The notes beneath the pieces are model-generated. The model saw only the letters and a program-made list of their open reading frames with translations, did not search any database and was not told where the DNA came from. Made by a program: the position numbers and the translations under genes. This document shows, one piece after another, positions 1 through 64,000 of a stretch of 64,000 nucleotides of DNA (positions are counted from its first letter, which is position 1; every line of letters starts with the position of its first letter). The DNA is from Octopus vulgaris (Eukaryota), in the NCBI GenBank assembly GCA_951406725.2, contig OX597831.1, forward strand, positions 54,808,001 through 54,872,000, written 5' to 3'.

Positions 1-400
1 TGACAGCTCGCCGCCTTAATTGCTTCTAATATAGGCACAAGACCAGCAATTTTAAGAGGATGCCGTTGATCGATACTGTTGACCCCAGTACTTGACAAGT
101 GCTTTATTCTGTAGAACCCATAAGGATGAAAGGTAAAATTGACATCGGCTGTATTTGACATCGGCTGTATCGAAGTGCAGAGTGCTGGAATGAATGTTGC
201 AAGATAGTTTGTTCAACGCTTTAACGATTCTTCCAATCTACTTACCTACTAAAAACAATAATCCTTTGTAGGCCTGAAATTTGGCGGGAGGGGTTTAGTC
301 GAAATGTAAATTTGACCTCGGTAAGATTTGAACCCTGAACGCAAAGACAGACGAAATGTCGCTAAGCATTTTGTCCCATGCCTATCAACAACAATAATAA
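1..400 (-). mobile_element. Degenerate Deu/Nin-domain tRNA-SINE copies
   Basis: Diverged matches to the window-wide SINE core, e.g. 'ggatgaaaggtaaaattgacatcggc' and 'gaacgcaaagacagacgaaatgtcgctaagcattt'. Confidence 0.7.
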
Positions 401-527
401 AAGTTTCTGGTTTAGACGCATGTCCAGAATAATTGTTGAAAGACTTAGTCAATTCCATCGACCCTGCGTACTTGACAGTAGGGAAGTACTTGACTGGAGG
501 TCAGTGGTATCTGAAGTCAGTGGTATC

Positions 528-860
528 TAGCGCATGACTGAGTGGTTAGAGCGTCGAGCTTACGATCGTGAGGTTGTGAGTTCGAATCCCGGACTGGGCT
601 GCGTGTTGTGTTCTTGAGTAAGACACTTTATTTCACGTTGCTCCATTTCACTCAGCTGTAGACATGAGTTACGACGTCACAGGTGCCAAGCTGTATTTGC
701 TGTTGCCTTTCCCTTGGATAACACTGGTGGTGTGGAGAGAGGAGGCCGGTATGCATGGACGACTGCTGGTCTTCCATAAACAACCTCGCCCGGACTTGTG
801 CCTGGGAAGGTAACTTTCTAGGTGCAATCCCACGGTCAGTCATGACCGAAGGGAGTCTCA
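528..860 (+). mobile_element. tRNA-derived SINE, family C (Meta/CORE-like central domain)
   Basis: Box A-like 'tgactgagtgg' and box B 'gagttcgaatcc', then 'tgtgttcttgagtaagacactt'. Same family at 6143-6470 and 36724-36996. Confidence 0.8.
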
Positions 861-899
861 GCAATCTGAAGTCAGAATGTAAAGATCTAGAAGAAATAA

Positions 900-1312
900 C
901 GCATAGCTCTAACGATTCTGCCAACTCAGGCCCACCCTCATAGTTTCTAATCTAGGCTCAAAGTCAACAGTTTTGAGGGGAGACCCTGCAAAAACGAAAA
1001 GCAAAGTCGACCTCGGTGGAATTTGAACTCAGAATATGAGTCGGAAAAAATGCCGCAATGTATTTTGTCCAATGCGCCAGTGATTCTGGCAGTTTGCCAT
1101 TTCAAATTTTTGCACAAGACCGGCAATTTCAGAGAAGCGGGTAAAGTCGATTACATCGACCCCTGAACTCGACTGGAAGTTATTTTATCGACCCCGAAAG
1201 GGCGAAAGGCAAAGTTGACCTCGGCGGAATTTGAACTCAGAACGAAAAGATGAACGAAATACCGTTAAGCATTTCGCCCGGTGCACTAATGATTCTGCCA
1301 GCTCGTTACCTT
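900..1312 (-). mobile_element. Cluster of Deu/Nin-domain SINE copies (family A)
   Basis: 'aaagtcgacctcggcggaatttgaactcagaac' core occurs twice. Confidence 0.8.
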
Positions 1313-1544
1313 AGCAATAGTAATAATAATATATTTGCTGAAAGGTTTGTAGTGAGAATGATTCGAGTAAATGTGACTATTCCCAGCATACGCCCGTAGG
1401 CCGGCGAGCATTAACACCGCATGTAGAGGGCATTTATCCTGGGTAGTGGTGGTAATACTGGATCTATGAGGTGCTTTGATTAGTGATAGTTAGCGTTTCC
1501 CTCTATTGGAAAGCTACGTCCTGTACCCATATGTACATACATAC

Positions 1545-1877
<333 letters not shown>

Positions 1878-2159
1878 CAACAATTGAGGGTAAAATTAAT
1901 TAATTATTAATCAATTTCACCAAGTGTTCAGTATGCAAAGGGACCATTTAAGGCGAATTCAAATTATTACATTATATAAAAGGGCTTAGTAAAATAAATT
2001 ACTTTGCCGCATACTGAACTCATTAGAAATAGCAGCTAAAAAACTTTTTTAAAACTATTTCTAATACTTAAAGAAAACCTCTCTCATATAGTGTTTGCTC
2101 AACTCAACTCACGAAAGTTTGGGGGTAAAGACATCAAAAAATCAAATGCAAAGGTTATT

Positions 2160-2211
2160 TGAGAACGTATGTTTCAAGATTAGTCAACACGACACTTCTA
2201 TCATCAGCTCA
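2160..2211 (-). ncRNA. Type I hammerhead ribozyme (inverted copy)
   Basis: Reverse complement of 2361-2412 with one change in stem III (catacg). Confidence 0.7.
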
Positions 2212-2360
2212 GAAACTCCTTGGTTTGGATTTGAAAACACTTCGCTTGCATATTTGAGTTTGTTGGCACTGTTAGTTACGAGCAGATCTTCGAAAGCGAT
2301 GAGAAGCCGAAAGGGTATGCTCTCACTTTCAGTGTTTTCAAATCCAAACCAAGGAGTTTC

Positions 2361-2412
2361 TGAGCTGATGATAGAAGTGTCGTGTTGACTAATCTTGAAA
2401 CGTACGTTCTCA
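2361..2412 (+). ncRNA. Minimal type I hammerhead ribozyme
   Basis: tgag-CTGATGA-[aga..gtc gtgtt gac..tct]-GAAA-cgtacg (palindromic stem III)-TT-ctca. Confidence 0.8.
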
Positions 2413-2920
2413 AATAACCTTTGCATTTGATTTTTTGATGTCTTTACCCCCAAACTTTCGTGAGTTGAGTTGAGCAAACACTATATGAGAGAGGTTTTCT
2501 TTAAGTATTAGAAATAGTTTTAAAAAAGTTTTTTAGCTGCTATTTCTAATGAGTTCAGTATGCGGCAAAGTAATTTATTTTACTAAGCCCTTTTATATAA
2601 TGTAATAATTTGAATTCGCCTTAAATGGTCCCTTTGCATACTGAACACTTGGTGAAATTGATTAATAATTAATTAATTTTACCCTCAATTATTGAAATTA
2701 TAATTAATCTCCCTCTAATTAATGCTTCGGATTTTACCGAAATAAGCATAGTGTTTGCTGATTTTAACCCACGCTGGTGGAAAGGGGAGAACAGAAATTC
2801 TTCGCTTGCATATTTGAGTTTGTTGGCACTGTTAGTTACGAGCAGATCTTCGAAAGCGATGAGAAGCCGAAAGGGTATGCTCTCACTTTCAGTGTTTTCA
2901 AATCCAAACCAAGGAGTTTC

Positions 2921-2972
2921 TGAGCTGATGATAGAAGTGTCGTGTTGACTAATCTTGAAACGTACGTTCTCA
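2921..2972 (+). ncRNA. Minimal type I hammerhead ribozyme (second tandem copy)
   Basis: Identical to 2361-2412. Confidence 0.8.
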
Positions 2973-3148
2973 AATAACCTTTGCATTTGATTTTTTGATG
3001 TCTTTACCCCCAAACTTTCGTGAGTTGAGCAAACACTATATGAGAGAGGTTTTCTTTAAGTATTAGAAATAGTTTTAAAAAAGTTTTTTAGCTGCTATTT
3101 CTAATGAGTTCAGTATGCGGCAAAGTAATTTATTTTACTAAGCCCTTT

Positions 3149-3312
<164 letters not shown>

Positions 3313-3334
3313 TATTTATATTATTATTATTTGA

Positions 3335-4159
3335 TTGAACGCCACGCATCCATTTCCAAGTAAATTTATCTTAATCTTTTTGATGCGACTCTACTCTATA
3401 CTGTTTACACCCCCTATCGTTTTCTCTCTCATCCTTTCTCTAATTCCCTTTTCTCCCCTTCACAGCTTTCTGTCTGTCTTTTTCTCTCCCCCTCTTTCAT
3501 CTTTTACTCTCTCTCGTTGCTCACACGTGACCATCGTCCATCTTTCTTTTCCTTACGTAATCAACTTTCACTTCTTTCAGGGCTGTTCTAAAGACTGGAC
3601 CTATTCTGTCTCTCTTCTATCTTTCTGTTTTCTCCCCCTATCGTTTTCTCTCTCGTCCTTTCTTTAATTCCCTTTTTCACCCATTCACCATTTTCTATCT
3701 GTCTCTCTCTCCCCTCTTTCTCTTTTACTCTCTCTCTTTACTCATACGTGGCCATCGTCCACTTTTCTTTTTCTTCAGGGCTGTCCTAAAGACTAGACTA
3801 TCCTGTCTCTCCCTTGTATCTTTTCTCTTGTCAAAGAAAATATTTTACCCTCTGGTCTAAAAATATCCCATGTTTGTTTTCGTTCGGTATACTTGTATGC
3901 TTCCACTGTCCTGTTTTTGTTCCTAGCTTTGACCCTCCATAAATCCCGAATTTTATTTTGGTACTTATGGGAGCAACTGTCTTCGAAGACTCATATTGTC
4001 ATTCAATACCCAAAATGAGGAGTTGATAGACAGCCAACAACTGATAAAGGGTCGTTCTTTATGTTACTTGTCCTGTTTTCCATTTGTTTCTCACGATGTT
4101 TGTTTTCGTATTTCATGTTGTTTACTGTTGGTGACATCATGTACCCATATATGCATATG

Positions 4160-4204
<45 letters not shown>

Positions 4205-4392
4205 TATATTATTATTATATATATATGTGTGTGTATATGTATATATATATATATATGGATATATATACATATATATACATTTATGTATATATATATAAAT
4301 TGATATATACATACATATAAATATACATGTATATATATATATACATATATCTATACATACATATATATATATGCATATAGATGCATATATAT

Positions 4393-4477
<85 letters not shown>

Positions 4478-4545
4478 TATATGGGTACATGACGTCACAA
4501 ACAGTAAACATCATGAAATACGAAAACAAATAAGTTGAATACGCA
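3335..4545 (+). mobile_element. pLTR-like repeat with internal ~225-bp tandem duplication and an inverted terminal segment around a microsatellite
   Basis: 3400-3620 resembles 3625-3820. 4098-4160 is inverted at about 4470-4530. Confidence 0.5.
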
Positions 4546-4654
4546 AAGAAGGAGATTTTTCTACTTATATCGAAGAACGATGACCTGAAAAGATTTTTTT
4601 TTATATATTCTTCGGTAGGCAACCAGGGTTACTGAGTGTGCGAAAAAGAATACA

Positions 4655-4952
4655 AGAGTTACGGAATGGAGTACGGGAAATCTTGGCTACATATGTTTCA
4701 TAGCGACTGGAACCTCAGAAGTGGTAAAATCCTAGTGAGATGTAAAAGATTCTATCTGAATGACATTCTGATTGAATCTTTGCGTCCACATGTACCTCCT
4801 TGCTTCAATGTAGCCTTTAATCTAATTAAGATATCCTTGGCCCGAAGAGTAGCTGGTGGTACACACCTCACTTGGATTTTACCACCTCTGAGGTTCCACT
4901 CGCTATGAAACATACGTAGCCCGGATTTCCCATACTCCATTCCGTAACACTT
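4655..4952 (+). mobile_element. Short fold-back pLTR-like element with an HHR
   Basis: About 4657-4743 is the inverted copy of about 4863-4950. Confidence 0.65.
4833..4926 (+). ncRNA. Type I hammerhead ribozyme, U4C core, extended stem II
   Basis: cttggc-CCGAAGA-gtagc..(cctca/tgagg)..gctat-GAAA-catacg-TA-gcc. The inverted copy gives palindromic catatg and 'gccaag', making a 6-bp stem I. Confidence 0.7.
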
Positions 4953-4953
4953 G

Positions 4954-4990
<37 letters not shown>

Positions 4991-4992
4991 TA

Positions 4993-5117
4993 ATCATAAG
5001 GACACATTAAAGTGTCTAACTGCTAGAGAAAAAGAGTTAAAACCCTTATTTGGACCACCAAATAAGGGTTTTGACTTTTATTTCTGGCGGATAGACATTT
5101 TAATGTGTCCTTATGAT
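4993..5117. repeat. Fold-back hairpin, ~60-bp arms, 4-nt loop
   Basis: atcataaggacacattaa...cccttatttgg ACCA ccaaataaggg...ttaatgtgtccttatgat. Confidence 0.85.
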
Positions 5118-5193
5118 GAATATAATTTTAATTCTTTAGTTATATAATGCTATTTTTCAGGCCTGCAACCACATATATTAATATTTCTGTTAT

Positions 5194-5425
5194 TGGCGGC
5201 GAGCTGGCAGAAACCTTAGCACTCCGGGCGAAATGCGTAGCCGTATTTCGTCTGTCGTTACGTTCCGAGTTCAAATTCCGCCGAGGTCGACATTGCCTTT
5301 CATCCTTTCGGAGTCGATAAATTAAGTACCAGTTACGCACTGGGGTCTATGTAATCGACTTAATCTCTTTGTCTGTCCCTGTTTGTCCCCTCTGTGTTTA
5401 GCCCCTTAAGGGTAATAAAGAAATA
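5194..5425 (+). mobile_element. Deu/Nin-domain tRNA-SINE (family A), near full length
   Basis: 'ggcggcgagctggcagaaa' head and 'gtcgac..gcctttcatcctttcgg..gtcgataaattaagtaccag' core resembling the Deu domain. Confidence 0.85.
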
Positions 5426-5682
5426 TCAACTATTTATATTGCCTTCGATAGTAACAGCAAATGTGCTGTACCTTAGTCACTAGCAATACACAGGCCCTTT
5501 CACACTCACTCAGACACACGAGATAATCACGGGCTCTTTTGGGCACAACCGTTTCCAGCCCCTGGATGCAGAGTGCATGAAAGTAGAACGTAATTAAGTT
5601 TGAGGTGTTCCAACCCGATTGCTTCTCAACTGCGAGTGGGTTGCCATGAACGCGCGCGCGCGCGTGTGCGTGTGTGTGCGTG

Positions 5683-5746
<64 letters not shown>

Positions 5747-6095
5747 CAACTCCTTGGTTGAGTAGTATATAATTGAAAAAATGAAGAAGAATGATTTTCT
5801 GATAATTATTTTCCACTTCAATAATCAGATGTTTACAAATTTGCAAACGTTTGAGCGTTAAAGCGGAAAATAATTATCAGAAGGTCGTTTTCCTTCATTA
5901 TTTCAATTATACATACATACATACATACATACATACATACATACATACATACATACATACATACATACATACATACATACATACATACATACATACATAC
6001 ATACATACATACATACACGCATGCAGGTATATACATATATATATACGTACATGTATGTGTGCATGTTTATATTATATTACCACTTTTTAATCTCC

Positions 6096-6141
<46 letters not shown>

Positions 6142-6142
6142 C

Positions 6143-6467
6143 GGAGTCACGACACAGACCATGGGATTGCACCTAGAAAGTTACCCTCCTAGACACAAGT
6201 CCGGGCGAGGTTGTTTATGGAAGACCAGCAGTCGCCCATGCATACCGGCCTCCCCTCTCCACGCGACCAGTGTTATCCAAAGGAGAGGCAAAGGCCGATA
6301 CAACTTGGCACCAGTGACGTCGCAACTCATTTCTACAGCTGAGTGAACTGGAACAACGTGAAATAAAGTGCCTTGCTCAAGAACACAACACGCAGCTCGG
6401 TCCGGGATTCGAGCTCACAACCTCACGATCGTAAGCTTGACGCTCTAACCACTGAGCCATGCGCCTT

Positions 6468-6470
<3 letters not shown>
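6143..6470 (-). mobile_element. tRNA-derived SINE family C
   Basis: Reverse complement of the 528-860 family, flanked by (TA)n. Confidence 0.85.
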
Positions 6471-6523
<53 letters not shown>

Positions 6524-6683
6524 GTGTGTGTGTGTGTATATATATATGACATAATGATTTCATCCTTTCTCACGCTTTTTTATATAACTTTGGTTTGTTT
6601 TCTCCTATACGTTTTGTAACTCCCATGTAAAATGTGAGTTTATTGTATGTATGAAAGGCTCCTTGTAGCAAATACACAAGAAA

Positions 6684-6737
6684 TTATTATTATTATTATT
6701 ATTATCATTATTATTATCATTATTATTATTATTATTA

Positions 6738-6810
<73 letters not shown>

Positions 6811-6826
6811 CATTTTCATTATTATT

Positions 6827-6864
<38 letters not shown>

Positions 6865-6888
6865 TATCATTATTGTTATTATTATTAT
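6684..6888. repeat. (ATT)n/(ATC)n microsatellite, probably the tail of the adjacent R4-like LINE
   Basis: Read directly. Confidence 0.9.
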
Positions 6889-7160
6889 TCTCTTCTTTCA
6901 ATTTTGTTTCCATTACGTGCCGAGTGTCTTCCTGACACCTAGGGCAAAGAAACTCGCTGTATACATTGGTAGGCCGTCTTGAGATGCTACATCTTTTCGA
7001 TTTCAATCAGCAAATCATTATGTTTTCTGAGCTTATCAAATTCTTTTGCTGAGATATCATCACAAAATATGCTCATGTCAATCAATAAACAGGCTTCATT
7101 GTTTTGGCCTTTCACACCAATATCTGGTTTATTATTTTGTTTTAGAAAAAAATTATTTTA
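6889..7160 (-). pseudogene. 3' end of an R4/Dong-like LINE (restriction-like endonuclease)
   Basis: Minus strand reads NNKPDIGVK..CLLIDMSIFCDDISAKEFDKLRKHNDLLIEIEKM*HLK (PD..D motif), followed by (AAT)n. Confidence 0.7.
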
Positions 7161-7496
7161 TAAACTAACATGGCGACGCCAGCCTTGCTAAAAGACATGG
7201 AAGAAGTAAGAGGTAGCTTTGATAGCGTGTTGCAAGACACCTCTGAGTCCTCCGCCTTCTTGCCTCAAATGGAAGGGAAGGTGGGCTCTCACCAAGTTCA
7301 AAGTACAATGGACCACATTACCACTATGACAACAAACAACAGCAACAGCACAACACAGCACAGGAATTTAATTCCAGTTATGAAGCTGAATTTCACGCAA
7401 TAAGTGAGACAATACCAAAGACATTAACTAACTGCGTCAACAATAAGACGACGAGTACGGTCATTAATACTCCGTTACAACCACCACCACCACCAC

Positions 7497-7730
7497 CTAT
7501 TTCTTTACTACCCACAAGGGGCTAAACACAGAGGGGACAAACAAGGACAGACAAACGGATTAAGTCGATAATATCGACCCCAGTGCGTAACTGTACTTAT
7601 TTAATCGACCCCGAAAGGATGAAAGGCAAAGTCGACCTCGGCGGAATTTGAACTCAGAACGTAACGGCAGACGAAATACCGCTAAGCATTTCGCCCGGTG
7701 CGCTAACGTTTTTGCCTGCTCGCCGCCTTC
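7497..7730 (-). mobile_element. Deu/Nin SINE family A
   Basis: Close reverse-complement match to 14101-14335. Confidence 0.9.
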
Positions 7731-7854
7731 CACCACCACCGCTACCATTGCAACAACAGAAATTATGAGAGGAAAAAACGAAAACAAGTAGCCTCAACAA
7801 TTTAAATGACAACAGTGTTTCCACTATAAATAACAACGGCATCAACAACAATAG

Positions 7855-8105
7855 TGTAGGCGCGTGGCTTAGTGGTTAAGGTGTCAGTATCATGATCGTA
7901 AGATTGTGGTTTCGATTCCTGAACCGGGCGACGCGTTGTGTTCTTGAGCAAAACACTTCATTTCACGTTGCTCCAATCCACTCAGCTGGCAAAAATGAGT
8001 AACGCTGCGATGGACTGGCGGCCCGTCCAGCTAGGGAACACATACGCCATAGAAACCGGGAAACCGGACCCATGAGCCTGGCTAGGCTTTAAAAGGGCGC
8101 ATTTA
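7855..8105 (+). mobile_element. tRNA-SINE with V-domain-like segment
   Basis: Box A 'tggcttagtgg' and box B 'gtttcgattcc'. 'ctgcgatggactggcggcccgtccag' resembles the V-SINE core. Confidence 0.7.
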
Positions 8106-8189
8106 TTTTTTTTATCAACAACAATAACAACAGCAACAACAATAAATTCGAACCAACGGCTGCGAAATGCACAGAACTAAATATGATAG

Positions 8190-8900
8190 ATATCCTCCCG
8201 AGGGATGTATGTCAGGCCTAAGCGTTCAAACTAATGGCAATGAAACCGTTCTGCATGCACTCGTCCAATGTCCGGGCATTACTGATTTGTGAATCTTTGT
8301 AGAACAGCTGTTAGTTCGTAAAGGACAGATCCGGTTATCAGCCGGGCCCGTCATGAGGATGGCTCCGCCGCTTTCTATAGGCTGGGAAATGAAAGCAGTT
8401 TTCCTTTGTCTGGTGGCTATGGCGAAAGAAAGTAGTGTGGTTAACGAGGTTGAAAGGACTGAAGTAGCATACTTGCCTCTTCGGCCAAGCCCTCGTCGAC
8501 TTTTTCGAGTTCCACTTGAAAGGGAAAGTAACAGTGGAGAAGGAAGTGCTGCACCTCAGTATTTTTATTGAAAGATGGGTGAATGTGGTGAGGACGGCCT
8601 GTGCGAATGGGCCTACTCTGAACATACGCTTTTAAGCTGGAAAGGTTGAGAAGAGAGGAACCTGCTAAGGTGCCCTTGGCGGTCGGGGTGACCGGAACGT
8701 GAAGGATTCCTGGGTTGCCTCAAGGTGGATCTCCCTCCTTTTGTAGAATTTTATTATTAAATTTTTGTTGCTAATTGTTCTTGTTTTGTTGTATACACGT
8801 ATTTCTGTGCTAAGCCCAATTCGTCCCTTGTTTTGCATTTTCCCTTTTTGTTTTGTATTCGTCCCCAGTGGCCAATAAAGAAAAAGGTTATCCTAATTAT
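8190..8900 (+). pseudogene. 3' fragment of a Tx1/L1-like LINE (zinc-knuckle region and 3' UTR)
   Basis: ETVLHALVQCP and KAVFLCLVAMAKE motifs with stops and frameshifts. Ends in aataaa plus a microsatellite. Confidence 0.6.
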
Positions 8901-8906
8901 TATTAA

Positions 8907-8967
<61 letters not shown>

Positions 8968-9629
8968 ATTGCAAATCTTTATTTATAGCATTTTATTTTT
9001 GTCTCGGAAAATCTATTCTTAACTGTATGGGAACCGACTAACCACTCAACCAACCAGCCTAGAAAGAAAGAAAGAAAGAAACAAACAAACAAACAAACAA
9101 ACAAAAAAGAAAGAAAAAGAAGAAAAGAAGAAAGATAGACATTTCAAAATGCGCCACAGTATAACCATAACAATATAAGCGACACATTAACTTATATTAT
9201 ATTTTATCTCGTCTTTTGACATTCTAGTGTCATTCCCACCAACTGCAGGAGTGCTGGAGGTTGTTTCGTTATTTCTGTGAAACTTCTTGTTTAGAAACAA
9301 TATGAACAACGTACTAAAATAAAAATATAAATTAAAAAGCTGGAAGTAATCGCATCACGTTTTCGAAAGCGTGAGCACTACGGTTTCTATAATATTATTG
9401 ATAGTCGTTTTTCTTCCCGCTTTCTTAGTTTCTCTGATAATTGTATCGTCTTTAAATGAATTCATATTTTCTTAATATATATCACCCACATACCGTACAT
9501 TTTTTACACACTAGTTCACTTTTCCTCTCTCTTCTTCCCAGTCTCTCTCCTATTTTTCTTTCTCTCACGTGTTGGCTTCCCTGCTGATGTAGAGATTAAT
9601 AAAATAAACTATATATATTTGGGTAAATT

Positions 9630-9845
9630 GATTTCAAATTTTAGTGCAAGGCCAGTAATTTAGGGGGAACGGTTAAGTAGAATACATCGACCCCAGTGCT
9701 CAACTTGTACTTTGTTTATTGATCCCGAAAGGATGAAGGGCGAAGTCAACCTCGGTGGAATTTGAACTTACAATGTGAGGACGTTGGAAATGCCGCTAAG
9801 GGTTTTGCCCGTCGTGCTAACGATGCTACTAACTCGCTTCCTTAG
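9630..9845 (-). mobile_element. Diverged Deu/Nin SINE
   Basis: 'gatcccgaaaggatgaagggcgaagtcaacctcggtggaatttgaac'. Confidence 0.75.
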
Positions 9846-10449
9846 ATAGCATGCTGTGCATTCATTTGGCATTGGTTATTATTAATGAATGAGTTTACGT
9901 GAGTTTAGAGCAGTGTTTCTGATAGTAAAGTGGTTGTGGTAGAACTGTGAGAACCTGAAAGGAAAAAACAAATTGTCATGATTTTTAAAACAAATTGTCA
10001 TGATGTTTTAAAACAAATTTAGACGGTGTTGCCAACTTCTAAAACTTGTGAAAGAAAGGACAAGGATTACATGGGCGGAAATTGTGGAATTGCTTCAGTG
10101 ACTAGGTCGCAGACAGTACGACGAAAATTTTGGCACCAAGAAATAAAAATGTGATGAACTGAAGTTAACGATTTCTATGTGGTTTTTGAATGGGTAGAAT
10201 GAACATGAAACATGGTAATTGCTTCAACTTCAGTATACGGTCTTAGATTCAATCACTTGCTAGACAAGTACGACTCCGAAATTTGAGAGCTTCTGACACG
10301 CTACCAAAATCTTGTGAAACGTTATATGTTTCCTAAAGGAGATAGCAACTATACAACAGCTTTACTTCATAGAATAACACTGCAACTCTATTTTGTCTTC
10401 TCGTTAGAAAAGAGGGAGATGGTGCAAAAAATTTTTAAAAATCACTAAG

Positions 10450-10623
10450 TGCAGGCGTGCCTAGGTGTGGGTGTGTGGTAAGAGGTTTGCGTCTCAGCCA
10501 CAACATTGTTTCGGATTCGGTCCCACAGCATGGTACCTTAAGTAAATGTCTTCTGTTAATAGCTCCGAGTCGACCAAAGTCTTATGAATAGATTTGGTAG
10601 ACGGAAACTGAAAGAGACCCGTC

Positions 10624-10626
<3 letters not shown>
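10450..10626 (+). mobile_element. 5' part of tRNA-SINE family B (CORE-like); 3' part resumes near 13500-13670
   Basis: 'gatttggtagacggaaactgaaagagacccgtcgtatata' as in the full copy at 55482-55900. Confidence 0.7.
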
Positions 10627-10676
<50 letters not shown>

Positions 10677-10681
10677 GAAGG

Positions 10682-10732
10682 AGCTTCTACAGGACTAGAA
10701 CTGTTTCATTCAGATGAAATCTTCAGGAAGCT
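10682..10732 (-). ncRNA. Type I hammerhead ribozyme
   Basis: agcttc-CTGAAGA-t ttc atct gaa t-GAAA-cag ttctagtc ctg-TA-gaagct. Confidence 0.8.
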
Positions 10733-10794
10733 GGCTGTCAAAACGTCAAAAAACTTAATAAATCTACTTTTTCCGAAGCCCATCCAGTATCCGA

Positions 10795-11251
10795 CAGCAA
10801 CAGCAATTTCAACTGCCCTGATAAGACTACTTGCCCCATCAACAACAACTGCCTACAGAAAGATCTCGTCTACATATGCGATGTACGATCAGGCCCCGAT
10901 GATAAAAGAAAATCGTACATCGGAATGACCTCAAATAGTTTTAAGACTTGCTGGTACACCCACACACATTCGTTCCGGCGACCTGACAAATCTAACCAGA
11001 CTACTCTCGCCGCCCATATCTGGCACCTTAAAAGGAACTCCACCTCCTTCAAGATCAAGTGGAGACTACTCCAGAGACAGCGTTCTTACACGGGAGGCCA
11101 TACTTACTGTGGCCTTTGCATTTCTGAGAGCTTGGAGATCTTATCCGCCAAAGGCCCTCTCCTCAACAAGATCTTGGAACATTCCCCAAACTGTATGCAC
11201 AAAATCTATGCAAACTACAAAAATTACAGACCCACCCGGCCACCCGATTGA
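10795..11251 (+). pseudogene. PLE GIY-YIG endonuclease C-terminal fragment
   Basis: NCPDKTTCPINNNCLQKDLVYICDV..KSYIGMTSNSFK..H.HSF..HIWHLK..IKW..CGLCISE..LLNK..CMH. Confidence 0.8.
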
Positions 11252-11324
11252 CGACACCCCCACAACCCCCCCCCCCACACCACCGTTCCTTCATCACCCC
11301 AAATTACCTTCTCTCCTAACACTA

Positions 11325-12124
11325 TATACATATATATATATATGCATATGTATATATGCACATATATGTATATATGTGCATATATATGTATATGTGCATA
11401 TGTATATGTACATATGTATGTGTATGCATGTATATGTGTGTATGTGTATATATGTGCATATGTATGTATACGCATGTATATGTATATATATATATATATC
11501 TATATATATATATATATATATGCATATGTTTGTATGTGTGTGTGTGTATGTATTTATGTATGCATGTGTGTACATGTGTATATATTTATATGTATGTATA
11601 TGCATATGTATATGTATATATGCATATATGTGTATTTATATGTGTGTACGTATGTATGTATATGTGTATATGTGTATATATGTATGCATGTATGTATTTA
11701 TGTATATATATATGTGCGTGTATGTGTATGTATGTGTATATGCATGTATATATTTATGTATGCGTATGTGTATTTATATATACATGTGTACTTGTATATA
11801 AATGTATGTGTGTATGCGTGTGTATTTATATTTGCATATATGTATTTATATGCGTATATATACTTATATATGCGTATATATATTTATATACACATATGTT
11901 TTTATATGTGCATATGTGTTTATATATGCGTGTATATATTTATGTCTGTGTTTGTGTGTACATATGTTTATTTATGTATGTGTTTATATATGCATAATTA
12001 TGTATATGTTTATATGTACATGGGTATATTTATGTATGTATACTTATGTGTATTTGTATGTGTATATATATATATATGTGCGTGTGTATGTGTATGTAGG
12101 TGTATGTATGTATATGTATGTGTA

Positions 12125-12161
<37 letters not shown>

Positions 12162-12290
12162 GTATGTATATATATATATGTATATATATATATGTGCGTA
12201 TGTGTATGTATGTATATATATGTGCGTATGTATGCATATGTATATTCGCATGTGTATGTATGTGTGTTTGTATGTATATTTATTTTATAT
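11325..12290. repeat. Compound (TA/TG/ATGT) low-complexity tract inside the PLE 3' UTR
   Basis: Read directly. Confidence 0.9.
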
Positions 12291-12667
12291 TTTTTAATGT
12301 TTTTTATGTTTTTTCATGTATATTTATCTATTTATTCCCTCCACTAAACAATAGCAAACTGCCTACCTCTTCTTGACCACCAAAAAGCAATTGTCTTCAA
12401 ATTTACCTAAAATCCCATCCCATATATCTGTTGAAATACTATTCTTGGGGTTTCTATTCATTTATTCTATTTATTCATTTATTTATTTTCTCACTGATTC
12501 TTCTCATTTCAAAAAACACCCTGGCCTTTTGACCACTCCTCTAAGAACAATAGCTTGTGCCCTGTTTATCTCCTAAATACCAACCTACCCCAAAAACGTC
12601 CCCCCTGCCACCACCACTCCATTAAATCTGCCTAAATGCATAAATACCAGAACTTATTTTGACAGCC

Positions 12668-12718
12668 AGCTTCCTGAAGATTTCATCTGAATGAAACAGT
12701 TCTAGTCCTGTAGAAACT
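12668..12718 (+). ncRNA. Type I hammerhead ribozyme in the PLE 3' pLTR
   Basis: Same as 10682-10732 with one stem I mismatch (gaaact). Confidence 0.78.
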
Positions 12719-12800
12719 CCTTCTATAAAATAAATTACTTTACTTTGCTATGTATTGAGTACCTTATTTACTGTGGTTAACCCCGACTCAACCCGGGACC

Positions 12801-12899
<99 letters not shown>

Positions 12900-13004
12900 A
12901 CATATATATATGTGTGTGTGTATGTATGTATGTATGTATGTATGTATGTATGTATGTATGTATGTATGTATGTATGTGTGTATGTATGTATGTATGTATG
13001 TATG

Positions 13005-13040
<36 letters not shown>

Positions 13041-13042
<2 letters not shown>

Positions 13043-13236
13043 TGGGAAAGGCCAGTTTATAGGATTACCCCCGATTTCCCGTCGATAAACGGTTTAGCTC
13101 TATGGCGTATCGTCAGACCCCCAAAACCTGTTGGTTATGAAGTGGCAACAGATTTTGGGATCTGACGATAGGCAATAGAGCTAAACCCTTTGTGAAGGGA
13201 AACCCAGGGCAATCCCATAAACCGGTCTTCCCCATT
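13041..13236. repeat. Imperfect ~90-bp inverted repeat, each arm with an HHR-like motif
   Basis: gggat-CTGACGA...GAAA-cccaggg-CA-atccc (+, 13157-13216) and ggggt-CTGACGA...GAAA-tcggggg-TA-atcc (-, 13061-13121). Confidence 0.6.
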
Positions 13237-13500
13237 GAAATATAAACTGCTCTACATTTTAGTGTGCGCTTCTTCTCTAGATTTATGTTTTCCACAAACG
13301 ATATACAGGTAGTCGTCGACTTACGACCGATAGTATAATAGTATAATAGTATAATAGTATAATGGTGTAATACACACGCACCTGAGAATGTAACTTAAGA
13401 ATGTAAAAATATAAAACAAAGCTATGTATATGCCTATAGGCCGGTTTATGATCAAATCGACGACCTGTATGTATGTGTGTGTGTGTGTGAGTGTGTGTGT

Positions 13501-13540
<40 letters not shown>

Positions 13541-13699
13541 AGCAGTACGGCGAAAGTGATCTGATAGAATTAGAATCAGGCTTTAAAATATGAGGTCGAT
13601 TCGTTCGGCTAAAACCACTTAAAGGCATTGTCCTAGCATGGTTGTAGTCCAATGACTGAAACAAGTAAAAGATTTGACGTTGGTTTTGGAGCGTCTAGG

Positions 13700-14042
13700 T
13701 ATTCTTTTTCTTTTACTTCTTTTAGTCATTGGACTGCGGCTTGAAGGATTTACTCGAAAACGTCAACCTCAGTACTTATTTTATCGTTCTTACTTACCGA
13801 GCCGCTAATTTACGGGGACGTAAACAAACCGACACCAGTTGTCGAGTACCGCAGAGGGGACACAAACACATGCATATGAGGGGCTTCCACGCAGTTTCAG
13901 CCAACAAGTTCATTCGCAACGCATTGGTCGGCCCGGGGCTACAGTAGAAGATACTTCCCCAAAGTGCTGTGCAGTGGGACTGAACCCGAAACCAAGTGGT
14001 TGTGAAGTGAACTTCTTAACCACATAGCATGCCTGCACCTAT
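13700..14042 (-). mobile_element. SINE family B, degenerate
   Basis: 'gcagtgggactgaacccgaaacc' and 'ttacggggacgtaaacaaaccgacacc'. Confidence 0.75.
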
Positions 14043-14100
14043 ATGACCATTTCTATCACAAAACATTTAAATTTTATTTTTTTAATAACTTCATATCTGA

Positions 14101-14940
14101 AGGCGGTAAGCTGGCAGAATCGTTAGCACGCCGGGCGAAATGCTTAGCGGTATTTCGTCTGCCGTTACGTTCTGAGTTCAAATTCCGCCGAGGTCGACTT
14201 TGCCTTTCATCCTTTCGGGGTCGATTAAATAAGTACCAGTTACGCACTGGGGTCGATATAATCGACTCAATCCGTTTGTCTGTCCTTGTTTGTCCTCTCT
14301 GTGTTTAGCCCCTTGTGGGTAGTAAAGAAATAGGTATTTCGTCTGCCACTACGTTCTGAGTTCAAATTCCGCCGAGGTCGACTTTGCCTTTCATGCTTTC
14401 GGGGTCGATGAATTAAGTACCAGTTGTGCACTGGGGTCTATGTAATCGACTTAATCCCTTTGTCTGTCCTTGTTTGTCCCCTCTATGTTTAGCCCCTTGT
14501 GGGCAATAAAGAAATAAGAACCGCTAGCACGTCGAGCAAAATGCTTAGCGGTATTTCGTCCATCGCTACATTCCGAGTTCAAATTTCGTCGAGGTCGACT
14601 TTGCTTATCATCCTTTCGGGGTCGCTAAAGTTGAGCACTGGGACCGATGTATTCTACTTCACGCTTTCACAAAATTGCTGGCCTTATGCCAAAGTTTGAG
14701 ATTTATATATTATACACAACGAAACCAACTAGCTGGTAGAATCGTTAGCACACCGGGCAAAATACATAGCGGTATTTCGTCCGTCGCTACGTTCTGGGTG
14801 CAAATTTCACTGGAATCGACTTTGCTTTTCATCCTTTCGAGGTTGATAAAATAAGTACTAGTTGAGCCCTAGGGTCGATGTTATCGATCTACCCCTCCCT
14901 TGAAATTGCTGGTCTTGTCCCAAAATTTTAAACTAATATC
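14101..14940 (+). mobile_element. Tandem array of about four Deu/Nin SINE units
   Basis: Core repeats at about 14190, 14375, 14590 and 14815. Confidence 0.9.
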
Positions 14941-15134
14941 TTCAAATCTGATTGTGTGATTTGTCATTCCACGTCAGTCTTTCAACTTTACCAGTTTAGG
15001 TATAACTACATGCGACTATAATTTACTGGAGATGATAATACACATTATTAATATTGAATCAATGTCTACGTTTTCGTCAATGACAATCCTATCCAAGTTC
15101 TTCAGTATGACGAAATCAGCTTTCTTCCACGATA

Positions 15135-15423
15135 CTCTTACTCTCTTTACTCTTTTACCTGTTTCATTTATTTGACTGCGGCCATGCTGGAGCACCGCCT
15201 TTAGTCGAGCAAATCGACCCCAGTAATTATTCTTTGTAAGCCTAGTACTTATTCTATCGGTCTTTTTTCTTTCAGTTTCCGTGTACCAAATCCACTCACA
15301 AGGCTTTGGTCGGCTCGAGGCTAAAGTAGAAGACACTTGCCCAAGGTGCTATGCAGTGGGACTGAAACTGGAAGTATGTGGTTGGTAAGCATGCTATTTA
15401 CCACACAGCCACTCCTGCACCTA
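15135..15423 (-). mobile_element. SINE family B with internal deletion
   Basis: 'gactgcggccatgctggagcaccgcc' ... 'ccacacagccactcctgcacc'. Confidence 0.85.
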
Positions 15424-15573
15424 CACATCCGATGTCTACACATCCGGCGTAGAATAGGTATCTTCAAAATATACCACAGTAAGAACTAGACAATAAACCA
15501 AGACTGCTAAAACATAGGTCCCGCGCATTTCCACTCACTAGATTTGTGTGTGTGTGTGTGTGTGTCTACACGC

Positions 15574-15628
<55 letters not shown>

Positions 15629-16032
15629 CTCTATATATATACATATATCATTCTTGACCTTAAAAATGAATACTAAATTTTGAATACTAAATGAATACTA
15701 AATTTTAAAATTTCTGATAACATTCCATTAGAAAGCAAACCTGCATATTTCAACATGGAAAATCTACTTACATAAAAATATTAATGGCTTCCTGTTTACA
15801 TCTTCAGAACAAAAGTATGCTTCTTCCTGAACAGTTACAGGAAAGAAATATGTTCTTTAATATTGCAGATTTACAAATCTAGGATGTTTAGACAAAAGCA
15901 ACAACTGTTTCATGCCATATACCCTACTAAAGTAGAAGCTTGTTTTTCGGATCCCATGATTATTTTCTCTGTTTTGTCTCACCTCACGTCACCAACCCCT
16001 TTAATCTCATTTCCTTCTTCATCACCTTTACG

Positions 16033-16143
16033 TCTCCTCTACTCTTTCATAGGATCCTTTTATTTTTTCTCTCCTCTACTCTTTCATGGGATCCTTTTAT
16101 TTTTTCTCTCCTCTACTCTTTCATAGGATCCTTTTATTTTTTC
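16033..16143 (+). repeat. ~37-bp tandem repeat, three copies
   Basis: 'tctcctctactctttcataggatccttttattttttc' occurs three times. Confidence 0.85.
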
Positions 16144-16770
16144 TTAGCAAATGACTTAACCATTTCATCCCATTTCTCAACACAGCATCTATCACCCGCA
16201 GAATTCCCACTATTGGTCTTCTCTCTCTCTCTCTCTTTCTCTCTCTTTCCATATCTCTTCCTCTCTATCTCTCTCATCGTTGCATGCACTGATCCATTCT
16301 AATTTCTTTACTTTCTTACCTTTTCTACTGCTCTGTGTTCATCACCCAAACTCATATCCATAAATCGCAGAGCCTCTCAGGTACACAGCACACGTATTTC
16401 CCTCCACTTTCAGCAAAATTTCCTTCTTTAATTAGCAAGCCATCAACTCACGAAACTACAACCATGCGCAGCTACTTAAGCCACAGTTACCAATTTCAAT
16501 CCCTTTTTTCCCATTTAACACATCCCCTAGGCCACAACATATTTTCACACCTTTCATCTTTATCCCATTTTCAAATCCCAGCTCAACATTCCTTCAGTCT
16601 ACAGCTGTCACATCATTTAATAAAGCTCTGGTACGTTATATTTCAGATTATTTCATCTTGTATGTATTGTGAATTTAATGATGTTTAATACAACACTCTT
16701 CCAGTACACATTTAATAGTTAGACAAAATATTTTATCAGATTAAATCAAACTGAAATACCTTATTTACTC

Positions 16771-16837
<67 letters not shown>

Positions 16838-16841
<4 letters not shown>

Positions 16842-17630
16842 GTGAAGTAAGAAGAAAAAAAGCAAAAGTGCACATTGGAAATCAAAAAAAGCAAAGGCTT
16901 CTTATGAAAAGTAACGATAAATATATATATAATTAGATGAACTGAGGTAGGAATAAAAGTAATAAAAGTCATTATTGTGAATTGTTAAAGAAATTCAAAG
17001 GCATACCAGTTTCGTAAATTACTGTTCACTAGCTTTGAATGCGCACCGATTCCCGAATGGTGTCGGGTCTACTAGTTCCTGAGTAAAATGATTATGTGTA
17101 AGGGAGGTAGTAGTTCTGGATTTGGTGCAATTAGGGTTGATATAATACTGTAATGTGAATGGTGTATGGGATGTATGGGGGTTAGTGCTATTAATTGAAA
17201 GGTTAGTAGTGTTCTGTATTATGTTATGTATTGAGTTGTGGAAGATATTTATTAACGAAATTTGCCTCTTTATTCATTCCTTGCTGTATTGAGGTTTTCT
17301 GTGTAGATTGATAGAAGGGGAAAAATTAGGAAATTAGGATTAAGGTTCCTAGCACACCTTTCTATGTGTTCACTGATCTGTATCTGTATTGGGAGTGGCG
17401 GATTTGTTCTTTGCGGAAAGTGGTTCTTCGACGGAGTGATATTCCTGTTTGGCTAATACACTGATTACCGCACCCTAAGCAGGTAATAACATAGATTAGG
17501 TTTTCCGAGACAGAGGCGAAATTTGATTTAATCTTAAATATTTTACCTTGTTTAAAGTGGAACTCTGAACCCTCCAAAAGGGTGGGGGCATGGGCAACAG
17601 TTAGGTCGACCACATTTTTCACTTTCAATG
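16838..17630 (-). pseudogene. Neptune-like PLE 3' part (Cys linker, GIY-YIG, 3' UTR/pLTR), inverted relative to the RT half
   Basis: KCGRPNCCPC..GKIFKIKSNF..SENLIYVITCLGCGNQCISQTG..R. Ends at (TA)n. Confidence 0.75.
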
Positions 17631-17979
17631 GAAGAATTTCACAATCAATGGAAGAATTTACCTCCGAGACTTAACCCTCAACATGGATACTTCAAGCATT
17701 CAACTAAACACAACCTAACTAGACAACATATATTCTCCCTCCACATTGCAATATTAAAAATAAATTTAACCTAAACCACATCAACCATAGACAATATAAC
17801 AACCCTCGGTACAATCATAATCTAGTCCGCTACACAGTCACTCCACTACAAACATACTACCACAAACACATTTTACACCCATTTTCTCCTCAACAAACCA
17901 AACACAATACAGACTTTCCACAAAAATCCACCTACTACAACCATTTTTAGACCTAAATTAGAGAAACAGAGATGTGAAA

Positions 17980-19655
17980 TGGAACAAAATATACAAGAAC
18001 AACCGAAAGTAATCAACTTATCAAAGAAAATCCTTAAGTATTACACAAACTAAAATTCTAGCAAGAGGTTTAAAATTTACACCAATCTCTCGCAGATCGA
18101 ACCCGAATGAAATTAAGGATAATACTATGGATTTCTGCCGAAAATTATGCCTCACAGAAGCACTTCACAACTACACCAGCGAAGATGACTCAATAGTAAA
18201 AAACAAAAGCGAATACTGTCCTACAAAAGGCAGAAATAAAGCACTTGATGATTTTTGTGAACATATTACCAATTTTCCTTTTAATACCCTAGAAAAACAA
18301 CGAATTAAATCTAACCTTAGCGCAAATGAATGGAAAGACTTAATCGAGTTAAAAAAGGATATAAACCTGCTGACCATTAAAGAAGCCGACAAAGGAAGTG
18401 CGGTAGTGACGATGGACACAGAGTACTACAGAAATTTAATACTCGCCATGTTGGAAAATAATATTTACTATGAGAAGATAGTACAATACAACTTACAGAA
18501 GACACTTAAAAACTTATCCTCCTTACTTCAAATACATGGAAAGGGCCTCACTAAAAAAGAAGTTGACTATTTATCCAATTTATACAAACCAAGTGTATTC
18601 TACGGATTACCTAAAATACACAAAAATCTATATACAGTATTCGCTTTTGTAAAGCTTGTAAAGTTTCTCCAAACCTATGCATTAATGTTCCTCCCCCTAT
18701 TGACCTCAAACTTAGACCCATCATTGCTGGCCCTACATGTGAAACCCACCGTTTGAGCAACTTCCTCGACATCTTATTCAAACCGTTTCTAAAATATGTG
18801 AAAAGCTTCATCAGGGATGACTTAGACATGCTCGACCACCTCCTGAAGACAATAAATGAGGGAACCCTGTTAGTATCATTCGATGTGGTGAACTTGTACA
18901 CCAATATCTCTCACGATTATGGTATAGAAGCAATCACCCTCTGGATAGAAAAATGCCCAGAAGAGATCCCAGGACGCACCAACCACAGATTCATAATCGC
19001 AACACTCAATTTCATCCTACTGAAAAACTATTTCATGTTCGATACAGTTTACTATCGACAAAAATGTGGAATTGCAATGGGAACCTGAGCTGCCCCAATG
19101 ATTGCGAACCTTGTAATGGGTTACCTAGAACTTAAAATATACCAATCATCACTACAAAAATATGGCACCTCATTTCATTGCTATTTAAAGGAGAACTGGA
19201 AGAGGTATTTGGACGATTGCTTTATACTTTGGAAAGATAGCACGGACAAACTTCTCGATTTTAAAATAATGCTCAACAATATCAATAGCAACATACAACT
19301 CACCATGGAGCACAGCAATAAATAACTCCTTTTTCTTGACATCCTAATTAAAATAGTTAATAACCACATCGAAACGGAGATCTTCTATAAACCCACAGAT
19401 TCAAAACAATACCTATTATTCAACTCATGCCACCCCAAACACATAAAAATTAATACACCTTATATTCTAGCGAAAAGAATCTGTACCATAGTTTCGGACA
19501 CTTATAATCATGTACGAAGACTCCTTGAACTCAGATCAATACTAATCAAAAGACATTATCAAATATCATTAATAAATGATGGCATTAAACGAGCAAAGGA
19601 AATAGACATACGAACATTAAGGAAAGTCAACCGAAATACTACACCAGACTTATAA
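17980..19655 (+). pseudogene. Penelope-like reverse transcriptase (frameshifted)
   Basis: VINLS, IKEADKGSAVV, FYGLPKIHK, SFDVVNLYTNI, GIAMGT*AAPMIANL, WKRYLDDCF, FLD and YKPTDSKQYL.FNSCHP motifs. Confidence 0.92.
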
Positions 19656-20067
19656 AAAGTTACCAGTATGCCTTTGAATCTCTTTAACAATTCACAATAA
19701 TGACTTTTATTATATAAACAGGATAAAGTATATTACTGATTTCTTTTGTACATTTCGTTCGAAATCGAATTTAACTCAAGCAAATGCAGTAATCTTGATT
19801 ATACTTTGATCGTTTCCCGTGATCGACAAATGTACGGTGGCACTTCATGCATTTTTTATTTTCAGGAAACGATGAGAGCGGTTGAATGCTTCTGGCAAAT
19901 AGTGAACTTGCTACTTGGTTTCGTGTCAGTTGGGACCACTTTACCTCTCCTTTTCCCTGCTTGCATATGTCTGTCTGTCTCTTTCTTTCTCACTCTCTCT
20001 CACATACACACACGAAACCCCTCTTCCTTCATACATACATACATACAAATATATATGTATATATATG

Positions 20068-20124
<57 letters not shown>

Positions 20125-20238
20125 ATATTTCGGAATGGTCATTTTGCCAGTTTAGCCAATAAAAACACACGCACTATATATTTGGTGTTACTTTGCTTCA
20201 GTGTTATTTATTTTTTACATTAATCTTAATCTTATTTC

Positions 20239-20283
20239 GGCCAGAGTTCTTTCGTCACACTCCTGTGACCGCATCAGTGGTCC
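20239..20283 (-). ncRNA. Type I hammerhead-like motif (A9C)
   Basis: cca-CTGATGC-g gtcac aggagt gtgac-GAAA-gaac-TC-tgg. Confidence 0.65.
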
Positions 20284-20685
20284 TTTGTTTTCTTCTCACT
20301 TATTTGTGTCTCTCCTTACTAACCGTCAGCCATTTTGTATTTCTGTTGTATGTCTTCATTTGCGCATGCTTATATCTCTATGTGCGTTTATGTTTATTTA
20401 GTGTGTGTATGTGGGGCATGCCTGTAATATTTGTATCTTCTGTTTATATATGTTCATGTAATTTGCATTTTGTATTTTGTATTTTTTTTTGTTTTTTGTT
20501 TTTGTTTATTCTTATTTTGTTCATGTGTTTACATCCACCCATTATTATCATTACATATGCTTGTATGTATGTATGTATGTATGTATGTATGTATGTATGT
20601 ATGTATGTATGTATGTATGTATGTATGTATGTATGTATGTATAACAACAATACTAGTAATAATAATAATAAATTGAATCGAAAAA

Positions 20686-20754
<69 letters not shown>

Positions 20755-20757
20755 CAT

Positions 20758-20828
<71 letters not shown>

Positions 20829-20876
20829 TTTATTTATTTATCTGTGTATTTATTATGTTTTCAGGATCCTCTATCG

Positions 20877-21705
20877 TCATATGTTGTGGTGTGTGTTAGT
20901 GCTCCATTCTAGTTTTCTATTCAGGCTAGGTTTATTTTCTATTACGTGTGTAGCTTCCGTAATTTGTCTAATTGTTGCATCTGATCTATGTGTGGATAAT
21001 ATTTTAATTTCTGTTATTGATTGATCTCCCGTGTTCTTGTTCGGCGTGTTGGTACAGAATCGATGAGCTTTTACCTTCTTTGAGTTGTCTCCAATGCTCA
21101 TTTACCCGCTCTCCTATGCTTCTTGCCGTTTCCCCTACGTATGTCGTTGTCTTGTTACTGCATCGTCCCTCTATACATCTTATACTATAGACTACATTTC
21201 TGGCTTTACAGTTTGTTTGTGGGCTAAATCTACATACAGTACAGTACCTATCTGTACAGGGGGTTCTACTAAAAGGATAGGTTCTACCAATTATAGATTT
21301 GATAGGGTTGCCTGGCTTTTCAACAACCTTAATTCTTAGCTTAAGTTTGTCTAGGGTCCTTCTAAAGCGATACACCAGTTCACCTCCAGGGGTGGTGTCA
21401 ACGAACATGACACTCTGGTATTTATGGCTATCATACCAAGAGTTGGCCTTCCCTATTTTCTTTTTTTTCCTTTCTATAGTGTTCCATGACTTGTTCCTAT
21501 AGAATGGGCAAATACCATTCCTATCATTACATAATATATTATCAAATTTCTTAATGGCTCCTTTGTATACTCTGATCCTTTCTTTATGGCTGTAACCTGA
21601 GAACTGCATGCGGTGAATGAAATATTGTATGTGTCTCTTTAACTCTATGGGCTCGCACATGCATGACACATTTCTCATTATTCTGACGAGGTCTGCCATC
21701 AAAAT
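20877..21705 (-). pseudogene. PLE RT thumb and GIY-YIG endonuclease (Naiad-type), one frameshift
   Basis: FSGYS, MFVDTTPGGEL, CTDRYCTVC..NCKARNVVYSIRC..YVGETARSIGERVNEH..H....H, then RQITEA..LNRKLEW. Confidence 0.85.
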
Positions 21706-21812
21706 ATTGTTTTTATTGGCTAAACTGGCAAAATGACCATTCCGAAATATAACAATATCTGTTTCAACACACGACTTCACATAAAAAAATCTTGCACAAC
21801 AAATATTTAAAC

Positions 21813-21844
<32 letters not shown>

Positions 21845-21845
<1 letters not shown>

Positions 21846-23283
21846 ACTTCAGAAACAATAAGAAGATAATGGGTGGTGTCACCCTTCTCATGGCTGGTGA
21901 CTTCAGGCAAACGCTGCCTGTCGTTCCCAGAGGAACAAGGGCAGATGAACTGAGAGCTTGCATCAAGTCCTCATATATTTGGCAATATGTCAAGCAGCTT
22001 GCTTTAACAACCAACATGTGGGTTCACATTCATGGTGACCCGTTAGCCGCATAGTTCTTGAACAAGTTACTTGATATTGGAAATGGAAAACTTCCACAAG
22101 ATCCAGCAGATAGTCTGCAACACTTCCTATGTGGCAATATGACTGCCTTCTTTGAAGAACTGAGAAGCAAGGCCTTTCCAAACATTGCCACAAACTATAA
22201 AAGTCACAAATGGTTACGTGAAAGAACAATTCTGGCACCGAGGAATGATGCTGTAGACAAGCTAAATCTAAATTTGTTGTCTCAGCTTCCAGGACCTGAA
22301 TATTCATACAGATCAATTGACTCTGTCCCTGGTCAAGAACAGGAAACGTATAACCCATTGGAGTTCCTCAATTCACTTCAGCCACCAGGATTTCCATCAC
22401 ACATTTTGATCATGAAAACTGGTACTCCCTTAATGTTATTAAGAAAACTTGATGCACCCAGACTCCGCAATGGAAGAAGGTTGGCTGTTAAAACAACCAT
22501 GCCCCATGTGTTTGGAAGCAACAATAATTACAGGCAATATGATGGGTGAGAATGTTTTCATTCCAAGGATACCTCCCATCTCAAATGATCTCCCCTTTCA
22601 GTTCAAGAGACTGCATTTTCCTGTCAAGCTTAGCTTTGCAATGTCTATCAGCAAAGCAGAAGGTCAATCTCTAAAGGTAGTGGGACTTAACCTCCTTAAA
22701 ACTTTGCTTCTCACATGATCAGCTGTATGTTGGATGTTCTAGAGCTGGAGATAAAAAGATCCTCTACATTCTCAGTGATCCTCTACATTCTGGAGATAAA
22801 AAGATCCTCTACATTCTCAGTGATAAACATGGCAAGACAGAAAGCATAGTATATGAAGAAGCACTTACATGACTAGTATGTTCATATCATATACAGATGT
22901 GTAAAACCATTGAGTGTTAAAGTTTCACTTTTCGACTGACATGCATGAATGTATGTCTGAATGTATACAAGTGAAACAATAACGTGATACATTCGCTGTC
23001 TGTTTGTGTGTGTGTACTCTACGCATGGCCTTTCATTGTTTATAATCTGTACCTGTTTTGGGGTTACGAAATAAGCTAGACAAAACGTTTTTTTGAATTA
23101 CATGTATTTACTTTATATACATATGAGCTGAAAACTTTCTTTTCACATCTGTGTTCTATGCTGGCATGGGTTGGAAAGTTATAAATGTAGAAACTACTAG
23201 TAGTTGAGACCTGCGTAATCTAGACGGCGTTTTTAAATTTCATTAGTTTCTTTAACCCGGGCAACGCCGGATATTTCTGCTAT
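21845..23283 (+). mobile_element. Helitron 3' portion (PIF1-like helicase pseudogene and terminal hairpin)
   Basis: AGDFRQTLPVVPRG, ILAPRN, PLMLLRKL..LRNG, FAMSISKAEGQSL and QLYVGCSR motifs. 3' hairpin 'cccgggcaacgccgg' followed by a CTAG-like 'ctat'. Confidence 0.9.
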
Positions 23284-23284
23284 T

Positions 23285-23580
23285 GCCATGGTAGACCGCT
23301 AGCCACTAAACCTTTTTCTATTTTCTCTCCCTATTTATTTCTGTGTTTCTTTCTGTCGAAGAGCGTAGGCTCGAAACGTAAAAGACTTTCTCACTTCTCG
23401 AACGTTAAACTAATACATCTGTTTGTTGTTTACACACCCGTCTTCGTCTTTTGTTTTTTTTGTTTTTTGTTTTTTTGTAAATTCTCACTATATATATATA
23501 TATTCCACGAAACGAAAATATACATATAGTCATATTTTTCTTGTTTGCACCAACATACCTATATATATATATATATGCGG

Positions 23581-23630
<50 letters not shown>

Positions 23631-23960
23631 GGGGGGGAGAATTCACAAAAACAAACCAACAAAAGACGAAGACAGGTGGTGTAGAAAACAAACATATGTA
23701 TTAGTTTAACACTCGGGAATTGAAAAAATCTATAACGTTTTGAGCCTAAGGAACACAGAAAGAAACAAGGAGAGAAAAAAAAATGTGTGTAGTGACTAGC
23801 GATCTATCATGGCGAATGCCGGACAGAAGGGTCACACAGGAGAGCTAAGAAGTAGGGGAGATAACAAAGTAGTAGTGATCCCAAAATGAAGGTGCGCATG
23901 TGCGTAAAGGAGTGCGTATGTAGGTGTGAAAATGTGGGGATATATAACTTGACTGGTATG
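23285..23960. mobile_element. Tail-to-tail pair of short HHR-family pLTR-like elements around (TA)n
   Basis: 23285-23490 (+) and 23636-23815 (-) are homologous. Same family as 43140-43345. Confidence 0.65.
23348..23385 (+). ncRNA. Minimal hammerhead-like motif, A6U core
   Basis: tcttt-CTGTCGA-a gagc gtag gctc-GAAA-cg-TA-aaaga. Confidence 0.65.
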
Positions 23961-24399
23961 TCAACAAAACATTTACCTTGCAATGCGTCATATTGCTATA
24001 ACAATGCAATATACAAATAAGTTCTTAGCAATACTGCTCTAGAGTTGAATTGATTCATATATTTCAACCTACGAGATATAGGTAGAACATTCCCACCAAA
24101 TACAATCACAGCATACAACGTGAAATAGCACCCAAATCTCCCTCAACATTCCCTTAACCGTCGCATATAACACAGAATGCATTAGATAATGTTCGAGATG
24201 TATTCCTGAATAGACGTGATAGTCATGTCTAGAAGGTCTTTAATCATAGAGCTTGCTCGATGAAAGCTAACCCAGGGCTAAACAATAGAAACAATAACCA
24301 CATGGACTCAAAGTTAAAGAGTATATCTCTACGTGGTCGTTGATCGGTTAAAGATAGCAGCCAAAATCTCCTTTATATCACATCCTAACGTCTTGAATA

Positions 24400-25130
24400 A
24401 TAATTGTCTCAAATTTTGGTGCAAGTCCAACATATTTAGGCGAGGCATCGACCCCAATGCTAAACTAAACGATGAATTGGTGGAATTTGAACTCAGAGCG
24501 TAAACAGTTCGAAGAAACGCCACTTAGCCTGGAATTTGTTGGGTGGAAATTGTGGAACCTGGAATTTGTATATCGACCACAATGCTTGACTGGTACTTAC
24601 CTTATCTTTCCTGAGAGGAATGAAAGACAAAGTCAATCACCGTAGAATTTGAACGCTGAACGTAAAGATCAGAACGAAATGACGCTAAGCATTTTATCCG
24701 GCGTGCCAACGATTTTTATTTCTTTACTGTCCACAAGGGGCTACACACAAACAAGGACAGACAAGTGGACAGACAGGCAAAGTCGACCTCGGCGGAATTT
24801 GAACTCAGAACGTAACGGCAGACGAAATACGGCTACGCATTTCGCCCATCGTGCTAACGTTTCTGCCAGCTCACCGTCAGCTCGCTGCCTTAAAGTCTTG
24901 AACAGTAATCATTTCTACTATAGGCACAGAACTTGAAATGTTGTGGGAGGGGCTAGTGGATTACATCGACCCCAGTGTTTCACTGGTATTTAATTTAACG
25001 TCTGCGGAAAGATGAAAGGCAAAGTCGACCTCTGTGGAATTTGAACTCAGAACGCAAAGACGGACGAAATGCCGCTAAGCATTCTGTCCGATGTGCAAAC
25101 GATTCTGCCAGCTCGCTACCTTAACGTCTT
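24400..25130 (-). mobile_element. Cluster of Deu/Nin SINE copies
   Basis: Cores at about 24480, 24630, 24780 and 25020. Confidence 0.85.
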
Positions 25131-25389
25131 GAATAATAAGATTATGAAACCCTTTACTCTTTTGCTTGTTTCAGTCTTTTGACTGTGACCATGCTGGAGC
25201 ACCGCCTTTTAGTCGAGCAAATCGACCCCAGGACTTGTTCTTTGTAAGCCTAGTACTTATTCTATCGGTCTCTTTTGCCGAACTGCTAAGTTACGGGGAC
25301 GTAAACACACCAGCATCAGTTGTCAAGCGATGTTGGCGGGGGGACAAACACAGACACACAAACATATACACACATACGTACATACATAC

Positions 25390-25447
<58 letters not shown>

Positions 25448-25567
25448 ACAATCAAGGAACGGCCATAATAGGCCATTCACCCACTAGAAATAACAGCCAA
25501 AGCTTCAACCGCAAATAAAAGTCAATTCTGTAAACCAGGAGAAAATTTAAAAAACATTTACCCTGTA

Positions 25568-25674
25568 ATTTCTTATACGATATACCGTTTCATCTGCTGA
25601 TTAATGGTAAACTAACCTGATTAAATTAAATCAAGCCAATCTTCCACAGGCCCTCAGATTCCTCAGTAAGAAAT
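25568..25674 (-). ncRNA. Type I hammerhead ribozyme with long stem II insertion
   Basis: atttctta-CTGAGGA-atctg..cagat-GAAA-cggtatatcg-TA-taagaaat (8-bp stem I). Confidence 0.82.
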
Positions 25675-25750
25675 AGCCCAAGTCGGAACAGATATTTTCA
25701 CGAGGCATTTCCGACCTTGCCAAGTTTATATCTGACCTAAAATTTTCAAA

Positions 25751-25805
<55 letters not shown>

Positions 25806-25808
<3 letters not shown>

Positions 25809-25848
25809 CCTGTACGTCATAAATACATGTACATCATCTCCAAACCTT

Positions 25849-25883
<35 letters not shown>

Positions 25884-25901
25884 AAGGTATATATTTATGA
25901 C

Positions 25902-25945
<44 letters not shown>

Positions 25946-26055
25946 CCTGTACGTCATAAATACATGTACATCATCTCCAAACCTTCAAATATATATATAT
26001 ATATATATATATATACCTGTACGTCATAAATACATGTACATCATCTCCAAACCTT

Positions 26056-26060
<5 letters not shown>
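25806..26060 (+). repeat. Three copies of a ~46-bp unit separated by (TA)n, plus a shortened inverted copy
   Basis: 'tacctgtacgtcataaatacatgtacatcatctccaaaccttcaaa' three times; 'ttgaaggtatatatttatgacgta' at 25881-25904. Confidence 0.85.
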
Positions 26061-26116
<56 letters not shown>

Positions 26117-26769
26117 GACGGGCTTCTTTCAGTTTCCGTCTACCAAATCCACTCACAAGGCTTTGGTTGGCCCAAGGCTATAGTAGAAGGCACTTGCCCA
26201 AGATATCACGCAGTGGAACTGAACCCGGAACCATGTTGTTGGTAAGCAAGCTACTTACCACACAGCCACTCTTGCGCCTATATCATAGGTCTGGTCAATC
26301 AAATGCGACCTGTGGCTAAACAGCAACTACAATAACAGCAACAACGATGACATCATCAACAATATCAACACCAACGATCACGACGACGACGACGGCAGCA
26401 GTAACTACACCAGAACGTCCTTTCATTTCACGTAGTGTTCTCGCTCAGTGCTGTACCTGAGTGAACCATCCCACCTCTTTGAACCCTCCCCCGAACAAAA
26501 GCCGCACAAAAAACTTTAGTTATGGTACGTTTTGTATGAATGAAACTTTTAAATCGCATTTTCCATATGACACAGAATATAACACAGGCATAAATATTCA
26601 ATAAAATTAAAAGTACACTTTTAAATTACAATATACAATGCTTACATGCGCACAGACTTAATGTATTTACATAATTTCAAGTGGTTAAAATAAAAAAAAT
26701 TCTTTAAGATAACAGCAAAATTTGAAGTAAAGAACGCATGAGTGTATGTATGCATTTTGCATGCATTAT

Positions 26770-27165
26770 AGGCACAGGCGTGGCTGTAAGGTAAGTAGCT
26801 TGCTTACGAACCACATGGTTCCAGGTTCAGTCCCACTGCGTGGCATCTTGAGCAAGTGTTTTCTACTATAGCCTTGGGCCGTCCAAAGCCTTGTGAGTGG
26901 ATTTGGTAGACGGAAACTAAAAGAAGCCCGTCGTATATATATGTATGTATATGTTTGTGTGTCTGTGTTTGTCCCCCCAACATCGCTTGACAACCGATTC
27001 TGGTGTGTTTAAATACCCGTAACTTAGCGGTTCAGCAACAGAGACAGATAGAATAAGTACTAGGCTTACAAAGAATAAGCCCTGGGGTCGATTTGTTCGA
27101 CTAAAGGCGGTGCCCCAGCATGGCCGCAGTCAAATGACTGAAACAAATAAAAGAATAAAAGAAAA
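26770..27165 (+). mobile_element. tRNA-SINE family B, full length
   Basis: A/B boxes 'tggctgtaagg' and 'ggttcagtcc'; CORE-like 'atcttgagcaagtgttttct'. Confidence 0.9.
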
Positions 27166-27174
27166 AAGAAAAAT

Positions 27175-27240
<66 letters not shown>

Positions 27241-27719
27241 CGGGGGTTTACACGTATATGTGTTTGTGTGTTTTCTTTTTCTCTTTAATTTAGAGTTTTG
27301 ACAAGTCACCTGCGAAGTTGTGAAGGAAAGCATCTTATTTTGTTCATCATCCTTTAAATCTTATTGTCCCTGATGCCGTGATCAGTTGTAGCGTATGAGC
27401 CAGAGGGTTACATCCTCTCCCCCAAGAATCCAACTTCAGTCATACTTTACTCTAGGCCGGTTGTTGCATATCCTGTTCCTCCAATAACACTAACACAGCT
27501 TTTGTTTTTGGGTAGCAGTTGTTATTTCTTATTTGCTTACCCTTAAAAAGTATGAAAAATGGCTAATATTTCCTTCAAACTTTGCTTTTGTTACACTTAT
27601 TCAAATCCCAGAGAAACCCTCTCAACACATGGCTATGATGCTCCCCCACTACTCCAGCAAGTGATCAGAGATCCACATATTGTCAGCCACCAATATGTCA
27701 GCCACCAATATTTTAATAA

Positions 27720-30120
27720 AAAAAAAAGATGTGCTGTCTGAAATAAGAACACACTCTAGAAGTCTTATGGCATAAATGGCTTGACTATACGAAAGCGTCC
27801 AACTGAAGGTTGCTAAAGTAACTGCACTTGACAAAAGTACCTGCTACCTTAGTCACTACCATTGAGAGGTTCACAAAGATCTGGGCAATAATCCTCACAC
27901 TTACAACTGAGTTCGAAACGATTATCTCTGATGTTATAGATATTTCAAAGGGAATATTCCAAGGAGATAGCTTTTCTGTACTTCTTTTTATATTGACATT
28001 AAATCCGTTAAAATTTCTTTTGCAAAAATTCATTAGCTACATACTAGGGTTTGCAACTGATAAGAAACATTAATGCTGCCCATAGGTTCTTCGCGGATGA
28101 ATGAAGATCTATACAAAGATGTTTACAATGCATCCGCCCCCAAATACGCCTCGAGTTAATAACATTTCCAGCTGATATAACTGTGGAATTTAACAAGAAG
28201 TGTCCATATTTGACTGATAAATCGTGAAAAATCAGTCCTACAGACCCAGAACTTGTGTTTCAACGGTCTCTATATCTCACCTGTTCTACACAAAAAATGC
28301 TACAAATACTTAGGCTTTGATGAAAATATATCATACGAAGGTGCTGTGAATAAAGGTAGAGTAACCCAAAAATATTATACTAGACTTTGAAAAATATGGC
28401 AGTCGGACAATATCCCACAATGCATTTGCAGTACCAGTGCTGCAACATTTGGGATTGGTCTGTAGACGAAATCCGCTCCATAGAAATTAAAAACTGCAAG
28501 ATCTTTATATCATCTGGAAACTTCCACAGAAATAGTGATATCGATAACTTCTACCCGAGACTAAGAGATAAAGGAGGTAGAGGCGTGAGATCAGGGAAGA
28601 CAAAATTTGAATGCTGTATAGTATCCCTCAGATAGCACCTGCTAAACAACAGCAGCGAGCATAAATATAAAACTAGTGCTAAAAAGCGAAGAGAACATCA
28701 TTTGAGTCGGCAGTGAGCATCTCAAAAACTACTCTCTTCCTGACGTCCAACTTTACAATCCCAAAACTGCTGAACTAATATACCTCTAAAACGATGTGGG
28801 TGTGAAAAAGCATATAAAAACTATGCATGGCTATGTTTCCCGAAGACTTGAAAATGTTACTAATATCTTTTTCTTCTCTAGGCACAAGGCCCGAAATTTT
28901 GGGGGATGATGATGATGATGATAAGGCGGTGAGCTAGCAGAAGCGTTAGCACGCCGGGCACACAAATGGTTCTTAATTTATCGACCTCGAATGGATGAGA
29001 GGCAAAGTCGACCTCAGCGGAATTTGAACTCAGAACGTAAAGACAGACGAAATACCTATTTTTTTACTACCACAAGGGGCTAAACACAGAGAGGAAAAAC
29101 AAGGACAGACAAACGGATTAAGTCGATTATATCGATCCCAGTGCGTAACTGGTACTTATTTAATCGACCCCGAAAGGATGAAAGGCAAAGTCAACCTCGG
29201 CGGAATTTGAACTCAGAACGTAGCGGCAGACGAAATACCGCAAAGTATTTCGCCTGGCGTGCTAACGTTTCGGCCAGCTCGCAGCCTTAAAAATGATACT
29301 AATATCGACATAAAGTATTGCTTCTTTGGTATCACATCACACTTCGAAGTTTATGCACTCCAAGAGCAGGCGTTTGCTACGAAATTCCTGATAAACAAAA
29401 GAGGCTGAGAAGTCCTTGGAGCCCCAAGATGCAACCAAAACAAAAATGTCGATTATGTCACATTTCTATTGAAAACATCACACATGGGATCAGTAGCTGC
29501 CCCAAAATTTCATCAAGTTATTACCTCCCAATACGACGATGTTTCACTATAACAATATACGAAGCCCTCCGGAAAAAGACTGCTTTCTAAATGTAGAGAA
29601 TCCGCTTGCTGTTCAATACATATGTCAGCATCAATAAAAAGGATATTAATGGAACATTCCCATCAAAACATCTGTCGAATGCAAACATAACATGCCTGAT
29701 ATAGTTTGGGATGGACAAGTAAAAACGTGTACCGTCATAAAGGTCAGCTGCCCAGCTGATGTTAATATTTTTTCAAAAATCAAAGAGTAAGAAGGGAACT
29801 ACGGACCACTACTTCGAAACCTTCTGTTTCTATAACTATATTATAAATTCACATTTCCAGTAATAATAATAGGGGCACTTGGTTTTGTGAGTAAATGTCT
29901 ATTTGACAATCTGAAACAGCTAGGGTTTTCAGAAAAAGAAATCAGCCAGTAAACACGCATATTACAAATACCTGTAAGCATAACGCTAAAAATATGCAAG
30001 ATTTTTCTCAAGTCCAACATGTAACATATTTTTTATCTACATTCCAACGTTGGAGCTTTGTATCTCTGTTAGAAATCAGCTCTTTCCTTACAGAAAGACT
30101 TCAAATAATTAAAAATTAAA
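27720..30120 (+). pseudogene. Decayed R4/Dong-like LINE (RT, CCHC knuckle, REL endonuclease)
   Basis: KGIFQGDSFSVLLF, YKYLG, GGRG, CRLCH..ENITHGISSCP, PDIVWD..VSCPAD and IIIGALG motifs. Confidence 0.85.
28868..29290 (-). mobile_element. Composite Deu/Nin SINE inserted in the LINE with ~17-bp TSD
   Basis: 'aaaatgttactaatatc' (28851-28867) and 'aaaatgatactaatatc' (29291-29307). Confidence 0.85.
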
Positions 30121-30126
30121 GTGACA

Positions 30127-30159
<33 letters not shown>

Positions 30160-30161
<2 letters not shown>

Positions 30162-30508
30162 ATGAAAAGGAACACACGAGTTGATATAAATGAAAAAACG
30201 AGTCAGGATAGAAAATGCTAAAATAATTTTATAAAGAACATTTCAGTACCGGTTTCAGTCATTGAGACCTTTCCAACTGTAACAATTAAATAATTAAATA
30301 ATGTTTACTCAAGAGTAAACAAGAGAGACAGAGAAAGGCAGAAACAAGGAAAATGCCACTTATATTTGAACACTATACAAATATTCTTTTAAAAAAACTT
30401 TTCTTTTAATTTTTCTAATTGTTACTGTTGAAAAGGTCTCAATGACTGAAACCGGTACTGAAATGTTCTTTATAAAATTATTTTAGCATTTTCTATCCTG
30501 ACTCGTTT

Positions 30509-30514
<6 letters not shown>
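30160..30514. mobile_element. Fold-back pLTR-like element in (TA)n with an HHR in each arm
   Basis: About 30190-30290 is inverted at about 30415-30514. Confidence 0.75.
30425..30460 (+). ncRNA. Minimal hammerhead, U3-A8 core variant (second copy at 30244-30279, minus)
   Basis: c(a/t)g-TTGAAAA-ggtc tcaat gact-GAAA-ccgg-TA-ctg. Confidence 0.65.
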
Positions 30515-30568
<54 letters not shown>

Positions 30569-31427
30569 TTAATACAAGTCAAAGTCATTCCTCTAGAGTT
30601 TCTGCCAATAGCAGACCTAAGTCTTATTGCCACTCTTTCTCACTCTTCTCAGTTAGCGCTTCCTCTGTGAACTCAGGCCACAACTGGTTTAGTATAGAAT
30701 TAAATATTGGGGTTACTTCCATTCACTTGTTTTATCAGGTTTGATAATCTTAGTGTTGTCCGTCTCCTTAAAATGATCAAATGGTTAGTTGGCAGAGTCG
30801 TTAGGGCATCGGGTAGAATGCCTTGTATTATAAATTTCTGTTCTATAGGTTTTGAGTTCAAGCCTCGCAGAGGTCATCTCTTCCGTCCTTTTCGAGTCGA
30901 TTAAGGGGGCACCTGTCTTCAACTGGTGTCGATTTCCCCTACGCCTTTTTTCTCTCTCTGTTTTTCTTTGTTTCCTGAAGAAATCGACTATGTTCAGATC
31001 TGCGTATGAAAAGTCACTGGCAGTTTTTAAAATGCCCAAGACACGCTATGACAGTACCCAATGACATGTACAGTACCCATGACAGTACGCAACGTCTCCA
31101 TCAGCAGTCCAATATCCACCCCAAAATCAGATTAAGCTCTAGGGTCAAAGTAGGGATCATTCTACCTTATTTCTTGACACAATACATTTGGGACCACGCA
31201 ATCTAACGAGAGTCCTTTCCTATTTTTAAGATGGTAAAAGCCTGTCATTTGAGAGCGGTTTAGCTACTGATTCTGGCAAGTTGATAATCTAATTCAATGG
31301 TGGAAGGACCATTTGAATTGTTGGGTGTGGTGAGAAGGAAGGTTCGCTCGGATCGACACTTTTAGTGAAGGGGGCCAACTGTTTGGAGCCTGGCTTTGAT
31401 GGGGTGCGGGGTAGGCTAGAAATCCAA

Positions 31428-31520
31428 GGGTGGTGGTGGTGGTGGTGGTGGTGGTGATGATGGTGGTGGTTGTGGTGATGATGGTGATGGTGATGGTGAT
31501 GATGATGGTGATGGTGATGG

Positions 31521-31566
<46 letters not shown>
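31428..31566. repeat. (GGT)n/(GAT)n microsatellite
   Basis: Read directly. Confidence 0.95.
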
Positions 31567-31567
31567 A

Positions 31568-31790
31568 AGGCGGTGAGCTAGCAGAAGCGTTAGCACGCCG
31601 GGCAAAATGCTTTGTGGCATTTCGTCCTTCCTTACGTTCTAGTTCAAATTCCAACGAGGTCGACTTTACCTTTCATCCTTTCTGGGTCGTTAAAACAAGT
31701 ACCAGTCACTCACTGGGGTCGATGTAAACGCCTAGCCCCCACCCCCTAAAATTTCAGGCCTTGTGCTTATAATAGAAATGATTATTATCG
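31568..31790 (+). mobile_element. Deu/Nin SINE
   Basis: Family A head and core. Confidence 0.85.
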
Positions 31791-32453
31791 TTATTACTAT
31801 TGGGAAATTCTACGGAATGGAAAAAATTAAGAAGACCTATTTAAGAAACAAAGGATGATTTGCATTTTGATAGCATTCATATCTCAGCTTTCTTTAAACA
31901 TTCTTGACGTTCGTCTATATTCATTTCCTCATGTCTCTATTGGTGTTGCCTTTTTCTTCTTTTTATTATATTTTCTCGTTGTTCCTCTCTCATCCATGCT
32001 CTAGATCTGCGCATCCTTTTTCGGGCAACTTGCAAACGTGATTCTTGTGAATCCAGACTTTAGGTTAAATTAACCCTTATAAACAAATGTCAATTTTTGA
32101 AGTGAGCAGATGATAAATAATTGCTCTTATGAGTATGCTATGGTCGCTGTGAAAAAACAATTAGTTCAATAAAAAAAAGATACTTTTTACTATCAACACT
32201 CCATCACCGCTATCTTCCTCCCTCTCTCTCTTCTCCTTCTCTCTCTCTCTCTCTCTCTCTTAATATAACTGCCTCCTCTGTCCATCCCTCTCTACTTTTC
32301 CCTTCAGCTAATCACCTTTCTTCACTTCTTCCTCTCTTCTATCTTCACTCCTCCTTCCCTCTCTCTGTCTCATTCTTACTCCACCTCCATCTCTCTAACT
32401 AACTAATGTATAACGGGCGAACGAACGAGCAGATTATTATATGCATATTTGTA

Positions 32454-32710
32454 AAGGTGGTGAGCTGGTAGAAACGTTAGCACGCCGGGGAAATGCTTAG
32501 CGGCATTTCGTCCGTCTTTACGTTCTGAGTTCAAATTCCGCCGAGGTTAACTTCGCCTTTCATCCTTCCGGGTTCGATGAAATATGCACCAGTTAGCACT
32601 TGAGTTCGATGAAATAAGTACCAGTTGAGCACTGGGATCGATATATTCAACTGCCCTCCTCCCCCAAAATTTCAGGCCTTGTGGCTATAAAAGAAAGGAT
32701 TATTACTATA
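32454..32710 (+). mobile_element. Deu/Nin SINE
   Basis: Family A head and core with a short internal duplication. Confidence 0.85.
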
Positions 32711-33433
32711 TTTGTATATCAATCAAATCAAATAAACCCAATAATGGAAAAGTAATGTTTCAAATCACGCCAAAAATGTTTCTACGTTCGTTCGTTTTGG
32801 CGATGAAGTTTTTCAGGAGGATGTTCAGAGCGTTTTCATTGCCCACCTCCACCAAAGTTTAGTGGGTACGTTTGAACCCCTGAACGTCTTGCACCCCCTC
32901 TTTATGGACTTATAACTGGGCCGGTGTCATCAACTTCCACGCTCCTCAAAATTGCTAGCATTGTGCCAGAATAAGAAAGGGTTATTTTATTCCTATAATT
33001 TTAAGTTTAACATAAAAATACTCTATCATTTAAAATATTTTGTCTGAGACACAGATGTGAAACCACTGTGTGTCCAAGTGCACTTATGTCTTTGTTCGCT
33101 AAATTACCATAAAAATATATTCTATTGGCTGAAGCATGGGATTTGTTTTGCTGCTCAGTGACATATTTTCAAAGCTAGTCAACAAATTTACTTACAATTT
33201 TCCCACGATTACATTATAATAAAAACGAACAGTTGTAACATTTTCCATATACAAGCGTACAAAGGCATTATTCAATTAACGATGAAGCTATGTTAACGGG
33301 TAAGTAAAGACGTGTTGGTCCGAAACAAATGATCGATTATCACTCGTTTGAGCACGCTTCACATTTCACTTTGCTATCTTAGAAATAGGTCGCATATGGT
33401 TGTGTATTCCGAGATACATTTATATATGAAAAG

Positions 33434-33847
33434 GGATCTTTTCGGTTTGAACGGCAGTTTTTAACATAATTTCTAGTTATCTAAAAAATTTTAAACTTCG
33501 TATACTGGTAGAATGTGTTTATAAAACATCTTTTTCTCTTGGCTTTATCGAGAAAATTCTATAGTTTGTAAGATATTTGTTGTTTTTTTTCTTCATTTTC
33601 TGCAATTTCAACCAATCAGTGACGTCTATTGAGGTAAAAAAAACAACATTTTGTGCCGTATGAATATGTCCCTCGTTTAAGAAACAGATTTAGTTTATTT
33701 ACATTTGTGAAGAAAAAAAGATACCCTAACTAACCCTAACCCTAAAACAGATTGAAATGCAATAGATCGATTCTAGAGTCATAATTATGGGTGGCAATTT
33801 CATATGACACCGCTATAAAAAAACTGCCGTTCAAACCGAAAAGATCT
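33434..33847. mobile_element. MITE with ~29-bp TIRs and 9-bp TSD (Merlin/MULE-like)
   Basis: TIR 'ggatcttttcggtttgaacggcagttttt'; TSD 'tatgaaaag' at 33425-33433 and 33848-33856; internal (CCCTAA)-like repeats. Confidence 0.85.
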
Positions 33848-34244
33848 TATGAAAAGAAGACAGGTTTATCATAACAGGAAAACCTTGTACTGGCTGCTAT
33901 TTCTAGCGAACCAAGCAACTAAGTAATCATAGTATATACACGCACACGTATACACACACACACGTATGAGTGTGCGCGCGCACACGCATATATATATGCT
34001 GACAAATACGTGCATAGTAGTAAAACAGGTATTAAAATTCCAACTGTGTTCTTACGAAGCACATCTGCCAATCCCGGCTATCAGATGTATATTTGTAGTT
34101 GGTTTATCTTTAAGAAAACTATTCAAGTTGAAATTCCTAGTCTAGTCTGTCAGTCGCAGAGTATGGATATAGCAAAACTGAAACTGTAATTTATAGTAGT
34201 TCTAACTGTTTCAATTCAACATGAAAAATATATTTCATGAACAT

Positions 34245-34510
34245 AAATATTGGTTGCAAATTTAAACACAAGACCAGTCATTTCGGAGAACGGGACTAGT
34301 CGATTACATCTACCCAAGTGCTCAAGTGGTACTTATTTTATCGACTCTGAAAGGATGAAAAGCAAAGTCGACTTCGGCGGAATTTCAGCTCTGAACATAA
34401 AGACGGATGAACTGGTGACAATTGCCTGGCGTGCTAACGATTCCGCCAGGTCACCGCCAACGTGGACATAAAAATCGATAATAATATGAATGCAATGAAT
34501 TCATAATATA

Positions 34511-34551
<41 letters not shown>

Positions 34552-35170
34552 TATGAAGTACGCTTGTGTATTTCTTCAGATCGAGTCTCAAAATAATGGG
34601 TAAAGTTGACTTTGGCATGATTTGAACTCAGAAAGTAAAGAGCCGGAAGAAACACAGACACTGGTTCTATTTTACTTCTTTTAGTATTAGTCAATCAGTT
34701 AGGCGGCGAGCTGGCAGAAACGTTAGCACGCCGGGCGAAATGCATAGCAGTATTTCGTCTGCCGCTATGTTCTGAGTTCAAATTCCGCCTAGGTCGACTT
34801 TGCCTTTCATCGGGGTCGATAAATTAAGTACCAATTACGCACTGGGGTCGATATAATCGACTTAATCCGTTTGTCTGTCCTTGTTTGTCCTCTCTGTGTT
34901 TAGCCCCTTGTGGGTAGTAAAGAAATAGAAATAGGTATTTCGTCTGCCGTTACGTTCTGAGTTCAAATTCCACCGAGGTCGACTTTGCCTTTCATCCTTT
35001 CGGGGTCGATTAAATAAGTACCAGGTACGCACTGGGGTCGATATGATCGACTTATCCCTTCCCCAAAATTTCGGGCCTTGTGCCTAGAGTAGGAAAGAAT
35101 ATTAGTCAATCAGTTAAGGCAGCGAGTTGGCAGAATCATTAGCGCGTCTTTCTTCCGTTTGAGGTCGATA
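34245..35170. mobile_element. Deu/Nin SINE cluster (minus copy 34245-34460, tandem plus copies 34701-35170)
   Basis: Family A cores. Confidence 0.85.
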
Positions 35171-35437
35171 AAAACAATTGTTTTGGCGGGAAAGACAATA
35201 TAACAATAGACTGGTCATCATAAAAGAATAAAAAACGCAGTAGAGGAGCCAAAACCACTACGCAACCTGAAGATATGGCTGAGATAGCCTGGAGATGTTG
35301 ATCATAGAGATATATTTAGGAATTTATTTGTTCCAAACGAAATATAAGGGTCCGATATACTAATACAAGAAGACTTTGATGATTAAAGTTAAAAATGAAA
35401 CACAGCCTTGTTTTCAATAGAACATGTTTAACTCTGA

Positions 35438-35500
<63 letters not shown>

Positions 35501-35551
35501 GATAGTTGAATAGCTATAAATATGGGCTGCATAGATGTGCATACGTATCTA

Positions 35552-35623
<72 letters not shown>

Positions 35624-36397
35624 TTAGGGAATAAATCCAAATTTACAGGGAAAAATCAGATTTAGGATTGAATCCAATTTTATAGTAAAAAAAATATAAA
35701 TTATATAAATTAAATATAATTAATTATATTTAATTTATATAAAATTTTTATGTATTGGATTAAGTCTTTCTTTGTTTGATTTGCATAATAGTGGTTTTGT
35801 CTCTAATTAATATTATATATACATATATATATACATATATATAAGCCGAGTGGTTAGAAAGTTTGCTTTGCAATCAACAAGTTACGGCTTTGAACCTTCT
35901 GCTTGGCTTCTTCAGAAAGCTTCGTCATGCATTGCTAGTCAAATTGGGTTGACACTTTTGTCAAAGCTGTCGAATAGACAATGGCTATATTTCAAAGATG
36001 AAACCTTGTCACGTTGTGTGACACTGGTTCCAACTGAGTATTACGTTAAAGTACGCATGTTTTCAGAATACTCAGTCATTTACACGCTAGTTCAATAAGG
36101 TAATTTAATTATCGAACAAGCAGACGATCTTATGTCGTTCTCAGCGGGAGCATTTACCGAATAAATGTGTGTGTGTGTGTGTGTGTGTCTGTGAATGTAT
36201 GCATATATATTGTATTGTAGCGTCTAAATGTGTTGCGTGCAAGCAATGGCGCCCACACGGATTGTTCCAATATTTTAAATAAAACTTTTATTTGTTTTCC
36301 CAAAAGCTCTGTTGAATTATACTTAATTTCCCTTTTTTTTTTCAGAATTTTTAAAATTGTATACATAATTTAGGGGGAATCACATATATATACATAC

Positions 36398-36438
<41 letters not shown>

Positions 36439-36608
36439 GGGTTAATCCAAACAAGAAAACACAGAAAAAAAGAAAAAAAGAGAAAAAACACAGCAACGCA
36501 GGACGTGGAACAACTAAAGTATTATTGACGCTCAGGAAAATATATAAGTAATGAGGGAGATAAATTGAATATTAATTTAATTAATATCAATTTAAAACCA
36601 GTAGCCTA

Positions 36609-36646
<38 letters not shown>

Positions 36647-36660
36647 TCATATTTACATAC

Positions 36661-36693
<33 letters not shown>

Positions 36694-36723
36694 TGTATGT
36701 ATGTATGTATGGTAAAAGATTAC

Positions 36724-36996
36724 AGACCTCCATCGGTCATGAATGACCATGGGATTGCACCTAGAAAGTTACCACCCGAAGCACAAGTCCGGGTAAGGTT
36801 ATTTATGGAAGACCAGCAGTTGCCCATGTATACCAGCCTCCCCTCTCCACACCACCAATGTTATCCAAGGGAAAGGCAAAGGCCAAAGCAGCTTGGCACC
36901 AGTAACGTCACGACTCGTTTCTGCAGCTAAATGAACTGAAGCAACGTGAAATAAAGTGTCTTGCTCAACACGCAGCCCGGTCTGGGAATCGAACTC
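36724..36996 (-). mobile_element. SINE family C, 5'-truncated, in (ATGT)n
   Basis: Homologous to 6143-6470. Confidence 0.8.
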
Positions 36997-37204
36997 ATGC
37001 ATATTTATGTATGTATGCATGTATGTATGTATGTATGTATGTATGTATGTATGTATGTATGTATGTATGTATGTTCGTACGTACGTACGTACGTATGTAT
37101 GTATGTATGTATGTATGTATGTATGTATGTATGTACGTTCGTTGGGTTGAAAATTGTTTTGGGATAGAAAAGGTCGAAGGATGACTCCGACTTGTCTATA
37201 CATT

Positions 37205-37261
<57 letters not shown>

Positions 37262-37948
37262 CACATAAGTATACACACACACAAACAGACAAATACATAC
37301 GTGCATGCGTGCGCTTACACATTTTGTCACTTTTTCGGACCTTCTAAAATTCCTTTCTTTCCCACTAGTTCTCGGTAAGTCCCTTATTTTCCCTTGCAGT
37401 CGAAAGACTACAATATATATTCACAACATTTTATTGATTTGGTATTTTACACGTATCAGTCGTATTTCATCGCAGTCGTATTTTGTTGTCTTCTTTATTC
37501 TTGCCCATTTCTTTGTGATGTCCACCACTTCAGTGATATTTGCTATCACTGGTAGGGCTAAAGAAGCACTACTATGGAATTCAAAAACTGTAACTGCACC
37601 GACACTGCGCTGATTCTGGTGTCCATGGCTGACAAGAAGTGTGCTCTGTTTTATTGTCCTTTTCTGTAATTCGTTTCCATGTTTCATTTCGATTTTCTCT
37701 AACGCACACGCACACACACATACAGTCGTGTGTGTGTGTGTGTGTGTGTGTGTCTGTGTGTATTAATGTTTACTTTTTAGTCTAGCTACAACAAAAACTA
37801 TTTGATATCAAGCTGACAAATTACACAGTACTGTTTTTGTAGAGTACATATTTATTATATATTTACCAGAAGAGATGTAGTCGGACTACGAAGACTTGAA
37901 GTCAGAAACTTCGAAGTTTCTGACTTCTTGTAAAACTTCTTGTAAAAC

Positions 37949-38004
<56 letters not shown>

Positions 38005-39687
38005 ACACACGCACACACACACACACACACACGTGCGCATATAAAGAAAAGACATTTTTCAGTATGATATATAATACTTCAAAACTTATACAACGCTTTC
38101 ATTTTGGCCAGTGTTATGTCTATCCATTTATTTATTTTCTCTTTTGTCGAGGTATTTTGCATTCCAGGTGTTCGGTTATTTCAGATTAGATTCTTACATA
38201 ATATTCAGGAAACGTCACACTCCGACGTAAACAACACTTTTTGTGAAACAACGGTAACAATGGGCTTCACTGCTTATTAAATTTACCCTCTTCTCACAGT
38301 ATCATTACAGTATCAGAGTCAAATAAAGAATGAACAATAGCAGAAAAGGAAACAACGAGAGCATTGGTGTATTTTCTTCGTTTATTGAAGTAAGTCGTGC
38401 GTGGTTGATTTAGAAAGAATATCCTTAATCTCTTTCATCATAAGGATTTCACAATTTCTTGTTTCCTCTTCCCATGAACATGAACCTCGTGCTATCACCA
38501 ACAATTGCCATTGTAAACTTGATGATACAATACCAGCAGATTTTGAGCATCGAGGTGAATAGAAATGTCATGTAATCGAGTTGGATTTGTTTTGTAAGGA
38601 TAATCAGTTCTACTGAGGCTGTCGCCGTAGATCTATCCCAGTGCTATACCTTATCGTGTTGAGCACAATGGGATTGGAAATCAGAGCGGTGCCACGGTAT
38701 GATAACGGTCCATTATTTCTTCGTTTTATGGTATCTGTTATCGTTGTTCAGAGAGTGGGATTGAGAGTGTGAAAGGTCTTTCTTCACTTTAAAAAGCATC
38801 ATGCACAGACATCATTTGACATAACAGCATCGTCATCCTGTAAAAGAATATAAAAGATTTGGAATTAAATGTTCTTCCTGAAATTGTTTGTCACTAATAT
38901 ACGTGTGTTGGTGATGAATTACCTGTAGTACCTTCATTAAAGTTAACACTAAATCAATTCTAGTCATAGTATTATCAAAGTTTACCTGTTCTTTTGTAGT
39001 TTAAAGATGTGTCGAAGTATTTTTTACCCGCTCAGACCTGCGCCCTTGTGTCTAACTTTACCCTCCACCTGGGCTCTCGAGTAAAAATTAAATAGTTGCA
39101 TATACAGTTCAAGAGTAACGATTGCACGCAAACTAATGGAAAGAAACTTCTTGTTTTTCTATGGGTGCTGTTTATCACTGTTTCACAGTGAAACCAGCAG
39201 AGATGACGTTTAACCTATTTCCGCGTGACAGGGTTAATGTTGAAATCAGAGGAAGAAAGCTAGCACTTATGATCATGACCATTTTCCGGTCGTCCATGGT
39301 TAATGGGGAAAAAAAGGAGCGTTATATTGTCACCGGCAACTTGGCCCAAATGCTTAAGAAAGAGATCTGGTGGCGCTATTCAACAGCACTCATTAACTAG
39401 CAACAGTCAAAAGGTCAATCGGATTTAGTTGAAAAAAATGATATTATTATCCTGGTTTCTCGCATGAACAAAGAAAATGTGTATAGGTTAATATATCGGC
39501 TTAACAATTATCAGGCTTTCATTTATATTTATGTCCACCTTTTCCTTGAGCTTTTACCAATAAAACCCACCTGATTCATTTTGAAGCACGTTTTCAAAAG
39601 CAAACCAGGAAGTATAGCTACGATCTGATCATATTTCGGACAGAAATAAATTCAAATGCCCGTGTCTCTTGCGATGAGAATATATGT

Positions 39688-39694
39688 ATTCATT

Positions 39695-39757
<63 letters not shown>

Positions 39758-40173
39758 ACATATTTACATATATACATGCATACACACATACAGACACACA
39801 TACATACATACATACATACATACATACATACATACATACATACATACATACATACATACATACATACATACATGCATGCATGCATGCATGCATACATTCA
39901 TACATATATACATATATACATGCATGCTTGCATGCATACATACATACATACATACATACGTACATACATACATACTTACATACGTACGTACATACATACA
40001 TACATACATACATGCATGCATGCATGCATACATACATACATACATACATACATACATACATACATACATACATACATACATACGTACGTACGTACGTACG
40101 TACATACAGAGGAAGATGATAGTATAAATTGTACTCCCCACCTACAGACAAACTCAGATAGATAGATAGATAT

Positions 40174-40228
<55 letters not shown>

Positions 40229-40321
40229 TGCATACATGTATGCATGTATGTATGCACGTGAGCATGTATGTTTATATGAATGTATATGTATATGAATGTG
40301 TATGTGTATATGAATGTATGC

Positions 40322-40408
<87 letters not shown>

Positions 40409-40480
40409 TGTATGTATGTATGTATGTATGTATGTATGTGTGTATGTTTGTATGAATGTATGCACGTATGTGTGTATGTA
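39688..40480. repeat. Compound (CT)n/(ATAC)n/(GATA)n/(TA)n/(ATGT)n microsatellites
   Basis: Read directly. Confidence 0.95.
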
Positions 40481-40483
40481 TAT

Positions 40484-41130
40484 GTCAGGTCATTTGTGAG
40501 TGCTACTGGTACCATGTAATCCAGTACAATCTGCGGTATGATCGGGTCGTTGGCAACTAAAGTGGAAACCACACAAAGCTTGCTTAGGGAGGACGGTGAT
40601 TGGACACCCTGCAGGACGAAAAATAAATCTATCAAGAGATGGATGAAGTCGATAAAGACAAATCCATACAGTGCTGTGTACACAATTTTGTCCTGTTATT
40701 TTTCCATGGACAGCGGAGGCTCCTGCAGTAATTATCGACAAATTGGTGGCATTGATGCTGTAAAACACAGAGGCTGCACTAAGGATTAGCGCGTTTTCAA
40801 CAATGGTCAGGTACAACAAGTCCAGTCAGGAGAGATCCCTGAGAATAAGAATATAGGCATGGTATATCATATTAGTGAGAGTGAGTGGGCCCTAATTCTT
40901 ACAGGGACATCGTTGTAAGAGAAGGGAAATTGTGATTTGAAACCTGTGACTCGATGGCAGCCAATGGGGTTGGATTACTTCTTAGTTTTATGGTATCTGT
41001 TATCGTTGTTCAGAGAGTGGGATTGAGAGTGTGAAAGGACTCTCTTCACTTTAAAAAGCATCATGCACAGACATCATTTGACATAACAGCATCGTCATCC
41101 TATACTCGAGAACGAGGAAGCGGCTATCAT
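40484..41130 (+). mobile_element. Non-autonomous element flanked by (ATGT)n; relative of 54545-55100, partial copy at 38715-38840
   Basis: Shared 5' end 'gtcaggtca...gtgctactggtaNcatgtaaNccagtacaa' and shared 3' end 'cactttaaaaa...atactcga.aacgagg..gc.gc.a.catgtatg'. Confidence 0.65.
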
Positions 41131-41608
41131 GTATGTATGTATGTATGTATGTATGTATGTATGTATGTATGTATGTATGTATGTATGTATGTATGCATGC
41201 ATGCATGTATGTATGTATGTGTGTGTATGTGTATGTATGTATGCATGCATGTATGTATGTATGTGTGTGTATATGTATGTATGTATGTGTGTATGTATGT
41301 ATGTATGTATGTATGCATGCATGCATGTATGTATGTATGTATGAATGTATGTATGTATGTGTGTGTATGTATGTGTGTATGTATGTATGTACGTATGTAT
41401 GCATGCATGCATGTATGTATGTATGAATGTATGTATGTATGTGTGTGTATGTATGTATGTGTGTATGTATGTATGTATGAATGTATGTATGTATGTATGT
41501 ATGTGTGTGTATGTATGTATGTGTGTGTGTATATATGTATGTATGTATGTATGTACGTATGTATGTATGCATGTATGTATGTATGTATGTATGTACATGC
41601 ATGCATGT
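41129..41608. repeat. (ATGT)n compound microsatellite
   Basis: Read directly. Confidence 0.95.
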
Positions 41609-43234
41609 ACGGGCCCTCAGAGATTCCGAGTTGGTGTCCGGTGTGCTGGAAGACCACTGAGAGTGAGGTTCCCCTCAACTTTTGCTAAAGTATGTATCTA
41701 GGAGAAGGTCACTCTGCTATAAAACCAGATATTCAGGGAATGGCATGGAACATTTTGGGGTTCATTTACTTGAGCCTGAGATCGTGGCGCTCTCACATTC
41801 CTGAGCCTGCAACACTTATTTGTGCTTGATATCTTGCCTTGGCTTGTCTCTGGATCATGTCAACAGGGTGGAGAGGGTCTGCGAAATATTGTGTAAGCCT
41901 TACTGGACCTACAATTTTAGGTTGCGCAATCGCAGGCGAGGCGACTTCCCGATGCTCGGTCGAGTAAGAGGGCGCCGCGAATGAAATAAACTCATGGACG
42001 GGCATTGCTGGCACTTTGCATGGGTAACTGTCAGTAAGGACTTCTTCGTCACGAGTGGACATTCATCATGTATGAATGTATGCATGTATATATGTATGTT
42101 CTCTTTCTCTTTTTAATATAGAGTAAATTTTAACCAGTCACCTACTTGGCAGCAGGGTTATGAAGGAAAGCATCTTTTCCTGTTCATCATCCTTTAAGAC
42201 ATAAGAGGGTCTTGCAGATTTTTATAGTCCCAGATACTGTAATCATTTGCAATGTATGACTTAAGGATTTATGTTCTCTCCCCAAGAACCCAAGTTCAGC
42301 TTTACTTTGCTCCAAATGAATTAGTGTTGGGTCATCCCATAAATAATGGGTCTTTTTACTACTTCTATCACAGTGATTTATCTAGTTTATATGGTGATTA
42401 TTCTCCCTAGTAGACTTCGTAATCAACGTCGGTTGGACACCAATTTATGAGGTGTTCGAACTTGGAAAAGATAATAGATATAGATGTTTATTGAGTAGGA
42501 ATATATGATGATAAACCCGTCACTTAAAACTTAATTATAAGTATCATTACTGTACATAAATCTTAACTCAGGCTGCGTAAACGCTGTGATGAATTATACA
42601 CACCAAGACGCTGAACGTATATGTATGTTGAAGATAAATACGCTCTTTTTTCACCGCTATAATAACAGTTTCATAGCTGCAGAAATAGATTTCATTAAGA
42701 GGTTGAAGAAAATGAAGAAAGAGAAATTATTTACTGTCATTTAATATTTACATTACATTTATAAGTCGAAAGAAAACTGTCGTAGAGAATTACGACATAA
42801 AACTTATATTAACTAATTCTTCCATACTAAGTTACTAGAGTTTTACACAACAATTCAAAAATAGTCTTGCATATCCATGCATAGCCTTTTCCTTTTTTTT
42901 TTGTTGTATACTTTCCTTCCAGGTCTTCTCTAAGGTAAGAGAGCTCAGCTGTTTTGGTGCTGTATAGGATATCATCAGAAAGAGAGTGCTTCCTGAGGAG
43001 CTTACTGCCAACTCGTACAATGTTGCTCACTTCATTTTTCAGCACTGCATTCATATATTTATTTTTGCTGCTGTTGTTCATGTATGGTTGTAGGTAGGTA
43101 GGTAGTTAGGTAGGTAGGTAGAGAGGGAGGTATTTTTTGGGAAGCTTTATGAAAATAGACAAAAGACGAAGGCAGGTGGGAAACAAACAAACAATTGTAT
43201 TAGTATGGCGCTCAGGAAATATAAATAAAACAAG

Positions 43235-43272
43235 TCTTTAACGTTTCGAGCCTACGCTCTTCAACAGAAAGA
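43235..43272 (-). ncRNA. Minimal hammerhead-like motif, A6U core
   Basis: tcttt-CTGTTGA-a gagc gtag gctc-GAAA-cg-TT-aaaga. Confidence 0.65.
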
Positions 43273-43554
43273 TACACAGAGAGAAAAAAAACACAGAAAG
43301 AAGTAGAGAAAAAAATGCGTGCAGTAACTAACGAATCAACATGGCGGTAGGTAGGTGTGTATGTGCATATGTAAATGTATGTATATATGTACGTATGTAT
43401 ATATGTACGTACGTACATATGAGTAAATGTGTGCATGTATGTACGAACGTATGTATGCATGTATGTATGTATTATGTACGTACGTACCTGTGTATGTAAG
43501 TATGTATGTATGTCTGTGTGTATGTATGTACGTGTGTATGTATGTATGTATGTA

Positions 43555-43586
<32 letters not shown>

Positions 43587-45746
43587 CGTGTGTATGTATG
43601 TATGTATGTAAGTGTGTATGTATGTATATATATATGTATGTATGTATGTATGTACGTACGTATGTATGTATGTATGTATGTATGTATGTATGTATGTATG
43701 TATGTATGTATGTATGTATGTATGCACCTCGGCCAGTATTTCTTAGCGTGAGTTTTCATTTGCTCGATCAACTGAAGTTTCATGTCATTGAATGAGGGTG
43801 TAAGTAGCTGAGTATTCCACAGACATGTGTACCCTTAACGTAATTCCCAGCCGTAAATCAATGTGATACAGTATGCGTGTGTGTAAGAGGGAGAGAGAAG
43901 ACTGGACCATTGAATTAAAGGGACAATCCATCCGGCGGGCATCCAAAAAGTTTCCGTTTCCTCATTTTCAACCCAAAAGAAAGGGGCAAAATTTGGTGAA
44001 TGGAAATCATTTTCATAATAAAGATAAATTACACTTGCCCAAGATGCCACGCTGTGTTCGAAATAAACACACACACACACGCACGCACACGCACACACAC
44101 ACACATACACACACACACACACACACATACACACACACATACACACACACACACACACCCACACGAGATGAACGTACCAGTTTATGCTCGTGATCAATCG
44201 ATCCCTGATGTAAACAGATATACCTGTAGTTGGCATTTAAACTGATCATATTTCTTCCTCAAAATCTCTTTTGTTCTGGTTGCTTAGCCCCTAACCATCC
44301 CGTATTCGTTTTAGCCAAATAGGACAACATTATCATATGTCTTCTTCCCCTTATGTAAGACATTAGTGTGTAATTTGAGGGTAATTTGACTGCTATTTTT
44401 AACATCAACGTAGACGTTTATAAACTGATGTTGCAAATTGCATTAGTTATGTTTCTTTACGTTTGGTTACCAAATTTATACCGAAATCAATTTTTCATTG
44501 GTTGATAAAATAATAATCAGTGACCGTCTCAGTTTTACGGATTAAACACTCCACTCCGATTATCACTGACCTTGGGCCGATGTGATTCCTTTTTATTGCT
44601 TTTTTTTTACATAGACAGGTAGGAAGGCAAACAAGTTACCTTTGTATTGTACCAAGAAAGCCTTGTCAATTTTCTACCTGACTACCAAATGTCAAAAATA
44701 TTTGACTTGGCCGGCTGAAAACAACACATTTCTCCAAACTCTTTGATCGTTTTCTTTCTTGTATTTGAAAAGGGAAATGTTTCCCAAAATATCATAAGAT
44801 CCTTGACAAAGAACCTACGTAAAATAATACAATATCTTTTCTCATTGTTTTCTTAATTATTCGCCTGCATTTATTGCTCAATGGTTTTTAGCAAACATTT
44901 ATCATACTGTATTTTATCTTTTACTGTCATGCTGTCGAACAAAATCAATCACAATACTTAATTTTTAAAGTCTGGTAATTATGCTGACAGTCTTTTTGCT
45001 GAACTGCTAAGTTATAGGTCATAAAAAACCCAGCACTGATTGCCAAGAAGTGGTGCAGGACAAACACAAACAGTCAGTTCGGAACTTTGTAGAAGACACT
45101 AGTTTAAGGAACTGAAGTGAGGCGGAGCCTAAAGCCAAATGCTTACAGAGCGAGCTTCATAACCACACAGTCATGTCTGCGCCAAGCACGGGGGTTTGAA
45201 TTTGGCAGTGGCGGTGAAAGTGGTGAAACAGTCAATTATATTGACTCAAGTACTTGACTGGTACTTCATTTTATCGACCTCGGTAAAATGAATCTCAGCG
45301 AAAATTAAACTCAGATCACGGAGAGGGAACAAGAGAAAAAGAATGGGTACTAGAATAATATCATATCTGTTACTTTTCCCAGCACACCATTATACACCTC
45401 TTCTGTATAGACTTATATAACTGTACATCTGGATACCATCACATATGTAAGAGCGTTTAACTAGCAGAAAAGGTACAGGGTCGAGCAAAATGCTTTGAAG
45501 TTTTTATGCTTACATTTTCTTTTCGAATCCCATCGAAGGAGACATTTTTTTTAAAAATCGTCTGCGATCGATAAAACAAATACCAGCATTGTCCTGTTAG
45601 AGTTTATTTGATTGAAAATTTCCTTCTCTGAAATTTGTGATTTTGTCGGTTTTATTAAAAATCTATGTTTTGTGAACAAATAGGTTTGTTGACAACAGGC
45701 TTCAAGCTGGCAAAGCACTGATGCGTTGTGTTTCTAATGGCGGTTT

Positions 45747-45797
<51 letters not shown>

Positions 45798-45826
45798 CTC
45801 TCTCTCCCTCTCTCTCTCCTCTCTTT

Positions 45827-45890
<64 letters not shown>

Positions 45891-45979
45891 GTTAATCCAA
45901 ACACAAAAAACACAACAACGCGAGGACGTGGAACAAATATAGTATTATTGGACGCTCAGGAAAGAAGGGAAGAAGGAGG

Positions 45980-46014
45980 GTTTAACGTTTCGAGCGGAGC
46001 TCTTCGTCGGAAAC
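45980..46014 (-). ncRNA. Minimal hammerhead-like motif, U4C core
   Basis: gttt-CCGACGA-a gagc tcc gctc-GAAA-cg-TT-aaac, within a ~195-bp element next to (TA)n. Confidence 0.65.
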
Positions 46015-46087
46015 ATAGGAGAAGGAAAGATCCAGAGAAGGGAAGACAGAGGGAAAAAAATCGCCAACGGTACACACGAGGTCACAT

Positions 46088-46380
46088 ATACAGCAAATAA
46101 GAAAGTGGAGAGGATACAAAATCGACAGACATCAGACGGTAAACATTTTAGTATGTCTATTTATTCCAATGTATTAGATAAATACATATACATGTATTAG
46201 TAGTACAGAAATGAGCAAATTGAGCAGGACAATCTGCTCATTCGCTCATTTCTGTACTACTGTACTACTAATATATGTGTATGTATTCATCTAATACATT
46301 GGAATAAATAGACATGCTAAAATGTTTACCGTCTGATGTCTCTCGATTTTGTATCCTCTCCACTTTCTTATTTGCCGTAT
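46088..46380. repeat. Fold-back inverted repeat, ~140-bp arms
   Basis: 'gcaaataagaaagtggagaggatacaaaatcga...gagcag' and 'ctgctc...tcgattttgtatcctctccactttcttatttgc'. Confidence 0.85.
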
Positions 46381-46564
46381 AAATCAAGGGTAGACCACTT
46401 TTTACCCCGCCCATATATAACACGCAATTGCGAGCTTGCCACGCAATAACTAGCACTTGGGTAAGAATAATTGGGTACACTACCAGCAGTATATTGGATA
46501 GGTACTATCCCTTAGTTGGTTTCTCAACCTCTAACTATATATATACATATATATATATATATAT

Positions 46565-46795
46565 TCTTTACTACCTACAAGGGGCTAAACATAGAGGGTA
46601 CAAACAAGGACAGACAAAGGGATTAAGTCGATTACTGGTACTTTATTCATGCGAAACTGGTACTTTATTCATCGACCCCGAAGGGATGAAAGGCAAAGTC
46701 GACCTCGGCGGAATTTGAACTCAGAACGTAACGGCAGACGAAATATCGCTAAGCGTTTCGCCCGGCGCGCTAACGTTTCTGCCAGCTCGCCGCCG
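46565..46795 (-). mobile_element. Deu/Nin SINE
   Basis: Family A. Confidence 0.88.
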
Positions 46796-47637
46796 TGCAT
46801 GCATGCGTGCGTGCGTGCGTGTGTGTGTGTGTGCGTGCGTGCGTGTGTGTGTGTGTGTGTGTGCGTGTCTTTGTGTATGGCACTACATTGCTTGACAGCG
46901 GTTTCTGGTTTGTTTACGAACCTGTAATAAGCAGTGCGACAAAAGAGATCGATAGAATAAGAAACAGATTTAGAAAGAAAAAAGTACTTGTGTTGATTTA
47001 ATCGACTAAAACCTTTAAGGCGATACCCCAGCATAGCCACCGTTCAATGTCTGGAACAAACAAAAGAATATATATATATATATATATATAAAGCTCCAGG
47101 TGTGGCTGTTTGGTAAGAAACCTGCTTCCCAACCACATGTTTTCCGGTTCAGTCCCACATATATTTATACATATGTATGGCAAAGGAAAGACGGAAGATG
47201 AAATATACGAAAATTTATTATTAATCACAATTGTTTTGGCACAACTAGCATCGATCTCTCACGGTGGGACACGCAACAGCTGGTTCAGGAGCATCCGGTG
47301 GTGCAGACGTATCCCAAGTAACGGTTCCGCAATGTAACTTGTCGATTTGTAGAAAGAAAAGCAGTCAGAGGGAGGAAATATCTTCATTTACGCAGAAGAT
47401 CAAAAGTAAAATTAGGAGGAAAAGAGAAACGAACGCGATACAATAAAATTACTAAACCATAGCTGATAACAAATATGGATGTATAAACGCCCATAACGCT
47501 TGGTGCGGGTGCACTCGCACCATGCAAGCTGCGTGGTGCGAGTGCACTCGCTCATACAAACATCCGCGAAAATGTGAGCAGTTACACATTGGTGCACTCA
47601 AGATCACAAAGCGATATATATATATACACACACACAT

Positions 47638-47762
<125 letters not shown>

Positions 47763-49015
47763 CAGGGTGTCCCGAAATTAAAGCAACCGAAGTTTCAGGC
47801 CTTAATGACTATCAATAAATGAGATAAGATATAAAAATCATACTTCATTATAAAAGTTTAATATGTCTTCTTTTTGTTCCAGACTAAATAAACTCAGACT
47901 TATGAATTAGATAATGACTATAGACCAAAATATTATCACAAAAGATGCAAAAGTAATACAACTATAGCAAAACAGCTTACAGTTAACCGAACAACAGTCT
48001 GGAAACTTATCACGAAATTTCAAAAGACCGGTTCCGCCGCTGATTGACCTGGACGTGGCCGAAAAAGAAGTGTGCAGGCACCTGAGGTTATTAAAAGTAC
48101 CAGAGAAAAGATACAATAAAATCTTCGTCGCACCGTCAGAAAACTGGCTGCCACAGCAAAAATAAGGGGAAAATCGAGGTATCGAATGCTGAAGGAGGAC
48201 CTCAAGACTCACCTCTACAAGATGATCTGTCGTCATGAGCTCACGCAGGTTTATAAGGCCACGAGACTGGAGAGACGTCGTCTTATCCTGCGTCAAATTG
48301 TTGAAGGTACGCTGCCCAACCTGGTGTTCACTGATGAAAATATATTTAATATCGAACAGACAGTAAATCACCAGAAAAACTGACTTTGGAGTGTATCTGG
48401 CTCCGTCGAGGGTAGATTCGTAAATCGACATCAAAATCCACAGTCAGTAATGGTTTGGGCGGTTATGACAGCCACTGGAAGTTCTTCCCTCGTTTTCTGT
48501 TAAAATTAACACTCAGCCATACATTAGTGACATTCTGGAAGCTTAACTGCTTCTATGGACGAATGAGCACTTTCAAGGCGCACCTTGGAGCCTCCATCAG
48601 GACTTGGCACCATCCCACAGCTCCAAACAGACACATTACCGGATTCGGAAAAACATTCCGTCGTTCATAGGCTAGGATGTATTGCCCTAAAGAAGCCCCG
48701 ATCTCAACTTGTTTGATTTTTCTGTTTGGTTCGTTTTGGAGACGAGCACTCTTTATGCTTTACTCGACGCTCTGAAGGCAAAATTGCTCCAAGAATGGGC
48801 GTCGATTCCACAAAAACAGTTGCGTACCACGTGTAAAGCATTTGCACGTAGACTTAAGGTTGTGATTTGAGACAGAGGTGAGCATATCGAATAAATGTGG
48901 TAGTGTCATAATTGTGTTTCCTTTACCATTGTATTGCAACGCCCGGACCCAAAATATAACATAATTTTGCTTCAGCAAAATTGAAAAAAACTTGGGTGCC
49001 TTAATTTTGGGACAC

Positions 49016-49019
<4 letters not shown>
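47763..49019 (+). mobile_element. Decayed Tc1/mariner transposon (maT/DD37D-like)
   Basis: TA then TIR 'cagggtgtcccgaaattaa' and 'ttaattttgggacaccctg'. FTDENIFNIEQ, SVMVWAV, QDLAPSH and SPDLN remnants. Confidence 0.85.
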
Positions 49020-49087
<68 letters not shown>

Positions 49088-49871
49088 TGTGTACGTGTGT
49101 GCGTATGTATGTGTGATTGTATGACTTTGTGTCAGCGTTTGTCCCCCACTAACGCTTGACAACTGATGTTTATATGTTAACGTCCCTGTAACTCAGAGGT
49201 TCGGTAAAAAATAAACACCGATAGAATAAGTACAAGGTTTAAGAACAGAAAAATAATAAGTCGTAGGATCGATTCGTTTGACTAAAATTATCCAAAGACT
49301 GAGACAAGGAAATGATAAAAGCTATATACGTAAGACAGGTTTCTGCGCAGCGCAGTTTTCGTCTACAAATTTCATTCACGCTATTTTGGTCAACATGACC
49401 AATCCACCTTGGCACAAGTCCAGCAATTTCGTGGGAACGGGCAGCACATTGCCAAGCGTGATAATGATTCTGCCAACTCACCGCCATCAAGTTACAAATA
49501 TTATTACGAATCAACACCTTTAACCTCGTAACCATGCATGTGTTGCTATTGTTTGGACTTCTAGGTTGCCGACAATGGATGTTTTGAATTAAATAAATTA
49601 TCTAATAAATAACAAATCGTATAAAACATTTCCCACGCATGTCAACACAATCAGCATGACGTGATACGTGCTATAGTAACGCAGTATTTGTATCCGCTAC
49701 ACCCAGTAACCAAGCAGATGATTAAAACCTAAAAAATAACATGACTGATGGAAAAAAACTTTTTGAAGGAGTGTCTCTTAAGGATACTAAATGCAAATGA
49801 GCGCGCGTATGTGTGTGTGCGCGCGCGTGCATGTATGCGTGCGTACCTGTGTGTGTATGTGTGTGTCTGCA

Positions 49872-49921
<50 letters not shown>

Positions 49922-49925
<4 letters not shown>

Positions 49926-50748
49926 GTTGGACAAAATAACAGAAACACCTTAAAATTTCAAACAAATTTATTTTAATATGGTGTAGGAGGGCTTTTGGCA
50001 GTAATTACAGCTTGAATTCTACAAGGTAAGGACTCGTACAAACTTTGAATTGTTTCCAAAGGAATTTTCGTCCATTCTTCAGCAAAAACAGTCTCCAGCT
50101 CTTGTAGTGATGATGGTAGAGGATACTGAATCCTTATTTGTTTTTCTAAAATGCACAATAAATTTTCAATAATATTGAGATGTGGGGACTGTGGTGGCCA
50201 GATAAGATGTTCAACTTCACTAGAATGTTCCTCGTGCAATTCAGTAGCAACTTTAGCTGTGTGGATTGGTACATTATCCTCGTGAAATATTGTGCTTCTC
50301 TCCGGAAACAGTTCCGCAACCATAGGAGGAATTTGATCAGATAAAATGCTTAAATGGTATTGACTATTAATTCTGCCATAGAGGGAAACCATTGGGCCAG
50401 CAAATTTCCAAGATATAGCACCCCAGATCATCACAGATCCTCCTCCATGGTTAACAGTTAGAAGAAGGCAGTCTTGGTCAAATGCTTCTTTTGGCTGTCT
50501 CCACGCGTATACTCGACCGGTGGTCGGAAATAAGGTAAAGGATGACTCGTCCGAGAAAATAACATTCTTCCACTGATCTAGGGACCAGTTCTGATATCTG
50601 AAAAGAAACAGCAATTTTATCAAAACATATTAAGCAACACTAATAATAAATCAAAAACCAAAATAAACAAGCTTTTGACGGTTTTATAGATATTTAAAAA
50701 TTCTGATGGTATGATGCTAGGTGCTTCCATTATTTTGTCCAACTTCTG
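49922..50748 (-). mobile_element. Internally deleted Tc1-like element, DD36E spacing
   Basis: TIRs 'gttggacaaaataa'. ORF 49973-50623 has FSDES..EDN..SPHLNIIE. Inverted homolog of 60613-61871. Confidence 0.9.
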
Positions 50749-50781
50749 TACATATATATATACATATATATACACATACAT

Positions 50782-50857
<76 letters not shown>

Positions 50858-50920
50858 ATGTATGTATATATATATGTATGTATATATGTATATATATATG
50901 TATATATATATATGTATATA

Positions 50921-50994
<74 letters not shown>

Positions 50995-52795
50995 TATAAA
51001 ACAAAATTGTTTTTTTCCACACGGGTAGAAATATAGGAAAAAGGAAAAACAGAAGTTTAAAATGCGCTAACAATAGTTAATACGTTTTCATTAAATTTAA
51101 AGATTTAACCGGTTTCAGAGTTTAACACTGATTTTCAAAAATTTGAAATAGAAAGACATGTCGCAGCTGTTTTGTTCCTGACTAGTGTTTGAAGCTTGCC
51201 CTATTTTTATAGGGAGTTCATGGCTCAAATTAGTATATGTTTTGAATAAGATTTGATTAGCAGACGATAGTCACATGACTGGTCTTAGAAATGTTTGTAG
51301 GTTCTCCACTACGTCCGTGTGTTAGTATCAAGTGACAATGTCGTAAGTAAGGATGACATGATTGTCTGAACAAGTCGAGTGGTAGTACTAAACAATCAAG
51401 GCTCTGAATATTTTTTGTCAATGTAGAGAATGAACACGTGATTAATTTTAGAACTTTCTGTATATTTCCTGCGACGTCCGTGCGTTAGTGTCAAGTGGCA
51501 GTATATTTAGCGCCTAAAATGAAGGCTGACGAGGTTGAATGTACATGTTTAGCTACAATCAAGGCATCCCAACTTTAATCTGTCTGGTGGGAGAGCAGAC
51601 AGGAGTCGTTTGTATGTAGTCCAGTGGCTAAAGTTTAGGTTGTTAGCTGTGTACGTTCCTTATGTTAAGTGGCAGAATGAGTTTTGTGTGTGAATAGTTA
51701 TTTGTTTTTATGTTTCTTTTAAAGTTTGTTAAGTCTGGGTGTGTACTTCTGCATGAAAGTATCCTCTTTGTTTATCCGTGCTTCATCTGTGGTATTCACT
51801 GAACATAGGGTAGAGTGGGAAGACCTGGAATTTGGGAGACTTATTTTTTGCACATATGCCCGTGTCCACTCATTTGAATCTGTCTAGTACTGGAGTCTCG
51901 TATTTGTTGTCGGTGAACCGTCAGTCTAATTCTTAGAGTAGGTTTTGTTTGACCTATGTAATATTCATTACATCCTTGACATTTGATAGCATATATTAAA
52001 TTCTTTGAAAAACATGTAAAGTGATTTTTTTACAGTAAAAATCTGTCCTTATTTTAATTTGTATGTTATGTCTTCAATAATATTGATGCAAGTCCCACAA
52101 TTGGGTTGACCACACTTTTTGATTGTTGGCATATGAGTTGCGGACTGTAATTTAGCGCTTGTGTGGAATTTTTTGAGAGATTTATTTTGTCTTTTTACTT
52201 TTGGTCATTTTGCGTATTTTGAATGCTTATTTCATTCTTGGGTCTTGTCTTAGTAGTGGTATGTTCTGGTGGATAATATTGTAAACCTGTGTATTTCTTG
52301 GGTTATGTGTTGTAACAAAAGGTAGATTATTGGGTGTATCTGGAGTATTTTTCGTTCTTGGATATTTATTACTTTGGCACCTTCTGTTCCGTTGTCTATT
52401 AACTTTAACGGATATTGTATTTTTAGTAGTATTTGTTTTAGTTTCTGGAATCTTTTATTGCAAGTTTCAGGATTCGAGACAATAGTGCAGATTTTTCTTG
52501 CTAGATTAAAGGGAATATTATTCTTCGTGTGTTTGAGATGGCATGAGAAGAATAGTAAGTATTGTTTAGAATCTGCTTGTTGTGAATGTCTGTTGTATTT
52601 GCTGCCAGTGAATGGTCAGTCTATTTCTTAGAGTAAGCTTTGTTTGACCTATGTAATCTTCATTACATCCTCGACATATTAAATTCCTTGAAGAACATGT
52701 GAAGTAATTTTTGACAGTAAAAATTTGTCCTGATTTGAACTTGTATGTTGTGTTTTCAATAAGATTGATGCAAGTCCTCCATTTGGGCGGCTACA
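50995..52795 (-). mobile_element. Neptune-like PLE 3' remnant (thumb, CxxxxCxxC linker, GIY-YIG, pLTR) ending in (TA)n
   Basis: DSKQYLLFFSCH..NNIPFNLARKICTIVS and KKCGQPNCGTC..NLIYAIKCQGCNEYYIGQT. 52625-52790 is a diverged duplicate of 51935-52110. Confidence 0.8.
51101..51144 (-). ncRNA. Minimal hammerhead, U3-A8 core variant, in the PLE pLTR
   Basis: attt-TTGAAAA-tc agt gttaa act ct-GAAA-ccgg-TT-aaat. Confidence 0.55.
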
Positions 52796-52824
52796 CTTTT
52801 TCTCTTTTAATTTCCTTTCGCACA

Positions 52825-52863
<39 letters not shown>

Positions 52864-53738
52864 TATTCTTCGTCTTCTCTTTCCTTTCTTGATACCCTCT
52901 TCCCACCTATCACGTGAAGCTTGACGACCTAAGGTGGTGTCATTCTTTTTGGCGTTGCCTTGGACCGAACCGGTCTTGCCTTGGACCGAACATGTCTTGC
53001 AGCCCTAAGGCTTTTCTTCTTGTATATGTATTATTTCTTTATTATTAACTGTTGTCTTCGTCTGATCCTAAACTTTTATTCTGTTTACTATTTTGTCCCT
53101 CGTCTGTCCACTAACGGTCTCGTTTTATGTCTTGGTCCCATTCCCCGCAAGTTTCTTGCTGGTGCCTCCAGAATGGAAGCAAATCGTATCGATAATGACT
53201 GAAATTGTGTTCGACCATCTGGCCGATAATTGATGAGGACCTTCTGTGTTTTCTGGTCGCCTGTGTATTTAGTATATGTTCGTTTCTCTATTTACTACAT
53301 GTCAAATTTTCTGTTATGCTGTTACTATTCAGTTAGCAGGTTACTTGTGAGATTTTTTCTGCCCTGGTAACTATTTATTTATTTTTTCCGTGCTCATTGT
53401 TAACAAGGGAAAAATACACTCATCTATTTATAATACTTTAATCAGGTTTATTAATAACCTGCTAACTGAATAGTAACAGCATATGCAGTTATTAAATATT
53501 AACGCATCTCTTAAGGATATTCCTATTCCACCAAAGACGAAAGTAAAAATATTTGATTTACCTGCGTTAAACTCCATTTATTTATTCATATATTATACAA
53601 AAAATTCCACATAAACACGAAGTTTCTACCTTTATAATCAAGGAGTTACAACCTCTCTACTTGTGAGATTTTTTGGTACCCTGGTAACTATTTATTTATT
53701 TTTTCCGTGTTAATTGTTAACAAGGTAAAAATACACTC

Positions 53739-53801
<63 letters not shown>

Positions 53802-53863
53802 GAAATGAAGAAAATGCTGACAAAATAATTTAAGTAATATAAGTAATTTAATTAGGTGAAAGT

Positions 53864-53903
53864 TCTTTTTACCGGTTGCGCATTTGTTATGCTTATCAAA
53901 AGA
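53864..53903 (-). ncRNA. Hammerhead-like motif, U3-A8 core, GCAA in place of GAAA
   Basis: tctt-TTGATAA-gcat aacaa atgc-GCAA-ccgg-TA-aaaaga, in a ~155-bp unit flanked by (TA)n. Confidence 0.5.
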
Positions 53904-54180
53904 TATTTTTTTAAGAGAGATAGAGTTCCTTTCTGATAGATCTTTTCCTCTTATATATATATATATATATATATAGGCATATCAAAAATAAATACATAAA
54001 CCGCAAAAATCAAAAAGACGTACACGGTGAATATATTAGGTTGATGCTCAGTCAAAATGGAAAAAAGGGGTGGGGTGATGTTTTGAACATGGCTTTTCGT
54101 CGGAAAGAGGAAATAAGAAAGGACCGGAACCGGAGGGGAGGAGAAGAATATTACGAGAAAAGTACGTGTCGTTGTATATA

Positions 54181-54353
54181 TGTACATTATTTACATTATT
54201 TACATTTGACGGATATTTGTCCTCATCTTGTTTGTTGTTAACACAACCTTTTGGCTGATATACCCTCCAGCCTTCATCATGTGTCTTGGGGAAATTTCGA
54301 ACCTGGCTTCTCATTCCTGAGGTATTTTTCGATGTTATTATTATTATTATTAA

Positions 54354-54418
<65 letters not shown>

Positions 54419-54495
54419 TCACTGCCTGGAATCGAACTCGGAATCTTGGGGCTAGTAGCCCGCGCACTTAACCACTACGCCATATGCCCGTGGGC

Positions 54496-54500
<5 letters not shown>
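54181..54500 (-). mobile_element. tRNA-headed SINE-like element with (AAT)n spacer and degenerate HHR tail
   Basis: Box A TGGCGTAGTGG and box B GAGTTCGATTCC (54423-54489). gacac-ATGATGA-a ggctg..cagcc-AAAA-gg-TT-gtgtt at 54240-54285. Confidence 0.7.
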
Positions 54501-54526
<26 letters not shown>

Positions 54527-54544
54527 TGTATGTATGTATGTTAT

Positions 54545-55100
54545 GTCAGGTCACTCACGTGTGCTACTGGTAACATGTAACCCAGTACAACCTGTTGCAT
54601 GGTCGGGTCGTCGGCGACTAAACCGGCAACCCCACCAACCTTGCTTGGTGAGGAGGGTGTTTATTGGACACCTTGCGGGATGAAAAACAAAACCCATCAA
54701 AGGGCGGAGGAACTCTTGAGAGTCAACGGTCATCCAATAAATGTCTTAAGGCTGTATCATGCGCGGGGAAATAGAAATAATCGGACTAAATACCCGATCG
54801 CGCGGTTAAACCATTGGGAGTGAAGGACTCCTAGCCTTTGTTAGGGCATCCTTCTAGGAGAAGGTAACTCAGGTAACTGGGATAACTCCGACATAAAACC
54901 TGCGGCTCAGTGGTTACCGATGATGTTGACTTGTTCTTATTTTCGGATTATGGCTGCTGTTGCTTAGTGAGTGGGATTGACTCAGTGCACAGCCTTTCCT
55001 CACTTTAAAAAAAAATCTTCTTGCACAGGCATTGCACGATAACAACATTGATTAAGCTTCGTGCAATGGCCATACTCGATAACGAGGGGGCAGCCACCAT
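54545..55100 (+). mobile_element. RTE-related non-autonomous element flanked by (ATGT)n
   Basis: 'ctaggagaaggtaactc' resembles RTE 5'-UTR motifs (also at 41698). Homologous to 40484-41130. Confidence 0.6.
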
Positions 55101-55481
55101 GTATGTATGTATGTATGTATGTATGTATGTATGTATGTATGTATGTATGTATGCATATATGTATGTATGTGTCTATGTGGTTAGCGTCTTGCAGACTTGC
55201 GCGTTGTATCCTTCACGTTACCCAGGATTCACGTCGATATCTGACGAGTAGCACGCTGTGAACTTGTACAGACAATGTGTATTTGATGGAGGGAGTGAGC
55301 TAATGTACAGCACAAATTATTTGATCATTATAAACAATGCACTTGTGTAGATTGTTCAGCAAGAAGATGCAGAACCCTCACCTGTCGAAGAGAAAATTTG
55401 GTGTGTGTGTGATATAGTGATTTGAAAACTTCGATTAACTGGGATTGTCCTTGTAATGAATGGGCAAAAATCTCCAATTAT

Positions 55482-55645
55482 AGGCGTAGGAGTGGCTGTT
55501 TGGTAAGTAGCTTGCTTACCAACCACATGGTTCCAGGTTCAGTCCCACCGCGTGCCACCTTGGGAAAGTGTCTTCTACTATAGCCTCGGGCCGACCAAAG
55601 CCTTGTGAGTGGATTTGGTAGACGGAAACTGAAAGAATCCTTTCG

Positions 55646-55680
<35 letters not shown>

Positions 55681-55900
55681 ATATGCTTGTGTGTCTATGT
55701 TTGTCCCCCCAACATCGCTTGACAACCGATACTGGTGTGTTTACGTCCCCGTAACTTAGCGGTTCGGCAAAGGGGACCGATAGAATAAGTACTAGGCTTG
55801 CAAAGAATAAGTCCCAGGGTCGATTTGCTCGACTAAAGGCGGTGCTCCAGCATGGCCACAGTCAAATGACTGAAACAAGTAAAAGAGTAAAAGAGTAAAA
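55482..55900 (+). mobile_element. tRNA-SINE family B, full length
   Basis: 'ggcgtaggagtggctgtttggtaag..ggttcagtccc..accttgggaaagtgtcttct' with an (AAGAGTA) tail. Confidence 0.92.
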
Positions 55901-56499
55901 GAATTTGAAAGATGTTTTAAATCTGAAAACAACAATCATGGGAGATAACTTCAGTAAGAGCAAACGATTGAAATTCTTGGACAATATAGACAATGTGCGT
56001 AGACTGGAATGGATATGGACTTCAAAGTCGACGGGTGAAGGAAACGAATGTACATCGATCCTATCAAATCTCTTCGGCGATGCATATTCTACTTTACATT
56101 GCACACCTAAATCAGAAACCCTGCAATCTTCACTGCTACCATGAACACCATCCTCATAACCACCACCACCAACGACAACAACAATAACAACGACAATAAT
56201 AACAGTAACAGCAACAACAACATCACTACGTCCTTCGTGGGTTTAAACAAGTTTCCAATGAAAGGAGTATTTTGATTAATGATGGATAAATTAATTACTT
56301 TCTTTCAACTGTTCCTTAACTACGCAAAAGCCTCTGAAAAAAAAACTATAAAAAAAAAAAGAAACATTCCGCACTACTACAATTGCCACCGCCGTCGCCG
56401 CCGTTGTCACGAAATATCATTTTACATTTCTTTGTAACCTGACATTTCTCATTAACCTAGTTACTTTAAGAATTGCATTGTACAAAAGTACTTGAAGGT

Positions 56500-56700
56500 G
56501 AAAGCGGTTCCTCTAATAATTGGAGTGTTAGACATGATATGAGAAAAAGAAATGTAAAGAAACATAAGAAATATACCAAGGTTCACAACACTATACATTG
56601 TTGTCCAAAAGTAGCTTTGCTAGGAACAGTCTACGTCTTGTGCAAGACACTATCAATTCAATAGAGTAACTCAAATAGAATAATCTTCACACACAACATA
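56500..56700 (+). pseudogene. R4/Dong-like LINE extreme 3' end
   Basis: KVALLGTVYVLCKTL resembles the typical QKxALLGTxxILRK C-terminus. Confidence 0.45.
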
Positions 56701-57206
56701 TACCCTATATAACAAACGCCAAATAATCTAAAACAAGACAACTCACACATCATGATATAATACAAGATTAAGGGCCCAATAAAATAACACAACTTATGTT
56801 GCACACACAGCACCCACAACAGAACGCACAGTAATATAACAAGAAACTAAGCCCAATGACAAAGCAAACTGGTGCAGTAAACCAACAAGTGCAAGATGAG
56901 TCAACAACCCACGGAGGTGAACTAGGTAGTGTAGCTGAAACTCGGATGAAGGTACGGATGAAAAATTTTCCAGAATTCTCCCTACTAAAGGCGCGAAACC
57001 TTGAATTTGGCGGGAAGGGACTAATTGATTATACTGGTCCCAGTGCTCAAGTGGTACTTTATTTTATCGACCCCCAAAAGAATAAAAAGCAAATATCAAC
57101 CTCGGTGGAACTTGAACATAGAACATAAAGCCGGTAAAAAACGTCCGTAAGCATATTGTGCAGCGCGCTAAAGCTTGTAGCAGCTCACCGACTTAATGAG
57201 CCTGTC

Positions 57207-57740
<534 letters not shown>

Positions 57741-57995
57741 CAAGTAAGGTAACTGAATAAAGTTACTAACACTGCTTCCTTCTGAGGATGGCCCTTTTTA
57801 CTTGAAATATAAAGGGTTCTTAAAAAAAACTTTCTGCATTGTTAGAAGCTTTCTTTTTTTTCTTACTCTTCTTCGGTACTACAGTGCTTAAGTGAACTAC
57901 ACCTTGCTGATACATATTTGTTTGTGTGTGTGTGTGTGTGTGTGTGTGCTTACATACACAGACATATATGTATGTATATATACAAGTATGTGTAT

Positions 57996-58475
57996 TTATT
58001 TATATTATATAGAGGGCATTATTACACATAAATGCCTCACACTAAGAGGGACATAAGTCATTTCTACCAAAAATTTCACTAATCATACCCAATGCAGTTT
58101 TTCAAAGCAAGACACTTAAAAAATGAATTTAGTCCTATATCACGAAATGCAGTTCGAAAAAGCCCGCCATTTACCGGATATATGATTTATAAACTTCTCC
58201 ATGTGCTTCGTTAGAAAGAGCAGTTGGCTGTTCAACTTCGACAGTGCTGGTAGTTTATTTATGATGTGTTCAGAATCAGTTCTACTGATGAGCATGGACG
58301 CAAATTTTTATGCGGTGAGTGCGAAATCACAGGTGATATAGGACTAAATTCATTTTGTGTCTTGCTTTGAAAAACTGCATTGGGTATGATTAGTGAAATT
58401 TTTGGTAGAAATGACTTATGTCCCTCTTAGTGTGAGGCATTTATGTGTAATAATGCCCTCTATATAATATAAATT
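57996..58475 (+). mobile_element. Fold-back pLTR-like element with a canonical HHR
   Basis: About 57999-58143 is inverted at about 58333-58474. Confidence 0.8.
58278..58345 (+). ncRNA. Canonical type I hammerhead ribozyme
   Basis: agttcta-CTGATGA-gcat..cgca/tgcg..gtgc-GAAA-tcac ag gtga-TA-taggact. Confidence 0.88.
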
Positions 58476-58811
58476 AATATGTTCAAAGGAAAAAAATTAT
58501 TTTCGAATTTTTTCTCTTATGAGGTTTTTCACGCTATCTACCTGATAATTTCTTGTTAAGATTCCTTATTAAGAAGTTATCCTTAATTGTTAAATGTATT
58601 TATTTATATATATATTTTATATTCGAGTAGAAACCTAATAGTACGTTGTTTAAAGCCCGTCCACAATATCCGGTAACCTGATGTCAATAACAATATATGC
58701 CATTCTATTTCAGTTCATTATAGAAACGATGGAATGCTACACTAATTGAAATACATTGCTATAGAAATAAGCGAAACAGCAAGTGAAAAAAATCTGCTTC
58801 ATTTTGAAAAG

Positions 58812-58913
58812 TCACCTGAGACGCATCTAAATATATTATGCATGACAATTGTTTGTACAGCATCTTACCTGTAAGAGATACGGGTGCATGATGTGTCGAA
58901 ACGATCGTAGTGG
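58812..58913 (+). ncRNA. Degenerate hammerhead (3 nt missing from the core)
   Basis: tcac-CTGA(---)-gacgcatc..gatgtgtc (8-bp stem II)-GAAA-cgatcg-TA-gtgg, then aataaa. Confidence 0.65.
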
Positions 58914-60313
58914 TCCTGAATAAAGAGTATCGTAGATTCCATTTTTTTGTCTCTCATCTTTTTATACTTGTGTGTGACCAAAGTAGCCTCAATTTTCTTA
59001 GGTCGTTCAATTTACCCCAATTGATCAATAGACCAATTGGGTAAACCTATCAATAATGTACCTATAATGACTACTGGAAACATCTGTAAGCCAAATTTGC
59101 TTTAATAAAGGAATTATATATAATGACCATTATTTTTAACTTGTTTCTTTTATACATATATATATTTGTGTGTGTATACGTGTGTCTGTGCGTCATTGAA
59201 TTTATGTTAGTCCCTCCCCCCACTACTAACTGTATTAGTTTGTTTTTGTCCCTGTTTCTTAGCAGTTCGAGAAAGAGGCTGCTGTAAAAGTACCTTAAAC
59301 TAGAAACTCTTCAGGGTGGTGCCCCAGCATCGTCGCAACTCAGTGACTGAAGCAAGTAAAAAATAGATATGCTCTAGATTATATTATCTAATATCGCTAC
59401 CTTTTTAGACGATAGCAGAGGTGGGTTGTTTCAAACAAATTTGATTACCATTTTTCAGCAAGTCATGTGACCCCTGGGTCGAGTGTAGGGCCCTCTCCAC
59501 CCCATCAGCTCATAACAACTAACTCCCTCCCGTCTTTGTTTTTTTTTTTAATGCATCGTATACTACAGATGATAGTATTCAATATGGACACACGTTTTAA
59601 ATGATAGCGGGGTGTATGTGTGCTTATGTGTGGTTTGTAGTAAATCCGACTACAATTCAATAGCAAGTCGAGTCATCCCCTAGTGTTGGCGGGATTTCGT
59701 CGAGTAAATAACCATGAGTAAAAGATAAGTGCTGAATAATCTTCATAAATTAGCGGTATTGTATAAGCTTCTGCTCTTTTATGAATCAGCGGAAAACGAG
59801 GAAATGATGGTAATGGCAGTGAATTTTATAACATTCTTGTCCGTACTACAGAACGTCTCTATTCACAATGAAATAAATTTGACAATAATGTGACCGTCAT
59901 AAACGTGCCTGTTACTCTCAATGCCACCTGTCACATTTTTTCGGTTTAATTCGGGGTATGGGTGTTACTTATTTTTATTGTTATTATTTTCATTTACATC
60001 GTCACTGTCATTCCATTATATCATGCGGTTCTCACGGCGTTAGACAACGAATGAGGACTCTGCAATTTCTTGCCGAACAACCACACAGATGGTTTGTTTA
60101 TAGTGATCAAATGTTTATGCTAACATAGGCTCACTCCCTCCATCAACTTGACATTACCTGTACAAGTGCACGATGTTCCACATGTCAGATGACAAAATGA
60201 TCACAGAGAACGTGAAATGTAGTGTTTTGCTCAAGAACACAACGCAGTGCCCGGTCTCACAATCCTGAGCGCAACAACCAAATCACTAAGCCATTCGCCT
60301 TCACATTCCATTA

Positions 60314-60371
<58 letters not shown>

Positions 60372-60375
<4 letters not shown>

Positions 60376-60450
60376 GGTCCCGGTACTCAATACATAGCAG
60401 AGTAAAGTAATTTATTTTATAGAAGGAGCTTCTATAGAAGCTCCTTCTAT

Positions 60451-60456
<6 letters not shown>
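60372..60456 (-). mobile_element. Mini-insertion of the 10672-12803 PLE pLTR 3' end, in (TA)n
   Basis: Matches 12711-12803 with an internal deletion. Perfect 44-bp palindrome at 60413-60456. Confidence 0.85.
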
Positions 60457-60549
<93 letters not shown>

Positions 60550-60612
60550 GTATGTATGTATGTATGTATGTATGTATGTATGTATGTATGTATGTATGCA
60601 TGTATATGTATG

Positions 60613-61871
60613 CAGGGGTTAGACAAAATAATGGAAACACCTAGCATCATAGCATCATAATTTTGAAATATCTTTAAAAAACGTCAAAAGCTTGTTTTTT
60701 TATGTTTTGTGATTTATTGTTTGTGTTGCTTAATATGTTGTACTAAAACTGGTGTGTCTTTTCAGATATCAGAAAAAGGTAATTAAAATTCATTAAAATG
60801 ACAGATCTAACGGACTTTCAAAGAAGTCAAATTGTTGGTGCTCGTATGGCAGGCGCTAGCGTAACGAAAACAGCCGAAATGCTTGGTGCATCAAGAAGTA
60901 CTGTCTCGAAAGTAATGACAGACTTTGAGAATGAGGGAAAAACCTACTCGTCGAAACAAAACTCTGGAAGAAAAATAAAACTTTCAGATAGTGATCGTCG
61001 CTCTCTTACGCGAATTGTTAGAAAGGATCGCAAAAGTACAACTCTTCAAATTACTGCAGAGCTTAATGACCACCTTGAGAACCCAGTTTCCACAAAAACT
61101 ATTCACCGGGAGCTGCACAAAGCCGGATTTCACTGGAGGGCTGCAATCAGAAGACCACTATTTTCAAAAACAAAAGTTGCAAAGCGTTTAGAGTGGAGTA
61201 AAAACCTACAGAATTGGTCCCTAGAGCAGTGGAATTATGTTATTTTCTCGGACGAGTCATCCTTTACTATATTTCTGACAACCGACGTGTGGAGACAGCC
61301 AAAAGAACCATTTGACCCAGACTGCCTTCTTCCAACTGTTAAACATGGAGGAGGATCTGTGATGATCTGGGGTGCTATATCTTGGAAATTTGCTGGCCCA
61401 ATGGTTTCCCTTTATGGCAGAATTAATAGTCAAGACAATTTAAGCATTTTATCTGATCAAATTCCTCCTATGGTTGCGGAACTGTTTCCGGAGGGAAGCA
61501 CAATATTTCACGAGGATAATGCACCAATCCACACAGCTAAAGTTGCTACTGAATTGCACAAAGAACATTCTAGTGAAGTTGAACATCTTATCTGGCCACC
61601 ACAGTCCCCACATCTCAATATTATTGAAAATTTATTGTGCATTTTAGAAAAACAAATAAGGATTCAATATCCTCCACCATTATCACTACAAGAGCTGGAG
61701 ACTGTTTTAGCTGAAGAACGGACGAAAATTCCTTTAGAAACAATTCAAATTTGTACGAGTCCTTACCTTGTAGAATTCAAGCTGTAATTACTGCCAAAAG
61801 CCCTCCTACCCCATATTAAAATTAATTTGTTTGAAATTTCAAGGTGTTTTTATTATTTTGTCCAACCCCTG
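60613..61871 (+). mobile_element. Tc1-like transposon, near full length
   Basis: TIRs 'caggggtt(a/g)gacaaaataat' and a TA flank on the right. Confidence 0.95.
60798..61787 (+). CDS. Tc1-like transposase, DD36E spacing, C-terminal frameshift (probably inactive)
   Basis: HTH region, SGRK (GRPR-like), FSDES, GGGSVMIWG, EDNAPIH and WPPQSPHLNIIE; 36 residues between the second D and E. Confidence 0.85.
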   Translation: MTDLTDFQRSQIVGARMAGASVTKTAEMLGASRSTVSKVMTDFENEGKTYSSKQNSGRKIKLSDSDRRSLTRIVRKDRKSTTLQITAELNDHLENPVSTKTIHRELHKAGFHWRAAIRRPLFSKTKVAKRLEWSKNLQNWSLEQWNYVIFSDESSFTIFLTTDVWRQPKEPFDPDCLLPTVKHGGGSVMIWGAISWKFAGPMVSLYGRINSQDNLSILSDQIPPMVAELFPEGSTIFHEDNAPIHTAKVATELHKEHSSEVEHLIWPPQSPHLNIIENLLCILEKQIRIQYPPPLSLQELETVLAEERTKIPLETIQICTSPYLVEFKL

Positions 61872-61875
61872 TATA

Positions 61876-63174
61876 TTGGGTCATCCCATAAATAATGTTT
61901 TTTTTTTCAATTGCAATAAACTACCTGCATCAACTTGCTATAAAAGCAGGTAGTAAATTTACTTTGGTCTTATTCTTAGTGCAAGTTTTGAAGAGTGTAG
62001 TTCGATTTTAACAGTTAATTTTTCAAAGCTATAATAGAAATGACAAAGGAGCATATTCGGTATATTTTGCTTTATGAGTTCAATAAAGGCAACAACACAA
62101 TGGAAAGTGCAAGGAATATTAAAGCAGTATATAGGGATCAGACAATAAGCGCAATCTAGTGTCAACGGTGGTTCCAGAAATTCCGAGCCGGAAACTACAG
62201 CCAAGGAGACGAGCGTCGTCTTGGAAGTTCCGTTGAGCTTAATGAGGACGTCCTGCAAACACTGGTGGAATAAAATCTCATCGTATCTGTTGAGGAACTA
62301 GCAGAGAAACTTGGATTTGGTCATTCAACCATTCATCGATACCTGCGTGCCATCGGAAAAGTCAACAAATTGAGTCATTGGGTTCCTCACAAACTTTCTG
62401 AGTCTAATCTCGTGCAGAGAGTGAATGTGTGCTCTTCTTTGCTATCATGTCTCACGACTGAACCTTTTTTAGGACGAATAGTGACTGGTGACGTAAATGG
62501 GCTCTCTATAAAAATGTCAAGCGTCGAAGACAGTGGTTAGGGAAAGGAAAAATACCAGCACTCCAAGCTAAAGAAGGTCTTCACTCACGTAAGGTGCTGT
62601 TGTCTGTTTGGTAGGATATGAAAGGTTTAGTCCACTTGGAACTTTTAAACCCAAACCAAACGATAACAAAGGAGATCTGCTGCGAGCAGCTTGAGCGGCT
62701 TAAGTCAGTGATAGAAGAAAAACCACTATTTTTGGTTTCAAAATGAAAAGTGTACCCCCATCAGGAATGTCAGCGATAATGACATTCCAAAGGCTAGAGC
62801 AGTTTGAAGGGAAAATGATGCCCCACCATATTCGCCGAACCCACCATATTCGCTGAACCCACCATATTTACCGAAACCACCATATTCGCCGGACAATGCC
62901 GCATCTGATTATCATTTATTCCGTAGTCTTCAAAATCATTTGGACAGAAAAAATATGAATTCTGTAGACGAGGTAAGAACAGTACTGGAGGAGTATTTTT
63001 CGTCACGGGCAAGTGAATTTTGGAAGTGGGACCTTGCAAGTCTACCAGATAGATGGAAGAGCATTGTAGAAAATTAAGGAAAGCATATTTTAGATTAAGA
63101 AAGAATTTTGCTTATCTTATTTTGAAAAATAAAAGAAGTATAAAAAAAAACACACCATTTATGGGATGACCCAA
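61876..63174 (+). mobile_element. Decayed mariner element
   Basis: TIRs 'ttgggtcatcccataaat'. WVPHKL, RIVTGD and PPYSPD..SDYHLF motifs. A solo TIR-like copy sits at 42327-42349. Confidence 0.92.
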
Positions 63175-64000
63175 TGTGTGTGTGTGTGTGTGTGTGTGTG
63201 CGTGCGTACGAAATTATCATCAAAATAGAAAGTAATTAGTAATGAACTACCTCATTACGAATTTAATCTCCCAGGGACACCAACAAGAACAATAAAGCAA
63301 CAACGAAGCCACAACAGTAACAACAAAAGCTCTGCTCATATTTAAAATTCTTGGTAGGCTGACAAATGCCACTGTAATTTTGATGGCGAAACCCACGGAT
63401 TTACGAAAAACGTGTTTTTTCTGATGAACTTCATTTAAAAACAAGAATTCGAAATAATTATGAGCACAACGTGAGAGAAAAGTAACTGGCAGAGTAGTTA
63501 GATATTGTTGTGGTTTTTTTAGTTATTTTCGTTTATGTGTTAATGAATTGTCAATCAACATTTGTAGTCGAAATCCAGAAGGTGGGGTGTATAATGTGAT
63601 TTGGTGAGACCCAGAATGAATAATCAAGCAGAGTAATGCGAGTACAGAAGATAGACCAGACAGTTAGCATCTTCATAACAGAATCAGAAAAGAAGGAATA
63701 GTGTCTAGGTTCTCGCTGCTGCTCCTTCTTCTTTTGCTGCTATTTAACTCTGCTGCCAACTCCGATTTAGCAATTTTATGATGAAAGGCATCCCAGCCGT
63801 GACCATCTCATAGTTTTAGAGACATCTGAGATTACATTATCCAATGTGTCCTTAATTTGTTTTGTGATTCAAGAGAGGAACAGTGAATTGGAGAGAGTGA
63901 CAGAGAGATGGAGAGAGAGACAGGGAGATGGAGAGAGACAGAGAGAGATGGAGAGAGAGAGAAGGAGAGAGGGGAAAAAGAGAGAGATTTGGCTGCTATT

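Follow-up and report, generated by a model that had tools for sequence, protein, structure and literature searches.

The 85-bp insert at positions 60372-60456 (minus strand) of a 64,000-nucleotide stretch of the Octopus vulgaris genome (the window) raises the question of whether the end of a mobile-element copy can record the cleavage of its RNA by the element's own ribozyme. In the literature cited here the role of the hammerhead in Penelope-like elements is left open: its activity in vitro is low, cleavage was dispensable for insertion and RNA-seq showed no cleaved ends. In the original prediction the insert was taken to equal the pseudo-LTR of the Penelope-like element at 10672-12803 (10672-12804 in what follows), from a predicted GUA^gaagct cleavage site downstream, and was proposed to be a ribozyme cleavage product that had been reverse transcribed and inserted. 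Positions relative to the site are numbered here from the G that follows the predicted cut, GUA^G (0; window position 12713), with negative numbers upstream.

The insert and its Penelope-like family

The insert is flanked on both sides by (TA)n runs, at 60322-60371 on the tail side and at 60455-60498 on the side of the inverted arm. Read on the minus strand, it consists of an inverted arm that runs from about +20, the family's second fixed outer end, back to the predicted site (60437-60456, plus strand), a central TATA (60433-60436) and a sense arm that begins with the base following the predicted cut (GAAGCT) and continues to the family's fixed 3′ end, GGGACCTACA (60372-60432, minus strand). 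The two arms form a perfect 44-bp palindrome at 60413-60456, centred on ttcTA|TAgaag as had been described; the fold of the insert has a predicted energy of -32.3 kcal/mol (z -6.9), and the 28-nt core of the palindrome was found at a single locus in the 2.8-Gb genome.

Membership of the insert in the family of the element at 10672-12804 was borne out. The insert is not, however, equal to the pseudo-LTR downstream of the site: when aligned to 12711-12804 its tail lacks 31 bp (window 12762-12792; the gap lies between 60383 and 60384), and the first 20 nt after the predicted site are present twice. The loss of the 31 bp was probably independent of the insertion and took place at an ACC repeat. 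Two readings of the boundary are possible. Either both arms end at 0, as had been claimed, and the TATA is an untemplated or target-derived filler between two cut-site ends; or the arms are joined blunt at -2/-2 and the TATA is made up of two templated TA, since by maximal alignment both arms extend 2 nt (TA) upstream of the predicted site. In its architecture the insert is one fold-back stub; it has neither a ribozyme core nor tandem monomers, and it is a real variant of the known two-armed layout of Penelope-like stubs.

The family is young, high-copy and Penelope-like. A 26-nt tail pattern gave 1,893 exact matches genome-wide and a 32-nt pattern just after the site gave 263. Most copies are stubs of less than 250 bp with a tail of about 70 nt. 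In an unselected sample (99 copies taken from the first 100 tail matches, all of them on contig C1) the sense arms end at +91/+92 in 98 of the 99 copies, and the inverted arm, present in 76, has its outer end at +20 to +27 in 76/76. Such fixed ends agree with two internal starts of reverse transcription, as demonstrated in the anole element (PMC11167929).

The related element at 10672-12804 has its own inverted arm at 10672-10743 (minus strand), which carries an intact copy of the hammerhead. A 5′-truncated reading frame at 10718-11251 (plus strand) contains a YIG motif, a CxxC before the E and a CxH after the N, and likely encodes the C-terminal GIY-YIG endonuclease. Its product gave an Atlas match of 0.95 to a cluster with GIY-YIG on 22% of its members, and searches of Pfam, PDB and longer proteins with this frame, aimed at placing it in a clade, gave no named hit. 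The window copy is truncated and its reverse transcriptase part is absent. Between the endonuclease frame and the TATA-like box described below, a degenerate TA/CA microsatellite of about 950 bp occupies 11320-12280 in the 3′ untranslated part.

Elsewhere in the genome, the locus L303 (1-3028; G000:C8:91476260-91479287) is a tandem array of family monomers of about 270 bp, each with box, hammerhead and tail, and with an inverted arm at its head. The array looks like a non-LTR retrozyme derived from this Penelope-like element; tandem monomers that each carry a ribozyme are present in it and absent from the insert.

The predicted hammerhead and the two classes of arm ends

A hammerhead motif is present in the pseudo-LTR of the family. 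In the related element a type I hammerhead is predicted at 12668-12718 (plus strand) from inspection of the sequence for the core and helices; helix I begins at 12668 and the predicted cut lies between 12712 and 12713. The core (CUGANGA, GAAA and UH in type I order) is present together with helices I and III. The core pattern was matched by 230 arms, in which N7 is A in 123 and T in 105 and loop II is variable. Helices I, II and III are of 6, 3 and 4 bp, respectively, and no compensatory changes were seen among the common variants. Helix II has a U-U at 10.1/11.1 next to the core and lacks a closing pair of the G10.1-C11.1 type. No hammerhead was found among 150 of the 265 Rfam rows listed for the window, nor on L303, and the hammerhead fold is predicted at -6.7 kcal/mol compared with -9.8 kcal/mol for the most stable predicted fold. 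Judged by these sequence features, the predicted hammerhead of the family is an atypical variant and not a canonical one.

A clustering of truncation points at the cleavage site had been anticipated. In the samples and in targeted genome searches the ends are indeed non-uniform and include a minor excess at the site, but the main peak is at -45. In the unselected sample of 175 arms the interval -48 to -43 holds 69 ends, 39 of them from the 99 sense arms and 30 from the 76 inverted arms, compared with three of 175 at -2 to +1 (one sense arm and two inverted arms). Ends at exactly -45 were called for 25 sense and 24 inverted arms, and at 15 loci the arms form a perfect palindrome on the AGCT of that position; a few of the -45 calls are inflated, because the subfamilies diverge upstream of -45 and the references did not cover all of them.

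Position -45 is the first base of hammerhead helix I, and an extra G often stands before it. At AT-rich junctions the preceding base was G in 52, T in 21, C in 17 and A in 8 (n = 98, tallied by eye and including at least one pair from a duplicated locus), and a script found G in 18 of 30 fetched junctions. Where arms run on upstream of -45, G occurs there in 0 of 50. The double-ended filler junctions at -45 end in G in six of six cases, three that run on upstream being left out. At L389 the two-armed layout is seen at -45, its AT filler bounded by C and G, and in both L389 and L390 the extra G is found on both arms. Two other loci, L023 and L024 (G000:C1:208782044 and 208792003), carry an identical stub with identical flanks 10 kb apart and represent a segmental or assembly duplication, not two insertions.

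Upstream of this position is a TATA-like box, which reads CATAAAT in the window (12639-12645, plus strand, starting 29 nt before 12668) and TATAAAT in most variants. A YATAAAT box lies at -29 from the -45 start in 42 of 42 long arms, with a variable spacer sequence; these arms were chosen by homology in the box region, and the count tests the distance of the box, not its presence. Position -45 is very probably a capped transcription start. Because the dominant end looks like a capped start, uncleaved RNA appears to be the usual template. A 3′ splice site at -45 was considered and ruled out, as the ends keep the AG, gain a G and have the box at -29. A marked rise in read-contig depth from 12666-12674 onward, in four runs guessed to be RNA, was set aside, since a start cannot be read from contigs and short copies would produce an identical rise. 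In contig 17 of run X4, which is only guessed to be RNA, many A>G differences were seen across 12541-12708, as A-to-I editing of double-stranded RNA would give.

Ends at the predicted cut site form a minor class. Breaks were searched for with 20-nt anchors and negated upstream bases (three negations; two for -19 to -11), which gave 119 hits at -2 to 0, 71 at -10 to -8, 46 at -5 to -3 and 209 at -19 to -11. In the same order of intervals, 102, 52, 30 and 30 hits were examined and 11, 14, 17 and 5 were dropped as indels, leaving 91, 38, 13 and 25 breaks. When scaled, these amount to about 35 breaks per position at the site compared with 17, 7 and 19, an excess of about twofold, and the arms at risk in the 99 loci were about equal (117, 121, 118 and 123). 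Exact non-indel ends at 0 numbered 25 (102 hits examined), compared with 3 at -8, the matched position, where a G likewise follows TA (52 examined; p = 7 × 10⁻⁵), 2 at -3 (30 of 46 hits examined; p = 5 × 10⁻⁵) and 6 at -1 (p = 4 × 10⁻⁴), while the comparison with -14 was not significant (p = 0.07); all p-values given here take the arms as independent and were computed after the data had been seen.

Microhomology of 2 nt or more is absent from 23 of the 25 exact ends at 0, as scored by script. Site ends in an AT-rich context have a G in one of 61 cases (p = 3 × 10⁻¹³ against -45). Both arms end at the site in at least 19 loci with different flanks, the insert included, and their fillers are 88% A/T; this lower bound comes from the 50 of 81 loci and 100 of 119 hits listed. 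At one locus with both arms at the site, L212 (G000:C8:5403443-5403511), the filler is 29 nt long and is a near-perfect palindrome of unrelated sequence.

Many of the breaks near the site can be placed at more than one base. Sixty of the 91 non-indel breaks align to -2, that of the insert among them; at -2 the TA is shared with the target, and TAGAAG is identical to the reverse complement of +7 to +12. Clean collapses on the TAGAAG/CTTCTA repeat make up at least 12 of the breaks, and many of these were scored as 'filler' by the script. Further upstream, positions -15 and -17 have 16 ends each (first 100 of 209 hits, by eye), about as many as position 0; microhomology explains many of these, and double-ended filler junctions also occur at -19 to -11. 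Overall, a cleavage-derived class of ends probably exists. We infer that a few per cent of arms end at the cut site and that about half of these are an excess derived from RNA without the 45-nt capped leader.

Small deletions after the site were also considered as scars of copying across the cut, and were rejected: AGCT is changed to AACT or ACT at both AGCT words, and the changes cluster near hairpins in L303. No such change was listed at 3% or more in the contigs of the read runs. These changes, and the small deletions near hairpins (L347-L376 and L303), are probably systematic sequencing errors in the assembly. The site had been given as GUA^gaagct; GAAGCT is found in the parent element's inverted arm and in other copies, but the plus-strand pseudo-LTR reads GAAACT at 12713, which may be one such error.

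Two further inverted arms in the window, at 58333 and 19662, had been cited as beginning close to predicted sites. Both belong to families other than that of the insert and neither ends at its site: the 58333 arm ends 6 nt upstream of the cut predicted for it (after 58338), and the match of the 19662 arm starts at 19666, 3-4 nt upstream of the site in a motif with a non-canonical core. A second family is seen at 58276-58345, where helix I of the hammerhead is 7 bp long and its first base, 58278, lies within TCAGTT, which we take to be an initiator-like word; no TATA-like box was seen at -29 of the hammerhead in this family. A fold-back element at 1876-2696 and 2800-3147 has hammerhead-like cores at 2213 (minus), 2359 (plus) and 2919 (plus) without helix III, and its arms end well upstream of the core. 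Among the retrieved family loci there were no other hammerhead families with three or more copies.

Possible origins of the insert

The account that we favour, at slightly better than even confidence and from sequence comparisons, is that the insert is a two-armed stub formed in (TA)n by two reverse-transcription run-offs on hammerhead-cut RNA. Capped transcription would start at -45, with the ribozyme as the first 51 nt of the RNA. The element's endonuclease would open the (TA)n target, and one DNA end would prime cDNA synthesis at +92 and the other at about +20, in the manner of the two internal starts of the anole element in vitro. Most cDNAs would extend along uncut RNA as far as the cap and gain a C, giving the main class of ends, and run-off to the cut RNA end would give the minor class. 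The two cDNA ends, with a few A/T bases added, would then be joined head to head. The broader proposal, that stubs record both RNA 5′ ends, namely a capped one on the first base of helix I and, 45 nt downstream, an uncapped one made by the ribozyme, would have the ribozyme decap a minority of the RNAs and the cut RNA still be inserted; we regard it as evenly balanced.

The match to the site could instead be a hairpin by-product that involves no cleavage. Two longer cDNAs from uncut RNA would have been trimmed and joined at TA or at CTTCTATA/TATAGAAG microhomology, or a longer hairpin copy would later have collapsed between those repeats. This is rather unlikely in our estimation, and several features are consistent with it: the centre of the insert reads CTTCTATA, for which +7 to +14 is a template, and then GAAG; the centroid fold puts a hairpin over the site; at least 12 clean TATAGAAG collapses occur; some fillers contain templated pieces of +7 to +24 (L136, L219, L423 and L464); and other palindromic words, AGCT at +2 and CTAG at -11, gather junctions too. 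It does not, however, explain the 25 exact ends at 0 without TA, or L128 and L463, in which both arms stop at 0 with unrelated filler, and the collapses are lopsided (10 versus 2), which fits a process at insertion better than later slippage. If the reverse transcriptase stalled on entering helix III and the core of a folded ribozyme that had not been cut, and the stalled cDNAs were then joined, ends would also fall near the site: the 3′ strand of helix III ends at -2, and the 58333 arm, from an unrelated family, stops shortly beyond the helix III strand of its own hammerhead. Stalled cDNAs would not be expected to carry a cap G, in keeping with the single G in 61 site ends. A stop before helix III should nevertheless give ends at -1, where the exact ends are 6 against 25 at 0 (p = 4 × 10⁻⁴), and most cDNAs traverse the whole ribozyme to -45; we consider a stall very unlikely.

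The origin of the arms is a separate matter, which is compatible with a cut or an uncut template. A single cDNA may have primed its own copying by folding back at its 3′ end, as has been proposed for such palindromes (PMC3846280, in the part cited here), and it is indeed common for the arms to stop within a few bases of each other, at many points of the element. The fixed outer end of the inverted arm at +20 to +27 is, by contrast, what a second start site would give, and the extra G on both arms at L389 and L390 points to two separate run-offs at the cap; self-copying is improbable. An assembly error in a hairpin between long (TA)n runs could in principle have produced the palindrome or the 31-bp deletion. 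The assembly has many small deletions and many changes of AGCT to AACT/ACT close to hairpins, the exact palindrome centre is unique and the insert is known from this assembly alone. Eighteen other loci with different flanks and fillers have the same layout, though, and the outer ends of the insert are the fixed ends of the family; an error of this kind is most improbable.

Run-off on hammerhead-cut RNA, the favoured account, draws on the minor excess at the predicted site, and to that extent the idea that the insert was copied from cleaved RNA has kept its ground; the dominant end at -45, in turn, points to uncleaved RNA as the usual template. A single insert, proposed as genomic evidence of cleavage in vivo, cannot prove it: its TA matches the target, and TAGAAG-ctc-CTTCTA(TA) gives microhomology at -2. 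If the broader proposal is true, the family would provide genomic evidence for germ-line cleavage by the hammerhead of an animal Penelope-like element. The family supplies two exact coordinates, a likely capped start and a likely cut end, and run-off stubs with or without a cap G offer a way to read RNA 5′ ends from the genome sequence alone. A ribozyme that makes up the first 51 nt of the transcript would probably serve to remove the cap and not to cut tandem units apart. The more secure result is that a capped start likely lies at the ribozyme's front edge; the cleavage-product inference holds for a minority class, with moderate probability.

Comparison with known systems

A search of the literature, based on titles and the beginnings of abstracts and with most subscription papers outside its scope, returned no mapping of the ends of genomic Penelope-like copies to a cap G or a cut site. 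Endonuclease-bearing Penelope-like elements are described, in the cited parts of Craig et al. 2021 (PMC8557442) and Arkhipova et al. 2013 (PMC3846280), as having an inverted 5′-truncated copy, an optional tail and palindromes at junctions. An inverted 5′-truncated copy with a one-sided tail was likewise found in 76 of 99 sampled copies of the octopus family and in the insert, and the junction palindrome, the insertion into (TA)n and the hammerhead near the 3′ end are also shared. The tail in those elements is given as 30-40 nt, compared with about 70 nt, mostly in stubs of less than 250 bp, in the octopus family. The junctions of the octopus family can be tied to two RNA 5′ ends, whereas the sections of the two papers cited here do not map junctions to a cap or cut site. 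With the Hydra clade (PMC8557442, as cited) the octopus element has in common the C-terminal endonuclease with CxxC before the E and CxH after the N, the hammerhead and the (TA)n targets. The first Cys of the clade's CxCX5C linker is a Phe here (FxCX5C), and the reverse transcriptase part, and hence the RWK and DKT motifs, are absent from the window copy. Because of the change in the linker and because the reverse transcriptase motifs are not seen in the truncated copy, placement in the Hydra clade is a lead only.

Metazoan non-LTR retrozymes, as described in the cited parts of PMC7229834 and 10.64898/2026.07.22.740005, share with the octopus family the type I hammerhead and the tandem array of monomers of about 270 bp, as at L303. 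Unlike those retrozymes (PMC7229834), the insert is a fold-back stub without a core and not a tandem unit between two cut sites. In full-length L1 insertions an extra 5′ G derives from the mRNA cap (PMC11702581, cited in part), and the use of an untemplated G at the 5′ junction as the mark of a run-off to a capped RNA end is common to both systems. L1 starts at the 3′ poly(A) and, in the cited account, its twin-primed inversions do not duplicate the same stretch, whereas both arms of the octopus family copy the same 5′ leader. In the Drosophila virilis element transcription starts in the pseudo-LTR, with an intron 46 bp downstream (PMC2377424), and it is the end of the intron that maps to helix I (PMC4209133), both as given in the portions cited. 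As it is the intron end, not the start, that lies at helix I in D. virilis, the start on helix I in the octopus family differs.

The closest comparison for the mechanism is Poseidon of Anolis carolinensis, for which Frangieh et al. 2024 (PMC11167929, in the parts cited) report that cleavage is dispensable for insertion and that no RNA-seq reads begin or end at the hammerhead site. The two internal starts of reverse transcription that define the tail, the cutting and extension of both target strands and uncut RNA as the main template appear to be shared between Poseidon and the octopus family. Unlike Poseidon as described there, the octopus family has a minor genomic class of ends at the predicted cleavage site and a likely capped start at helix I.
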